Shown here piece after piece: positions 1 to 64,000 of a stretch of DNA of 64,000 bases. A program made the translations under genes and the position numbers. How positions within the stretch are numbered: the stretch's first letter is position 1; each line of letters starts with the position of its first letter. Source of the stretch: Diplonema japonicum (taxonomy: Eukaryota; Protista; Euglenozoa: Diplonemea); contig OZ025725.1 in assembly GCA_964019335.1 (NCBI GenBank), positions 396,156-460,155 of the forward strand. The letters are read 5' to 3'. The notes below the pieces were generated by a model. That model was not told the origin of the DNA, searched no databases, and saw only the letters and a list, made by a program, of their open reading frames with translations.

Positions 1-3000
1 CGACAAGTTCAACAGAGCTCAGCGAACCTGCGGGATTGTTGTCACGACGCCTTCTTCGGTGAAATCCATTTACCTTAAGTTCATCGAAGGGCTGCATAGG
101 ATGGAGGACACCAGCCTCAAGCCGCCGCTGCCTGAGGAAGAGAAGGAAGTGCGAATCCTAGCAAAGCTGCTCAATCAGTGGCAAAGCGCCGTTCTTGTCA
201 TGGACGAGGTGGACTTGCTGCTGCATCCCCTGAAGTCCGAGCTGAACTTCCCTATCGGCGTGAAGCATGACCTCGACTTGGTGCCAGCACGATGGAGGTT
301 GTGCATTCATCTTCTAGACGCAGTGTATTACAACAAACTGAGCAGGATGACCGTGCCCTTCAAGGACTCGTCGAAGGCAAGGGAGATCCTTTCTTTGCTG
401 TGCGACGTCCTTGACGAGGGCTACAAGAGCAAGGCACTCCAACCCCTGCCGCACGTTATCTTACTAAACCTGAATTTTTACGAAACCAAGATGAAGCCTT
501 TGATGGCCAGGTGGCTGCAGCTTTGGCTGCACTCGCAGCACCTCACCGCCCTGAACGAGGACGAGGCCGTCAACTTCCTGATGCACCGCGACGACAGCCT
601 CGTTGGGTTGATACGAGAAAGGCAGGTCCTACCGTACCATGTCAAGATGCTGAACTTGGGATATGATTGGCTTAACTCGTATCTTCCCCATGTGCTGCAG
701 AAGATCAACAGAGTGTCCTTCGGTATCCTTGAGGAGAGGGAGATCAAGAAATTCCTGCAAAACCAACCCCTGACGCCGCAGACAAGGATCAAGCTCGCGA
801 TACCTTTCATCGGGAAGGATCAGCCGTCGCACAGCAGTGAGTTCGCCCACCCCGACATCGTCATCGGGTTGTCGGTGCTTGCCTACAGATACACAGGGCT
901 GCGTGAGCAGGACTTCAATGCTGTGCTCAAGGAGATCCAAAGCACTGTGGAGAAGGAGCCTGGGAAGTATTCTCAACGCAAGACGAATGTCATGTACGAG
1001 AAATGGGTGGAAGCTGCTGGTGGGAAGATCCTTGAGCATTTCAACTACATCAAGAAGGTCGCAAAGGAGTCCGAAGAAGACATCACGTTGCAACCTTCAG
1101 AGTCTTACGCGACGGTGGAGGGAGCGGACAAACCCGAAGTGGTTCCTTTGCGACTGCTCAAACAGAGCAACAGAGAGGAGGTCACGAAGCTGTACCACCT
1201 CCTCAAGAGAACACCCGAGGTTATACACTGGTTCTTGGAAAACATAATTTTCCCGGAGTGCATGCGACACCAAGTAGTCAAAATGAGCGCCTCGGGTCAG
1301 GAACTTGGTGGGACAATGGTGTTCGGACGCAGAATTGGGTTCTCTGGAACACCATCCGACCTGCTGCCTGAAGAACTCGGGAAGTGCGACTATGAAAGAT
1401 GCACCGACGGAAGGCTCATACACACTTTAACAAGCACCGACACTGTAAGCTATAGGATTCTCGATGCTGGCTGGACAGTGCGTAGCGTGCTGAACCTTAT
1501 CTGCACAACCAGTCCACCCTTCCACGCGCTCATCGACACCGGGGCCCTCATCACTGGGATGAGCAACTTTGAAGTTGCAAAGTACCTCCTGAAACACGGG
1601 CTCCCTACTATGGAGGGATGCGTGTTCGTAGACGAGCACAACAGACAGATGATCCTAGTCCGTGCCACAGGGAGGGTCCTGAAGCTCGAGGAGTGCGGCA
1701 TCCCACCTCTGAAGAGGTTTATGTTCTACGATCAGGTGCACACCACTGGGATGGACGTGGCACATACTCCAAATGCGCAGGCTGCACTCACAATGGGCAA
1801 AGACATGACCTTCAGGGACTTCAGTCAGGGGGCTTACAGGATGCGTGGTATCGCAAAGGGGCAAACAGTGCATCTGCTTATCATCCCTGAGGTGTACGAC
1901 CTCATCAGCAGGGAGGTGAGGGCATGCGGTGGGAGGCCGCTCGATACGCCGGTGCCCCACAATGCAGAGAACAACCATCGGGTTCTGGTCGACTGTGTCA
2001 CGTGGCTCATGGTGAACTCGATGAAGATGGAGCGCATGCAGTTCAACCAGCTCTGCGTCCAAACCACTGCCAACGTCTACCGCAAGGCAGCCTTCCGCCA
2101 TCTCCACCAAACTCATCGGGTGTTCACCCTAAGAGGAGGTGTCCGCCCCACTACGCAAGCCCGCAACGCTCTGAACGTGTTCCGTGAGCCTGTGTCTTTC
2201 CATGTGCCCGAGGTCGTACCACAGAGTAAGATGTTTTCCGCTGCGCTAGAGGACCTCACGACTGCTCACAAAGAGTTCATCAAGGGGAAGGAAGCAATAG
2301 AAGTTACCAAACGTGTGCAGGAGAAAGTCCGCCAGGAGGACGAAGTGAACAGACCGAACCACGATGTTCAGATGGTACAGGAACAGGAAGACGAGAAGGA
2401 ACAAGAAGAAGAGAAAGAAGTAGAACGAGAGATTGAGATAGAACGGTTCATCGACTTGGCATACTCCAGGGACGACGAAGCGCCACAGCCGTGGCCTGTG
2501 GAGAGCCTGGGGAACCTGAAATGTATCTACTACCCTTCTGTCGGGACAGTGCAATGTGAGACACAGTTGTTCTACAACTTGCAGAAGTTCAAGCTGTATA
2601 AAAGGCGCCCGCTTGACTTCCCCGATTCGCTTCTCCTCTCGAATAACTTCTTCAACCCCTCATGGGGTGGGCACAGAAGGATCAAGAACGTCATCGTCAT
2701 CCTGGAATGGGTTCACAACGCCGGCATGATCAAGGTCAAGCCCACACCGTCACGCGACTACGGAGAGTACCTCGCGGCAAACAGCGACGCCAACGACCAG
2801 GTGCAGCGGACGCTAAAGCTCTTGGTTAAGGACGGCAAGATGGAGACCACTGGCATGACCGACCTGATGAAGATAGCCCTTGGGCACAGCGTGTCGAGCG
2901 CGGATATGTCAGCAGAAGTCATGGCATCCCCTTCGCTTGATGTAAGTGAGGCCACTGAGATCCTGAAGGGCAACGCCCTGCGAGGCGAGGAAGACGGGCG

Positions 3001-6000
3001 CCACTTCATGGCAGTTTCGCTTGCTGAAGCAGAGACGCTTCGGAGAATCATCCACATCAAAGGTAGTGCCGGGTTGCCGTTTTTGGACGGAAACCCCTCA
3101 ACGCACGTGGCTTTGAGACACGTTCCCTCCGGCAACAAGGTGATCGACGCCAGCACTGAGTTCCCCTTTGCGAAGCACAACTACCAGCACTACAAAGCTC
3201 ATGCCTGCTTCAAATTTTTTGATTGCGAAATGCAGTATTCTGGTAGCGCGCAGAACTTACTCCTACGTTCGATGCACTGCTCGCCTCCCAAGCAGCGCAT
3301 GGTGTTCTTCACACAAGTCATGGGGTGCAGAAGGAGAGGAGGGCAGAAATGGGAAACAACGCCGTTGTCACAGGTGTTCCGGTTGTCCAGCGCGTTCACG
3401 CTGCTGCAGCAGAAGGCCATTGGTGCTGTGATGCGCAGGAGGATCAAAGAGAACAACCTCCTCCTTGGCGATGCTTTCAAGGCGTTCAACCCTTCGGGTT
3501 CTGGTGTCCTGTCACCTTCGGAGGTGTGGGGTGCTCTTACATGGTTGGGCTTTGAGACCTCTGCAGAAGAGATCCTGCAATTCGTGCAGACAGCCGACAC
3601 CATTGGGGACGGCAATGTGAACTACCCTGACTTCCTGCAGATCTTAACTGGCGAGCGGGAGACGGAAGAGGACCTGAACGCTGCGGAGGATGCAGGGAAG
3701 ACCCTCCCAAGCGTCCCATCCAGAGGGGAAGAGGTACTGAGAGTGCTTCGCGCAGAGATCTCCGCGATAGCACAGAACGAGGAGGCCATCGCACTAAAGG
3801 AGCAGGAGGAAGAGGACAGGGAAGCCGCGAAACTAATCGAAGAGCAAGAGGACACCATGTTTGCCCTGTCAGGAAGGGTACCCAACCCGCACATCGAGGC
3901 GAAGACTGTGAAATTCGACTTTGCTCAGAACGCGCTGCCGAGACACGTGGTTGCTTACGGGAAGGCAAGGACACACCGCGAGAAGCCTGTCGTCTACTTG
4001 CAGTCGATGAACGTGTCGGGCTTGAATAGCCCCACGCCACTTCGTGACAGAGAGGAGCTGAGAGAGAGGGTGAAGGAAAAAGAACCCACACACATAACAG
4101 GGTGGGACATCGGTGAGGAATCGTACCTGAAGCTCCCCTTGAGGCTCATTGACAAGGAAGCACTAGGGATGGAAGTAATCGATGATGGACTGGACTCCGA
4201 AGCAGAGAGCTGGGCCCACACGTACACCGAAGATGAGACCTGCACAGACACCGACTACGACGAAAGCGGTGATGGCGACGAGTTCATGGAAGCAGAACTC
4301 CTCTCCAACAGCGAGCTCTCTGTCAGGTCACACGGAGACAGGGTCGTGATGTGGCACATGGGCGACGTAGTCGTCAGGATGTTCACAGTGCACTACGAAG
4401 GAAACCACTTCCTTGGATACACCGTGAACGGTGCCTCACGCCCTGCACTTACAAAGGTCACGATTCGCAGGGACCCTTATGAGCTATACTTCCCTGAACA
4501 CGGAAGGGGCCTGCAGCTTCCATCAGACCCTCATGCTGCTGTACGCGTGTTGCACAACGTGAGGAATCTCTGCGTGGATGCCTCAGTCACACACGACATC
4601 ACACCCGACATCAATGTATGCAAAGACGTAACAACCTCACAACACATTTCTTTTTTTTCAGATACACCCCCCTGAGCGAGGGTACCGTGAGTGGTGCATT
4701 ACGCTGGACATGAAATTCCCCACCAAGCGGACTTTCAGCGAGGTGTGCTTGGCCAGGGTGAGCACGAAGTGTGTCTTCGTTGTGTCAAGCGATGGTGTTG
4801 TGAAGTGCGATGAAGAGATCAGCGACGACGAGGTATGCATAGCACCACGTCACATGTTGTTCAGGAGTCCGACGTCTCGGTGATGGATGACATTGATGAC
4901 TTTGGGACAGACCCCTTTGGTGGGCTGGGTGGGTTCATAGGCTTCAACGGCTTTAAGAAGTACTACATGTCGTCTGACACTGAGCTCAGCGACGACGAGT
5001 TCTTTGGTTTTGGCAACAATGTTAAAAAAGAGGAGGACAGCGAAGAGGTGAAAGAGATCCTCGCAGAATTGTCGAAGATGGACGCTGACAAAATGCTGGC
5101 GGAAATGCTCGCCGACCAGAAAAAGAAGAAAGGCGAGAAGAAAGACGAGGACAGCTCCGATGAAGAGGAGGACCACGTGTCCGACAGGTCAAGCACCTCT
5201 GCGGAGAGCAACCTTGCCAAGCCGAGCACGAACAGGGTCCCTATCGACGACGGGGAGGTATGCTATGCTGCAATGCGCCTTATCAAACACATCACATCAG
5301 TGGCACATCGTAACGCTGAAAGTTTTCGAGCCCATCAAAGATGACGCTGAAGACGTCTCTCCGGAAAAGCCTGATCTCTCTGACAAGGGACAGAAGGTAT
5401 TAAAGCAACAACTCAAGTTACTTTGACATTTCTCACAGCTTGAAGACGGATGGCTTGTACACCACAAGACACATGGGTACTGCATAGCGCACCCCGTCGG
5501 GGAGGCCTACACTATAGAAGTCCTCGATTCACATGAAAAGGTAGATGGTGTTCCACGAGAGGACCTGTACTACGCCAAGCGCCCGCTGCGGAAGGAAGAA
5601 ATCGTCTTCACGAAAAAGAAAAGCGGCTACACACAGGTACGTGTCACTTAAACCAACAGCCACCGGACGCATCACACAGGGCTTTGTGGAAGTGGTTCAC
5701 AAGGATGGGGCGTACAGCATTGCCTGCGATGATGGGTCGTTCCACCACAATGTGAAGGCAGATCACGTAGACTCGGCTGATGAGGTATGTACACTGTACA
5801 CCTGTTGAATCACATAAATTCAGTACTCGCGCAAGACAGGCAGCATCGAGGAAGGCGCAAGGGTGTGGGTCCGCCCTGAGGTGCGCAAGCCTGTATATGG
5901 GTGGAACGGCGTAAAGCACGGCGACATAGGTGAGGTTGAGTGCGTGTGTGACACGACTGTGACCGTGCACTTCAGCAACAACGACTGCTGGGAAGGCGAG

Positions 6001-8163
6001 ATGGACGAACTGGCCATTCCACCGGAGGATGTCCTGCGCAAGCACGACAAAAACCCCGAGGAAAAACACCGCCCTGTCTGCCTGCAAGCCTTCATCGACG
6101 GCAAGCAAGTTGAAGTCGACGGGCAGCCCAGGGCAAGGTACACAAGGCTCAGAATGGAGAAAGGCCTACAACTCTTCGGCGGCGACAAGATAGGCGCATT
6201 GAAGATGCTTGGCGGGATCGTGAAGTGGGCGGACCTGTCAGTGCAGCACCAGGAGGAGCGCGATATCCTAGACAGCCACAAGACGTACCTTGAGGGGTGC
6301 CAATGGGCATGCAACCATTGCAACAAGGACAACCAGCGTACCATCAACACGTGCGAGTCGTGTGCCCACGCAAGGTACACAGTCCCCAAGGAGTCAGGCA
6401 CTCGAGGGGTAGTCGACACCGATGCTGAGGACGACGCGGAAGCCATCGCCGAGCGCAGGAAGGTTGTCGGTGCTATGCCACGCTCTCAGCTTGCAACGGA
6501 AGCCAGAGCAAAAGCCAAGCGACGAGGAAGGAAGTTTGTGAAGTGGGTACTACAAAGGGACGATCCTCGTTACAAACGGAAATCGGAGCAAAAGAGCAAA
6601 CAAGATGTTAAAGACAAGCAAAAGGCAAAACGTGTTATCACAAAAAAGCTTCAAGAGCTCTGCGAACAGTACGACAGCCAGATCCAACCCCTCTCGCACC
6701 AGATCGAGAGGCTCGAGCTGCAAGCTCATCAGCAGAAAACCCATGATATTCTGAATCAACAGGTTGAAGACCTTAGGCACAGAATACAAATGCTGGAGTA
6801 CGAGAAGGACATGCACGAGATACCTTGGAAGGAGAAGGAAGTGTTCCTCAACATGAAGTACCTTCCTTTGAAGTACCCCGACGAACTGGAGCTGAAGGAA
6901 GAGCACACGGAACTGAAGACCTCACTGGTCAAGCTGAAGCAGGCGAAGATGAAATGCGAGCGTGACATCAAGGTGGCACCGCTGGAGCTGCAAATCAAGA
7001 AGCTAAGCGACAAGCTGAACGACAAACGAAGCAAGAGGCAAGGCGGGAACCACGGGAGACTGGAGCAGCAGATCAACCAAACACAGGCAAAGATCAACCG
7101 CATGAACGTGCAGCACGAACGTGACATGGAGAAGTTCGAGAAGCTAGAATCGAAGCTGTACAAAGACGTCGATCAGATGCGAGTGGCGAGCAGGCTGGCA
7201 AGGATCGAAAAGAAGAAAAGAGAACGCGAGGACTTCTCCAACGACACCGACTCCGAGACATCTGCCACCGACGTTGACGAAGAAGAAGAGGACGAGGAGG
7301 AGGACGAGGACTACGACGACGACACATCATACTCCTCCTCCTCGCTGAGCTCCCTCATCATGACTTCAATCGACAGCAGCGACATGTGGAACAAGAGAAG
7401 GAGAAAGGCGACCGGAGGGAGGAAGAAGGTGTACCGAGAGGAGTCGGAAGACACGTACACAAGTGAAGAAAATGAAGAAGAAGAAGAGGAGGAGGAGGAG
7501 GAGGAGGAAGAGGAGGAGACAATGACCGAAGATGAATGCGAACAGCAGTGCAGCGATGCTGAGACAGAAAGGTCCGGCTGCACTAGCAACGACTCGCAAC
7601 ATGCAGAGATGTCTGACACCATGAGCAAGAGCAGGAGCAGTACCAGAAGTACGAGCTCCTTGCCAAGTGGAGGGAGAGGACGGCACACCACAAAGCCTGC
7701 AAGATCTGTGAGCAGTGAAGCCAGCAATTCAACAGGCTCTGCAGACAGCGACTGTGCCACTGGCACAAGCCGCACCACAGGAAGCGAGCACTCTCGTCAG
7801 GCAGCTGGACGGGGGAGGGGTGGTTACAAAGGCAAGCCTTCGACAACGGAGTCCGCAGGGAGTGACAGTGGCAGCACAGGTAGCGGTAGCACTTCTTCTT
7901 CAAGCGTCAGCTTAACTGGACTCCCAGGAAGGGGCCGAGGGAGGGGGTCCAAAGGCACACCTTGTCCTACTGTCAGCAGCGGCCGTGGCAGCAGCCATCG
8001 CAGCAGCAGTGCTAATGAAGAAAGCGATGATGACGAGAACAAGCCCCTCTTACCAGAGGTCTCGCAGCCTTCACGTCCGGTTCCCGCACCCAGCAAAGGA
8101 AAAGGCGGCAAAGGAAAACAAGGCAAAAATTCGAAAGGTAAGAAGGGAAAGAAGAAGTTTTAA
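1..8163 (+). CDS. Giant multi-exon protein, 5' end outside window: DUF3638/DUF3645-type P-loop/SF2-helicase-like region, EF-hands, HERC2/KEG-like SH3-type repeat, RanBP2-type zinc finger, coiled coil, acidic/Ser-Gly tail. Exons <1-4615, 4662-4832, 4865-5257, 5301-5396, 5439-5636, 5680-5784, 5824-8163
   Basis: Six phase-0 GT-AG introns (32-46 nt) join ORFs 59..4675, 4835..5344 and 5863..8163 in frame. Motifs: MDEVDLLLHPLKSELNFP, LAIPFIGKDQPSHSSEFAHPD, GFSGT, QGAYRMRG, DTIGDGNVNYPDF (EF-hand), KPVYGWNGVKHGDIGEV, WACNHCNKDNQRTINTCESC. Confidence 0.8.
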
Positions 8164-8532
8164 TATTTCTTTGTTGTTGTTTTTTTTATTTTTTTTTTTT
8201 TAAAGACTGAGCATGTTTTTGGGTTGTTTTTTTTTTTGTTTTTGTATTCTCCATTTTCTTTTTAAACACAACTTTTCTTTTTTTTCTTCTTTTTTTTAAC
8301 TTTATGTTTGCTGCACCGGTATTTTTTTTAACTCTCTAGCTTACAGCCCCATTACTAGTGCGGGCTCCTTTTTTTTTTTTTTTTTTAATACTCACAGTGT
8401 TTTAGACAAACATTAAAAAAAAAAAAATCGACACCCACTTATATTCCCCCCCCCCCCCCCACCAATAATTCACTTTCTTTTCCAAAAAAAAAACCAAAGG
8501 AGGGACCCACAAAAGAGGGGGGCTGGGAGGTC

Positions 8533-8564
<32 letters not shown>

Positions 8565-8571
8565 GGACCAA

Positions 8572-9420
8572 ATGGTGAGCGTGGTGTGGACACCAGACGA
8601 GGCGGTGACGGGGTGCCAGCAATGCGGGGTGGGTTTCAGCTTCTTGCTGAGGAGGCACCACTGCAGAGTGTGCGGAGAGGTGGTCTGCGGGAGTTGTATA
8701 CGAAACAGCCGGGTGACAATGGAATGGCAACAAGGGTCGAAACAGCTCAAGGTGTGCAAGGGCTGCCGCGGCGCGGCCTGGATGCCCGACGGCGACGCCA
8801 GCACCTGCCGACAATGCGAAAGCCCATTCACAATGACCACAAGACGACATCACTGCCGAAAATGCGGCAGAATATTCTGCTCCTCATGCTGCGCCTTCAA
8901 GAAGGACCTACCAACCTCCCCAGGCAAGGTACAGTCGTGCCGGGTATGCTGGGGCTGCTCCGACTCCTCAGAAGCTGTATCATACTCGCATCCACCACGA
9001 CAATCGTTTTTTCGAAGGGTGTTAGGAATTCCGGTCAAACCTGAAGACCAGGACGACGATCTTTCGCTAGGGTCACAAGACACCCCTAGTGTCGTGGAGC
9101 TGGATAATATAATGGATCATGATGAAGAGGAGGATGAGCAGGTGCAGAATCGTAGTGACAGTGCCGAGCGTCCCTTCCAAGCTCCATCATCACCTGCGTC
9201 AAGCAAAAGATCGGGTGATGAGGATGATGATTGTGCGGTCGTTCTCGGCACACCGCCGGCTTTCAAGTGTAATGGGAAGAAGAGTTCCACTAACACGCTT
9301 GCTGTGCCCGCCGTCCCTCATAACCCCTCTTTCGTCGGGCTGGACGATTTGGACGACTTACAAGTCGGTCCAGAATCTCTCTTCGAAAAACTGTCTTATC
9401 TTAGCACCGAACCTGCGTAA
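8572..9420 (+). CDS. Tandem FYVE zinc-finger protein
   Basis: Two WxxD...RRHHCRxCG...C motifs (WTPD..RRHHCRVCG and WMPD..RRHHCRKCG) followed by an acidic tail. Confidence 0.9.
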   Translation: MVSVVWTPDEAVTGCQQCGVGFSFLLRRHHCRVCGEVVCGSCIRNSRVTMEWQQGSKQLKVCKGCRGAAWMPDGDASTCRQCESPFTMTTRRHHCRKCGRIFCSSCCAFKKDLPTSPGKVQSCRVCWGCSDSSEAVSYSHPPRQSFFRRVLGIPVKPEDQDDDLSLGSQDTPSVVELDNIMDHDEEEDEQVQNRSDSAERPFQAPSSPASSKRSGDEDDDCAVVLGTPPAFKCNGKKSSTNTLAVPAVPHNPSFVGLDDLDDLQVGPESLFEKLSYLSTEPA

Positions 9421-10421
9421 GATTGGAGGAAGGGAACGGGAAAAAAAAAAAAAAAATGTATTTTTTTGTGTCAGTTTTGTTTTTTTTTTTTCGTGTGGGG
9501 GGGAGGGGTGGGTGGAATCAAAAAAAAAAAAAGAATTGGGGTTGAGGGGGGAAAAAAAAAAATGTTGATAATAAGGTTTTTTTTTTTTAAAAAAAAAAGG
9601 GGGGAGAGGGCTTGCTGTCGCTGTTTCCTTCCCCACCCCCCTCTTTTTTCTTCCCCTATTTGTGCGACGGTTCCGTTCTTGTGTTTTATACATCATCCGC
9701 TCCATCCATCCCCCCCCCCCCCCCCCGTCCCTCCCTAGCTACCGAGCTTTTACCTTTCCCCCCCTTTTTTTTTCCTTCTTACGCTATGTCGCCGCTCCTT
9801 TCTCCCCTCCCCCCCCCCTCCCTGATGGTATGGAACAATGACCATGTCTAGCATCCAGAGCTGAAGGCTTACCTTGCTGGATAGAGGCTGAAAGCCCAAT
9901 TAAACACCCCTTTCCCCCAAAAACTAAAAATCGCTCCAAGAGACGAAGAAAAAGAAAAATACGCTTTCTCCAGCACCCACCTTTTTTTTTTTTTTTTTTT
10001 AAAAACTGGTCTTGGACTGGTCTCAAAAAAAAAAAAAAAAAAAAAAAAGAGAGAGAGAGGGAGGGAGGGAGGGAGGGACGGGGAAGCGATTGGTCAGACG
10101 TGAAATTTTCTTTTTTTTTTTCCACAACAGGAGGAAAAAAAAAAGAGAGAAAAAAAAAGAAAACTGCCCAGATAAATGATAAAGAAAAGAGAAAAAGAAA
10201 AAGAAATGGTGTGTACAAGAATTGTAAAAGAACCCAAATTGGCACTGAAGGGAATCAAAAAAGAAAAAAAAGAAAAGGAAAAAAAAAAAAGAGAGGAAAA
10301 AAAAAAAGATTAATGAACCTTGTATCCGCCTACCTGGTCGCAAATGTTGATTAGGCAAAATGGCAAGCCGAAATGGGACTAGAACCCAAGAAAAAAGAAA
10401 ATGGCAATAGAGGCAAAAGGG

Positions 10422-10453
<32 letters not shown>

Positions 10454-10701
10454 TTTTTTCTCCAAAAAAAATACGCTTTCACATTTTCTACCATTAACTT
10501 CTGCCCCCCCCCCCCCCCCCCGAGACATGGAGAGCGGAATCATCTTTTTTTTCTTCTTCTTTTTTTATTCGGTGCCCTGTTTATCTCATCTGTCCCTGTT
10601 TCTTCTTTGTCTCCCCCCCTCCCCGAGTCTTGTTATCTGTCTTCGGTTTTATATTTCTCTTTTTAATAAAAAAAAACAAATTGTCGAACCCACCAACAGC
10701 G

Positions 10702-12345
10702 ATGCCTTCTACCGACTGCGTTCTAGTAGGTGGAAAAGACCTTTTGCGGCCCTCTCGCAACAGAATGCTAGCGACGAGGGAACTACGCCGGCGCATGGTG
10801 ACAGCACTGGAGAAGCTTGTGGAGTACATGGAAACAAAGCAACCCGAGATGGAAGCCGTGCTCCTCGAAAAACTAAAGAGCGTGGGGAAAGGGAAAGGAA
10901 GCGGGTGCATCAGAGCCGAACGTGGAGAGTGCCTCCGTGTTGAGGAAAGCATCATCACACTTCAAGACAAAACAGCCCTAGCTAAGCGGTTCCTTGAGAA
11001 TCTTCACGCTAAAATTGAAGATGAAACTCTAAAAACCTGCGGCTACACCCAGGACGACCTCACGGCCCTCACAACTGTCGTAGAGCACACAGAGGCTGTC
11101 AGCACTGATTACATCACCGAGGAAACCCTTACCCAGTTCATCAGTACACAGGAACCTCCTGCGCTGTCCGTGGAGCTGGACCTTTTGGGCACATGCCACC
11201 TTTCTTCCGGTATCAATGTTGTTTGTACGGATCCCGTCCACCCCAGCCACCTGTACCTAGGCCTTGATGACGGGAAGATCCTCCGTTTTCTTATATCGCC
11301 TGCGAAGGTCGACAAGGCGTTGCGCTGCCATCAGTACCCCATCCTCCTCATCAAGTTGGCCGATATTAAGTCCTCTCGGTGCCTTATATCTTCCAGCAGG
11401 GACAAGACAGTGCGTGTGCTGAACCTCAAGACGGAAGAGCTGCTCTTCTGCTTCAACGAGAACGCAGGCTGTGCCATCAATGTCGTCGTCGTGCGCGACA
11501 CTTTATACACATCGTCCTTCGACGGCAACGTGAGCTTCTGGAACCTCAAGCGGGGCACCCTTGACGGGCGGTTGATGCAAGTCAAGGGCCTCACAAACAC
11601 GAAGTTTCTGGATAAAGAAATATTTGCAAGCACGAAGCTCGGGAACTGCATACGATACTCCTTTGACTCTGAAAAAAGAAAAGCTGTGGGTTTGCACAGC
11701 TGGGCAGCACATACCAGCGCTGTGTCGTGCGTGCTGTACCACGATGAGGAGTTCTTCATCACAGGGGGCGTGGACTGCAAGATCCACGTGTGGGACGTGA
11801 AGGGGGACCCGACGAATGTGAACCACGTGTGCACTCTCTCACGGCATGTGGACACTGTCAACGACTTGGTGTGTTTCAACACGACCCTGTTCAGCGCAGG
11901 GGATGACGCGCTGATCGTTGTGTGGGACCTGATGACAGGGAACGCCTTCCGTGAGCTGCGGGACCACTACCACAACGTGACGTCTCTAAGCCTCGTGCAG
12001 TGCGTAGCATCGGTACACGACGTTCCCTTCACGAGGCTCAGCAAATTGCTGGCGATGGATGAGGACGACACGTCCGACGGTGTTGCAAGTGCCGAAGCGC
12101 CTCGCTCCATTAGGAGGTTCACCCCCCGCATGTCGACCCCCGACGCCCTATGCAGCAGGGGCACGCTCTACGACGATGTCTCACAGTGGGACGTCCCCGC
12201 TACTGCAGACACCCCTTGCATCCCCCATGACCGAAAAGAGCCTGCCGAGGTCCCCATCACCATCGTCGATTCCGAACAGCAGTACAACATCATCTCCACC
12301 TCGCGGGACAAGAACGTCATGGTCTGGTCCTTGTACTGCTCGTAA
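10702..12345 (+). CDS. WD40-repeat protein
   Basis: Repeats such as ISSSRDKTVRV, TGGVDCKIHVWD and SAGDDALIVVWD. ATG at 10702 follows a CAACAG acceptor-like site. Confidence 0.85.
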   Translation: MPSTDCVLVGGKDLLRPSRNRMLATRELRRRMVTALEKLVEYMETKQPEMEAVLLEKLKSVGKGKGSGCIRAERGECLRVEESIITLQDKTALAKRFLENLHAKIEDETLKTCGYTQDDLTALTTVVEHTEAVSTDYITEETLTQFISTQEPPALSVELDLLGTCHLSSGINVVCTDPVHPSHLYLGLDDGKILRFLISPAKVDKALRCHQYPILLIKLADIKSSRCLISSSRDKTVRVLNLKTEELLFCFNENAGCAINVVVVRDTLYTSSFDGNVSFWNLKRGTLDGRLMQVKGLTNTKFLDKEIFASTKLGNCIRYSFDSEKRKAVGLHSWAAHTSAVSCVLYHDEEFFITGGVDCKIHVWDVKGDPTNVNHVCTLSRHVDTVNDLVCFNTTLFSAGDDALIVVWDLMTGNAFRELRDHYHNVTSLSLVQCVASVHDVPFTRLSKLLAMDEDDTSDGVASAEAPRSIRRFTPRMSTPDALCSRGTLYDDVSQWDVPATADTPCIPHDRKEPAEVPITIVDSEQQYNIISTSRDKNVMVWSLYCS

Positions 12346-12461
12346 AGATTTGCTTTGTTGATATATTCTTTTTTTCTCTTCATTTACACCGTCTTTTTTT
12401 AAAAAGAAGTAATTGTTATTTCCATTTGCACGCACCCTGCTCTGATGCACCATAAAGCTGT

Positions 12462-13727
12462 ATGGCCGCGGTCCAGCTGCCTGAGGCGAGACATGAGTTC
12501 GATGCCCTGCTAGAGAACGTGGCACTGACTGTACTTGAGAAGAGGTGGTGTAAAGGGAAATGCGTGAACGGAAGCATGCCCGTGAAAGGCGTAGAAGATG
12601 TAGTTTCGAGACTGGGGTGCTCTGTGACGCAGGGAGAGCTAGATTCGATCGTGAAGGCAGCAGGGTGCGGGGCAGTGGTGTCTGAGGACCAGCTGCTCTT
12701 TGTGGTGCGATGCCTGAAATGGCTCCACAGGGCTAACACTGCACACCCGGATGTGGAAACGAAGCAGGCATTCAGAACTGTGGAAGACAACGAAGGCCGC
12801 GTCGATGTGAGCAAAATGCGGGAGATATGCAGCGAGTTCTGCCTCACGTTCGACTGCGGTAACTTCCTTGAAGAGGTCTTTGAGAACCAAGGGGTTACTT
12901 ACGAAGCGTTCAGGGACATCCTGCAGAAGGAAGAGCAGCGCTGCATTGTTGAGGCTCAGACACCCAAGACCGAGTGCTCCTCACAGACTTCATGCATGCC
13001 CTCTCCGAAAAACGTAAAACCTAGTCATTCCCCCAGACCAGCGACAGACCCCACAACAGTGAGGATCCGCCACCTACTCAAGTTAAAAAAAAACATGGAC
13101 CCTAATTTTTCCAGTCGTTCTTCCTTGGTCATTTCGCCCGGCAAGGCGTCCTCGTCCAACGCAGAAGAAGAACCCCCGGGCAGTCCGTTTTATCGCGCCA
13201 TCAGGTCGACACAGGAAGATTGGCTGCTCCTAAATAAGAAGCAGGTATTGCAGGAAATGCAGCACCTGATGGCCACCACAACGTGCGACGACATCGTGAA
13301 GGCAAGGTGCGGTTTGAACAAAGCAGTGCGGTGCAGGAAGTTCGGCACCTCGCCTTTAGTAGAATACACAATGCAGCAGAACGTGCCGTTAGTCAAGATT
13401 CACCCCAGCTTGCCGGTTATCGATATCGATTCCCCTCAACCCGTCGGTTTCGAGGACGTGGCAAAACTCAACAACAAGAGATGGAACGCGACTTCTGAGT
13501 CCTTCAGGCCGTTTAGCGCACACAGAAAGAACTTCCCTTCCGCCCCTTTCGCCCCCGTACTGACTCTGAACGAATGCGGGCTTGAGTCTCTTTACTTGTC
13601 TCCATCAACACCTGAGGAGATTCCAATCAGCACTCCCCCAAAATGGACACGGGACGACCTCCACAAAAGCCTTCGAGTTGTTGAAGCTGTCCGCTCCGTC
13701 CGTAGGAGGATACAGAGACCCCTTTGA
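12462..13727 (+). CDS. Hypothetical protein with degenerate EF-hand region
   Basis: 421-aa ORF with host-like codon usage. AFRTVEDNEGRVDVSKMREI resembles an EF-hand. Confidence 0.65.
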   Translation: MAAVQLPEARHEFDALLENVALTVLEKRWCKGKCVNGSMPVKGVEDVVSRLGCSVTQGELDSIVKAAGCGAVVSEDQLLFVVRCLKWLHRANTAHPDVETKQAFRTVEDNEGRVDVSKMREICSEFCLTFDCGNFLEEVFENQGVTYEAFRDILQKEEQRCIVEAQTPKTECSSQTSCMPSPKNVKPSHSPRPATDPTTVRIRHLLKLKKNMDPNFSSRSSLVISPGKASSSNAEEEPPGSPFYRAIRSTQEDWLLLNKKQVLQEMQHLMATTTCDDIVKARCGLNKAVRCRKFGTSPLVEYTMQQNVPLVKIHPSLPVIDIDSPQPVGFEDVAKLNNKRWNATSESFRPFSAHRKNFPSAPFAPVLTLNECGLESLYLSPSTPEEIPISTPPKWTRDDLHKSLRVVEAVRSVRRRIQRPL

Positions 13728-13783
13728 CTACCGTCATACGTCCTTTTAACCTGGCTATGACTATAACAATCACACAGGAATGC

Positions 13784-14917
13784 ATGATTTCTCTAAAGGA
13801 CCCCACGTACAATGGCGTGCTGCCCAGCACTGTGTGGGTGGTGGACAGCCCGCGATCTCTCGATGCCTGTGGGCTCTGCGGGGTGTACCCCGCTGAGCTT
13901 GTCGACGATGGGCTTGACGAGGCGCATAGGGCGCAGCTTCTCGCTCAAGTAAAGAGGAAATTCAAAGAGGTATGTAGCAACGGTGCACGGAGGGCGAAGC
14001 CACGGTCTTTGGAGCAGTGCGAGGAAGTTAGACCGCCACCCAAGGCCTTTGGCAATCACCGCATAGCTCACACCCTAGAGATGGAGCTGAAAACAGCATT
14101 GCTGGCGAAGAAGATTGAAAACAGGCTGAACACCAGCGCGGAGTACCGCAAGAATTTGCAACTCGAACGACAGAAAAGGTTTCAAGAAGCGCATGAGTGG
14201 CACCAGCAGGTTTTGCAGAAACGGTGTCCCCCCTCACACGAGAGGAAACCTGGCGGCAGCTTACAAGCAACATTCACAGAACCAGCAGTGCCTCCGAAAA
14301 CCATACAAAAAAAACAGCTAGCGATAGCAAAGCGACAGGCGCTCCAAAAGGCCAAACAGCTCAAGCTAGAGCGCAAACAGAAAGAGAGAGACATGAGAGC
14401 CTTGAATAACCTAACAGCTACAATTATGCGGCGGCAGGACACCAGGCAGGTGAACAAGGAAAAGCTTAACATGACCAGAGAGAAGGTTAATGAAGCGCAG
14501 CGACGCATTGCGATGGCGCAGGAGTACAAAGAGAGGTTGACAACAAGCAAGATTGTTGAGAGTGAAATGCACGCGCGACAAATGAACAAAGAGAAGAAAA
14601 GGCTCGAGCACCTCGCGCAGAAGTACAGAAAAGACAACCTAAACAAGTTGCACAGCGAAAGGGAACAGCTGGAGCAGATCGCGAAGCTTTTACATGACGG
14701 GAGGGACCCTGTAAAGATAGCTAAACAAGAAGGCATCGAGCTCCCCTCACCCCCTCCTCGCAGGCCTAGCACTGCACGCGTGTACAGGCGCCGCATGTCT
14801 CCCGAGGAACCTCTTGAATCTGAGACGGATGAACTTCTCCGGCGCTTACGCTCTGGAGAGATGATCGGTCCCCCTCTGAAGAATGAGCGTTACTACGCTA
14901 AATGGGTTTATGATTGA
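13784..14917 (+). CDS. Hypothetical coiled-coil protein
   Basis: Long K/E/Q/R-rich ORF. Start placed at the in-frame ATG after the CACACAG acceptor ending at 13777. Confidence 0.7.
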   Translation: MISLKDPTYNGVLPSTVWVVDSPRSLDACGLCGVYPAELVDDGLDEAHRAQLLAQVKRKFKEVCSNGARRAKPRSLEQCEEVRPPPKAFGNHRIAHTLEMELKTALLAKKIENRLNTSAEYRKNLQLERQKRFQEAHEWHQQVLQKRCPPSHERKPGGSLQATFTEPAVPPKTIQKKQLAIAKRQALQKAKQLKLERKQKERDMRALNNLTATIMRRQDTRQVNKEKLNMTREKVNEAQRRIAMAQEYKERLTTSKIVESEMHARQMNKEKKRLEHLAQKYRKDNLNKLHSEREQLEQIAKLLHDGRDPVKIAKQEGIELPSPPPRRPSTARVYRRRMSPEEPLESETDELLRRLRSGEMIGPPLKNERYYAKWVYD

Positions 14918-14962
14918 AAGGATTATAAATGATTTACATTCCCGCTTTAACAGCATACAGGC

Positions 14963-15796
14963 ATGGATGGGCAACTGTTTGTATATGGGCCAGTGAAGGA
15001 GGGCGGCTGCAATGGATTGGTAGCAATGCGAAGCGGGAACGAGTGGCGGGAGAACGCCGTCGTGCATGTTGCAGGGCTAACCGACGGGCTGCTGTCGTGC
15101 CCGTGGGCAGTGAAGGTTAGCGATGCCCTTGCGAACGAGGGATGGTGCTTTGTGCAACCGATACTCAACAGCAGCTACTTAGGGTACGGGCTGAAGTGTC
15201 TTGAAGACGACGTCAACGACCTGGATCTTCTGTTCGCAACACTGGTAGTCCATGGTGTGCGAAAGGTGCTTTTAGTGGGACACTCTACAGGGTGCCAGGA
15301 CATCGTGAAACTGCTGGCAAAGGGGGTCCATCACGAGTTAATCAAGGGAGCTGTGTACATCGGCCCTGTAAGCGACAGAGAGTACTACCAGTCGTTGCCA
15401 AATTATACCGAGCTCTTAAGCACTGCGAAGGAGAGGCAAGGCACTGACGAACTGATGCCTAGATCAACAGATGAAGCAGCAATATGTCCGGAAAGGCTGC
15501 TTTCCCTTGCTGAGAAGGGAGGGGATGATGATCTCTTCAGCTCCGATTACACAAACGATGAGCTGCAAACACTGCTCTTTCCATGCACGAAGGTCCCCTC
15601 CCTCATCGTCATGTCCCTGAAGGACGAGTACGTTCCGTCACATGTTGACATCTCGGCTCAAGCTTCAAGACTCAGCACTGCCATGCTGTCTACACCGCCT
15701 CTGCTTCTCGACGACAACCACACCATCGTGTCGGACGCTAGCCACGCGAAGCTGTGTGCTGCTGTGCGTAGCTTCGCTGAGTCTTGTAAAGGATAG
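14963..15796 (+). CDS. Alpha/beta hydrolase, DUF1749 (UPF0613) family
   Basis: Nucleophile motif GHSTGCQD, plus GLTDGL, PVSDRE, DDLFSSD and DEYVP typical of DUF1749. Confidence 0.85.
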   Translation: MDGQLFVYGPVKEGGCNGLVAMRSGNEWRENAVVHVAGLTDGLLSCPWAVKVSDALANEGWCFVQPILNSSYLGYGLKCLEDDVNDLDLLFATLVVHGVRKVLLVGHSTGCQDIVKLLAKGVHHELIKGAVYIGPVSDREYYQSLPNYTELLSTAKERQGTDELMPRSTDEAAICPERLLSLAEKGGDDDLFSSDYTNDELQTLLFPCTKVPSLIVMSLKDEYVPSHVDISAQASRLSTAMLSTPPLLLDDNHTIVSDASHAKLCAAVRSFAESCKG

Positions 15797-15855
15797 TTTC
15801 ATTTTTTTTTTAAAAAAAGTACAATTTTTTTTTCATAATAAAATACTACAGTACT

Positions 15856-18800
15856 ATGGCCTTGATACCAAAATGGTATTCAAGAAGCTTCGCTGGTTTG
15901 AAAGACTGCACTTTAGATTACTTTGGCGAAGTGCTGCTGAAAAAAGGGTCTGACCAGTTCCTGATCTGTGTTGTTACGGAGGGAGTGCTGTTCCTTGCGT
16001 ACCCTAACGGGGAGGTGAAGGCAAACTACGAGGTTGAAGACATCACGGGACATGTGAGGGAGGGCGGCATTGACCTCCTGACGATGCGGCTGGGGAAAGT
16101 TCTGCGGATAGAAAGCAGCAACAACGAACTGCAGACGGTGCTAGAGCGGCTGCGGTACCAACTGTCAGAATCAAGGAGCGAAAAAGAAAGAAAAGCAATG
16201 AGCTATATTCCTACTGACTTGATCTGCACCGAATGTGACACAGGGGCGCACTTTGAGCAGGCTCGGTACATCTGCGTAGATTGTGATGCCAAGCTGTGCC
16301 TGCGGTGCTGGGACACTGTGCACAGCCGCCATTCATCTTCATCAACTTCGCATATCCAGTATCCCATCACCATGCCTTCGCCAGCACGACAGCTGGCACC
16401 CGCGCCCCAAACCCCGCTAACGCGCTCTCCCTTTCTCCATGATTCTCTCCCCCCGCCTGTTGAACCCGTCTTGAGCCCGCCACAGCCCACCCCCCAGCGA
16501 AGAAGGAAGGGAATTGAAGTGCCACCCAGACCCCGTACACCTTCCAGCAGTGAGGACAGCGACGACGAGGAGCCAAAGGCACATGAATTCCAAGAGCACC
16601 CTCACCACTACATGCCACGCGGGAACGATGCCATCCCGCCAAGGTACATGACCGTGACAGCAGCTCTGAACCTCGCAATGAAGCACAAGAACTGCAAAGG
16701 CATCACTTACAAAGGGCACCCTGAGAAGAATTGCAAGGTACACGTCTTCTTCAAGACAAAAGTGATCATGCGCAGGGGTGGCTGGACAACGTGGACAAGA
16801 GGCGACAACGAAACTGCCACCCTCAAGCAAGACACCGCAGTACCCCTCCCTTTACCTGTTGCAGTAGCCGAGCCACCGCAAGCAAGTTCAACTGAAGTTG
16901 TGAAGCCAACTACGCAGACCAAAGAACCCCATTACCTACCCATTGAGTCTGGAAGGGAAACGTGGCTACCAGAAAGCATGAGCCAGCCGAAAGGGAACTA
17001 TGCAGGGGGGATCACAAGGGCGCTCCTTGTGGGCTGCGACTACCATGGGACGACAGGCAAGCTGCCAGACACCATGAAAGCGCTGTCCTGTCTCAGACAG
17101 CTCCTGAGCAGCACGGGAATGCAGTGTGAAGTGCGGGCCCTGACAGAGAGCAATCCATCAGCTCCCCCAACAAGGAGCAACGTGATGTCTGCTCTGCGGT
17201 GGCTCATCGAAGGGGTAATGCCCGGCAGCATCTTGTTCCTGTCGTTCATTGGACACGGTGGGCACCTGTCCTTTGCCCCCGTTGACCACGACACAGCGGG
17301 ACTCATCACGAACAAGGAGATTGACGACATCCTGAAGGAGATGCCCCGTGGGAGCAAGCTTGTGATGCTGAACGACTTCTGCATGGGCGGCTCCCTCATC
17401 GACCTCCCGTACAGGCTCACGATGCAGGACCGCACTTTGAGTACTATTCACACACCGCAGAAACCGTGCGACCCGGTAGTGGTGATGCTCTCGGGAAACA
17501 GGGCCATGCAGCAGGACTGCGTGGTGTCAGGGCTAACCATGACTGGCTTCGTGGGTGCCTTACATCAACTGAAGCGGCCCACCTATCAAGAGATACTGCA
17601 GACCGCCGTGAGCATCATGAGGCAGACGGGTGAGCGCATGCCCGTGTTGGAGGTGTCGAGCAGCCACTCCATCACCCCCACCAGCGAGTTCTTCCTCAGC
17701 ATCGTGCCTGCGGCGAAGGACAGAGAGGACGAGCTTATCAACGAGATCTTCGCTTTGACCGACTTGGACAAAGACGGTCTTCTTGGCTACACGGATATGG
17801 TGTACTTGTGCAGCAACTTGGGGAAGAAGCTCACCCCTGTCGCTTACGAGAACATGTGCGAATGGTGCAGCACAAACAGCACAGGCCTCACACAGCAGCA
17901 TCTCAAGAAGGTGTACAAGGAACTTGGTGCCGGAAGAGGCATCCAACACGATTTAGAGATGCTCAAGTCCATGCGTGTGGAGCAGGCAGCCGAGCGGTCA
18001 CGTGCAACATTCTACCCTGCTGCTGCCTCCAGCAGCCGACACTCCAGCTACAGCCCTAGCTCCAGCTCCAGTTCCGGTTCAAGTGCTGCCCGCCAAGCGA
18101 GAGAAGAGAAGAAGAAGAAGAAGAAGAAGAAAAAGATGCAGGACAAAAAAGAAAAGAAAGATAAAAAGGAGCGCAAAAAAAAGAAGGATGTGACTGAAAC
18201 GGAGTACAGTACAGAGGGAGAAAGTGAACGACGGGGGGATGAAAAAAAGCAAAAGGAAGCGGAAGAACCGCGCGCCGAGAAACAGAAAAAAGAAGAAGAA
18301 AAGGAAAGCAAGGAAAAGCAAGAGAAGCCGGAACCAAAGCAAATCGAATCAAAGAAGGAGGACGAGCGGCCCAAAGTGGGTGAGGAAACAAAAAACGAGA
18401 GCGAAGCGCCGGGAAAGAAAAATGTAGAAAGCAAGAAGGACCCGGAAGTAAAAGACAAGAATGAAAAAAGCGGGGGGTCTAAAAGCGAGGATGAAGCGGT
18501 GGAAAACGAGAAAGCACAGAAAGAGAAAGGCGAAAAGAAGGACGGGAAAGAATCTAAAAACGAGAAGGAAGCGGTGGAAAACGAGACAAAGAACGAGAAC
18601 GAGAAAAAAGACGAGAAAGAATCTAAAAGCGAGAAGGTACCTGAACCGGAAGAGGTAACAGATGACAACGAAACGCTGAGAAAAAAAGGGGTAGAAACCA
18701 GGAACGACCTGAAAGCAAAAGACGAAGCTCCGGAAGAAGAAAAAGTCCCTGAATCTAAAACCGAAAAGGCAGCGAAGAAAAAGAAAGGAGAGAACAACGC

Positions 18801-19044
18801 GAAAGAACCTGAATCACAAGAGGTAAATAACGAGAACGAAGCACCCGAAAAGAAGAAAAAGGCAAAAGACGAAGATGCGCCCCCAACAGAGAAGAAAAAG
18901 AATAAAAACAAGCCCCCACCCCCACCTCTTTACCCTGAAGCACACGACCCTTATAACGAAGTAGCAGGAGCCGGCTCACCAGCCTCAAAGAAAAACACAG
19001 CAGTTGCCCTGGACAACGAGGAAATCGACTTAGACAAATTTTAG
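15856..19044 (+). CDS. B-box / metacaspase (peptidase C14) / EF-hand multidomain protein with K/E-rich tail
   Basis: B-box CTEC..CVDC..LCLRCWDTVH. Caspase fold RALLVGCDY, PTRSNV, FIGHGG and NDFCMGGS. EF-hand DLDKDGLLGYTD. Confidence 0.85.
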   Translation: MALIPKWYSRSFAGLKDCTLDYFGEVLLKKGSDQFLICVVTEGVLFLAYPNGEVKANYEVEDITGHVREGGIDLLTMRLGKVLRIESSNNELQTVLERLRYQLSESRSEKERKAMSYIPTDLICTECDTGAHFEQARYICVDCDAKLCLRCWDTVHSRHSSSSTSHIQYPITMPSPARQLAPAPQTPLTRSPFLHDSLPPPVEPVLSPPQPTPQRRRKGIEVPPRPRTPSSSEDSDDEEPKAHEFQEHPHHYMPRGNDAIPPRYMTVTAALNLAMKHKNCKGITYKGHPEKNCKVHVFFKTKVIMRRGGWTTWTRGDNETATLKQDTAVPLPLPVAVAEPPQASSTEVVKPTTQTKEPHYLPIESGRETWLPESMSQPKGNYAGGITRALLVGCDYHGTTGKLPDTMKALSCLRQLLSSTGMQCEVRALTESNPSAPPTRSNVMSALRWLIEGVMPGSILFLSFIGHGGHLSFAPVDHDTAGLITNKEIDDILKEMPRGSKLVMLNDFCMGGSLIDLPYRLTMQDRTLSTIHTPQKPCDPVVVMLSGNRAMQQDCVVSGLTMTGFVGALHQLKRPTYQEILQTAVSIMRQTGERMPVLEVSSSHSITPTSEFFLSIVPAAKDREDELINEIFALTDLDKDGLLGYTDMVYLCSNLGKKLTPVAYENMCEWCSTNSTGLTQQHLKKVYKELGAGRGIQHDLEMLKSMRVEQAAERSRATFYPAAASSSRHSSYSPSSSSSSGSSAARQAREEKKKKKKKKKMQDKKEKKDKKERKKKKDVTETEYSTEGESERRGDEKKQKEAEEPRAEKQKKEEEKESKEKQEKPEPKQIESKKEDERPKVGEETKNESEAPGKKNVESKKDPEVKDKNEKSGGSKSEDEAVENEKAQKEKGEKKDGKESKNEKEAVENETKNENEKKDEKESKSEKVPEPEEVTDDNETLRKKGVETRNDLKAKDEAPEEEKVPESKTEKAAKKKKGENNAKEPESQEVNNENEAPEKKKKAKDEDAPPTEKKKNKNKPPPPPLYPEAHDPYNEVAGAGSPASKKNTAVALDNEEIDLDKF

Positions 19045-19124
19045 ACAGTAGTACATTGTATCCATGCTTTATGACAGTTACCTGATATAAGTACACCACT
19101 CGCCTCCACACCACACAGGGACCT

Positions 19125-20534
19125 ATGAATGAAGCAGCTCCTCTTATTTCGAGAGTGCAAGAGGTAGAAGTCCTCAAGATCATCGCAAGATACTTAGATG
19201 TCCTTGACAAATGGCGGCTAGGCCTTGTATGCCGGGCATTCAGAGAGGTAAGCAGGCAGGACCCTTATGAGCGCGTCGTGTTGAAAGAAGAACGGGAATG
19301 TGCAGAACGAAGATCAACAGCACAGATGATTCAGGTTCTACTAAGCGTGCTTCGCGTAGGCGGCTGCAGGGTCCTCAATGTGGACGGGTTGAAAAGCAAG
19401 ACAATGCCCCACCACGCGATGAGCAAGCATCTCTTGGACACCGTGTGGCACCACTCATCCGAAACTCTTGAATCCTTGTCCTTGCGGTTCTTCCCCACTC
19501 TTCTGCAACCGTCGGAACCCTTGAAACTCATAAACCTTAAAACCCTGAACCTCCGAGGGTGTAAGGATGCCCCTGTCTCCTTTATCCTGCAGCATTGCAC
19601 GGCACTGACCGAGCTTGACCTCAGGGGGTGCCCTGAGATGGGGACCATTGACGGCCTGATGGCCTACGTGCCTAGTGGTCTGCGGCGGCTCTCCATCGGA
19701 TGGGACAGCGAGTTCCAAGAGTCGCCTGATGCCATCAACGACTTCTACAACTCGCCGAAAGTGGTTGAGATGCTGAAGAAGCTAGCTGTGGAATGCAGTT
19801 CGTTAAGCAGCTTAGAAGTGCCGGGCTTCGCGTGCGTACAAGGCGACACAATGCAAGACATGAGGTCCTTGACGTCTCTGGACGTGTGCAACTGCAGCCT
19901 GGTAAGCGACTCCTTAGCCACGGTGCTGAGGGACAACTCGTTCCAGCATCTGAACCTCCGTGTGACGGGTATTACTGACAGCATTATGCAATCCATCGCA
20001 TTGCACTGCAAGGGGCTCAAATCGCTGAACGTGTCGTGCACAATGATCTCCGACGTGGGGTTGGCTGCTGTCGCTGAAGGGTGTCCTGTGCTGCAGTCCA
20101 TCGACCTGTGCTACCCAGAGGGACACGTTACAGAAAAGGGGATACTGACTGTGTGTAGGACATATGGTAAGGACTTGCGGATGTTGGGGATAGCAGGGTT
20201 GCAGGGTGTCGTGACTGACGAGTTGCTCGCAGAAGCAGTCGCCCTGTGCCCAAGCATGCGCTGCCTAGCTATCGGGGGGAACCACATGCTAACGGCGGAG
20301 ATCTGGGGGATGCTTAGGCAGCTTAAGTGCCTTAAGCGTGTTGTTGCCCATGGGCTGGAGTTCATTAACTACGAGGAGGTGCTGCGACTTGCCGAGTGCA
20401 CGAACCTCCAGCAGTTGGATTTGTACAATGTACTGCCCAACCCCACGCTCACATTGAGCCAGCTGAACATCCTCCGGCAGCGGTTTCCTTTTGACTGGCG
20501 GAATGTGGAAGCTGTTCATAATTGTTTCTGTTAG
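19125..20534 (+). CDS. F-box/LRR-repeat protein
   Basis: N-terminal F-box (EVLKIIARYL..LGLVCRAF) and Cys-containing LRRs (LTELDLRGC, LKSLNVSCT, LQSIDLCY). Confidence 0.9.
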   Translation: MNEAAPLISRVQEVEVLKIIARYLDVLDKWRLGLVCRAFREVSRQDPYERVVLKEERECAERRSTAQMIQVLLSVLRVGGCRVLNVDGLKSKTMPHHAMSKHLLDTVWHHSSETLESLSLRFFPTLLQPSEPLKLINLKTLNLRGCKDAPVSFILQHCTALTELDLRGCPEMGTIDGLMAYVPSGLRRLSIGWDSEFQESPDAINDFYNSPKVVEMLKKLAVECSSLSSLEVPGFACVQGDTMQDMRSLTSLDVCNCSLVSDSLATVLRDNSFQHLNLRVTGITDSIMQSIALHCKGLKSLNVSCTMISDVGLAAVAEGCPVLQSIDLCYPEGHVTEKGILTVCRTYGKDLRMLGIAGLQGVVTDELLAEAVALCPSMRCLAIGGNHMLTAEIWGMLRQLKCLKRVVAHGLEFINYEEVLRLAECTNLQQLDLYNVLPNPTLTLSQLNILRQRFPFDWRNVEAVHNCFC

Positions 20535-20667
20535 AGACACAAGCACGACGGTGCTGCTAAAACGCAAATTTCCCTTTTTTTTTTTTTTGAAGGGGTAGGG
20601 GAGGAAAAAAAAAAAAGAGGGTGGGAAAAAAGAAAGAACGGGAAAGAAGAAAAAAAAAGCAACCTGG

Positions 20668-20720
<53 letters not shown>

Positions 20721-21086
20721 CTTGCTGGAACAAGTATACAAAACTTTGAAGAATTGTTTTATTGCAAAGAAAAAAAAGAGAGGAGGCAGCTTTTGTCGGT
20801 TCGCCTCTCCCCCCCCCCCCCCCCCCCCCTTCCTTTTTTATTTCTTTTGTGGCTGGCGGAACCATAAAGGATCCTTGTTCGCGATAAGAAATAAGAAAAT
20901 GGAGGGGGAATTGTTTATATAAAAGCCCCCTTTGCCCCCCTCCCACCTGCTATACACATTTCTTTCCCTTTTTTTTTTTTTCTCTTTTTTTTTTTTTCCG
21001 CTTATTCCCGCATTCAACCCTCTCGCAAACAACGGGGAAAGAAAAAAAGGAAGAAAAAAAAAAGAGAAAAAAAAAAAAAAAAAGAA

Positions 21087-22808
21087 GAGAAAAACACCGT
21101 TCACGGTAAGCAAATAACTTTTTTTCCACCAAGTACGGTAATCATAACTTTTTTTTCCACCAAAACGGTTTTTTTTAATAAAGTTTCCACTGTCCACGGT
21201 AACCTAATCTTATTTCCACTAAACCATGTATGTTGGATGTTTTCCCACCATCCACGGTAACCCACAACTTTTTTTCCACCAAGTACGGTAACCTAGAACT
21301 TTTTTTCCCACCAAGTATGGAAACCCAAAACTTTTTTCCCACCATCCACGGTAACCCAGAACTTTTTTTTCCACTCTCCCATGAAACCTTTCTATTGTTC
21401 CCATTTTTAGTTTTTCGAAAAATTTTGGATCTTTTTTTTTGTATTTTCGAGTATTTGCAACCTTTTTTTTTCTCGTTTCAAGATGGGCAAAGTAAGAAAA
21501 CCTGCAGAAACGAAAAAGTCCTCAAGAAGGAGCCCGTGTGCACCTTGGGAGAAACGTGCAGGCCCAACCGGGATTCAGAACCAATGGGAAGAACCTTTTC
21601 TGGAAAGCTATTTCGCAAGATAACTTCAAGAAAGCCAGAGACGAGGTATTTTAACTTTTGCCCATTTGAAACAAAAGAAAGGTTGAGACTCACTCAAATG
21701 GGCAAAGCCGTGCTCAAGCACTTATCGGCTGAGCCCTTAGCACTGGGTGTTATCACATGTTCCAGTCTGCACCTTCGGGGACTGTTCGACGAATTTTGTC
21801 GAGAGCCACAACAAGATATCAAATTTCGTACCTTACTTTCCCAGGTTCTGCGTGAGGCACGTGGCCTAAACATCCTTTCTTGTAGAGTGGACCCGCCTCA
21901 GGGATGCTAAAATGATCACCTCCACGCGAGATCGAATACCCGACTCTGCCACTGGGCTTTGCCCCCAAATTGCCAAGAAGGTAGGGAAGGCGTACGACCG
22001 CTCCAAGTTGTGGTGCGCCCACGACGTCAGCGACCTGGAAGAGGCTGTTTTTGACGTAAGGGAAATTAATTCCACCGGGCGGGCCACAGTTAAGTACACA
22101 GAATGGGCACATGGGAGAATTGGGTGCACTTGCTGTGAGCTGCAGGTGTTGGGTATACCTTGTGTCCACATCTGCGCTGTGGCCCGAAAGGTTTCAAAAG
22201 ACACGTCAGGCTTAGTCGCAGAGTACCTCAAGGTCTCTGCATGGCGTCTGATGTACTTCTCCACCTCTCGCCCCCCTTCTGCCTGTGAAATCGTGAAGGA
22301 TGGCCTCAGGCCACCAATCGTGACAAAGTCACAAATAGGCAGGCCGGCGAAGAGGAAGCGGAGTGAGGGGGAGGAGAAGAATATGTGCAGCAACTGCAGA
22401 AAGATTGGGCACAATGCTGCAACCTGCAGGAACCCCCATTTCTCAACTGGTGGGGTTCAGTCCCAGTCACTCTTCGAAGTTCTTTCCCAGTTGAAGATCC
22501 GGCCTTCAGGGTAGTCCCCCCCCTTCCCCTCCCCTCCCGCCTGGGGTCTTTTTCCTTTAATTTTGCCATGCCATCATTATTTTTGCACCTCATACTACAT
22601 TTTATGATAAACCCTAATCAGGCATAAAAATGATACAGGTTACCGTGTTTGGTGGAAAAAAAGTTTGTAGTTGCATAAGGGAAAAACTTGATGATTACAG
22701 TAACGGTGGAAAAAAAGTTGTGGTTACCGTACTTGGTGGAAAAAAATTTTTAGGTTTAAGGAAACGGTGGAAAAAAGTTATTTGCTTACCGTGAACGGTG
22801 TTTTTCCC
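21087..22808 (+). mobile_element. Mutator-like (MULE) DNA transposon, internally deleted
   Basis: About 40-bp near-perfect TIRs (GAGAAAAACACCGTTCACGGTAAGCAAATAACTTTT / reverse complement ending TTTTTCCC at 22808). 9-bp TSD AAAAAAGAA at 21078-21086 and 22809-22817. Subterminal repeats CCACCAAGTACGGTAACC. Confidence 0.92.
21912..22514 (+). pseudogene. MULE transposase C-terminal fragment (SWIM zinc finger and CCHC knuckle)
   Basis: CTCCELQVLGIPCVH (SWIM), GRPAKRKR and CSNCRKIGHNAATC. No DDE core seen, and the upstream part is broken. Confidence 0.85.
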
Positions 22809-23405
22809 AAAAAAGAAAGACAAAAATGACAAAACAAAGAATGGCTTTGAAAAACCGAAAAGGAAGAGGGGGAAAAAAAAAAGGAGGGGAAATAATAGCA
22901 TCTGTCCCTCCGAGGTGATCCTGTCACATACTGCGGGTTCGCTTCAAAGAAGTCATTTTTTTTTTCTCTCCCCTTTTTTTTGGGTGGATTGCTGTGAACA
23001 CTTCAAACAATATATAGGCACGAGCTGAAAGGTTTTTACACAAATAGCGCCTGTCAGAATGGGTCACGATGGCCAAAGAATTGAATTTTTGATTTTCCCT
23101 TCGTGTTGTTCTTCTTTTTAAAAAAAAAAAAAAAAAAGAAATTAAAGAATTCTTCAAAAAGAAAATACAGCATCCAATGGTTAGAAATGATTGTACATTT
23201 CGTGCCCATAGGCTTTTTTTTTTCTCTTTTTTTCTTAATACTTGCTCAGTTGAGGCAAACTCCCCCTCTATGTGAAAATATAAACCCAAGGAATTACTTG
23301 GTACCTTTTCTTTTTTTTCTTTTCTTCAGTGAGCACCCCCCCTGCACGCTGAAACTTTATCGGGAAAAAAAGATTTTTTTTTGTCTTTATTTGTTAAAAG
23401 GAGAA

Positions 23406-23499
23406 TGAACAATCCAGCCCTTAGGCAATTCTGCTTGTCTAGGTCAGGAAGAGCCGACATCGGGGGGGGAGCCAGTTAATACCTGTGACAATCTTTTCC
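23406..23499 (-). pseudogene. Degenerate cytosolic LSU rRNA fragment (peptidyl-transferase region), euglenozoan type
   Basis: Minus strand reads GAAAAGATTGTCACAGGTATTAACTGGC..CGATGTCGGCTCTTCCTGACCTAG..GCAGAA..CTAAGGGCTGGATTGTTCA. This matches conserved LSU domain V with an internal deletion. Confidence 0.75.
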
Positions 23500-23841
23500 A
23501 CGTACCCGTCATTCTACTTAAGAGTTTTTTGTCCTCTTATAAAAACCTTTTCCCCCTCCCCCCATTCTTTTTGGAAACCGTTTTGGTTTCTTTACAGGGG
23601 GGGGGGGGGGGGGGGGGGTGTCATATATATTGTTCCTTGGTATAAAAAAAAAAGAAACAGAAAATAAACACGAACAGAAAAGAAATTATTTCACAACGCT
23701 ATTGGGGGGGCTTTTTTTCAAAGTAGTTTCCCCCACCCCCCTTTTTTTTCAAAAAGACTATTATTTTTTTTTTGAAGCCGTCCCTTCTTTGTTTCACTTC
23801 AAGGCCTTATGTGTCCAGTTTCCTGTAAAAACAAAAGAGAA

Positions 23842-23877
<36 letters not shown>

Positions 23878-23965
23878 TAGTGGTATGTAGCACTTAACCC
23901 AAGATACGTCCTGTGCGCAAAACTAAGCACCGATTTTTTTTTTCCCCTTCTTTTCCTGTTGCATG

Positions 23966-24009
<44 letters not shown>

Positions 24010-24182
24010 TAAAATTTATTGTTTCGACTTTCTTTCACTGCCCGTGACCTATATGCGCCTATTACTGGCAGGCATTTGCCCAACTGCTGCTAACATTTTA
24101 TATCCCTTTTCAAAATATTTTTTTTTTTCGTTCCATTTAAAGGTCTAATTATCTGGTATTGCAATTTGAAAATAGCTATTTA

Positions 24183-25136
24183 TTTGCAACAAATTATGGC
24201 CATAATTTACTCGAGAATCGTGGGTTTTTTTGGCCGAGGGCCCACAGGGTTCGAGAGTAAATGGGATGGCCATATTTTGGCGCAAAGTAAGTAATTTTAT
24301 CTGATAGTTCAGAAATTGAGTCACTCCGAGTGACCGAGAAAGTGGCCAAAAACCCAAAACCAAATTATGGGCTATCAACTGTCAATAATAGCTATCAAAT
24401 TATGAAAAAACGGCCTATTTTTAGCTGATTCAGGCGGAAGTACGGTGGCCCTACACATTTTTAGTCCCCAGGCAACCCTGTTGACCTGCGATATTGCACC
24501 TTTCCAGGTTATAGTTCTCCGTACAAACAAAGCACGGTACAGTAAGAAGCGGTTCAGCGGCTCAGACCCAGGGCACTCCATAGACATGAGCTCCTCGAGA
24601 TCCCCGTTCGAAAGTAGATGACCCTTGTTCTTCAGCACGCTTGCAAAAAAGTTTGACACGGTCCCATTCCCCAACCTTCTGGTTGCACTTTTCCTTAAAA
24701 ACTGCCCTTATCTGGGAGTACTTGGTTCAAAGAGAAGTAGGGGGCAGCGCCGTTTTTCTTCAGCTTCCTAAGATGAGCGACTTCAGTCGGTTCTTCGTCT
24801 TTCCCCACTAAAGGTCAGCCCATGTTTTCAGGTACTGTGCTTTGCTTATTTCGGGTAGAAGACTCTCTTCCTTCTTCGTTTTCGGCATTTGATGTTTTTT
24901 TTTTTTTTTTTTTTTTTTTGATGATCTTGAGCCCAAATGTGTTAAAAAGAGTTTCACTCTGCCCCCAATAATGTCACTTTCCCCCCTATAATTTGGCAGC
25001 CACGGGCCATAAACACCTAAGTCCTGCCCATAATTGAGCTATCAAATTATAGCCCGGATTATCAAATTATGAGAGGGGGGTAATCAGATTATAGGGGGGG
25101 TTAGGAGTGAAGAAATTTCTGAACTATCAGATAAAA
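24183..25136 (-). mobile_element. Crypton-like element: terminal hairpin (24183-24286) plus body bounded by a 33-bp inverted repeat (24295-24327 / 25104-25136)
   Basis: IR matches at 30/33 nt. Hairpin arms are about 45 nt. Internal GCTATCAAATTAT repeats and a decayed ORF on the minus strand. Confidence 0.7.
24440..24888 (-). pseudogene. Frameshifted N-terminal part of a putative Crypton-type tyrosine recombinase
   Basis: Reconstructed across frameshifts: MPKTKKEESLLPEISKAQYLKTWAD..EEPTEVAHLRKLKKNGAAPTSL*TKYSQIRAVF..STFE..DLEELMS. This resembles the LLPxKSxxxY / PSTLWSxYS pattern recalled from Crypton-I recombinases. No catalytic residues are present. Confidence 0.5.
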
Positions 25137-25224
25137 AAAAAAAAAAAGAAGAAGGAAAAAAAAAAGAAGCTATTCAAAAGGTTTAACCATAACAAACCAC
25201 ATTACCCGTCTCACGCGGTAGAAG

Positions 25225-25261
<37 letters not shown>

Positions 25262-25529
25262 AAGAAAACAAGAAGTAAAAAAAAAAAAAAAGAAGAAGAA
25301 AAAAAAAAAAGATTCTGATGAAAAGGTGGTCCTCGCACCACCCCTACTATTTCTTTTTCCTTTTTTTTTTGTTACGTTATTTTCGATAAAAGACACCCAC
25401 CAAAAAAGAAAACATTCCCCCCCCCCCCCCCTACCCCAACCCCATCCCCCCAAGTAACAGTAATCGCATAAAAAATACCTTTTTTTTCGCAAAGAAGGGA
25501 GCGGGGGGGGGGGGGGGGGGGAGGGGGGG

Positions 25530-26234
25530 ATGAAAACCAAAATCGAAGAAGCAGAAGGGGACATAGTACAATGGTGCACCGAAGGGGACGAACCGTCAAG
25601 CCCGATACCTTTTTCCAAAGGAGGGTCGTGGCTCCAAATACCAATGCCACAGAAACACGTTGAGGCGATGGCTCTAGAGGCATACACGAAGAAACTAGCA
25701 ATGCGCGAGGCGTGCGAGAGGGCCTACCTGACCTGCAAAGCCGCCTTTGAAATTGGAAAAAACATGGTACTGTGGAGGGACGCTGGAAAGCTTCTACGCA
25801 AAAAACTACCGCAACCTGCCTTCGACATGGCTTCTACAGGGCCTTCATGGTGGGCCGTGAAGAGGGAGGCGAGAGTGAAGCCAACCACGATAACTAGCGT
25901 CATCAAGCGACTTCGTCGGGAACGGATCAACACTTGCTGTGCACGGCCTGTTCAGAAGCAGCAGCAGCCACCGCGAGCATCTGTTTTTTGTAGTATTAAG
26001 CGGCTCACCTTTCCACACGAAACTGTCTCGAGGGAAGTGAGGCCGTGCCTGAAGGCTACGTCACGTCCTTCGTCTGCACCGGCGTGCCGTGCTGACAGGC
26101 ATGGCCACTCTAAGTGGAATGCAAAGCGTAAGCGGTTGCACCTTAAGCTTCTCGATTACCCGCATCTTTCCCTTTCTTCGGTCCCTGGCTTGGCTTCTTG
26201 CGAGCTTACTTGCACGCCATGGGTTTATTCTTAA
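25530..26234 (+). CDS. Hypothetical protein
   Basis: 234-aa ATG-initiated ORF, GC-rich coding-like sequence inside a homopolymer island. Confidence 0.55.
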   Translation: MKTKIEEAEGDIVQWCTEGDEPSSPIPFSKGGSWLQIPMPQKHVEAMALEAYTKKLAMREACERAYLTCKAAFEIGKNMVLWRDAGKLLRKKLPQPAFDMASTGPSWWAVKREARVKPTTITSVIKRLRRERINTCCARPVQKQQQPPRASVFCSIKRLTFPHETVSREVRPCLKATSRPSSAPACRADRHGHSKWNAKRKRLHLKLLDYPHLSLSSVPGLASCELTCTPWVYS

Positions 26235-26313
26235 GCCCCACTTTTTTCTTTTTTTTTTTTTCTTCTTTTTGCTAGCAAAAAAAAAAAAAAAAAAGAAGAA
26301 GAGGAAGAAGAAG

Positions 26314-27006
26314 AAGAAAATATTTTGGTGGGCCCTAGAAGAGACAATAGTTAACTGCCATGCACTTCAAATAAAATATGGTTCAGGAATGCCAAAGAGA
26401 TACACCACCCTGGGTGCTTTTAAAGAGCGCTTTCGAGAGAGCCTAATTGATGGGTCCAGTGTTGCAAAAACACCACTCCCGGCACCCAACTAGTGGTGCA
26501 CACACCCCCGATACCCCAGATTACACCAAACGTGACCACCAGCCACTCAAAGGGGGCACCTCCAGGGTCTGCAGGTTGAAAGGATGTACAAAACGCACAA
26601 TCTACAAATGCTACACCTGTAACCACCACCTCTGTCCAAATAAGTGCTTTTTTTGGACCACTCTTCCATCACCCCAAAAGGCCTCTTGACGATTTCGAGG
26701 CCGATATTCCACCCGCAAATAGGCACTTCTCTCGGTCTGAGACATCTGAGGGGTCCTGATGCTGCCTTTTTTGTCCCAGGATGCTCAATTTACACCCCCC
26801 CGTGCACAACCCATTTTGACATAGTCGTTTTTGAGCACCCTACGGCCATTCAACTCTTCATCTCCTTTGTATTTTTATTAATTTTTGAACTTTTTTTTTA
26901 ATTTTCCTGCTGCAAACGGGGGTTAAATGCTGCCATTTTCCCCCTCAAATTATGAAAAGGAGCAAAAAAGGGACCCCTATGTAGATAGGCCCCGGAGTGT
27001 TATGGG
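26314..27006 (+). mobile_element. piggyBac transposon 3' remnant
   Basis: KKIFWWALEETIVNCHAL..FKERFRESLI, then after a frameshift the Cys-rich domain RVCRLKGCTKRTIYKCYTCNHHLCPNKCF. Candidate right end GGG|TTTAA at 27004-27011. Confidence 0.75.
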
Positions 27007-27061
27007 TTTAAAAAAAAAAAAAGAGGCGAGGGGTGCTGAGGAATTTTTTAAAATAATAAAA

Positions 27062-28653
27062 ATGAAGTCCGTTGCGAGGGGGCTCTTGAGAGCGGCGCCG
27101 AAGTACAGCAGGTCGTATTCAGTGCCATGGCCTAATGTATGCATTTTTTTTTTTTAAAACAGAATTTAAAGAGAGAAAAAAAAAAAAAAGAAACACAGCA
27201 TGTGAACACCCCGCAAGACAACGAGAGAGTGCCGTGGGACTTCACGGAGGACAGCTACGTGAAGGTGAAAAAGATATTAGGTAAGTTCCCGCCGCTAAAC
27301 ACGCAAAGCGGGATCATGCCGCTGCTGCACTTGGCACAATGGCAGAACGGTGGCTGGATCCCAGTATCTGCAATGAACAAGATCGCCCAAATCTGCGAAG
27401 TGCCGCCTGTGAGGGTGTACGAAACAGTGACCTTCTACGCCATGTTCAACAGGAGGCCTGTAGGGGACTACCACGTGCAGTTCTGCGTGACGACGCCCTG
27501 CATGATTGTGGGCTCTGATGAATTAATACAAGCAGGTCTGAAGCACCTGGGGCTGGAGAGGTTCAACCAAACAACCCCTGATGGCAAGATCACCCTCGGG
27601 GAGATGGAGTGCATGGGCTGCTGTGTGAACGCGCCCATGATCGTCGTAAGCGATTACAGGTATTTTTTTAAAAAATAACTATTTATTAAATGAAAATAAG
27701 ATTGCATTATTTCACGCGTGGTGGCAGGGGGTTTAACGAGAGAGGATCTTACTTCACGAGCGTAGCGAGTGTAGTAATAATTTTGAGTTAAACCCGCCAC
27801 CACAAGTGAAGTAATGCATTTATTTTAATTTAATATGTTGTTTTATTTAATAAGAGCCGGGTAAAGGATGGGAGGTTACAAGAAGAAATCAAAACTGAGA
27901 GGCAGCAAAAAAGGTTGGGGGGTATTACAAGCTACAAGGGGATTTCAAGTTACCAGTTCTCGTTAGTTCTAACATTAATGTTGATGTCGAGGCTTATCCT
28001 GTGCATCGCTACCGCTGGAACCATCTGAGGTTGCATGTATGGTGGATGCGGGGGCCCACTGCAGAATCTTGATTCTGGGATGGGTTGAGCAGACTGACTA
28101 GCACCCCCGAGACGTGTAATCCTCCCCATCGCTTTAGGCTTTCTTCCCATAGTTTTCTGTGTTTCTAGGGAGTTTGGCTTAAAATAGGTGCAGGAGTGAC
28201 ATAATGTAACATTATATCACTCCTGTACATTATGTCACTCCTGGGCCTTATTTCTCTATAAGCTGGGAGTGAGTATATTGTTGAGCGTGATATAAAGTGA
28301 AATATTATTTTCACTCCCACCCTTGAAAACCCGGCTCGAATTAAATAAAAGAAGAAAAAAAAAAAATTTTTTTTTTGTAGCAACCCGCCCGAATTCTACT
28401 ACGACTACTATGAGGATCTCACCCCCGAGACCCTCTGCAATGTTCTCGATCACCTCCGTTCTGGAGAGCGTAGCAAGCTCCCCATCGGTTCGCAATGCGG
28501 CCGTCAGTTCTCCGCACCACTCGGCGGCAAGACTTCTCTGATCGAAACGCCTCCTGGTCCTTTCTGCAGGTGTGGTAAAAAAAAAAAAATGAAAATTTTC
28601 AAAAAAAAAAAAATTAAAGGGACCTTGATGCGCCGAAGGAAGAGGCTAAATGA
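27062..28653 (+). CDS. NDUFV2: NADH:ubiquinone oxidoreductase 24-kDa subunit (NuoE). Exons 27062-27136, 27199-27659, 28381-28569, 28620-28653
   Basis: IMPLLHLAQWQNGGW, TFYAMFNR, CVTTPC and ECMGCCVNAP ([2Fe-2S] ligands), YYEDLT. Arg/Ser-rich N-terminal presequence. Splicing restores the frame. Confidence 0.95.
27684..28350 (-). mobile_element. Non-autonomous hairpin+IR element (Crypton-like) inside NDUFV2 intron 2
   Basis: Hairpin 27684-27835 with ~50-nt arms and a central CACGAGCGTAGCGAGTG. IR at 27841-27874 / 28314-28350. Removing the element leaves a 54-nt intron, within the size range of the others. Confidence 0.75.
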
Positions 28654-28957
28654 ATAGGGACAGTGGGATAAACGAAAAAAAATAGGTAGGTGTGTGAGTG
28701 TGCTTATTTTTTTTTTTTTTTTTTTTACTACCACGATTTTTTTCTCTTTTTTAGTGTTTTTTTATATTCATTCCCCAGCCCCCCCCATTTCATTTTCTTT
28801 GTACGATTAGGTTTATTTTTTCTTGATTCTTCATGATGTTCCCTTTTTTCTTTCTTTTAACCTCTACCCCCCCATCCTTTACAAGTGTTTGCAGTGAACA
28901 ACAAACCAAATAATGTGCCCCTCCGAACGCTGACAGCAGGGTCAAGACTAATGCAAG

Positions 28958-30175
28958 ATGCCGAGAAAGCTAGGTAACCGGGCACATGTTAAAGTGATAG
29001 GTTGGAAGGGGAAGGTCAAGGTCGTGCACCCTGTGGCGACACTGGCACTGATAGGGGGTGAGGAGCACCCGGCAGCTGGTGTGTACGAGGTGACCGAGGA
29101 CGGTGAAGTGTTTGAAAGGAGTGATCCACAATATGTACTGAGGTGGGAGGGGTGCAAGTGGGTGGCGTACCCCGCAGGTGGCTATGACAAAGTGCTGACA
29201 ATTGCCGATGCGTCTGATGACGACAAGTTCCGCATTGCCGCACGCACCCCGTGGTGCTTAAGCTTCGGAACCCGTGACCAGGACAAGAACACTTCCATAT
29301 CCCGGCTCCTCGAGAAGTGGGTAGAGGCTGTAGGCGGTGCCTCCGCGATCACCGATGACACGAAGCCCCCTTTTTTCCAAATCCCCAAGCACCCTCTCAC
29401 CCCTGCGATCACTCCTTTGCACCACGCCCTCCAGCCAAACATCCCCGCACCCACCATCTCCATCACATCGTCTTGCAAGAAGTCCACCCGCACATGTGTG
29501 CAAGCCCCTTGCATCAGCCCCCCCGCCCTTGACGCCCACGCAATCGAACACATCGAATCTTTCCGCCAGCACTGCGAGGACTACTACAGCACCGTCTTCG
29601 ACGCGAAGCGCCCCGACGCCCCTCGCACGCTTAAGAAGAAGGTCATCAAAAAGTTCCAAATGTACAAGAATGAGCAAGAGTGCAGGGTGAGCCACCACCT
29701 GCGAACCGTCAACGGGTGCGACCTGTCCTTCATGGACTACACGAACGTGGGCAAGATCAAAATGGCGCGCAGGGATGTGCAGGTCATCTCCCTGAAGGGC
29801 AACCTTCTGTCAGACCTGAGTGGCTTGTGCTCGTTCGTAGGTGGCGTCACAGATTTCAAGTCTTTAAGGTTGCTTGACCTGAGTGGGAACCTGCTAACTT
29901 CTTTGGATGCCAGTCTGGGCGTCCTTGTGTCGCTGTGCACACTGCTGTGCCACAAGAACGCCTTCGTCTGTGAGGACAGTGTGTCTGCCCTCAAGGGATG
30001 CCCCTCACTCACTGCGCTCACGCTGTACGGCTGCCCTTTCGAAGAGAGGCATTCATGTTACAAGCGGACCATCGTGAGCCTGCTTCCGCAGCTCAGAAAG
30101 CTCGACTACTGTTGCTTAACAGCAGCAGACTTCCACCTGCAGCGGTGGGCCTTACCAAAAGCAATGCAGCGCTGA
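28958..30175 (+). CDS. Leucine-rich-repeat protein (C-terminal SDS22/U2A'-type LRRs with LRR cap)
   Basis: ISLKGNLLSDL, LRLLDLSGNLLTSL, LTALTLYGCPF..YKRTIVSLLPQLRKLD. Confidence 0.8.
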   Translation: MPRKLGNRAHVKVIGWKGKVKVVHPVATLALIGGEEHPAAGVYEVTEDGEVFERSDPQYVLRWEGCKWVAYPAGGYDKVLTIADASDDDKFRIAARTPWCLSFGTRDQDKNTSISRLLEKWVEAVGGASAITDDTKPPFFQIPKHPLTPAITPLHHALQPNIPAPTISITSSCKKSTRTCVQAPCISPPALDAHAIEHIESFRQHCEDYYSTVFDAKRPDAPRTLKKKVIKKFQMYKNEQECRVSHHLRTVNGCDLSFMDYTNVGKIKMARRDVQVISLKGNLLSDLSGLCSFVGGVTDFKSLRLLDLSGNLLTSLDASLGVLVSLCTLLCHKNAFVCEDSVSALKGCPSLTALTLYGCPFEERHSCYKRTIVSLLPQLRKLDYCCLTAADFHLQRWALPKAMQR

Positions 30176-30240
30176 CCTTTGTTTTGCTAAAGGTTCTATT
30201 CTTTTCCAACGCACCCTTCCTTAAAATTGAATAAGGATAT

Positions 30241-30831
30241 ATGGCGGAGCCCAACGAGACTGTGCTGAATAGCGTGAAGAGCTGCATAACAAAGATAACG
30301 GAATGGAACCAGCAGGCCTGCAGCAGCGAGCTGGGGTTCAATATAGCCGAGCTCCCTGACACTGTGTTCGATGAGATGCTGCAGGCAGTTAGCGAAGTGC
30401 TTGCTTGTGGCAGCCACGAGGAAGTCGTCAGTGTGTGGGCGAAGGAAGGCGGTGTGAGCTGCGCTGCGATCCTGCTGAATTTCGTTGCCACAAAGCACAA
30501 GGATGCCGACGCCCTTCTTTTGCCGACTCTGCAGCTTCTAGCCCTTTCCCCCAATGCGTATGCGCTCAACAAGTCCCACGCAGCCGATCTCCTCTTCGGA
30601 AGCCCAGAGGGAAGCTGCAAACCTGTTGAGCAAGTTGTCCAGCATCTCGAATGTGCTCTTGATACTTCCCGGTCCGATGTTAATAAAGAGATCATTGCCA
30701 TGTGCTGCAAAGCACTGACAGCAATCACCACCAGAGGGGTGCCAGCAGCTACCTTTAACAAGATGGCGGGCCCTTTGATATACCTAGATGCAGTGCAAAC
30801 CTGCTCCCTGAGTACCGCTTTGCCCTTTTAG
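30241..30831 (+). CDS. Hypothetical helical protein (3' end uncertain)
   Basis: 196-aa ORF with host codon usage, 65 nt after the previous stop. Confidence 0.6.
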   Translation: MAEPNETVLNSVKSCITKITEWNQQACSSELGFNIAELPDTVFDEMLQAVSEVLACGSHEEVVSVWAKEGGVSCAAILLNFVATKHKDADALLLPTLQLLALSPNAYALNKSHAADLLFGSPEGSCKPVEQVVQHLECALDTSRSDVNKEIIAMCCKALTAITTRGVPAATFNKMAGPLIYLDAVQTCSLSTALPF

Positions 30832-31176
30832 TTTCTTTTGTCGCTTTTGCAAAAAAAAAAAAAGAAAAAAAAAAAGAAAAAGGAAAAAAGGTGAATATTT
30901 ATCCATTTCAAGCATTCCCTGTTCCATATAAAGTCGAAATCCGTACACAGTACAATTGGCCACTGCCCCGTTGTTCGCTGTTTTCGTCCGGTGCGGGTGA
31001 GGCAGAAATTCTTGCCGACAATCGCAATGGGGACCACCGACACCGATCTGTTCGTCCATCTTGGGCTTGTCGCCGTCACTGTCACTGGTGTTCAGGAATC
31101 TGCTTCGTCGCGTTCTCTGCGCCTTGCCCACCCTGCAATGACATTCACTTTACAGTAAAAAAAAAAAAAAAAAGAA

Positions 31177-33571
31177 ATGCCACCCAAGTCACGCTGCGGC
31201 AGCCGCCCTGGCAGCTCCTTGATCCAGGCACCAAGAAGAAAAAGCAAGGCAAGAAAGCGGGGTTCGAACCAGTCGGGCTTGCATAGATTGTCAGATGCGC
31301 AGTCAGTGGGGAGCCAACCTGATAAGATAAGCGAGTCTGAAGTGGTGGAGGATATTACAGAGGAAGAAATGAACAAGAGACAGGGCCAAGAGGAGCAAGT
31401 GGCCGACCAGAAACAAGAACAAGAACAACAACAAGAAGACGAAAAACCGCAAGATGAACAACCCAGCGCACCACGGCATCCCACCTTGACCCCTGAGCAG
31501 GCAGCCGCAGCACGAATGAGGACACAACAAGACGCCTTCGATGAGATGGACGTCAACGGCGACGGAGCCATCGACAAGGATGAGATGCGCGACGGCCTCG
31601 TGGAACTGGGCGTGGTGGGTGCTGAGGTTGACGACGTGAACCGGTTCTTCCTCACAGGCAGGTCCAGCCTCTCTTTCGACGATTTCGTAGGTGGCGACAT
31701 CTTCACAGAACTAAAGAAGCTCCGGAAAGAGAAGGCCGCTGAAGACATCGCCAGCTACGAAGAACTGAAAGCCATGTCGCACCGAGGCACCTTCGTCCCT
31801 GACAGAGTCCTAAGGATCATCATCGAGTACTGCCCCATCGACTCTTTGCGTATGGTGGGCTGCACATCTGTGACCCTGCGCAAATGGGGATGTCATAATG
31901 AATACTGGAAAGCAGCCCTCTTAAAGAGAAGGAGGCTGGAGCAAGCCATGAAAATCACGCTGTTCTCACTACCTGAGGTCAAAGTCACAGGCAGCTACTA
32001 CGAGTGGTACGTCGAGTGGGTGCGGGAGGTGTCGTCGGAAAATGGCGCAAAGCTATGGGTGAGAAGGATCAAAAGCGAGCTTATGAACGATGGGGAGGTT
32101 CATGAGATAGCGGTGGCGAAGCCGTGCACTGTGGTGTGCGTTTTGAACTCTGTGGTAGTACCTCTGCCAGCTGCCCCAACAACACCACTTGGAGCGGACA
32201 AGGTCGAGGAGACTGCACAAGATGTGAAAAAAGATACCCCAAAAGAGGGAATAGAAGACAACGACGTGCCACCGCCACCACCCCCCGAGCTGCCCACAGT
32301 GTTGGTGGGGGATGAGATAGGTACTGTGAACGTGCATACCATCACAGCCCCCGACACACCGACGGTGCAGCTGCAAGAAAACGACGGTGTCATCACCGCC
32401 ATCACCTACAACAACAACTTCATCTACGTCGGCAGTGCCGACTGCACCGTCACCGTCTGGGATAGGGCGGATTTAGTGAGGCCTGTCTTCAACCTGATCG
32501 GGCACAAGGAAGCCATCTCCACTTTGGTATGCATGCCGTCATAACATTACACTATAGGTTGTTGCGGAATGGGACCCAAAGATTGTCGTATCAGGGTCCA
32601 TGGACCGAACAGTGGTGATGTGGAACAAGCTTGAAAAAGCAAAGGCGAAGAAGAAGTCCGACGCAGGCTTCGCTCAGCAGGTATGTCGGCCCCTCTTCTT
32701 CTTTTTTTGCCATCGTTGCTACAGGTGCATGCAAAGCACGTTTTGGAAGGCCACACAATGAAGGTGACGGAAGTACTTGTCCTAAAGCAGTGCGTCCTGT
32801 CAGCATCACGCGACTGTCTGATTATAGGGTGGAGCTGGACTGGCGAGCAGGTGATAAAAATGGAAGGGCACATGGGGCCTGTCAACGCCCTCAAGCTGTT
32901 GGTATCACCGCACCCGAAAACAGAAATAGAGGGACCAATAGATACAAGGAAACAGAGCAGCCCCCCTGCAGAGGCGGGACGAGACAGGAAAACCAGCACC
33001 GTAGGACAAGATGACATGCTGGTGTCTGCGTGCGGGGGTGGACTGGTGAAAGGATGGAACCTCAAAGGAAAGCAGGTGCTTACAAAGAAGTTGCACGAGT
33101 CTCCGATCGAGACGATAGAAGTATGCGCAGTACTGCGAGTGGTGGTGACGGGGTCATGGGACAACACCCTGTGCATCATGAACCTGGTATGCTGACTATT
33201 TGTTATCTTTATAAATAAATACACAGGACACAGAAATAGTCCTGGCACAGCTGAAAGGACACAACGGCATGGTGCGAAGCATCATTCTCGATCCGCACAG
33301 AAGGCGAGTCATCACAGGCAGCGATGACAAGTCCGTTGGCATTTGGAGCTTCAGCTCAGTGTCCCTGGAATCTAAAAGCAAGGTTATCCTCTCACCGCAC
33401 TATTTGCTGACAGGTGCTAAAGCACCCATCACAGATATGACGCTGGTCAAGGATCACAAGGAACACTGGTATTCCCTGTTCGTCGGTGTTAAGGACAAAG
33501 TGTTGTACCACTGGTGCTTCCTGCCTGATTCACATCTGCAGAATACAATAATACCTGTAAAAAGATCGTAG
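31177..33571 (+). CDS. EF-hand / F-box-like / WD40 protein. Exons 31177-32526, 32558-32680, 32725-33186, 33227-33571
   Basis: DVNGDGAIDKDE EF-hand, VPDRVLRIIIEY F-box-like segment and WD40 repeats. Three phase-0 introns (31, 44 and 40 nt) join the ORFs. Confidence 0.85.
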
Positions 33572-33658
33572 CGATGCGCTCTTTTTTCCAAGAGACGCGC
33601 ATGGTGATTATTCGATGCCTCTCACCCTTCGGGGTCAGCAAGAAATTAGAGCAGGGAC

Positions 33659-35491
33659 ATGGAGGACAGCCAGCTCAGCAACATGGATGGAAGGTGGGCA
33701 ACTATGGTTGATGAGCTCCTTGAAAATAAGGAAAGCAGCGATGGCGAGCTCCCGCCGCCACTGCTGACAAAACGCCCTAGAGGAGGGAGAAGGGCGCGGA
33801 ATAGGAATAAATGGGACAGCGCTAGCAGCACGCCCTGCAGTGCACCGCCATCGACAACCTCAGCTAGTGTGCATTCGCTGCACCTGTCTAAAGTGCCATT
33901 CATGCTGACAGGAGGTGACATAGCATCCACACTTGCACCCTTCCTCAGCACGCTGTTCAAGGGTGCTGTTCACGTGACGGAGATGATCCCGTACCGATCA
34001 AAGCGTTCCGACAAGGGATGCGAAAAAGGGGCCACACCCACATCCGTGACCCCCGTCACCTCTGAACAGCCCTCGTGCAACGCGTCGCTTGTGTATAACG
34101 GACCACCTCCTATGGGCCTCCCTGTCACAGTGCATATGAGCAAGGAGGGGCACCTCACAGACACCTCGGCACCTGGCGGGTACTCCGTCGTTATCGAGTC
34201 GTCTCAAGCATCTCTGCAGATCCTGCGCGACCCCGTGATCACTCTCTATGGCAAGGTGTACACACTTGACGCAGAGCCTCCTGCAGGGAAGGCCCTCTCG
34301 GTGGTCATCGCAGGCATCACAGAGATCTCCCTCAAAGCGGCGCAGTGCATCAAGTGCACGTCGCACATGTCAACATCAAAACACACAAAAGTGCAGAAAG
34401 TGCACTTAACACAGGTACTCATAGAGTGCGCAAACATACAGGACGCAGAGCTCCTGAGAGAAACCATAAATGAAAAGAAGGTGACAGTAAACAAACAGGT
34501 GTATCTGTACTCGGTAGAGTACACGTCGGAGAAGCAAGGCGACACGAAGGTCAACATGGCAAGGCCTCTTTTCGTGTCTAAAGAGCATCGGCTGAAACCA
34601 CCGTCGGAGTGGCCTGCTGAAGCCCTTGCGGCACGAGAAGAAAGTGCTCACCAGGTTGCTGAAATACGGGATGCGTGGATCAACGGCCGTGAGCTCCTGC
34701 TAGGGAAGCCGTCGTCGCCGTGCAGCACGACTACTGCATTCACGACACCCACGCACCGTGCAAGCGAGCATGTGCCGGTGCTGGACTTCCCAAGTGACCC
34801 GTCTGACGGCCAGAGCATCCTCAGCAGCCAACACAGCACCACTTCGACACATCCCTCTCAATTAGGTACCCAAGACGTCGCGCCCTTAGTAAAAGCTGCC
34901 CTTGCAGCAGTCACAAACAGCGTGGACTTGCCTTGGAACCAAAAGGCGGCCGTTATGATGGGCGCAGCTGCCTATGCGGTCGTGAGCGGGCACTACCAGC
35001 CCGCTACAACTACTGCGACACGTGACGAGTCGTGGCTCAACCTCGTGAACCAGTTGAACATATCCCTGCCTGCGAGCACGAGTACCAGCACACCACCGGG
35101 GCAGGGTCCGGGGTTGGATTCGACAAATCCAAAAATAAGGTGCGTGAAGTTGTTGAACGTACAATTCACAGACAGCATCCACACAGCGGCACACCCCCTC
35201 TGCGACTGCCCAAGTACCAGGTACGGACACGCACTGTATCCACGCAACATCCACAGCGACGGGAGTACTACAGCCAGCACCACCAGCAGCACCACCAGCT
35301 CCTGCACCAGCAGCATTAAAAGCTTGTTTTATATTCCACACAAACACTTGAGAAACAGAATAAAAGCCGACAGCGTCTCTTTCCCATGTCTGCCGCACAC
35401 ATGTGCCGTGCTGCGGGGCCAGCAGCTGGTAGATCTGGAGGTATCACCTCCGTTGATAGTGGTAGTTTTGGTTTGGACAAAAAATGCTTAA
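33659..35491 (+). CDS. Hypothetical protein, Ser/Thr-rich
   Basis: 610-aa ORF with no family recognised. Confidence 0.65.
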   Translation: MEDSQLSNMDGRWATMVDELLENKESSDGELPPPLLTKRPRGGRRARNRNKWDSASSTPCSAPPSTTSASVHSLHLSKVPFMLTGGDIASTLAPFLSTLFKGAVHVTEMIPYRSKRSDKGCEKGATPTSVTPVTSEQPSCNASLVYNGPPPMGLPVTVHMSKEGHLTDTSAPGGYSVVIESSQASLQILRDPVITLYGKVYTLDAEPPAGKALSVVIAGITEISLKAAQCIKCTSHMSTSKHTKVQKVHLTQVLIECANIQDAELLRETINEKKVTVNKQVYLYSVEYTSEKQGDTKVNMARPLFVSKEHRLKPPSEWPAEALAAREESAHQVAEIRDAWINGRELLLGKPSSPCSTTTAFTTPTHRASEHVPVLDFPSDPSDGQSILSSQHSTTSTHPSQLGTQDVAPLVKAALAAVTNSVDLPWNQKAAVMMGAAAYAVVSGHYQPATTTATRDESWLNLVNQLNISLPASTSTSTPPGQGPGLDSTNPKIRCVKLLNVQFTDSIHTAAHPLCDCPSTRYGHALYPRNIHSDGSTTASTTSSTTSSCTSSIKSLFYIPHKHLRNRIKADSVSFPCLPHTCAVLRGQQLVDLEVSPPLIVVVLVWTKNA

Positions 35492-35531
35492 TCTTTTTTG
35501 AATAAAAAAAAAAAAAAAAAAAGAAAGGCAG

Positions 35532-36184
35532 ATGGGGGCAAACATGGAGGATAAGCTGGAAAGCATGTGGACGCTGTGGTACGAGAAGAGAGAGCAAACG
35601 AAGCAGCACCAGCTGACGGAGAAGGAGTGGGACAGCAGTATTAGGAAAATAGGCGGGTTCGAGACTTTAGAGGGGTTTTTTCTGTACTACTCAAACCTGC
35701 AACGGCCGTCGGCGCTGGCGAAGCAGACGAGCTACTACCTGTTCAGAGGAGAACTGAAGCCCACGTGGGAAAACTACCCCGATGGGGGGCACTGGACTGT
35801 GTCACTCTCAAAAAGCTTTGAGCCAACACAGCTAGACAGGTTGTGGGAACAGCTGGCCTTCGCGCTCATTGGTGAAGAGTTCAATTCACCGCACCTTGTC
35901 GGCGCAGTGCTCTCTGTTAAGAAGGACTGCACCACCGTTTCCCTGTGGAGTGACAAGGACAAGACAAAGTATGTGTAACTAGGTATATTTAGTACCTTTA
36001 ACGACACCTCACAGGTTCTCCATAGGCGATAACCTCCGTTCTGTGCTCAACCTTGGGCTTAACGTACTTGTTGAATACAAAACACAGGCAGAATCTATCA
36101 AGGATGCAACAGGCAGAGGCGGTGAGGCGTACGTAATCAAGACTCCGAATATTAGAGCTGGTGACGGTGTGTCGGTATGAGGGG

Positions 36185-36215
<31 letters not shown>

Positions 36216-36269
36216 CCCCCTGCGATGGACCTTGCTGTTGACACGGACGTCCCTGAAGAAGATAGATGA
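35532..36269 (+). CDS. eIF4E: Eukaryotic translation initiation factor 4E family protein. Exons 35532-35968, 36015-36174, 36216-36269 (last exon tentative)
   Basis: WTLWY, YYLFRGELKPTWE, GGHW, LWEQLAFALIGEEF, VGAVLSV and SLW motifs. Confidence 0.9.
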
Positions 36270-36593
36270 AAAAAAAAATAATGAGAAAATAAAAAAAAAA
36301 AGAAAAAAAGGAACAAAGTGTGTATTTTTTTTTGATTTTGATTTTTTTTTTCTTCGTGGTGAAAAAGCAACATATATTCGGTTTCTTCTTCACCCCCCCC
36401 CCCTTTTTTATTTCTCTGACTGTTTTTTTTTATTTTTTTTTTATTTTACCCAATTGTTACATAACAAACCCCTTTTTTATTATTATTTATTTTCTACCCT
36501 TTTTTTTATTGTCTTTTAAAAAAAAAAAACAAAAAGCAAAATGAAAGTACAAAAAAATGAAATTTTTTATGTCCCCCCCGTTGCAGTATATTT

Positions 36594-36770
36594 GGAAAAA
36601 GTAATTTAGAGACCAGATGTGTTCGTTCATTTTTTTTGAACTTTTTGTTGGTTCATAAAGATCACAGAACGTTCCGTGGTTTAAAATACAACAAAAATAC
36701 TTCTCGACAGGTTTTCGTGGTATTTTAAAGACGGAAAAAGATTTTTTTGGTCTCTAAAATTACTTTTTTC
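36594..36770. repeat. Nested inverted repeat, MITE/foldback-like
   Basis: AAAAAGTAATTTAGAGACCA / TGGTCTCTAAAATTACTTTTT outer pair and TTCCGTGGTTTAAAATAC / GTATTTTAAAGACGGAA inner pair. Confidence 0.65.
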
Positions 36771-36841
36771 TCCCTTTTTATTTTTTATTTTTTGATCTCC
36801 GTAAGAGGGGATTTCCTGAAGGTTTGCGCAAGTACGATGAG

Positions 36842-36882
<41 letters not shown>

Positions 36883-37027
36883 ATTTGAGAGAAACAAAAA
36901 AAAAAAAAAGGAAAAGAGGGTGGGCCGCTTACTTAAAGATTTTTTCCCCTCGTTTTTTTTTTTTTTTTTTTCTTCTTCTTGGTCTTCCCCTCTTCCCCGC
37001 CATTCCATTTACAGGTGGGAGCGACAG

Positions 37028-38785
37028 ATGGGAGGCGGGAGCACCAAAGAAGCGAAAAAACAGCAGGATGAGATAGAAACGAAGCTTCACTCAGAGTTGG
37101 TGAGAATCGTGTCGGTATTACAAAAAAAAAAACAAAAAAAAAAAAAACAAAAAAAAGGAAACACACTTCGAACTCCTGACCCCGCAGTATGTTGGTAAGA
37201 AGGTGGAAGACGTCATGCAGCTACGGCTGACGAAAGAACAGCAAACACAAGTAAGAGAACACATCGAAAAGGTCCTGCAAGGGCACTTCAGAAACCAATA
37301 CAAAATATACGAGATACTCGGAAAAGGTGGCTACAGCGTAGTCCATTCCTGTGTGAGGAACAAGGATCAGTCCAACCAGGCAGTGAAAATCATCGACAAG
37401 CAAAAACTGTCCAAAAACGCATTGAAATCACTTAAAGAAGAAATCGCCACTATGCGTGCCTTAGCACACCCACGGCTAATCGCCCTACGGGACGTCTTCG
37501 ACCACGGCAGCACCATGTACCTAGTGATAGAGAAAGTAGAAGGCGGTGAACTATTCGATGAAATCGTAAGGCTTCAAAAGTACAGCGAACGCCTCGCTGC
37601 TGAGATTCTTTACAACTTCCTGGACGGCCTGCAATACATGCACCATCAAGGATACGTTCATAGAGATATAAAACCGGAAAACATCCTCCTGCTCCACAAA
37701 CCCAAGCACCCCAACGACATATGCAGCGAGCTTAAAATCGCCGACTTCGGTTTCGCCGCCAAAATTAACGAGGAAGAAACGCTTAAAACATGTTGCGGTA
37801 CACCACGGTACATCTCACCAGAGGTGCTTAATGCGGGGCTCTTCCAAAAAATAAAGGGTTACGGAAAGACATGTGACATATGGGCGGCGGGGGTTATCGC
37901 GTACATTTTGCTTTTCGGAAAAGCGCCGTTTTACCATAGGGACAGAAACCAACTGTGGCATCACATAACCAACGGGCTGTGGTCGATGCCGCCCGACGCT
38001 GACAAGCTGTCAGCAGAAGCAATTGATTTCATCAATAATCTAATAGTTGTTGATAGGAGGAAACGGTTCACTGTCGATCAAGCGATCAACCACCCGTTCA
38101 TTGCAGACAGGAACAAGGTGAAAGAGGACAATCATCTTGGAGCAGCTCTTGAAAACCTTGTAGAGTTCAACGCGAAGGAGAAATTCAAGGCAGCGGTCTT
38201 CGGCATACAGTCGCTTTCAAGAGTTGCTTACATTAAAAAATGTTTGGACCTGGGAGTGAAGGCCAACACGGGTCTTATAAAAAGCATGGACAATGGCGAT
38301 TTGGGCGACGATACTAGGGATCTTGACTTAACCCGAAACTATGTTGGTACCAAGGGCCTCTGCGCGGTCTTAGAGATGATCAACGAAGGCTGCCCCAACC
38401 TCCAAAGTGTAAACTTAAACGGATGCAATGTCAATAATTCTGTCATCACCCTGCTTGTTGATGTTGCCGCCAAGCACCCTACGCTGTCGTCGATAGACTT
38501 GTGTAACAATCCGTTGTATGTAAAAGAAAAAGAAAAAAAAATGTGAATAATTTTTCTTGCAGGTCATACAAAGCTGGAATGATGCTTCTCGGTCTTAGCA
38601 AAGCCAACACTCGCATCAAAGAAATCAAGCTTGAAAATACAAAAGTCCAGGAGGGTATTTTGAGACAAATTGAAACACAAGTTGAATTGAACAAGTATGA
38701 ACATGGGGGTAGAAAAAAAAGAAAAAAAATAATAATTGACAGAAGCGGTAAATTGAAGGATTATTTTGCGCAGCGTCCGCCATAG
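37028..38785 (+). CDS. CAMK-group Ser/Thr kinase with C-terminal LRR region and possible N-myristoylation. Exons 37028-37099, 37158-38515, 38563-38694, 38743-38785
   Basis: GKGGYSVV, AVKII, HRDIKPEN, DFG and GTPRYISPE. CaMK-like regulatory helix (FNAKEKFKAAV), LRRs (LDLTRNY, VNLNGC, IDLCNN) and an MGGGS start. Confidence 0.9.
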
Positions 38786-38805
38786 AGGAGGGCGCAGAGG
38801 GGTTG

Positions 38806-38844
<39 letters not shown>

Positions 38845-39220
38845 CAAAGCCGTTGGAGTTTAATGTTATTTTTTTTTTATTTATTGTTCATATCTCTCCA
38901 TTATATTTTTTTTATTTTTTAAAAGCTTTTTCCCACACCCCCCTTTTTTTTTTAGTTGCTAGTTTTTTTTTTTATTCACCCCGCATACCCAAGGCCCTTT
39001 ATGGACCTCCCTCCTTCGTTTTATTTGCTCACCTGCCTCCTTGAGAAGAGTGAGAGGAGCACCCCCTTTCGTTCTGCAAAAAGAAAAGAGAAAAAAAAAA
39101 AAAAAAAAGAAAGAAATAGTTTCAAGAAAGAAGCAATTTCAAAAAAGAAAAAAAGAAAAAAAAGTTGGGGAAGAACCAATTGTTTTACGATTGCATTTTT
39201 TTTGTGTTGTTTATATTTTA

Positions 39221-39405
39221 CGCTCCATATCTCTAAAACCCGTTAAGCAAAGTCCAAAGAGGGGTATTCTGCAGGGAAAAACGCGGTTTTGATTCGCAAA
39301 ATCGGGTTTTTTTTTTCCCAGTGTAAATGGAAACGTTGCATGGTGACCAGCACCCTCTTTTTTTTTTTCCCCCGTCGTCCTAACGGGTTTTAGAGAGATG
39401 AAGCG
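39221..39405. repeat. Inverted repeat pair, MITE-like
   Basis: CGCTCCATATCTCTAAAACCCGTTAAG versus the reverse complement of CCTAACGGGTTTTAGAGAGATGAAGCG. Confidence 0.6.
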
Positions 39406-39851
39406 GGAAAAAAAAAAAAAAAAATGACAAACCGTTAAACATGTCTTCACCCTCGGCCGTAACCAATCGGTCGTCGCGATGCGATACCTTTTCTTAGTTG
39501 TCTCTTTGCCCCCCCCCCCCCCCCCCACAGGTTTGGCTTACCGTCACCCCAGTTACTTCCCCACATTGTCGGTTGTCAAGGGGGAGAAGAAAAAAAAAAG
39601 AAAGACTTGTGAGGGTCCTGCAAAAGGGCCAGATGGTATAGAACTCTCTTGGGTTAGATCAGTGTAGCAAAAAGAAGTGGGAAAAGAGGGGAGATGATCT
39701 TTCAAAAAAAAAAAGTTTTTTTTTTTGTGCCAGTCTCTTATTTTGTATTTTTTTTTGTAAGATAGGGAGGAAAAAAAAAAAAAAAAAAAAAAAAGCACAA
39801 CAACCAGAGACAATTATGAAAATCAAGCAAACAAAAAAAAAAAGAGAAAAC

Positions 39852-40234
39852 TGCTAACTAGACACCTAAGTTTGGGGAAATGCTCAAAATCAACCCCCCC
39901 CCCCCCCCCCCGTTTGAGAAGCTAGACACCTGTGTTTTTAAAATGCTTAAATTCGGTCCCCTTACTTTCCTAAATGCTCAAATATAGACCCCCTTGGTAC
40001 TCAAAGTGTTCAAACCCAGACCCCCTAGGTTCATAAATGTTTCAATTTATTTTTGATGGGCCGTTGCTAACCCACTTCGTTCCTTTCATAGTGAATATTT
40101 TTCTTTTTTTTTTTTTGCCCCGGAAGTCCTACAGCTTAATCGCTTGGTGGAACCACATACTGCTCCTTACACTTGTCACGCGTCCTTCAGGGCGGGTATT
40201 TAGAAACTTGGGGGCTTTAGGGGGCTAGTTAGCA
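39852..40234. mobile_element. Possible MITE with ~19-bp TIRs and degenerate subterminal repeats
   Basis: TGCTAACTAGACACCTAAG versus reverse complement TGCTAACTAGCCCCCTAAAG. Internal repeats of AAATGCTCAAA..CCCC. No TSD found. Confidence 0.5.
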
Positions 40235-40626
40235 CTCCACTCACCACCCTTTCGATTTCTTTCCATTTTCTTTTTGCCCCCTTCCCACCATTTCTTCCGT
40301 GACCATTATGCTCCTCTTATAGGTGCACGATGTTCTGGACCTTTTCTTCTTCAATTGTGCAGTACCAGACGGTAAACAATCTGATTTCTTCTTTTTTTTT
40401 TCCCCCCCTCTATGCACCTCCATATTTCAAAAAGAGAAAAAAAAAAAAAAAAAAAAAAAGAGAAAAGAAACTGTCATAAAAGTGTTGTTGTTTTAGATCA
40501 AATGAAAGTACATCCTTCCCGACAAAAAAAAAATATGAGAGAAAAGCTCATCCCCGAGTTCGCTCGGTTGGGCCCAACTTGGAATTAAAAAAAAAGAAAA
40601 AAATGAATTTGAACAGCCTTGATACT

Positions 40627-40660
<34 letters not shown>

Positions 40661-41278
40661 CAGGTGGTGGGGATAACATGAAAATATAAGAAAAACATCA
40701 GATGTGTTGTTCGCTGTTGACCTCCTCGTCGGTCATCACCGGTAGCACCCGAGTGGAAGAACATAATGCAGATGCTCAGGGTGACGAACAGGCAGCAAAC
40801 TGCACGAGCGCAGAATCTTGGTTACCCGGGACGCCCCGGCTGGGGTTGAGCTGTACACCGCACGCATTAAGGACACGACGCGGAACGCAGAAGAAGCCGC
40901 GGCGCGCCCCCTGTAATCAAGTAGACAGTTCTTGTGCAGGGCGCCGCCAACACCGGCCTCCTTTAACTCATATATTTCTTTTTGTTTTTTGTTTTTTTGT
41001 TTTGTTTTTATATTTTCACGAAAAGTGAAGGTTGAAGGTGACCTAGGGGAAAAAAAAAAAAAAAAACTCTCCCTCTGATTATTTTTTTTTCTTTTTTCCT
41101 TCTTGCCCCAGTTCTCGTTTGCCCTCCATTTCTTTTTTTTTTTGGTCTTTGTTATAAGTACTAAACTACCACCCATTGCCCCCCCCCCCCCCCCCCCCCC
41201 ACTTCGTATGTTCTTGTTCGCACAATGGGTAGCTAGCTTTTGTTTATCGTACCAAGTTATCTCAAACACACCACAGCG

Positions 41279-44200
41279 ATGGATTACGACATTGAAGATG
41301 ATGAGCGGTTAAACGCGGAAGAGGAAGAGGAGGAGGAGGAGGATGAGGGAGAGGACGAGATCAACCAAGATGACATCTGGGAGGTAGTGAGCGCGTACTT
41401 CGAGGAGAAGGGTCTTTTGAGGCAGCAGCTGGACTCTTTCAACCATTTCGTGTTCCACACGATTCAGGAGTTGGTTGACGAGACCCCTACCATCATCTGC
41501 AGGCTCAACCCGCAGTCCATTCCCGGTGAGGAGGAACCCATGCCCGAGCACCGTCACTTAAAGCTCGGCCAAGTGCACATCCTGCGTCCTGTCATCAACG
41601 AGGGCGACGGAACGCAATCCGACCAGCCCTTCCCCAACGAGTGCAGGCTCCGGAACCTCACCTACGAGAGCAAGCTCATGGTAGACATCGACATCCAGGT
41701 CTTCAAAGAGGACAGCAGCATCACCGACCTCTCGAGGGACAGCAATCTTGTGCTTAAAACAGAAAAAACCTTCAAGCAAGTAGAGCTTGGGCATATCCCC
41801 CTCATGCTCAGGTCTGACTTCTGCCATCTGCACGACTTGATCGACACGGAGTACCAACTGGCAGGAGAGTGCCCCCACGACCAGGGCGGTTACTTCATTT
41901 GCAACGGAACAGAAAAGGTGCTCGTAGCCCAAGAGAGACAGGCACAGAACCACGTTTTCGTCTTCCAGAAGAAACAGCCGAACAAGCATCTGTTCTCCTG
42001 CGAAATCAGGTCCACGCTCGAGGGCTCCTTCCGACCTGCGTCCACGTTCTGGGTGCGCATGTTGACAGCGCTCAGCCGCAGCGGCGGTGGGCACTGCATC
42101 GAGGCAACGCTGCCGTACATCAGAGTGGACATCCCCATCATCGTCGTGTTCCGTGCCTTGGGCTTCGTCGCCGACAGGGACATCATGGAGCACGTTGTCT
42201 ACAACTTCGATGACCAGGACATGCTTGAGGCCCTGCGTCCTTCTCTTGAGTGGAGTGCGCTCATCCAGACTACCGACCTAGCGCTCGATTTCATTGGTAG
42301 AAGGTCAGGGAAGAGAGAAGGTGTGTCCGTGAACGACAGGAAAGACTATGCAAAGAAGGTGCTTATCGCAGAACTCCTGCCGCACGTGGGTGTTGAAGAG
42401 TTCTGCGAGACGAAAAAGGTTTATTTCATTGGTTTCATGGTTCACAAGCTGCTGCAGGCGTACCTCGGTAGGAGGACTGAAGACGATCGTGATTTCTTCG
42501 GTAACAAGCGTGGTGACGCTGCGGGTGTCCTTATGGCTGGTCTCTTCAGAATGGCTCTACGAGTCATCTCGAAGCAGTTGACTAAGAAGCTGCAGATGTC
42601 GATGGACAACGCAAGGCCCTTCAAGCCGTGGAAGGAGATGAAGGAGTCCGCGGACGGGTTGACAAAGTCTCTCAGGTACGCCATGGCGACAGGCAACTGG
42701 GGCGGCAGGACAGGCGACCCCGGGATCAGGACCGGTGTCTCGCAAGTGCTCAACAGGTTAACCTACAACAGTGCGCTGTCGCACTTGCGAAGGCTGAACA
42801 CCCCCATTGATAGGGGAGGTAAGGAGACTAGGCCTCGTCTGCTCCACTCGACGCAGTGGGGGTACATCTGCCCCGCTGAGACTCCAGAAGGTCACGCTAT
42901 CGGTTTGGTCAAGAACTTCTCGTTGCTGTGCCAGATCACTAATGGGACCCCAGCCAGTGCGGTCATGGCGTACCTGCACCAGTGGAACACGCAGAACCTT
43001 GACATGATCGGGCCTAGTGACGTCGGTTCGGCAGAGGTGACAAAGGTCTTCATCAACGGGAACTGGATCGGAATCCACAGCGACCCCGAGCGCATGATTA
43101 CGGACTTGAAACTGAAGCGCCGATCGCGTGACTTATCGCAGGAAGTGTCGATCGTGCGTGACTTGAAGGAGAGGGAACTGCGTATCTGGACCGACCCAGG
43201 GAGGCTGACGAGGCCGCTTTTCGTTGTTGACAACTTCAAAGATGACCAAGGCCTTGTGCGCAACAAGACTAGGATTCGCAAACGCCACGTTGAAACCCTG
43301 CGTCCGGACGATGAGGAGCACGCGCTGTTGTCGTGGGACGCGCTTGTGAAGGAAGAGCTTATCGACTTGATCGACGTGGAAGAAGAGGACAGCATCATGA
43401 TCGCCTTCAACCAGGACAGGCTGCGTATCCCAGGTGAGGCGGAAGGGCAGGTTGTTGAGCAGCAGGAATACACCACGTACACACATTGTGAGATCCATCC
43501 TGCTATGATTTTAGGGATATGCGCATCTATCATTCCGTTCCCCGACCACAACCAGGCACCGAGGAACACCTACCAGTCAGCCATGGGTAAACAGGTATGG
43601 ACCACACCACACCACACCACAACAGGCAATGGGCGTCTACGTCAGCAACTTCCTCGCAAGGTACGACACTACGGCGCACGTGTTGTACTACCCACACAAG
43701 CCATTGGGTATGAAAAAAGAAAACACTTAACATATCACTGCACAGCCGGAACGAGGTCTATGCGTTACATGCATTCCAACGACTTACCTGCAGGGCACAA
43801 TGCTATTGTCGCAATCAGTTGTTACAGTGGTTACAACCAAGAGGACTCGATCATCTTCAACCAGAGTGCTGTCGACAGAGGGTTCTTCAGGTCCTGCTTC
43901 TACCGTAGCTACAGGGATGAAGCACGTGGCACCGTGAGGACGGGAGGTGCCGAGACCTTTGTGAAACCTGACTACACGATGACAAAGGGGATGAAGAGAG
44001 CCTCGTACGAGAAGCTTGACGATGACGGTCTTGCGATGCCTGGTGCTCGTGTATCTGGTGGCGACATCATCATGGGGAAAACAGCACCGCTGCCGAGAAC
44101 AGAGGCAACTGAAGTCGTGGAAGCGAAGTTCCAGTACAAGGACGCGTCCACGAAGCTCCGAATCAGTGAGGTATGTGGCACATTCCGCAGCAAACAACAC

Positions 44201-45083
44201 AGGGTGGTGTGATCGATGGTGTGATGCTTACGACAAACAAGGACGGCAACAGATTCGTGAAGGTGAAGGTGAGGAGTATTAGAATCCCGCAGGTTGGCGA
44301 CAAATTCTGCAGCCGGCACGGACAGAAGGGCACCCTGGGGATCACCTTCAGGCAAGAAGACATGCCCTACACGCAAGAGGGGATCGTGCCCGACATCATC
44401 ATGAACCCCCACGCCATCCCCTCGAGAATGACAATTGGACATCTTTTCGAGACGCTGCTCGGGAAGGTGGCATGCTGCCAGGGTATCGAGGGTGACGCAA
44501 CACCATTCGTTGATGGTTTCAACGTGAACGAGATGAGTAAGAAGCTGCACGACCTTGGGTACCAGTTGAGAGGGAACGAGGTCATGTACTGCGGGCACAC
44601 AGGATTGCCCTTGGACTCGAAGATCTTCTTAGGGCCGACTTACTACCAGCGTCTGAAGCATATGGTGGAAGACAAGATCCATTCCCGAGCAAGAGGACCC
44701 CTCCAAAAGCTGGCGAAGCAACCTTCCGAAGGGAGAGCTAAGGACGGTGGCCTGCGATTCGGAGAGATGGAGCGTGACTGCATGATATCGCATGGTGCCT
44801 CCCAGTGGATGAAGGAGAGGCTGTTCCATGTTTCAGACCACTACAGGGTGCACGTCTGTGACAGATGCGGGCTTTTCGCAGTCGCTGATTTGAAAACAAG
44901 AATGACAGCTCAGGCACACTCCTTCCAATGCACATTCTGCCGCTCTTCAAGCAAAATATCCCAAATATTGATACCCTACTGCTGCAAGCTGCTCTTTCAG
45001 GTATACACCCGCACACCTCGTAACTTACACAGGAACTCATGGCCATGGCTATCGTGCCACGTATCAGGACTGAGCCAGTGTAA
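41279..45083 (+). CDS. RPB2: RNA polymerase II second-largest subunit. Exons 41279-43594, 43626-43707, 43746-44170, 44203-45000, 45033-45083
   Basis: [79 protein letters not shown] and a C-terminal zinc finger. Confidence 0.97.
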
Positions 45084-45341
45084 AATGGGTATTAACAGCA
45101 GTGTAAGTGTTTCCCCTAAATTCTTTTTTTCCATTCCTTTTTTTTTTTCTTTTTTTTGCCGACCCTCTTTTTTGTTTTTGTTTTTTTTTCTTCCAGTCCC
45201 CCCTTTTTTTTTCTTTTATCACCGCTTTATTATCTAGGCGCCTTTCTCAAATACTACTTTATTCGAAGTGGTTTCTGGTTGGCATCTTTAAGGAAGCTTT
45301 AAGTGTACCATGCTTAGCATCATCACAGGGCATGGGAGGAA

Positions 45342-48300
45342 ATGTCGTCAAGCCCAAGAAGGGATTACAGAGAAGCCTCACCGTCGATCAGAAGGAGTAG
45401 AAGTAGGCCAAGTGCGCCTTTGCATCCATTGATCCAGAAGCACCAGGACAGTACCACTTACATAGGATGTACCGCTGAGCCCTGCTACGTTGAGAAGGCA
45501 GGCAGCAACGTCAAGTATTCAGTCGAGTCGAGTTGTTCTGCGAAGCTGAAGTTCACAAAGCCTATCGGAAGCAGTGACTCCTTCTTTCGATGTCTTGCAA
45601 AGGTGAAGGACGTGGTATGGGTGGCCGAAACCGACGGCAGCATATCCATCCGTGACGCCAAAACAGCTGAAGTGAAACGTGTGATCGAGACGTCGGGGTT
45701 AGCAAGCTCCCTCAGTGCCCGGGTGCAGGTCACGTCAGACTCATACTGCACGCGGGCCCCTGGACACATCCTCAGCTTGTTGGCTGTTGCCGACAAGGTG
45801 TGGGCCGGTGCCAACGACGGAAAGGTTCACATCTACTCTCTCGCAGGCCGGCGAGAGGTGGAACTCAAACACCACACAGGCCCCATCACAAGCTTGGTGG
45901 AGGCACATGGGAAGGTATACTCAGGCTCGTCTGACTTCAAGATCTGCATGTGGGATGTCGTGAAACAGTCATTCGTAAAGATGCTTCACGGCCACAAGAT
46001 GGCTGTGCGGTGCTTGCGCGCCAGCGATGCGTTGCTCTTTTCGGGATCCGATGACAAAACCGTCAACGTATGGTCGCTGGCGCAGCAGGGCCAGGGGCAG
46101 GGACAGGGCCCACTGAAAACGCTAACCGGACACAGGGGGGACGTGCTGGCATTGGACACATGCGCAGGTCACCTGTGGTCTGGGTCTGTCGACTGTTCCA
46201 TCAGAGTGTGGAACTATCAAACAGGTGAATGCAAAGCCGTGCTCCCCCACCATACCGGATGGGTGCATGTTCTGCGTGCTATGGGCAACAAGGTTTGGTC
46301 CGCTTCGCACGATGGTTCAATCTGCATCTGGAGCGGTAAGACAATGTCGCTGCTGCATAAGATAGAGTCACCACATGAAGGGCTCTTGCAAGATGTGGCA
46401 CTGACGCAGGTGACGACAGAGACCTTGCTGTGGTCCATTGGGGGGGACCAGGTGGTGAGATTCTGGAACGTGCACGAGGTGAACAAAGAGGACTATAAAG
46501 AATGGGACGGTCTTGAGGCTGGCAAGGAGAAAATGCTTCTCCTGGAAAACGGTATTGCAGAGCATCAGACAAAAAATTTAAGGCTCATGGAGATGCTGGA
46601 GACGGCACACGGGCTGCTAGTCAAAGAGAAGGAAGAGCGAGAGGCCGTTGCTGCAAGAGTGAGCCAGCTTGAGTGCGAAATTGAAGAGAAGAACCAGCAG
46701 GTGGACCATATGACGAAAGGTTTTGAAGCACTTGCTGAGAAACACGACAAAATGCGCGTAATGTCGAATGTGTTCCGCGACAACGTGCAGGCCATGCTTG
46801 ACGAGAGGAGGCAGACTTCCGAGTCGCCAGACAACTGGAACACGTTGCCTCCCGGTGCAGATCTAAAGAAGGCCTTCGTAAAGATACAGGAGCTGAAAGA
46901 GGACAACAATAGACTGCTAAATGCGCTTCAGGGCGGTGACAACGAGAAATTATCGGAAGAGGTGAAACGGCTGCAGCAGCTTCTTGAGATGCGTACATGC
47001 ATCGTCGAGTCTCTGAAGAAAAAGAGGTCCGAAGGCACCGTGTTGACGGGTGGGATTGATGACGATCCCATGGAATACACTCCACACTTGGCAAACCCAC
47101 TAGAGACGGGGGATGAGGTGCTAAAAGGGATCCACTTGAAAGACATGCTCGACACAACTATCAGACAGCTGTCGCGAAAATGCAGTGTGCTGAAAGCCGT
47201 GCTACCGATGCTTGGGGACGACGCAGGACACCTTAAAGACCTAGTGGAACACGAGGCAAACAACTTTGGCGTTAGTGAATGCGAGGTTGGTCTGGACACC
47301 GGTTCTACAACAGCGATGTCACTCGAAGCAGAGTTAGCTCAAGGCGCAACACTTGATATTGATAGGTTCAGCAAGATGCAGGCGGCGTTGCATCATACAG
47401 AATCTACTTACAAAGCTAAGCTCGATCAGTTAAAAGCACACTTGGCAGAGCGTGAGGGGGAACTGCAGACTCTCCGCAAGCAACTTGTCTCGCGGCCGCA
47501 GCCGACCTCCTTCAACGACACAGAGTTCAACAAGGACTCGCTCGAGATAGAGCTTGCCGCGACCGTCGCTGAGAAGGCCATAGCAGAGCAAACGCAAGAC
47601 CAGCTCCAACAAGACGTCAGGGAGTTGACAGAACAGCTGCGAGAAAAGGTATCGTGGAAAAAAGAAATAAAAAACAACCAACAGGACGAACAAGTATGCA
47701 GCCTGACTGAATTGCTGCAGCAAAAAGAAGCTGTTACCACGGGCAGCCATGAGTCGTTGATGACGTTACAGGTGTGGTGGCACAAAAGATCTTATGTATA
47801 AAATACAGAAATGCTTGGACGAGACTGCTTTGAAATGCGATGAGCTGCAGGAAGAGAAGGCGCAAATGGAGAAAACCCTGCAGCACATGTTCATACGCAG
47901 CGCTTCAGTAGAGGTGGCGATCAACGATACGGTAGAGGTTGCTCAAGTACAAGTATGCTAGATTACCGTCGCAACAAATGAAACAGAGCTGCGACGGCAA
48001 CTTGGTAACAGTGCTGTGCTGTGGGCTGACGATGGACCTTCCCGTGAGTAGCATAAGGAGTTTCAAACTGAGAAAAGAAGAAGAGCTCCAGGAAGAGGTT
48101 ACAAAGCTGGAAACAGAGATGCAAACAATGGAGGTATGTAATGAACAACTATATATCAAGCATCAATAGAACGATCAGAAATCCTTGAAATCATCGATCA
48201 CGGGGTTAGAGGAAGAGTTAAAGCTTAGCACCGGCAGTCATAGTCGTGTCGATCAGCTCGAGGATATGCTCGAGACTGCGGAGCAGAAGAACAGACAGCT

Positions 48301-50081
48301 CAAGGAGCAGATGGTATGCCTTGTGATGAAGCGGTAATGCCAAATAGAAATCGCGTGTCAAGATGATCGAGGAAGGCTTGGCAGAGGCAAAGCAAGCAAG
48401 AGTTGAGAAAGACGCTGAAACATCAAGATTGCAGCACGAAACGGAGCAGCTAAGCATAGAGCTGCAGAAAGAACAGGATGCAAGGGACCAGCTACTGTCC
48501 GAAATACAACTTTTGAAGGAAGAACTCTCACTGGCGAAGAACAGAGCTGCAAGTCTCTCTCAGCACGACGAGGTCGAGGTATGAAGCAACTTGTGACAAT
48601 GATATTCCTGCAGAAAGTTGAGAAGAAGCTCTCGTCTGCTCAGCAGAACATGTCTGATTTATATTCCGAACTGCAGGACGCGAACTGCACAATTGATGAC
48701 CTCAGGGCAGCAAGCATGGGGCACTCTGCCATCAGTAGCCAATTGTCCGTCGAGAGGGTATGCAGCTCCGCTTTGCACAATGCATACACAGGAACGCACC
48801 ATGGCATTAGGGAGACAGCTTGAACTTTCTGAAGGCAAAGTGAGAGAAGTGGAGCTCCGGCTGCAGCTGCAAGACAAAGAAGTTGAGCTCTTAAAAATGA
48901 AGCTCGAGAGACAGCCAAAGAAAGAGAGGATGGGTGAAGATTCTCTAACAGTTAGCAGCGAGCCGTCACCGAAGCACAGGCAACCGTCATTACCGAAGTC
49001 TGAGCCTAGGTCTGAAGCCGAGGATACCAGAGCCTCTCTGCAGACGGCACGTTCTAATATGGACGAGCTCAGGGCACAGGTAGACGAGGCGCAAAAGCGT
49101 GCCAGTGAAACACAGCAAACAGCTGAGCATCTCAGGTCGCAGACGAGACAGCTGCTCCCTCATGCCGTTCCTGTAAGAGTTTTGAAAACAAAGAAGTTCA
49201 AAAGTGGCAAGGTAGTCGAAGAGGGGAGCACTGGTGTCATCCTGCGCACGGAGGGCGACCAAGCCGGCACCATGCGCGTCAGGATGGATGTGGGCGATGT
49301 GGTGTTCGACTTCAAAACGAGTGATCTGGAGATTCTCGAGAGGTCGTCTTCCCCTGCGCCCCTGCCTCCGCCTCCGATGTCACCACATTCACCTAAGAAT
49401 CCGCATCTAGGCCCTATGATCAGGCTTAAGAGTGCTGTGCAAAGCGGAAGTAAGACTTGGCCTGTGGGGACCTGGGCACACGCCCTTCTGCACGATGAGG
49501 ACACACAGTCTTGTGCGTTGCAGATGATCCACAACAACAATGTGCCGAATATGCAGCCGCAGTTTGCTCACGAGGTGGCGAATAGCAAGATCGATTTCGT
49601 GGACCTGCCCGTGAAACTCTATGTGACGATTCCTCATAAGTCACCTGCCGACGGGTGCTACGTGCTGGTGGAGGGTGTGTTGCACAACGGGCTACCCATG
49701 TGGATGGCTGGGGACAGGATTATCCGTGCTAATCAGTACAACGCATGGATGATTGGTGATGTGAAGGAGCTTAGTAACGGTGCTGGCTGGGCCGTCTCGA
49801 AGTATCCCCATGACGGGCTCTTCCCGCACCTTGTCGACATCTGGCAAACATTTGTGAACCCCTCCGAGCCTTGGACAGATGACCTTACTGTGCGAGTCTC
49901 CCTCCGTCCCCTCATCAGGGGTGATGACACCGTGCACCGACACGCCATGTCCCCTAGGACGTCCCCTGCCATCGAGGCACAGAACGCCGCAAAAGCATTG
50001 AGCAAAATAAGCACCAGTGGGAGCTGGAGGAAACAGGCTAGCCAGGCGAGATCCCTACCCAGATCCCCTTCGTGTACGTAG
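45342..50081 (+). CDS. WD40 + long coiled-coil protein. Introns 47649-47684, 47772-47808, 47953-47986, 48134-48169, 48314-48347, 48579-48613, 48758-48791
   Basis: N-terminal WD40 repeats (SGSSDFKICMWD, SGSDDKTVNVWS, SGSVDCSIRVWN). Seven phase-0 introns of 34-37 nt join the coiled-coil ORF pieces in frame. Confidence 0.82.
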
Positions 50082-50181
50082 CCCATGTGTACCTACCATG
50101 TAATTGTATTGTAACCCTGTATTTTGTGTTCGTATTGTTCAGCTGTTAAACCCTTTTTCAGAATGGTAAAATGCGTTGCAA

Positions 50182-52083
50182 ATGGCTCAGCCAAAATTGC
50201 GCAGGAAACTGACCATCATCGAGAGAGGGAACAAGCTTCCGCTGTTAAATTTGAAAAGGAAGAATACGCTTAGGAGGCTTGGTTCATCGGCTAAGCTTGG
50301 GAAAACGATTGGTGTCTTGGATCCGATAGGCCACGGGAACAACAGCGAGAGCGTGCTGTGCAGCTTGGCAGAGGAGGGGCTGCTACAAGTGCTGGAAGAT
50401 GCTTTCAGGGATGCCATATTCTGTGGTGAAGAGCTTTTCATGGAACCGCCAAGACTTACGGTGGAAAGGTTCAGGCTATGGATAAAGGAGGTCGGCTTGA
50501 CAGAAGTACACAAGGTTGGGTTCACGTTACCCAGCAAAGAGGTGAATCAAGAACTGAAAGAACCTCTACCGCCTGAGGGACGAGAGGCACAGCTGCTCAA
50601 CGCATTTGGACAAGTGGCGGCGACACCTACGGAGCACGGATCATACGTTGAAGGCATCCACAGCTTTGCAAGGATGCTGCAGTTGATCGCTGACATAATC
50701 GTACCTGATAAGAGCATGAAGCAACTTATGACCAGCTACATAGCACCGTACCATACGTGGCTCACAGCTCACAACGCTTCGTGGGATGGGTATGGCATCG
50801 ATGCCGACATGGAGGTCAAGCTTATGCTCCCCGACGTGTCGAGTGTGCTGACCGCATACGAAAAAGTGTTGCAGGGTGTGTTTGATGTGTACAGAAGAAA
50901 GTCCACGCACTCTCTCGAGGACAAATGGTCGAAGCCTGGCAAGGCCGTGTACTCTACTGTAATCGAAACAGAAGAACTACGGTCGCTGTTGAAAACCACC
51001 AGAGTGTTCCCGACCCTGATAGCATACTGTGACATCATCACTTTGGCTTGTGCGTGCAACAAGCATGTTGTTACCTCGCAAACACTAACACTTGGGATGC
51101 CATCCAAGGACACTTGCACGCACGTGCAGCGGGTTGACCCTGCCTTTGCAAACTTGGACTTCAGAGGATTTCTTGAATTTCTCATACGTTTAGCGCAGAA
51201 GTGCCACCGAAACAGCGACTTACCGTCACTGGGCAGCAGGTTGGAAAAGATGTTGCGCAGTTGGGACTGGATGTATGAAATGCACTTCCGCAGGCAGGTA
51301 CTTGCTGATGTGCACAGGGTTAAGAACTTCCCCACCTTGCTGAATGTAGAGCCAAGCCTTTTGCGCAGTGGAGAGGCAACCAATGTCACGTATGAGTTAT
51401 GTTGATGACACACACACACAGGGTGACGGGAACTGGTTTCACCTCTAAGAGTGCTTTGTATGTCAAGGTCGGGACAAACGTTGTGAACGCAGCTGAAGTG
51501 ACAGACACTTCGGCAACATCTTTACTTCCTGCTTACCATATCTCAAAGGACACAGTTGCCAACGTGCGCTGCATCCAGGTGAATGCCGGCAGTGTAATGC
51601 ATGTCACAAAAAGCACAGTGCTGCCATTATCGGTGTCGATAAACGGTTTTAACTACAGTCGAGAAACTGTCAATATTACAGTCGAGCTGAAGGAGCCGCC
51701 GTTTGTGATTAATTGCACAACACAGGCTGGGCTGCACAAGATATTCCTAAAATACACAAAGCAGTGCGGAGCGTACAACGTGACGCATATTAGCCACGCC
51801 TCGTGGGAGCAATTCAAGGTGGACCACCATCTGGAAGAAAGGCTGCAGAATGCCAAGCCCGTGTCATGGCTCCCAGCGCATGGCGAAGTTGTGACGAATG
51901 AGGGCCGAGATGACTACGCAGTCATCGCAGCGGTATGCAACCGGAATTGGCACATCGCCACAGACCTTTACGCACTTCTTGGAGCTATTGACGATGACCA
52001 TCTACCACATGGAGCTCGACCCTGCACAGACTCTCTACCTGATTTCCTTGCACGGAGCTGGTTGGCAGGAGCAGCAGCAGTGA
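50182..52083 (+). CDS. Hypothetical protein with IPT/TIG-like domain. Introns 51390-51421, 51933-51963
   Basis: Splicing creates VEPSLLRSGEATNVTVTGTGF, an IPT/TIG-like signature, with LSVSINGFNY downstream. Confidence 0.72.
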
Positions 52084-52161
52084 CTTCCGTCATTTGTGAC
52101 CTTCATTTATTTCCCCCCTTACCAACCCATCATCATTAACAGGGAGGTATCGCCAGCAACA

Positions 52162-52851
52162 ATGTCGAGTGCCGAGATAATAAAGAAGATTGAGCAGCTG
52201 CCGTACGAGACGTCTGAGATGAAGTCTGCGGTGCTTGTTGCGTCTATTGTGCAGGACTTCGGTCCTATTGTCGAGGGGCTGATGGACGTAGACAAAGAGC
52301 TGCTTGCGAAGACGCTGGTTTCTCACTCGAAGGCGAAGCAGGAAGGCGGCCTAACCTCTGATGACTACGGGAAGATAAAGGATTTAGCTCTGAGCAGTGA
52401 AGAGAGAGATGCCGCACTAAGAGAGAGGGAGAGGGTTCTCGAGCCTTGCACGTTAAACGAACAGGAACGACAGAAGCTCTTTGCAGAGTGCCAGGAAAAG
52501 GTATGCAGCTGTGCTAATGTGTATGGGACTACAGATCGATTCAGCGTTCAGCGAGGCACAAGACAGAATAGTTGAACTTGGGAAAAGGAGGGATGGAGTA
52601 GAACCGGTATGTGCTTGATTCTGCAGCACACAAGACAGGATTCCGTGGAGGACAGAAAACTAGAGAAGGAAATGGAGTCGTTGTTCGAGATTACAGAAGA
52701 TGCCAGAAAGCTGACAGCCATGTGGGAGATGGGTACAGGCAAGGTGTACAGCGAAACCTTTTGGTCGACTCTTGTACTTGAAACAGATCCCATGTTGAAC
52801 AAGGACCTAATCGGGCTTGCTGACATATGGGACGACGACACAGACAGCTGA
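52162..52851 (+). CDS. Hypothetical helical protein. Introns 52501-52534, 52607-52638
   Basis: Two GTATG..CAG introns join three exons in frame (339, 72 and 213 nt). Confidence 0.7.
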
Positions 52852-52924
52852 TGCTGTTCGGCTTAGGGTAGTTGTTTCCATTCGATAGTGAAGATAATGA
52901 TTCATATTTAACTAGATAACGAAA

Positions 52925-53329
52925 ATGAAGATGAATGGGCCTCTGTTCAACGGCGATAAGCTGAATATCCCCGTGACAGTTGTGGATCAGCACTGCGGAG
53001 GGCTTATGCATCAGGCATACGCATGCGGCGAGGAGTTTGGGAAGGGGTCTGAGCAGTGCAAGGGTATTGAACAAGCAACTAACAACTGCATTAAAATGGC
53101 CGTCTACAACTACGTGGCCATTCGTAAGATGTGCAAACGAGAGTATTCCGCATGGGCCACATGTATGGACAACGCCGCGGAGCATAATTACTCACCTGAG
53201 ATGGCAGACAGCGAGTGCTCTGTGTTCCGTGCTCCTCTCGACTCATGTTCCGAGGAGATAGCAGAGGTAGCCGCAGTGACAGCGATCGAGAGGGGGATAG
53301 CTCCTAAAGATATCCCTGAGCAGAAATGA
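52925..53329 (+). CDS. Quadruple CX9C mitochondrial intermembrane-space protein (NDUFA8-like or CHCHD5/Mix14-like)
   Basis: Four exact CX9C motifs: CGGLMHQAYAC, CKGIEQATNNC, CKREYSAWATC and CSVFRAPLDSC. Confidence 0.78.
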   Translation: MKMNGPLFNGDKLNIPVTVVDQHCGGLMHQAYACGEEFGKGSEQCKGIEQATNNCIKMAVYNYVAIRKMCKREYSAWATCMDNAAEHNYSPEMADSECSVFRAPLDSCSEEIAEVAAVTAIERGIAPKDIPEQK

Positions 53330-53390
53330 ATACGTATTCTTTTGTATTGTAATTACAAATACCCCCTTCCCAACCTTCAAAACAGCAACT

Positions 53391-56300
53391 ATGTTCCCTC
53401 TTGCCCTCGGCGTTCTGACGCTGGCAGCATTCCCAACGCCACCCAGTCCTGCCATCCCTGCCAGCATCACTGTCGCAGCGGACTCGGTGTGCACTAGGGA
53501 CTACACGGCCATCCCGCCGTATGGTAAAACGTGGGCTGCAGACGGTGGCACTGTAACTGTTGGGGCGGAGACAGTCTTCAAAACAGCACCTGGTAAGCAA
53601 CGGCACTTCTATCTGAAATTCAACAGCGCACTTGACCACCTAATGCGGGATATGACCTACACTATCAAGTTCGACATGAAGTTGTCCCAGGGCGGTGCAA
53701 CATCAAACCCCAATCCCAGTTTAAAATTCCCCCCTGGCGTGATGATTCACTCGGAGGAGGGCAGGAAGTATGCAATCAAGGACTTTGAGTCAAAGAGCAA
53801 CCTGACGGCAGACAAACCGACTGCCATCGTCGACGAACGACAACTTGTCATGTCGGAGACAGATTTGGGCTCGGGTTGGTTCACCTATCAGATGCAGTGG
53901 GTGCCTTCGAAGACCGTTTACAAGCCCACGCAAATGATCTGGATTGACATGTTCCTCTCATCAAAGCCCGACACAGGTGTTGAGTGGGCGTTCCGCGACT
54001 TCTGCGTGACCAGAGAAAGTGAGGTCAGGAACCCTCCTCCTGCAGTACCCTCGTTCAATGAAAAGTTCGTAATTAAGAATCCATCATCGCCCTCTGCCAG
54101 CGAGTTGACAGTGCAATCCAACTGCCCGTGGGACGAGGCAGGGCTTGTTACATGGGAGAGCATATTCGGCACAATGTACACAGGGACGCTGACAGTGCCG
54201 GCCAATACCAAAGTGGTTGTGGGCCCCATGTCATTCGTGAGCTCGCCATATGAGAAGATCGTGGTTCCAGATACTTCTGAGCTGATTTTCAAGGATGACA
54301 GTATCTCACTGCTGGTCAGGGCTCTTGTAGTTAATGGGAAGCTGCGCATTGGCAGCCCCACCTGCAGGGTCGAGGGATTAGTGAGGATTACGTTCTGGGG
54401 GGGCAAGACCGATCCTGATTATCTCAACGGTTTCGGGACTAAGGGGCTTGCTGTAGTTGGACCTTCAGCAGAGGTGGACATGTTCGGAAGGAGGTATTTT
54501 CCAACGTGGTCTAGGCTTGCGAGAACAGGCCGTGCTGGGGACGACAGGGTGTACTTGCAAGAGGCAGTGAACTGGTACCCCGGGCAGGAGGTGGTCCTCA
54601 CGACCACTACATGGGATGACACAGGGCTGTCGCTAGAGCCGCAGAATGAAGTGATGGTTATTCAAGCTGTTGGGGGTGGTAAGATCGTGCAATTCACAGA
54701 ATCCATGCGTTTCTACCACTATGCTGGGAAAGAGTACCAGGGTGAGGTTGCGTTATTGACGCGCAACATCATGCTCGAAGGTGAGCCGGATGCCGATGGG
54801 TTTGGCGGCCATTTCATTGTCGCCGGGAAGAGAGGGAGGATAGCCGGTGTGGCGTCAAGGTACATGGGGCAGACGAACGTCATGGCGAGGTACCCTTTCC
54901 ATGTGCACTTGCTGGGGCAGAGTAGTGACTCGCTATTTTCGGATTGCGTGGCACGCGACACATACTTTCGTTGCTTCGTAATCCACGGGACGCACGGCAT
55001 GCTGGAGACAGAGAACGTTGCCTTCAACGCTACAGGGAACTGCTATTACGTGGAGGACGGTATTGAGGAGAACAACACAGTTAGCTACAATCTTGCCGCG
55101 TACGTGAAACCCATTGGAGCCCCTGCAGCAGGGGCTCAGAGAGTCGGTGAGACCATTATCGAGGATCTGAACCCTGGTGGGTTGACGTCTGGTCAGAGGG
55201 CCCAACCTGCAGATGCCTCGGCTGCTGGCTTTTACTTCTCAAACGCTTACAACACAATCATCGGGAAGTATGAAGCTTTTTTTTGAAGCTTTTTTTCACT
55301 TAATCACCACAGCTCTGCCTCAGGGGGATGGTCAGGGTTTGGTTTCCCCGGGCTTCCTAACACTATCGGGGCATACAAGGCAGACAAGACGTTGGCGCCT
55401 AATTCGCGCCCGTTGAAAGAATTTAATGGCAACACGGCGCACTCCACAGGATGGTACTGGAGCGTGGGGGGAACCTGTTTCTACGCAGGCGGCGAGCTGT
55501 CGTACCAGAGCGATGGGAGGTTGAAATACGTCAGTGGGAACATGGCGCGAAACACACGTGTGGAGATTTCACCCACCTACAGACACTGGGAGGGGACACC
55601 GCTGTTCATGGAGTACAAGAATCTCTTAGGGTACGGGTGCAACAAGGGATTCCTGCAATGGGGCAAAAGGACGGACGTGAGTCAGTTTGAATTCCACGAC
55701 GTGGCAAGGTCTTACGCTGTGTTCGGCGACGCTGCGCTGACAAACGGGTTGATCAACGGGCTCAGCGACAACATCGACTCTGGCTTCGGAGAGATGCACC
55801 ATGACGGGTTCCAGTTCTACGACAAGTCTGTGGCCACTATTGTGTCAGATGTGGAATTCAGAAACTACCAGCCAGAGAAGTGTCGCGACATCCACACAGC
55901 CGACGAGATCAACTACGTAGAGAGCGACACCCTTTGCAGTCGAGATGTGGCCGCAGGTGCCAAGCTCTTTCATCACCAAAACGTCGTTTGGTCAGCGCTA
56001 TTTGAGTCCGACCAGGAGAAGCCAGAGCAGATCAGCGCAACAAATAAAATACGTTACACGAACGTGGACAAGGACAGGTTGATAAGCACTAAGATATCCG
56101 AGTCAGGCGGGTCAAGGTACTTCAACTTCGTTGACTTCGATGGTTCGGCAGTTGAAGAGATGCGGCCCACTATCGTGGGTTCGCACATGTCATGGTGGCA
56201 CGTGTGTGACGACTGCCGATTCGAATCCAGGTGGCAAACATGGCTGTGTCCGAAGGTTCCTGGTGGGGGCTTTGCTGAGCGGGAGGTTGCTCATATCCTG

Positions 56301-58331
56301 GTCGAAACCCCTGACATCCTGCCCGCCAATGGCGGTATCGGCCACAGAAGGTCGTGTGACACAACGGGATACTATGACTACAGCAAATGTACAATCGGGT
56401 ATTCGGCACTGTGGGGCCATGGCCCCCTCTACGGAGACACCTTGCGGTCTTCGCCGCTCACACAAAACGCTGGCGTGACAGGCATCACCGGAACTGGGTG
56501 GTACTTCTGGTTTAACGGAGGGTCTCCTGCCTACATCAAGATACAGCCTAGGCAGATACCTAAGACCGCGAAGTTGCGTGTGGCATTCAGCTTTCCGTCA
56601 GGGACGACCTTCACAATCAACGGTGACGACGACGACTACAAGTCGATCATGGTGCCCTTCACAGCGGCAGCCGACATGGCTGACCTGGAAGCCAACCCGG
56701 AAGACAAGTACTACTTTGATGGGGCCACGCTATTCCTGATCCCAAAGTTATATCCTACTCTTGAGACCCCCCGCTTCGAGAAGGGTGGTGCATGGATTTA
56801 TCAGAGATATGATTATTATAACATTAAGATCAGGGCAAGCTGTGCTACTAGTTCCAACGGCTTCTGCAGTGCCATGCCTACTGAAGCAGTACCAGCATGG
56901 ATGGGAGGCTGCCCGAACGATCCTACCCCTAGTCCTCCAACTGCGGTACCGGACACAATTGCACCTACTGCGATACCGACAACCGTACCGACAGCTGTAC
57001 CGACGGATGTACCAACAGCCGTACCGACAACTGTACCGACGGCCATACCAACGACTGTTCCGACTGCCATTCCCACTGCCCTCCCTACAATTGCACCTAC
57101 TGCGATACCGACAACCGTACCAACAACTGTACCGACGGATGCACCAACAGCCGTACCGACAACTGTACCGACGGCCATACCAACGACTGTTCCGACTGCC
57201 ATTCCCACTGCCCTCCCAACGGTAACACCAACGGCAATGCCAACTGCTGTGCCCACAGTGTTCCCCACTGCCCCCCCTACAGTGACACCAACAGCTGTGC
57301 CCACAGCGGCGCCCACAACAACGCCACCGACTGCTGCATCAACGGTTGCCCCAGGATCCACAGCAATGCCGACAAGTGCACCAACTGGTACACCTACGGA
57401 AACACCTACAGCTGTGCCTACTTTATCTCCGACTGTTGTTCCTACGGATATCCCAACTGCCGCTCCAACGGCGGCTCCTGGATCACCAACAGCAGCACCC
57501 ACGTCTGTGCCAACAGTAGCACCAGGCACAGTTGTGCTCACGTCACCTCCTACGACTGTTCCGACAGCTGCCCCCAGATCTACATCCGTGCCGACAACCG
57601 CTGTACCAACAACCACAGAACCAACAACATCGCCGACAGGCACGACAGCTGTTCCGACTACTGTTACGCCAAACTCGACCACACTTGCCCCGGCAGGTAG
57701 TCCCACACGAACCCCCGTTTCTACATCGGCACCTGGATTGAAAACAACAGCTTCGCCGACACTGCCACCTACGCTCGTTCCTGACTCTCAATTAACAGCT
57801 GTACCCACGCAGACTCCAGCTACACTCCCCCCCGGATCAACAGCTGTACCAACCCAAGCTCCCGCCCTTACCACTGCCCCATCAGCAACTGGTACACCAA
57901 TACAAAGCTCCCCGGCGCCACGCACTACGCGGCCTACAACCATGGCTCCCACTAAAAGTACCAGCACACCGACGCAGTCTCCTGGTGGAATTGGTTGCAA
58001 AAACTGTAGTGGTTGGGTTGAATGTGCTCAGAGGAAGTGTGTTGCTAGCAGATGTATCTTGCAGGAAGTACGCCACAATGAAGCCTGTGGTGAAAGTGGC
58101 GTCTGCAAGTCCGGTGTTTGCACGGGTGCCGCACTTGTCCCTGAAGCAGGGAGTGACGATAGCAGCAGCAACTCATGGATATGGATCGTGATCGGTGTCG
58201 CTGCCCTCCTGCTGTGCGGGTTGGCAGCTGGCACTCTTGCGTGGAGAAAGCGTCGCGAGGAGCTTTCATTAGGTGAGATGCTTGGTGTGTTGGAGATGCA
58301 GGAGCCGGATGCGGAGACAGCCAGGCTGTAG
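53391..58331 (+). CDS. Type I membrane protein: signal peptide, G8 domain, CEMIP/PKHD1-like beta-helix, PT-repeat stalk, Cys-rich module, transmembrane helix. Intron 55268-55312
   Basis: GKLRIGSPTC (G8), EVALLTRNI, MGQTNVMARYPFHVH, RCFVIHGTH, CYYVEDGIEENN. Splicing gives IIGNSASGGWSGF. TM segment WIWIVIGVAALLLCGLAAG. Confidence 0.9.
56955..57218 (+). repeat. Two near-identical 132-bp tandem units within a 12-bp-period PT repeat (about 56930-57980)
   Basis: ACAATTGCACCTACTGCGATACCGACAACC... begins at both 56955 and 57087. Confidence 0.85.
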
Positions 58332-59277
58332 CTACCAGATATGAATGTGAAGTGAAACCAATGAACATCAGGCTTATGTGTTATCAGTGTTGCTTTTCTA
58401 TCTATTCACCCCACGTGCTTGTCAGCCGGATTTGCTTCCTGGCAGTATGAGATGTCGGCTGAAGCTTCTGCTCTGCCTTCTTTGCCCTGCTGTTCCCCAG
58501 CTGCCCCAGGCAGATGGTTGCAGGCCCACTACTAGCGTCGCCACAAGCATGTTACACCACTGCGTGAAATAAGGTTGCTTATCTCGTTGCAACAGCTCCT
58601 TTCATGAGGTGCTTTTTTTGTGAGATTCCCACCATACCCTTGTGCCTTTATTAGTTATTTTTCGGGTTCAAAGATTACACCTTCATAATTTCCTGTTTCC
58701 TCCCCTTTTCAGTATTCTATGAAAGAAAGAAGTTTAGTTTGAGGAGAATGTTCTTTTGGTTGAGGTTTTAGTTATTTTTGTCGGTGGGCACCAACCAGCG
58801 CATCGCAAAAATAGATCGTGCTTTTTTTTTTCTTCTTCTTTTTCCTTATTTCTGAGGAACGATAAAAGAACAACAGCGGTGTTTTCCTTTTCTCCCCCCC
58901 TTTCAATTAACGTGCTTTGGATTCCCTTTCGCTTCCAGTTCCCCTATTCTTAAGTGCCTGCCCACTCGTACTGCTGTTTCCCCCCCACAAAGTGGGACAT
59001 GGGAACGAAAGCAAGAAAAACTGTCAGTGATCAGCTCCCCCTCCTAATTATTCCTCCGTTGGTCGTTTCGCTTGGATGAAGAATGAATTATAACATAGAT
59101 AAACGAAAAAAAAAAGTTTCTCCTTTTAAGTAATTGATATCGTCCCCACACGGCCATTAGCGGACTATGTTGAAGTAAGAGTTCGGATACCTCTTTCGCC
59201 CAATATCTAGCTCCTTTTTCTTTCCCCCCCAGAAAGAAATACGGGATGAAACCTAATGAAACATACTTTTCTTTTGG

Positions 59278-59308
<31 letters not shown>

Positions 59309-59669
59309 CTTTGCGTTTTCCTTCCGGGAATCCTACACTGCCCCTCCCAGTTTTGAGATGTTTTTTTATCCGCAGCTTGATACGGGCTGGCACACAAACG
59401 GATACTACCGAAATCATTTCAAACTTGGCGGGTGGCGCGGCAGATGAATGCTTCATCGGCAGCGACGTTACTTTTGCGTCGTTGAGTTTATCTTTCTTCT
59501 TTTGTGGATGGGGGCAGTACCTCACCCTAATTTACTGGTATGCTAGTAAGACCAGTGGTGGATGTACTGCCACGCATGCCAACTTGTTTTCTTCTTCACC
59601 CGATTTTGCTATTGTTTCCTCTTTCCCTTTTCTTTTTTTCACGCACCCAACAAAAAGGTTTAAAAGAAA

Positions 59670-61741
59670 ATGGCGGACGAACAGAAAATGATTGATGGGT
59701 TCAAAAAGGATGGGAACACCGCCTTTCAGGCAGGGAGGTATGAGGAAGCAGTGGCCATGTTCTCGATGGGTCTCGAGCTGGCACCTGAGAATGAGGTGCT
59801 GTGGTCAAACAGGAGTGGCGCGTACGCCAGACAGGGCAAGTACCAGCGTGCCTTGGAAGATGCGGAAACGGTACTGAAATTAAAGCCTACGTGGGCACGA
59901 GGGTACTCCAGGAAGGCAGCAGCATACGAAGGCCTCGGGAAGGAGGCAGAGGCATTGGAGTTGTACACAACATCACTGCTGAAGGACCCGAACAACAGAG
60001 CCGTGGGGCAGGCCGTGGAGAACCTCACTATCAGAATGCAGCAAAGGAAGCAAGATGCTTTAGATGCCAACGAGGCGGGTGCTGTCAAGGCGAGGAACTT
60101 GCAAGAAGCGGGCAACGAAGCAAAGAAGGAGGGGGACCTTGAGAAGGCCCTGGAATGCTACACAGAAGCAATTCCACTGCAAAAAAACGACGAAAAGCTT
60201 GCTGTTCTCTACAGCAACCGCTCGGCAGTGCGTCTGCTGCTGGATGACAAGGAGAAAGCACTCGAAGACGCAAATAAGTGTGTGCAGCTGCGTCCTGACT
60301 GGAGCAGGGGATACACCAGAAGAGGCGCATCCTTGTGGGGCCTGGAGAGGCTAAAGGAGGCAAGGGCGGCATATTCAGAGGCGCTGATGTATGACGCTAC
60401 AAATGACGAGATACGGAAGATTATTATGAAGTTGGATGAAGAGGCGAGGATGCAGCTGGCCAAGGCGGCAAACCCGGGCTCACCCGAGGTGCTTGCACAG
60501 GAGTACAAGATGAAAGGCAACGACGAATTGAAAAAGGGGAATCTTGACGGAGCAATCGAGTACTACACCAAAGGGGTCGAGACCGACCCCAACAGTCACC
60601 TGCTGTACAGCAACAGAGCAGCTGCGTATGCATTGCAGGGAAGACACTCTGAGGTGATAGAAGACGCAAACAAGGTGATCAAGCTAGCACCCAGCTTCGC
60701 AAAGGGTTATGCTCGCAAGGCGGCAGCGATCGCAGCACTAGCGAAGGGAGATGTGAAACGTTTGCAGGGCGCTATCAAGCTGTACGTTGAAGCATCAGAG
60801 AAGGATGGAACCAATGAGGAGTATATGGAAAAAGCATTGGAATTGGAGGGCATTGTAACAAAAAAAGAAGAGGAAGAAGAAATGAAAGCGAAGGAAGAGG
60901 AGAAGGAAGACAACAACCTGCTAATGGGCTTGGTAGTTGTGGAAGACAAGAAGCAAACGCAGCAACTCACAATCGTGGAGGAACCTGAGGTGTTGGGTGA
61001 CAGGAGATTTGAACTTGAGGACTACAGGGGCGCAATTGGATACTACAGCCAAGAGCTGAAACGTGAACCGCGACACCACCTCCTGATGAAGAGGGGAATC
61101 TGTTGGACGAAAGTGAGAAGGTATCAAAGGGCGTTGATTGACTTCAGCGAAGCGACAGAAATGCACCCCACGGACTTGGAAGCCATCTGGCAGAAGGGGG
61201 ACACGTTAATCAAGATGGCAGGTGCCGAAAGTGACAAAGACCCCAACAAATCATCAACACTTTTCTGCCAAGCTGTCCTGACGTTCAAGGAAGGCAAGAA
61301 GCTAGACACGGCAGAGCACAGCAGGTTCGAAGACGCACTTCGACACGTTTTGAACGAACAGACAGCTTTTGAAATGACTAAAGAAGACAGGATTAAAGTA
61401 CTGGAAAGGACAAAGGCAAAGGCACAGGTATCGACAATCAAACATCTCACATTTTTATACTTTTAACAGACCCCTCGTAGCAAACTCGACTGGAAAGGCA
61501 TGTCAGCTGAAGAGAAAAAGCGACGACAAGACGACATGAAGAGGAAAGCCGAACAGGCGATGTTTGAAGTATGAATAAGCAAAATTCCCTTAACACCACA
61601 ATTGCACAGGACAGCTACCTACAGAAGCAGATGCGCAGGGGGAATCTCAAGGATGTTGGCATTGCTCAAGCCAAGAAGAAGAACAAGAAATTCCACAGCG
61701 GCATCGCTCACAAATACACTTATACTGAGAACGGTCTCTGA
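59670..61741 (+). CDS. Multi-TPR protein, STI1/HOP-like co-chaperone type. Introns 61428-61469, 61569-61609
   Basis: Repeated K..GN..F/L, LYSNRSAA and W.RGY.R carboxylate-clamp TPR motifs. No DP domains seen. Confidence 0.88.
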
Positions 61742-61860
61742 GAACATGCTTGGCCCCTTGCTTTGGACATTTCAGTTCTTCTTTTTTTATTGTTTACAAA
61801 TCTCGTTTTCCGAGTAGCATCCAATCCCCTCCAACACAGTCCATTCTATTTGCAAAGAAA

Positions 61861-62084
61861 ATGGCGACACTAAAGATGCTTGGGCTGATGCTTGCGGCAG
61901 GGGCGGCAGGGCAGTCAGTGACAGATTGCCAGCGCTGCATCAACAGGAACGAGCCTTGCTACAAGTCCGGGTGGGCAGAGCCGTGAAGGTAGTCCTGTCC
62001 TTCGGGGGCGCCGGGATGGGGGGCTCTTGGGGCGGGCTGGACGACTGCTGGGAGTGCTACGGGAAGGAGGACTACCCAGCAGCT
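61861..62084 (+). pseudogene. 5' part of a secreted Cys-containing protein gene, frameshifted near 61970 and cut off by the ribozyme-headed insert
   Basis: Signal peptide MATLKMLGLMLAAGAAG, then CQRC..C. Coding-like sequence continues in another frame (VGRAVKVVLSF..DCWECYGKEDYPAA) up to 62084. Confidence 0.55.
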
Positions 62085-62157
62085 GGGGGACAAAATCCAA
62101 CTCACAGCCTTCACGTGGCGTCCCCTGTAAGTAAGCTTCGGCTGAAACTAATGTGAG
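62085..62157 (+). ncRNA. HDV-like self-cleaving ribozyme (CPEB3-like core)
   Basis: P1 GGGGGAC(62085-91)/GUCCCCU(62120-26) with G1-U wobble. P2 CUCACA(62101-06)/UGUGAG(62152-57). P3 GCC/GGC around L3 UUCACGU. P4 AGC-UUCG-GCU. J4/2 CUAA with the catalytic C at 62148. Confidence 0.88.
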
Positions 62158-62361
62158 AGGTACCCAAGCTGTGGTGTGTGTGTGTGTGTGTGAACCTTGC
62201 CGGGGCTAGATTTAGAGCGGGCCCTGTTACCCATTCGCCCTGTCCTTGGTAAGCCTTGATGGTCGGAGGGGGTAAGGTAGCTGGTGTGTGCGTGGTTCCC
62301 CCCTGTGCTGTGTATCCGCTTTCGTTGTGACCGTTGCTGAATACGAAGTAGAAAAAAAAAA
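62085..62361 (+). mobile_element. Ribozyme-headed SINE-like retroposon with (GT)n tract and A-tail
   Basis: Begins exactly at ribozyme G1 where host coding sequence stops. GC-rich non-coding body ending in an A-run at 62352. TSD not identified. Confidence 0.6.
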
Positions 62362-62716
62362 GTAAACAAAACAAAAAAAAGAAAGCAACAACAAAAAAAT
62401 GAAAAGAGGTTTTTTTTTAATTCAAAGTATCTTTTTGTTTTTGATGTTGGCAGGCACTAAAACAACCTTCATACGCTAACCACATCAAAATCAAAATCTA
62501 TATCTTGGACTAAAAAAAAAACACCCACTCTTCGGAGTTAAGGGAGCTTTTTGTGCGACTCCCCCTATTTTTTGGGCAGCACCTATCTATACCTTTCCTT
62601 TTCCTTTTCCTTTTCCATTTTCCTTTACTATATTTTCTATACCTTTATTTTATACCTTGTACCTTAGTTTTAATTAAAATATTTTTAATAAATTTTTTTT
62701 TTTTTTTTTTTCAACA

Positions 62717-64000
62717 GTGGATGCAGCAGACGGGGGAGTGACGGCCAACCTGAAGAAGATGGACAAAGTGATGCGGACGGCGTGGTCGGACATCTTCTGC
62801 GCACGAACACCAGAAGACGAGCCGCAGTTCGACGAGTTCCAGAGACGGTATGGTGAGCACATCAAGAGCAACCCGATGGCACACGCCCCCATCGACGCCA
62901 AGCTGCTGAAAGAGGTGATCGGTAAGAAAGCGGACAAGGGGGCATGCGGCGTGGACGGCTGGCGGATTGGTGAGTTGAAGCGCCTGCCGGCTCCGATCCT
63001 ACAAGCGTTTGCGGACCTCTTCAACTTGATAGAGGAGACGGGCGAATGGCCGATGCAGGTCACGACGGCACTCGTATCCCTCATCCCAAAGGGGGAAGGA
63101 ACGGCACCTCTGGATCACCGACCGATCACAGTGACCAGTACCATTTACCGGCTGTGGGCAAGTGCACGACTGGTGCAGGTACTGAAATGGCAGGAGAGGT
63201 GGATCACACCACGACAACATGGTTTCAGGCCTAAACACAGCACGACCTCGGCGCTGATTGACTTATGCACGAAGCTAGAACTGGCACTGGTGGAGGACGA
63301 GCCGCTAGAAGGACTTGCATTGGACTTCAGGAAGTGCTTCGACCTGGTCCCGCAACAATTGTCGCACGAACTGATGCTGGCCCTGGGACTAGACCCAGCA
63401 ATCGCACGAGCACTCCAAGGAATGTACGGGCAGATCTCGAGGAGATTCAAGTTCCCCATAGGAATAGGGGCCACCTTTAAAGCAACGAATGGGATACTCC
63501 AGGGGTGCCCGCTGTCGGTGATCATTATAAACGCCTTACTGGCGGTGATGATCAGGACAATCGAGAAGGAAGCACCTGGAACGGAGGTTCTGTCCTATGC
63601 AGATGACACGTACCTTCTGGCAGAGTTGGAGAAGACCTTGCAGGCTGCGGTAAACGGAACTTTGGAGTTCTGCGGACTCACTGGGATGAAGCTTAACCCG
63701 GAGAAAACGGTAGCGTTTGGCACGAAGAAGGGCTTCCGGTCAAAAGTGCTGGTGATAGGACAGTAACACAGAAAGGGAGAGAGGTCGCAGTCCCCTATAG
63801 AACAGTGACGTCGTTCAAGGCACTGGGCGTGATGGTGTTCACGAACAGGACAGGAACGACGTGGAACGAGCCAGCGACGGAAGCGGCCAACAAGCTAGAC
63901 CGGCTGGGAGGGACAAGCCTGTCCTTCGAAACAAAAGGATACCTGATTGGAACATCGGTCTTGCCGTCGTGCCTCTACAGCAGCCCGTTCTCCCCTCCGA
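62717..64000 (+). mobile_element. Non-LTR retrotransposon reverse transcriptase, 5'-truncated, frameshift near 63755-63780, continues past window end
   Basis: ACGVDGW, LIPKG, HRPITV, QHGFRP, LDFRKCFD, GILQGCPLS and YADD, then SFKALGV in a shifted frame. Confidence 0.92.

What the first reader, a model, noticed from the sequence alone, without database searches (positions are those of the whole stretch)
62085..62157. Intact HDV-like self-cleaving ribozyme on the transcribed strand, with a CPEB3-like core
Seen: the nested double pseudoknot elements occur in the right order within 73 nt: 7-bp P1 with G1-U wobble, 6-bp P2, 3-bp P3 with 7-nt L3 UUCACGU, a single C-G P1.1 (C62112-G62127), a short UUCG-capped P4 and J4/2 CUAA. 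Known: HDV-like ribozymes process the 5' ends of non-LTR retroelements (R2, trypanosomatid L1Tc/ingi/SIDER signature), and the mammalian CPEB3 ribozyme has the same GGGGG start, UUCACGU loop and CCCCUGU segment. Inference: it cleaves 5' of G62085 and, being on the + strand, would also cut the co-directional host transcript. I do not know of such a ribozyme described in diplonemids. The likeness to CPEB3 is probably convergence on a small motif.
Basis: partly seen in the sequence, partly recalled or inferred. Interest (0 to 1): 0.9.

Follow-up and report, generated by a model that had tools for sequence, protein, structure and literature searches.

The report
HDV-like ribozyme heading short retroposons
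A 73-base RNA motif with the fold of the hepatitis-delta-type self-cutting ribozyme forms the exact first bases of two families of short mobile elements in this protist genome, a known trick of such elements seen here in a lineage where it has not been described.

Summary

Rfam puts no family over its threshold, but the three best sub-threshold hits are all HDV-like.

The context is the stronger evidence:
- The motif is the first base of a roughly 0.3-0.5 kb non-coding, A-tailed repeat (family 1). It has 8 near-identical copies and 7 different upstream flanks.
- A second family of about 0.24-0.8 kb resembles family 1 only from the cleavage site to the last base of P2.
- Between the families, three P1 pairs changed on both sides with pairing kept. 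The element's first base moved by 1 nt, as the P1 register predicts.

Best reading: a self-cleaving ribozyme that frees SINE-like retroposon RNA from read-through transcripts of a + strand polycistron. This is the role known for R2, RTE and L1Tc/SIDER.

Not shown: catalysis, and which LINE moves these elements. The neighbouring LINE reverse-transcriptase fragment is a separate, 5'-truncated insertion.

Verdict: a new member of a known kind. The scan's own unchecked notes name HDV-like heads at many other places in this genome.

The parts
62085..62157 (+). HDV-like ribozyme module (73 nt). Predicted scission is 5' of G62085.
   Evidence: Pairs verified. It is the only descriptor hit in the window. 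The top three Rfam sub-threshold hits are HDV-like. All 8 family-1 copies are identical over this stretch.
62085..62091 (+). P1 5' strand, GGGGGAC. Pairs with 62120-62126 (GTCCCCT). G62085.U62126 is the wobble at the cleavage site.
   Evidence: Family 2 has GGGAGGT/ACCTCCT, so three pairs changed on both sides.
62101..62106 (+). P2 5' strand, CTCACA. Pairs with 62152-62157 (TGTGAG). This is the pseudoknot helix.
   Evidence: It is sequence-conserved, with one C-to-T change that keeps a G.U pair (L038).
62107..62119 (+). P3 (GCC/GGC) closing L3 TTCACGT. C62112 is the proposed P1.1 partner of G62127.
   Evidence: L3 is identical to the Rfam CPEB3 consensus. Many family-2 copies have CACGT changed to CACAT.
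62127..62143 (+). J1/4 (GTAAGTA, starting with the P1.1 base G62127) and the minimal P4 (AGC-TTCG-GCT, 62134-62143).
   Evidence: The MFE fold recovers P1, P3 and P4.
62148..62151 (+). J4/2, CTAA. C62148 is in the catalytic-cytosine position. Family 2 has CTAA or CCAA.
   Evidence: The C is kept in every full-length copy.
62085..62406 (+). Family-1 SINE-like non-coding element, minimal extent: ribozyme head, (GT)n at about 62173-62192, body, and an A-rich tail at about 62340-62406. Most copies stay alike further on, to 62531-62610.
   Evidence: Copy L032 ends at 62406.
61861..62092 (+). 5' fragment of a GH18-like gene family, cut by the insertion. The last 8 nt (GGGGGACA against GGTGGACA in the paralogues) are microhomology with the element's first bases.
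   Evidence: alignment with paralogues L028 and L030; PF00704 on the L028 ORF.
62717..64000 (+). 5'-truncated copy of an APE-type LINE (reverse-transcriptase part), preceded by a T-run. It is a separate insertion and not part of the ribozyme element.
   Evidence: RVT_1. (100% identical to copies with a 1450-aa ORF). (Exo_endo_phos plus RVT_1 in L068). (other family-1 copies do not run into it).

Best explanation
Window 62085-62157(+) is an HDV-like (nested double-pseudoknot) self-cleaving ribozyme. It forms the 5' head of a short, non-coding, A-tailed retroposon. The element has no promoter shown. It lies on the sense strand at the end of a + strand polycistron and inside a disrupted GH18-like gene.

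Proposed mechanism:
1. Read-through transcription produces a co-transcript.
2. The ribozyme folds and cuts 5' of G62085, using C62148 in J4/2 as the general acid/base. This frees an RNA whose first base is G62085.
3. A LINE reverse transcriptase acting in trans copies that RNA into new sites, so every full-length copy starts at the same G.

Shown here: the fold elements, the coincidence of the repeat boundary with the predicted cleavage site in two families, the module-limited conservation, the compensatory P1 changes, and the strand context.

Inferred: the catalysis itself, the co-transcriptional release, and mobilisation by one of the genome's many intact APE-type LINEs.
For: 1. All helices and junctions are present in the canonical order. 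It is the only descriptor hit in 128 kb, against 0.02 expected by chance.
2. The three best Rfam hits in E-value mode are HDV-like families. They span 62085-62160, 62085-62158 and 62074-62149.
3. The genome search finds 8 near-identical copies whose likeness starts at query base 45/46, which is window 62084/62085. Their upstream flanks are of seven different kinds.
4. About 20 further copies (family 2) resemble family 1 only over 62085/62092-62157. The likeness stops at the last base of P2, and the element bodies cannot be aligned.
5. Family 2 has P1 GGGAGGT/ACCTCCT against GGGGGAC/GUCCCCU. Three pairs changed on both sides with pairing kept. Its first base lies 1 nt further from the conserved core, as a 7-bp P1 abutting P3 requires.
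6. The count of structure pairs gives 91.6% of cells paired, against 35-46% when the partners are slid. RNAalifold finds P1 on its own, with 3 covarying pairs.
7. The window junction shows 8-nt microhomology between the cut GH18-like target and the element's first bases. This is usual for 5' junctions of full-length non-LTR insertions (established knowledge).
8. All long ORFs of the window are on the + strand.
9. One contig of a run guessed to be RNA covers 62088-62339, which is just the element body. This is suggestive only.
10. Precedent: HDV-like ribozymes sit at the 5' end of R2, RTE, L1Tc, NARTc and SIDER. The review also names 'conserved downstream, different upstream' as their signature (PMC6765202, PMC3185411, PMC4035085).
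Against: - No cleavage assay exists, and no mapped 5'-OH end.
- No Rfam family reaches its gathering score; the best is 21.8 bits against 37.
- The covariation comes from essentially one split between two families, so few independent events stand behind it. P2, P3, P1.1 and P4 show only invariant or wobble changes.
- P1.1 is a single pair and P4 has only 3 bp.
- The nested MFE is no better than shuffles, z = -0.29. With this locus's own upstream flank the MFE prefers other pairings.
- A nested alternative pairs C62148 with G62131.
- No target-site duplication was identified, and no LINE carrying this head was found. The LINE 5' ends could not be fetched.
- The contigs laid cannot show RNA ends, and a DNA repeat boundary would break contigs at the same place.
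Confidence: 0.8

Rival explanations
1. The conserved 73/74-nt head is chiefly an internal promoter or a recognition site for reverse transcriptase. On this reading the common first base is a transcription start, and the HDV-like fold is incidental or no longer catalytic.
For: - The trypanosomatid Pr77 hallmark is both an internal promoter and an HDV-like ribozyme (PMC3383444, PMC4748587), so a head can serve transcription.
- A common 5' end alone fits a start site as well as a cut.
- The head is conserved in sequence well beyond what pairing requires.
Against: - A start site gives no reason for bases 1-7 to change together with bases 36-42 in three pairs, nor for the first base to shift by 1 nt in register with P1.
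- No tRNA-like, 5S or other RNA family matches the head.
- The two roles do not exclude each other.
Confidence: 0.1
2. A once-active ribozyme that is now a relic. The copies, this one included, are dead insertions carried along in duplicated subtelomeric blocks, and nothing is cleaved today.
For: - Seven of eight family-1 copies lie within 12 kb of a contig end, and four share the same downstream block.
- Most family-2 copies carry CACGT changed to CACAT in L3. That is the position equivalent to G25 of HDV, where changes are known to harm the HDV ribozyme (the G25 role is from established knowledge).
- Total copy number is low, at 37 model hits.
Against: - The eight family-1 ribozymes are 100% identical and pass the full descriptor, as do 4-5 family-2 copies.
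- Family-1 copies are 96-99% alike overall and have different 5' flanks, which points to recent insertions.
- The genome holds many intact LINE ORFs of 1372-2134 aa that could move them.
Confidence: 0.08
3. A chance match to a loose motif, with no structural meaning.
For: The descriptor is expected about 0.02 times per window, so about 20 times per genome. No Rfam gathering score is reached.
Against: Chance does not place the motif at the first base of two repeat families, limit the likeness between families to exactly the motif, or supply three compensatory pairs.
Confidence: 0.02

Closest known systems
L1Tc/NARTc/SIDER 5' HDV-like ribozyme (L1TcRz, within the Pr77 hallmark) of trypanosomatids
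   Same: Both are roughly 75-80-nt HDV-like ribozymes. Both are the very first bases of LINEs and of short non-autonomous retroposons. Both occur in a euglenozoan with polycistronic transcription. Both are thought to free the element RNA from co-transcripts (PMC3185411, PMC4035085).
   Different: Sequence homology to Pr77 was not tested, because no reference sequence was on hand. No autonomous LINE with this head was found here. Promoter activity is unknown. The host is a different euglenozoan lineage, diplonemid-like by its spliced leader. The L3 and J1/4 core is of the CPEB3 type.
Mammalian CPEB3 intronic ribozyme (Rfam RF00622)
   Same: Both start with GGGGG. Both have L3 UUCACGU and the CCCCUGU segment, which comprises P1 3' plus the single-pair P1.1 (alignment). 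Both have a weak, one-pair P1.1.
   Different: The match scores 16.9 bits against a gathering score of 35. P2, J1/2 and P4 are unrelated. Here the ribozyme is multi-copy and sits at a retroposon 5' end, whereas CPEB3 is a single conserved intronic locus in mammals.
drz-Agam-1 and the R2/RTE/baggins retrotransposon HDV-like ribozymes of insects and other metazoans
   Same: drz-agam-1 is the best Rfam hit: 21.8 bits, model positions 1-82, starting at 62085. It shares the ACAAAAUCC J1/2 stretch and J4/2 CUAA. The role is the same, namely 5' processing of non-LTR element RNA from a co-transcript (PMC6765202).
   Different: The match is below the gathering score of 37. P4 is far shorter here. The elements here are short and non-coding. 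The host is a protist.

Membership tests
HDV-like self-cleaving ribozymes (structural class) | Five pairing elements in the nested double-pseudoknot order: P1, P2, P3-L3-P3', P1', J1/4, P4, J4/2, P2'. | tested here: met
   Searches give the coordinates of every pair. The descriptor hits only at 62085.
HDV-like self-cleaving ribozymes (structural class) | Cleavage site directly 5' of a G that forms a G.U wobble as the first pair of P1. | tested here: met
   G62085.U62126. Family 2 also has G.U in this position (GU in 17 of 20 distinct rows, AU in 3).
HDV-like self-cleaving ribozymes (structural class) | Unpaired catalytic cytosine in J4/2 (C-N-R-A) just before the P2 3' strand. | tested here: met
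   C62148 within CTAA. The C is kept in all full-length copies, as CTAA or CCAA. Its catalytic role cannot be tested here.
HDV-like self-cleaving ribozymes (structural class) | P1.1 between L3 and J1/4, and an L3 with the U...G pair of positions equivalent to U20 and G25 of HDV. | tested here: met
   There is one C62112-G62127 pair, which never varies. L3 is UUCACGU, with U62110 and G62115. This is as minimal as in CPEB3. Many family-2 copies have G changed to A here.
HDV-like self-cleaving ribozymes (structural class) | Helices supported by covariation. | tested here: inconclusive
   P1 has 3 of 7 pairs changed on both sides. P2, P3 and P4 show only invariant pairs or wobble changes. The signal comes from one split between two families.
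HDV-like self-cleaving ribozymes (structural class) | Mg2+-dependent self-scission yielding a 5'-OH and a 2',3'-cyclic phosphate. | not testable with these tools
   This needs in vitro transcription and mutants. The reads on hand were contigs only.
Rfam HDV-like families (RF01787 drz-agam-1, RF02682 HDV-F-prausnitzii, RF00622 CPEB3) | Score at or above the family's gathering threshold. | tested here: not met
   Scores are 21.8 against 37, 19.6 against 44 and 16.9 against 35. It is not a member of any of these curated, lineage-specific families.
Retroposon 5'-processing ribozymes (R2, RTE, L1Tc/SIDER type) | The ribozyme's first base is the first base of a dispersed repeat, with conserved downstream and varying upstream sequence. 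| tested here: met
   (family 1, seven flank types). (family 2, at least six flank types).
Retroposon 5'-processing ribozymes (R2, RTE, L1Tc/SIDER type) | Retroposon hallmarks: an A-rich 3' tail, target-site duplications, and an autonomous RT-encoding partner. | tested here: inconclusive
   The A-rich tail at 62340-62406 is present. No target-site duplication was found. Many intact APE-type LINEs are in the genome, but none is linked to this head. Their 5' ends could not be fetched, and no shared 3' end was seen.
Trypanosomatid Pr77 hallmark | Sequence homology to the 77-nt L1Tc/ingi signature. | not tested
   No reference sequence was available through a tool, and I did not type one from memory.

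The most novel reading that the evidence does not exclude
The ribozyme-headed elements may be more than ordinary SINEs. They could be part of a chromosome-end system.
- Seven of eight family-1 copies lie within 12 kb of a contig end, and all seven point outward.
- Several are joined at varying points to a spliced-leader-like unit plus an AlkB-like ORF.
- Those contigs end in (GGGTTTGC)n arrays whose G-rich strand runs inward.

On this reading the ribozyme would define the 5' end of RNAs that build or repair subtelomeres. The perfect GUAAGU in J1/4 could also let the 42-nt cleaved head act as a splice-donor mini-exon.
Probability: 0.07. Interest if true: 0.8.

Novelty: new member of a known kind. 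Interest (0 to 1): 0.5.

Why it matters
- It extends ribozyme-headed non-LTR retroposons to a second major euglenozoan lineage, apparently diplonemid. These were known in metazoans and, among protists, in trypanosomatids.
- A common origin with the trypanosomatid Pr77/L1TcRz system therefore becomes testable.
- It gives a very small natural HDV-like ribozyme: 73 nt, a 3-bp UUCG-capped P4 and a one-pair P1.1. Its active-site core equals that of the mammalian CPEB3 ribozyme, which is useful for asking whether that core is a convergent minimal solution.
- For annotating this genome, it marks exact 5' ends of two SINE-like families and predicts sites where polycistronic transcripts are cut.

Tried and rejected
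- **Rfam at gathering thresholds:** no hit in the window.
- **drz-agam-1 over the whole genome:** uninformative, because only 56 of 7985 candidates were scored.
- **Metagenome scan for the P3-L3-P1'-J1/4 pattern:** one hit, at the very end of a gut-metagenome contig and without a P1 partner. I take it as chance and did not use it further.
- **Thermodynamics:** the nested MFE recovers P1, P3 and P4 but is no better than shuffles. With the locus's own flank, other folds win. This is neutral evidence for a pseudoknotted RNA.
- **Head derived from a tRNA or another known RNA:** rejected.
- **The adjacent RT ORF as part of the same element:** rejected. Other copies do not continue into it, and it is a 5'-truncated copy of an APE-type LINE.
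- **The ORF after other family-1 copies as LINE ORF1:** rejected. It is a 2OG-Fe(II) oxygenase.
- **Shared 3' ends between the SINE-like bodies and the LINE loci held:** none found.
no HDV-like match by Rfam or by my descriptor.
- **Taxon from the protein atlas:** uninformative.
- **RNA evidence:** only contigs were served. One contig of a run guessed to be RNA spans 62088-62339. That fits a cleaved, A-tailed RNA, but it fits a repeat-bounded DNA contig equally well.

Full report
**1. The observation**

I read 61800-62500 and indexed every proposed pair by script.
- P1 is G62085.T62126, followed by four G-C pairs, A62090-T62121 and C62091-G62120.
- P2 is CTCACA (62101-62106) with TGTGAG (62152-62157).
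- P3 is GCC (62107-62109) with GGC (62117-62119), closing L3 TTCACGT (62110-62116).
- C62112 can pair with G62127 to form P1.1.
- P4 is AGC-TTCG-GCT (62134-62143).
- J4/2 is CTAA (62148-62151), with C62148 where the catalytic cytosine of HDV-like ribozymes sits.

The order of these elements is that of the nested double pseudoknot.

**2. Is it more than chance?**

Rfam at gathering thresholds finds nothing in the window. In E-value mode on 451 bases, the three best hits are all HDV-like and all lie on this stretch:
- drz-agam-1: 21.8 bits, 62085-62160, full model.
- HDV-F-prausnitzii: 19.6 bits.
- CPEB3: 16.9 bits.

All three are below their thresholds of 37, 44 and 35 bits. Covariance models cannot score the pseudoknot, and these families are lineage-specific.

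I wrote a descriptor after seeing the motif. It hits once in both strands of the window, at 62085. It hits 50 times in 2411 random 128-kb sequences of the same dinucleotide make-up. That is about 0.02 per window, or roughly 20 chance hits in a 62.5-Mb genome. The motif alone therefore does not prove anything.

The nested MFE recovers P1, P3 and P4 but is no more stable than shuffles.

**3. Context decides**

A search of the window's own genome with 62040-62200 found 8 near-identical copies. Their likeness begins at query base 45/46, which is window 62084/62085, the predicted cleavage site. The bases upstream are of seven different kinds.

This family 1 stays alike to at least 62342. In most copies the likeness runs to 62406-62610, through a (GT)n run, a non-coding body and an A-rich tail at about 62340-62406.

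About 20 further copies form family 2, which measures about 237 nt in its shortest form and up to about 770 nt. They resemble family 1 only from 62085/62092 to 62157. The likeness ends at the last base of P2, and the bodies cannot be aligned. The conserved unit is therefore exactly the proposed ribozyme at both of its ends.

**4. Covariation**

Family 2 has P1 GGGAGGT/ACCTCCT where family 1 has GGGGGAC/GTCCCCT.
- Positions 4, 6 and 7 changed on both sides and still pair.
- The first pair stays G.U.
- The first base of family 2, defined by at least six different flanks, lies one base further from the conserved core than in family 1.
- That shift is what a 7-bp P1 abutting P3 demands, with J1/2 one base longer.

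I built a covariance model from 12 copies (R1). It finds 37 places in the genome at E no greater than 0.01, of which 23 score between 94.8 and 108.3 bits.

On the model-fitted alignment A2:
- 91.6% of cells pair in the full pseudoknotted structure, against 35-46% when the partners are slid by 1-3 columns.
- Three pairs have double changes, all of them in P1.
- P2, P3, P1.1 and P4 show only invariant or wobble changes.

RNAalifold, which was not told the structure, predicts P1 with the same three covarying pairs.

The caveat is that this signal is essentially one split between two families, and the alignment was fitted to the model.

Many family-2 copies carry CACGT changed to CACAT in L3, a CpG transition at the position equivalent to G25 of HDV. 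They are probably dead. By the descriptor, 8 family-1 copies and 4 family-2 copies are fully intact.

**5. The locus**

- *Strand.* All 19 ORFs of at least 350 aa in the window are on the + strand. The ribozyme is therefore on the sense strand, at the distal end of a polycistron.
- *Upstream gene.* Directly upstream, 61861-62092 is the 5' part of a GH18-like gene. Its paralogues continue past this point, and the L028 ORF matches PF00704. The insertion cut this gene.
- *Junction.* The target reads GGTGGACA where the element starts GGGGGACA. This 8-nt microhomology is typical of 5' junctions of full-length non-LTR insertions (established knowledge).
- *Downstream LINE.* After a T-run, 62717-64000 is the reverse-transcriptase part of a LINE. 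It is 100% identical to copies with a 1450-aa ORF that carries Exo_endo_phos and RVT_1. It is 5'-truncated, and other family-1 copies do not run into it. It is a separate insertion.
- *Possible helpers.* The genome holds many intact LINE ORFs of 1372 to 2134 aa, so there are plenty of candidate helpers. I could not link any of them to this head.

**6. RNA evidence**

Only assembled contigs were served.
- A run guessed to be RNA holds one 252-nt contig that covers 62088-62339. That runs from three bases after the predicted cut to the start of the A-rich tail.
- This fits a cleaved, A-tailed RNA. A DNA repeat boundary would break a contig at the same place, so I count it as suggestive only.
- In the deepest run, loose ends of mixed sequence pile up just before 62085. 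That is expected at a repeat boundary.

**7. Mechanism**

The best-supported reading is the known one for HDV-like ribozymes at the head of non-LTR elements (PMC6765202, PMC3185411, PMC4035085):
1. The element is transcribed as part of a longer RNA.
2. The ribozyme cuts itself free at its own first base.
3. The freed RNA is reverse-transcribed into new sites by a LINE enzyme.

The fold, the boundary, the module conservation and the strand are shown here. Catalysis, release and the helper are inferred.

The main rival is a head that is mainly an internal promoter, as Pr77 also is. This does not explain the compensatory changes or the register shift, but it can coexist with the ribozyme.

A relic reading is weakened by the identity of the eight family-1 heads and by the 96-99% likeness of copies that have different flanks.

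**8. Comparison and novelty**

- *Function.* The element works like L1TcRz/NARTc/SIDER of trypanosomatids and like the R2/RTE ribozymes of animals.
- *Rfam membership.* It is not a member of any curated Rfam HDV-like family by score.
- *CPEB3.* Its L3 and J1/4 core equals the CPEB3 consensus, but P2, J1/2 and P4 do not. Convergence on a minimal core is a fair reading.
- *Host.* The host looks euglenozoan. A 39-mer beside other copies, ACCAACGATTCTAAAGCTACAGTTTCTGTACTTTATTG, differs at two bases from the SL listed as 'Euglenozoa 14' in PMC3795323. From memory, that is the Diplonema SL.
- *Literature.* No paper in the library joins diplonemids with HDV-like or self-cleaving ribozymes. The D. papillatum genome paper does not mention ribozymes.
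- *Classification.* I class it as a new member of a known kind.
- *Other notes of this scan.* They list 110 entries with the words 'ribozyme HDV' in this genome, several of them at 5' ends of repeats and of LINEs. I did not check them. If they hold, this locus is one instance of a genome-wide habit.

**9. Limits**

The one metagenome contig fetched (L073, gut metagenome) was looked at over 120 bases only and then dropped.

Noticed in passing
L005/L056 1-160 (G000:C68 start), L035 8288-8566 (G000:C79 end), L051 1-330 (G000:C21 start): Contigs end in arrays of an 8-mer, (GGGTTTGC)n. At left ends the + strand reads the G-rich strand, and at right ends it reads the C-rich strand. The G-rich strand therefore runs 5'->3' inward, the opposite of canonical telomeres. 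Short copies of the 8-mer also lie inside L051.
   Followed up: partly
Genome places listed: Seven of eight family-1 copies lie within 12 kb of a contig end, and all seven point outward. About ten of 22 family-2 copies lie within 20 kb of an end, in mixed orientation. Contig ends make up roughly 5% of the assembly.
   Followed up: partly
L033 1514-1720, L035 1440-1700, L002, L005, L051 (minus strand) 1490-1400: A spliced-leader-like 39-mer followed by GT and an intron-like stretch is joined to ribozyme elements at different points. In four family-1 copies it leads into an AlkB-like 2OG-Fe(II) oxygenase ORF (PF13532). In L035 the piece CCAACGATTCTAAAAAAAAA is repeated before it. In L051 it ends in a T-run, like an SL RNA gene.
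   Followed up: partly
window 62127-62133, and the same place in all copies: J1/4 reads GUAAGUA after CCCCU, a near-perfect 5' splice-site sequence conserved in both families. Whether it is ever used as a donor is unknown.
   Followed up: no
L041, L044, L045, L039 and others, directly upstream of the family-2 first base: Family-2 copies are often preceded by a run of A. The 5'-truncated LINE in the window is preceded by a run of T at 62695-62716. This suggests insertion into A/T tracts.
   Followed up: no
window 61861-62092; paralogues in L028 and L030: A GH18-like (chitinase-type) gene family with many copies at about 83% identity. The window's copy is a 5' stump cut by the retroposon.
   Followed up: partly
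window 1-61466: All 19 ORFs of at least 350 aa are on the + strand, as in a single long polycistronic unit.
   Followed up: no
Only hairpin-type, miRNA-like sub-threshold hits appear, at about 27692-27827 and 28180-28255.
   Followed up: partly
L034 1585-1610: A run of about 25 C follows one family-1 copy. L032 has an A(38) run and then long T-runs after its copy.
   Followed up: no
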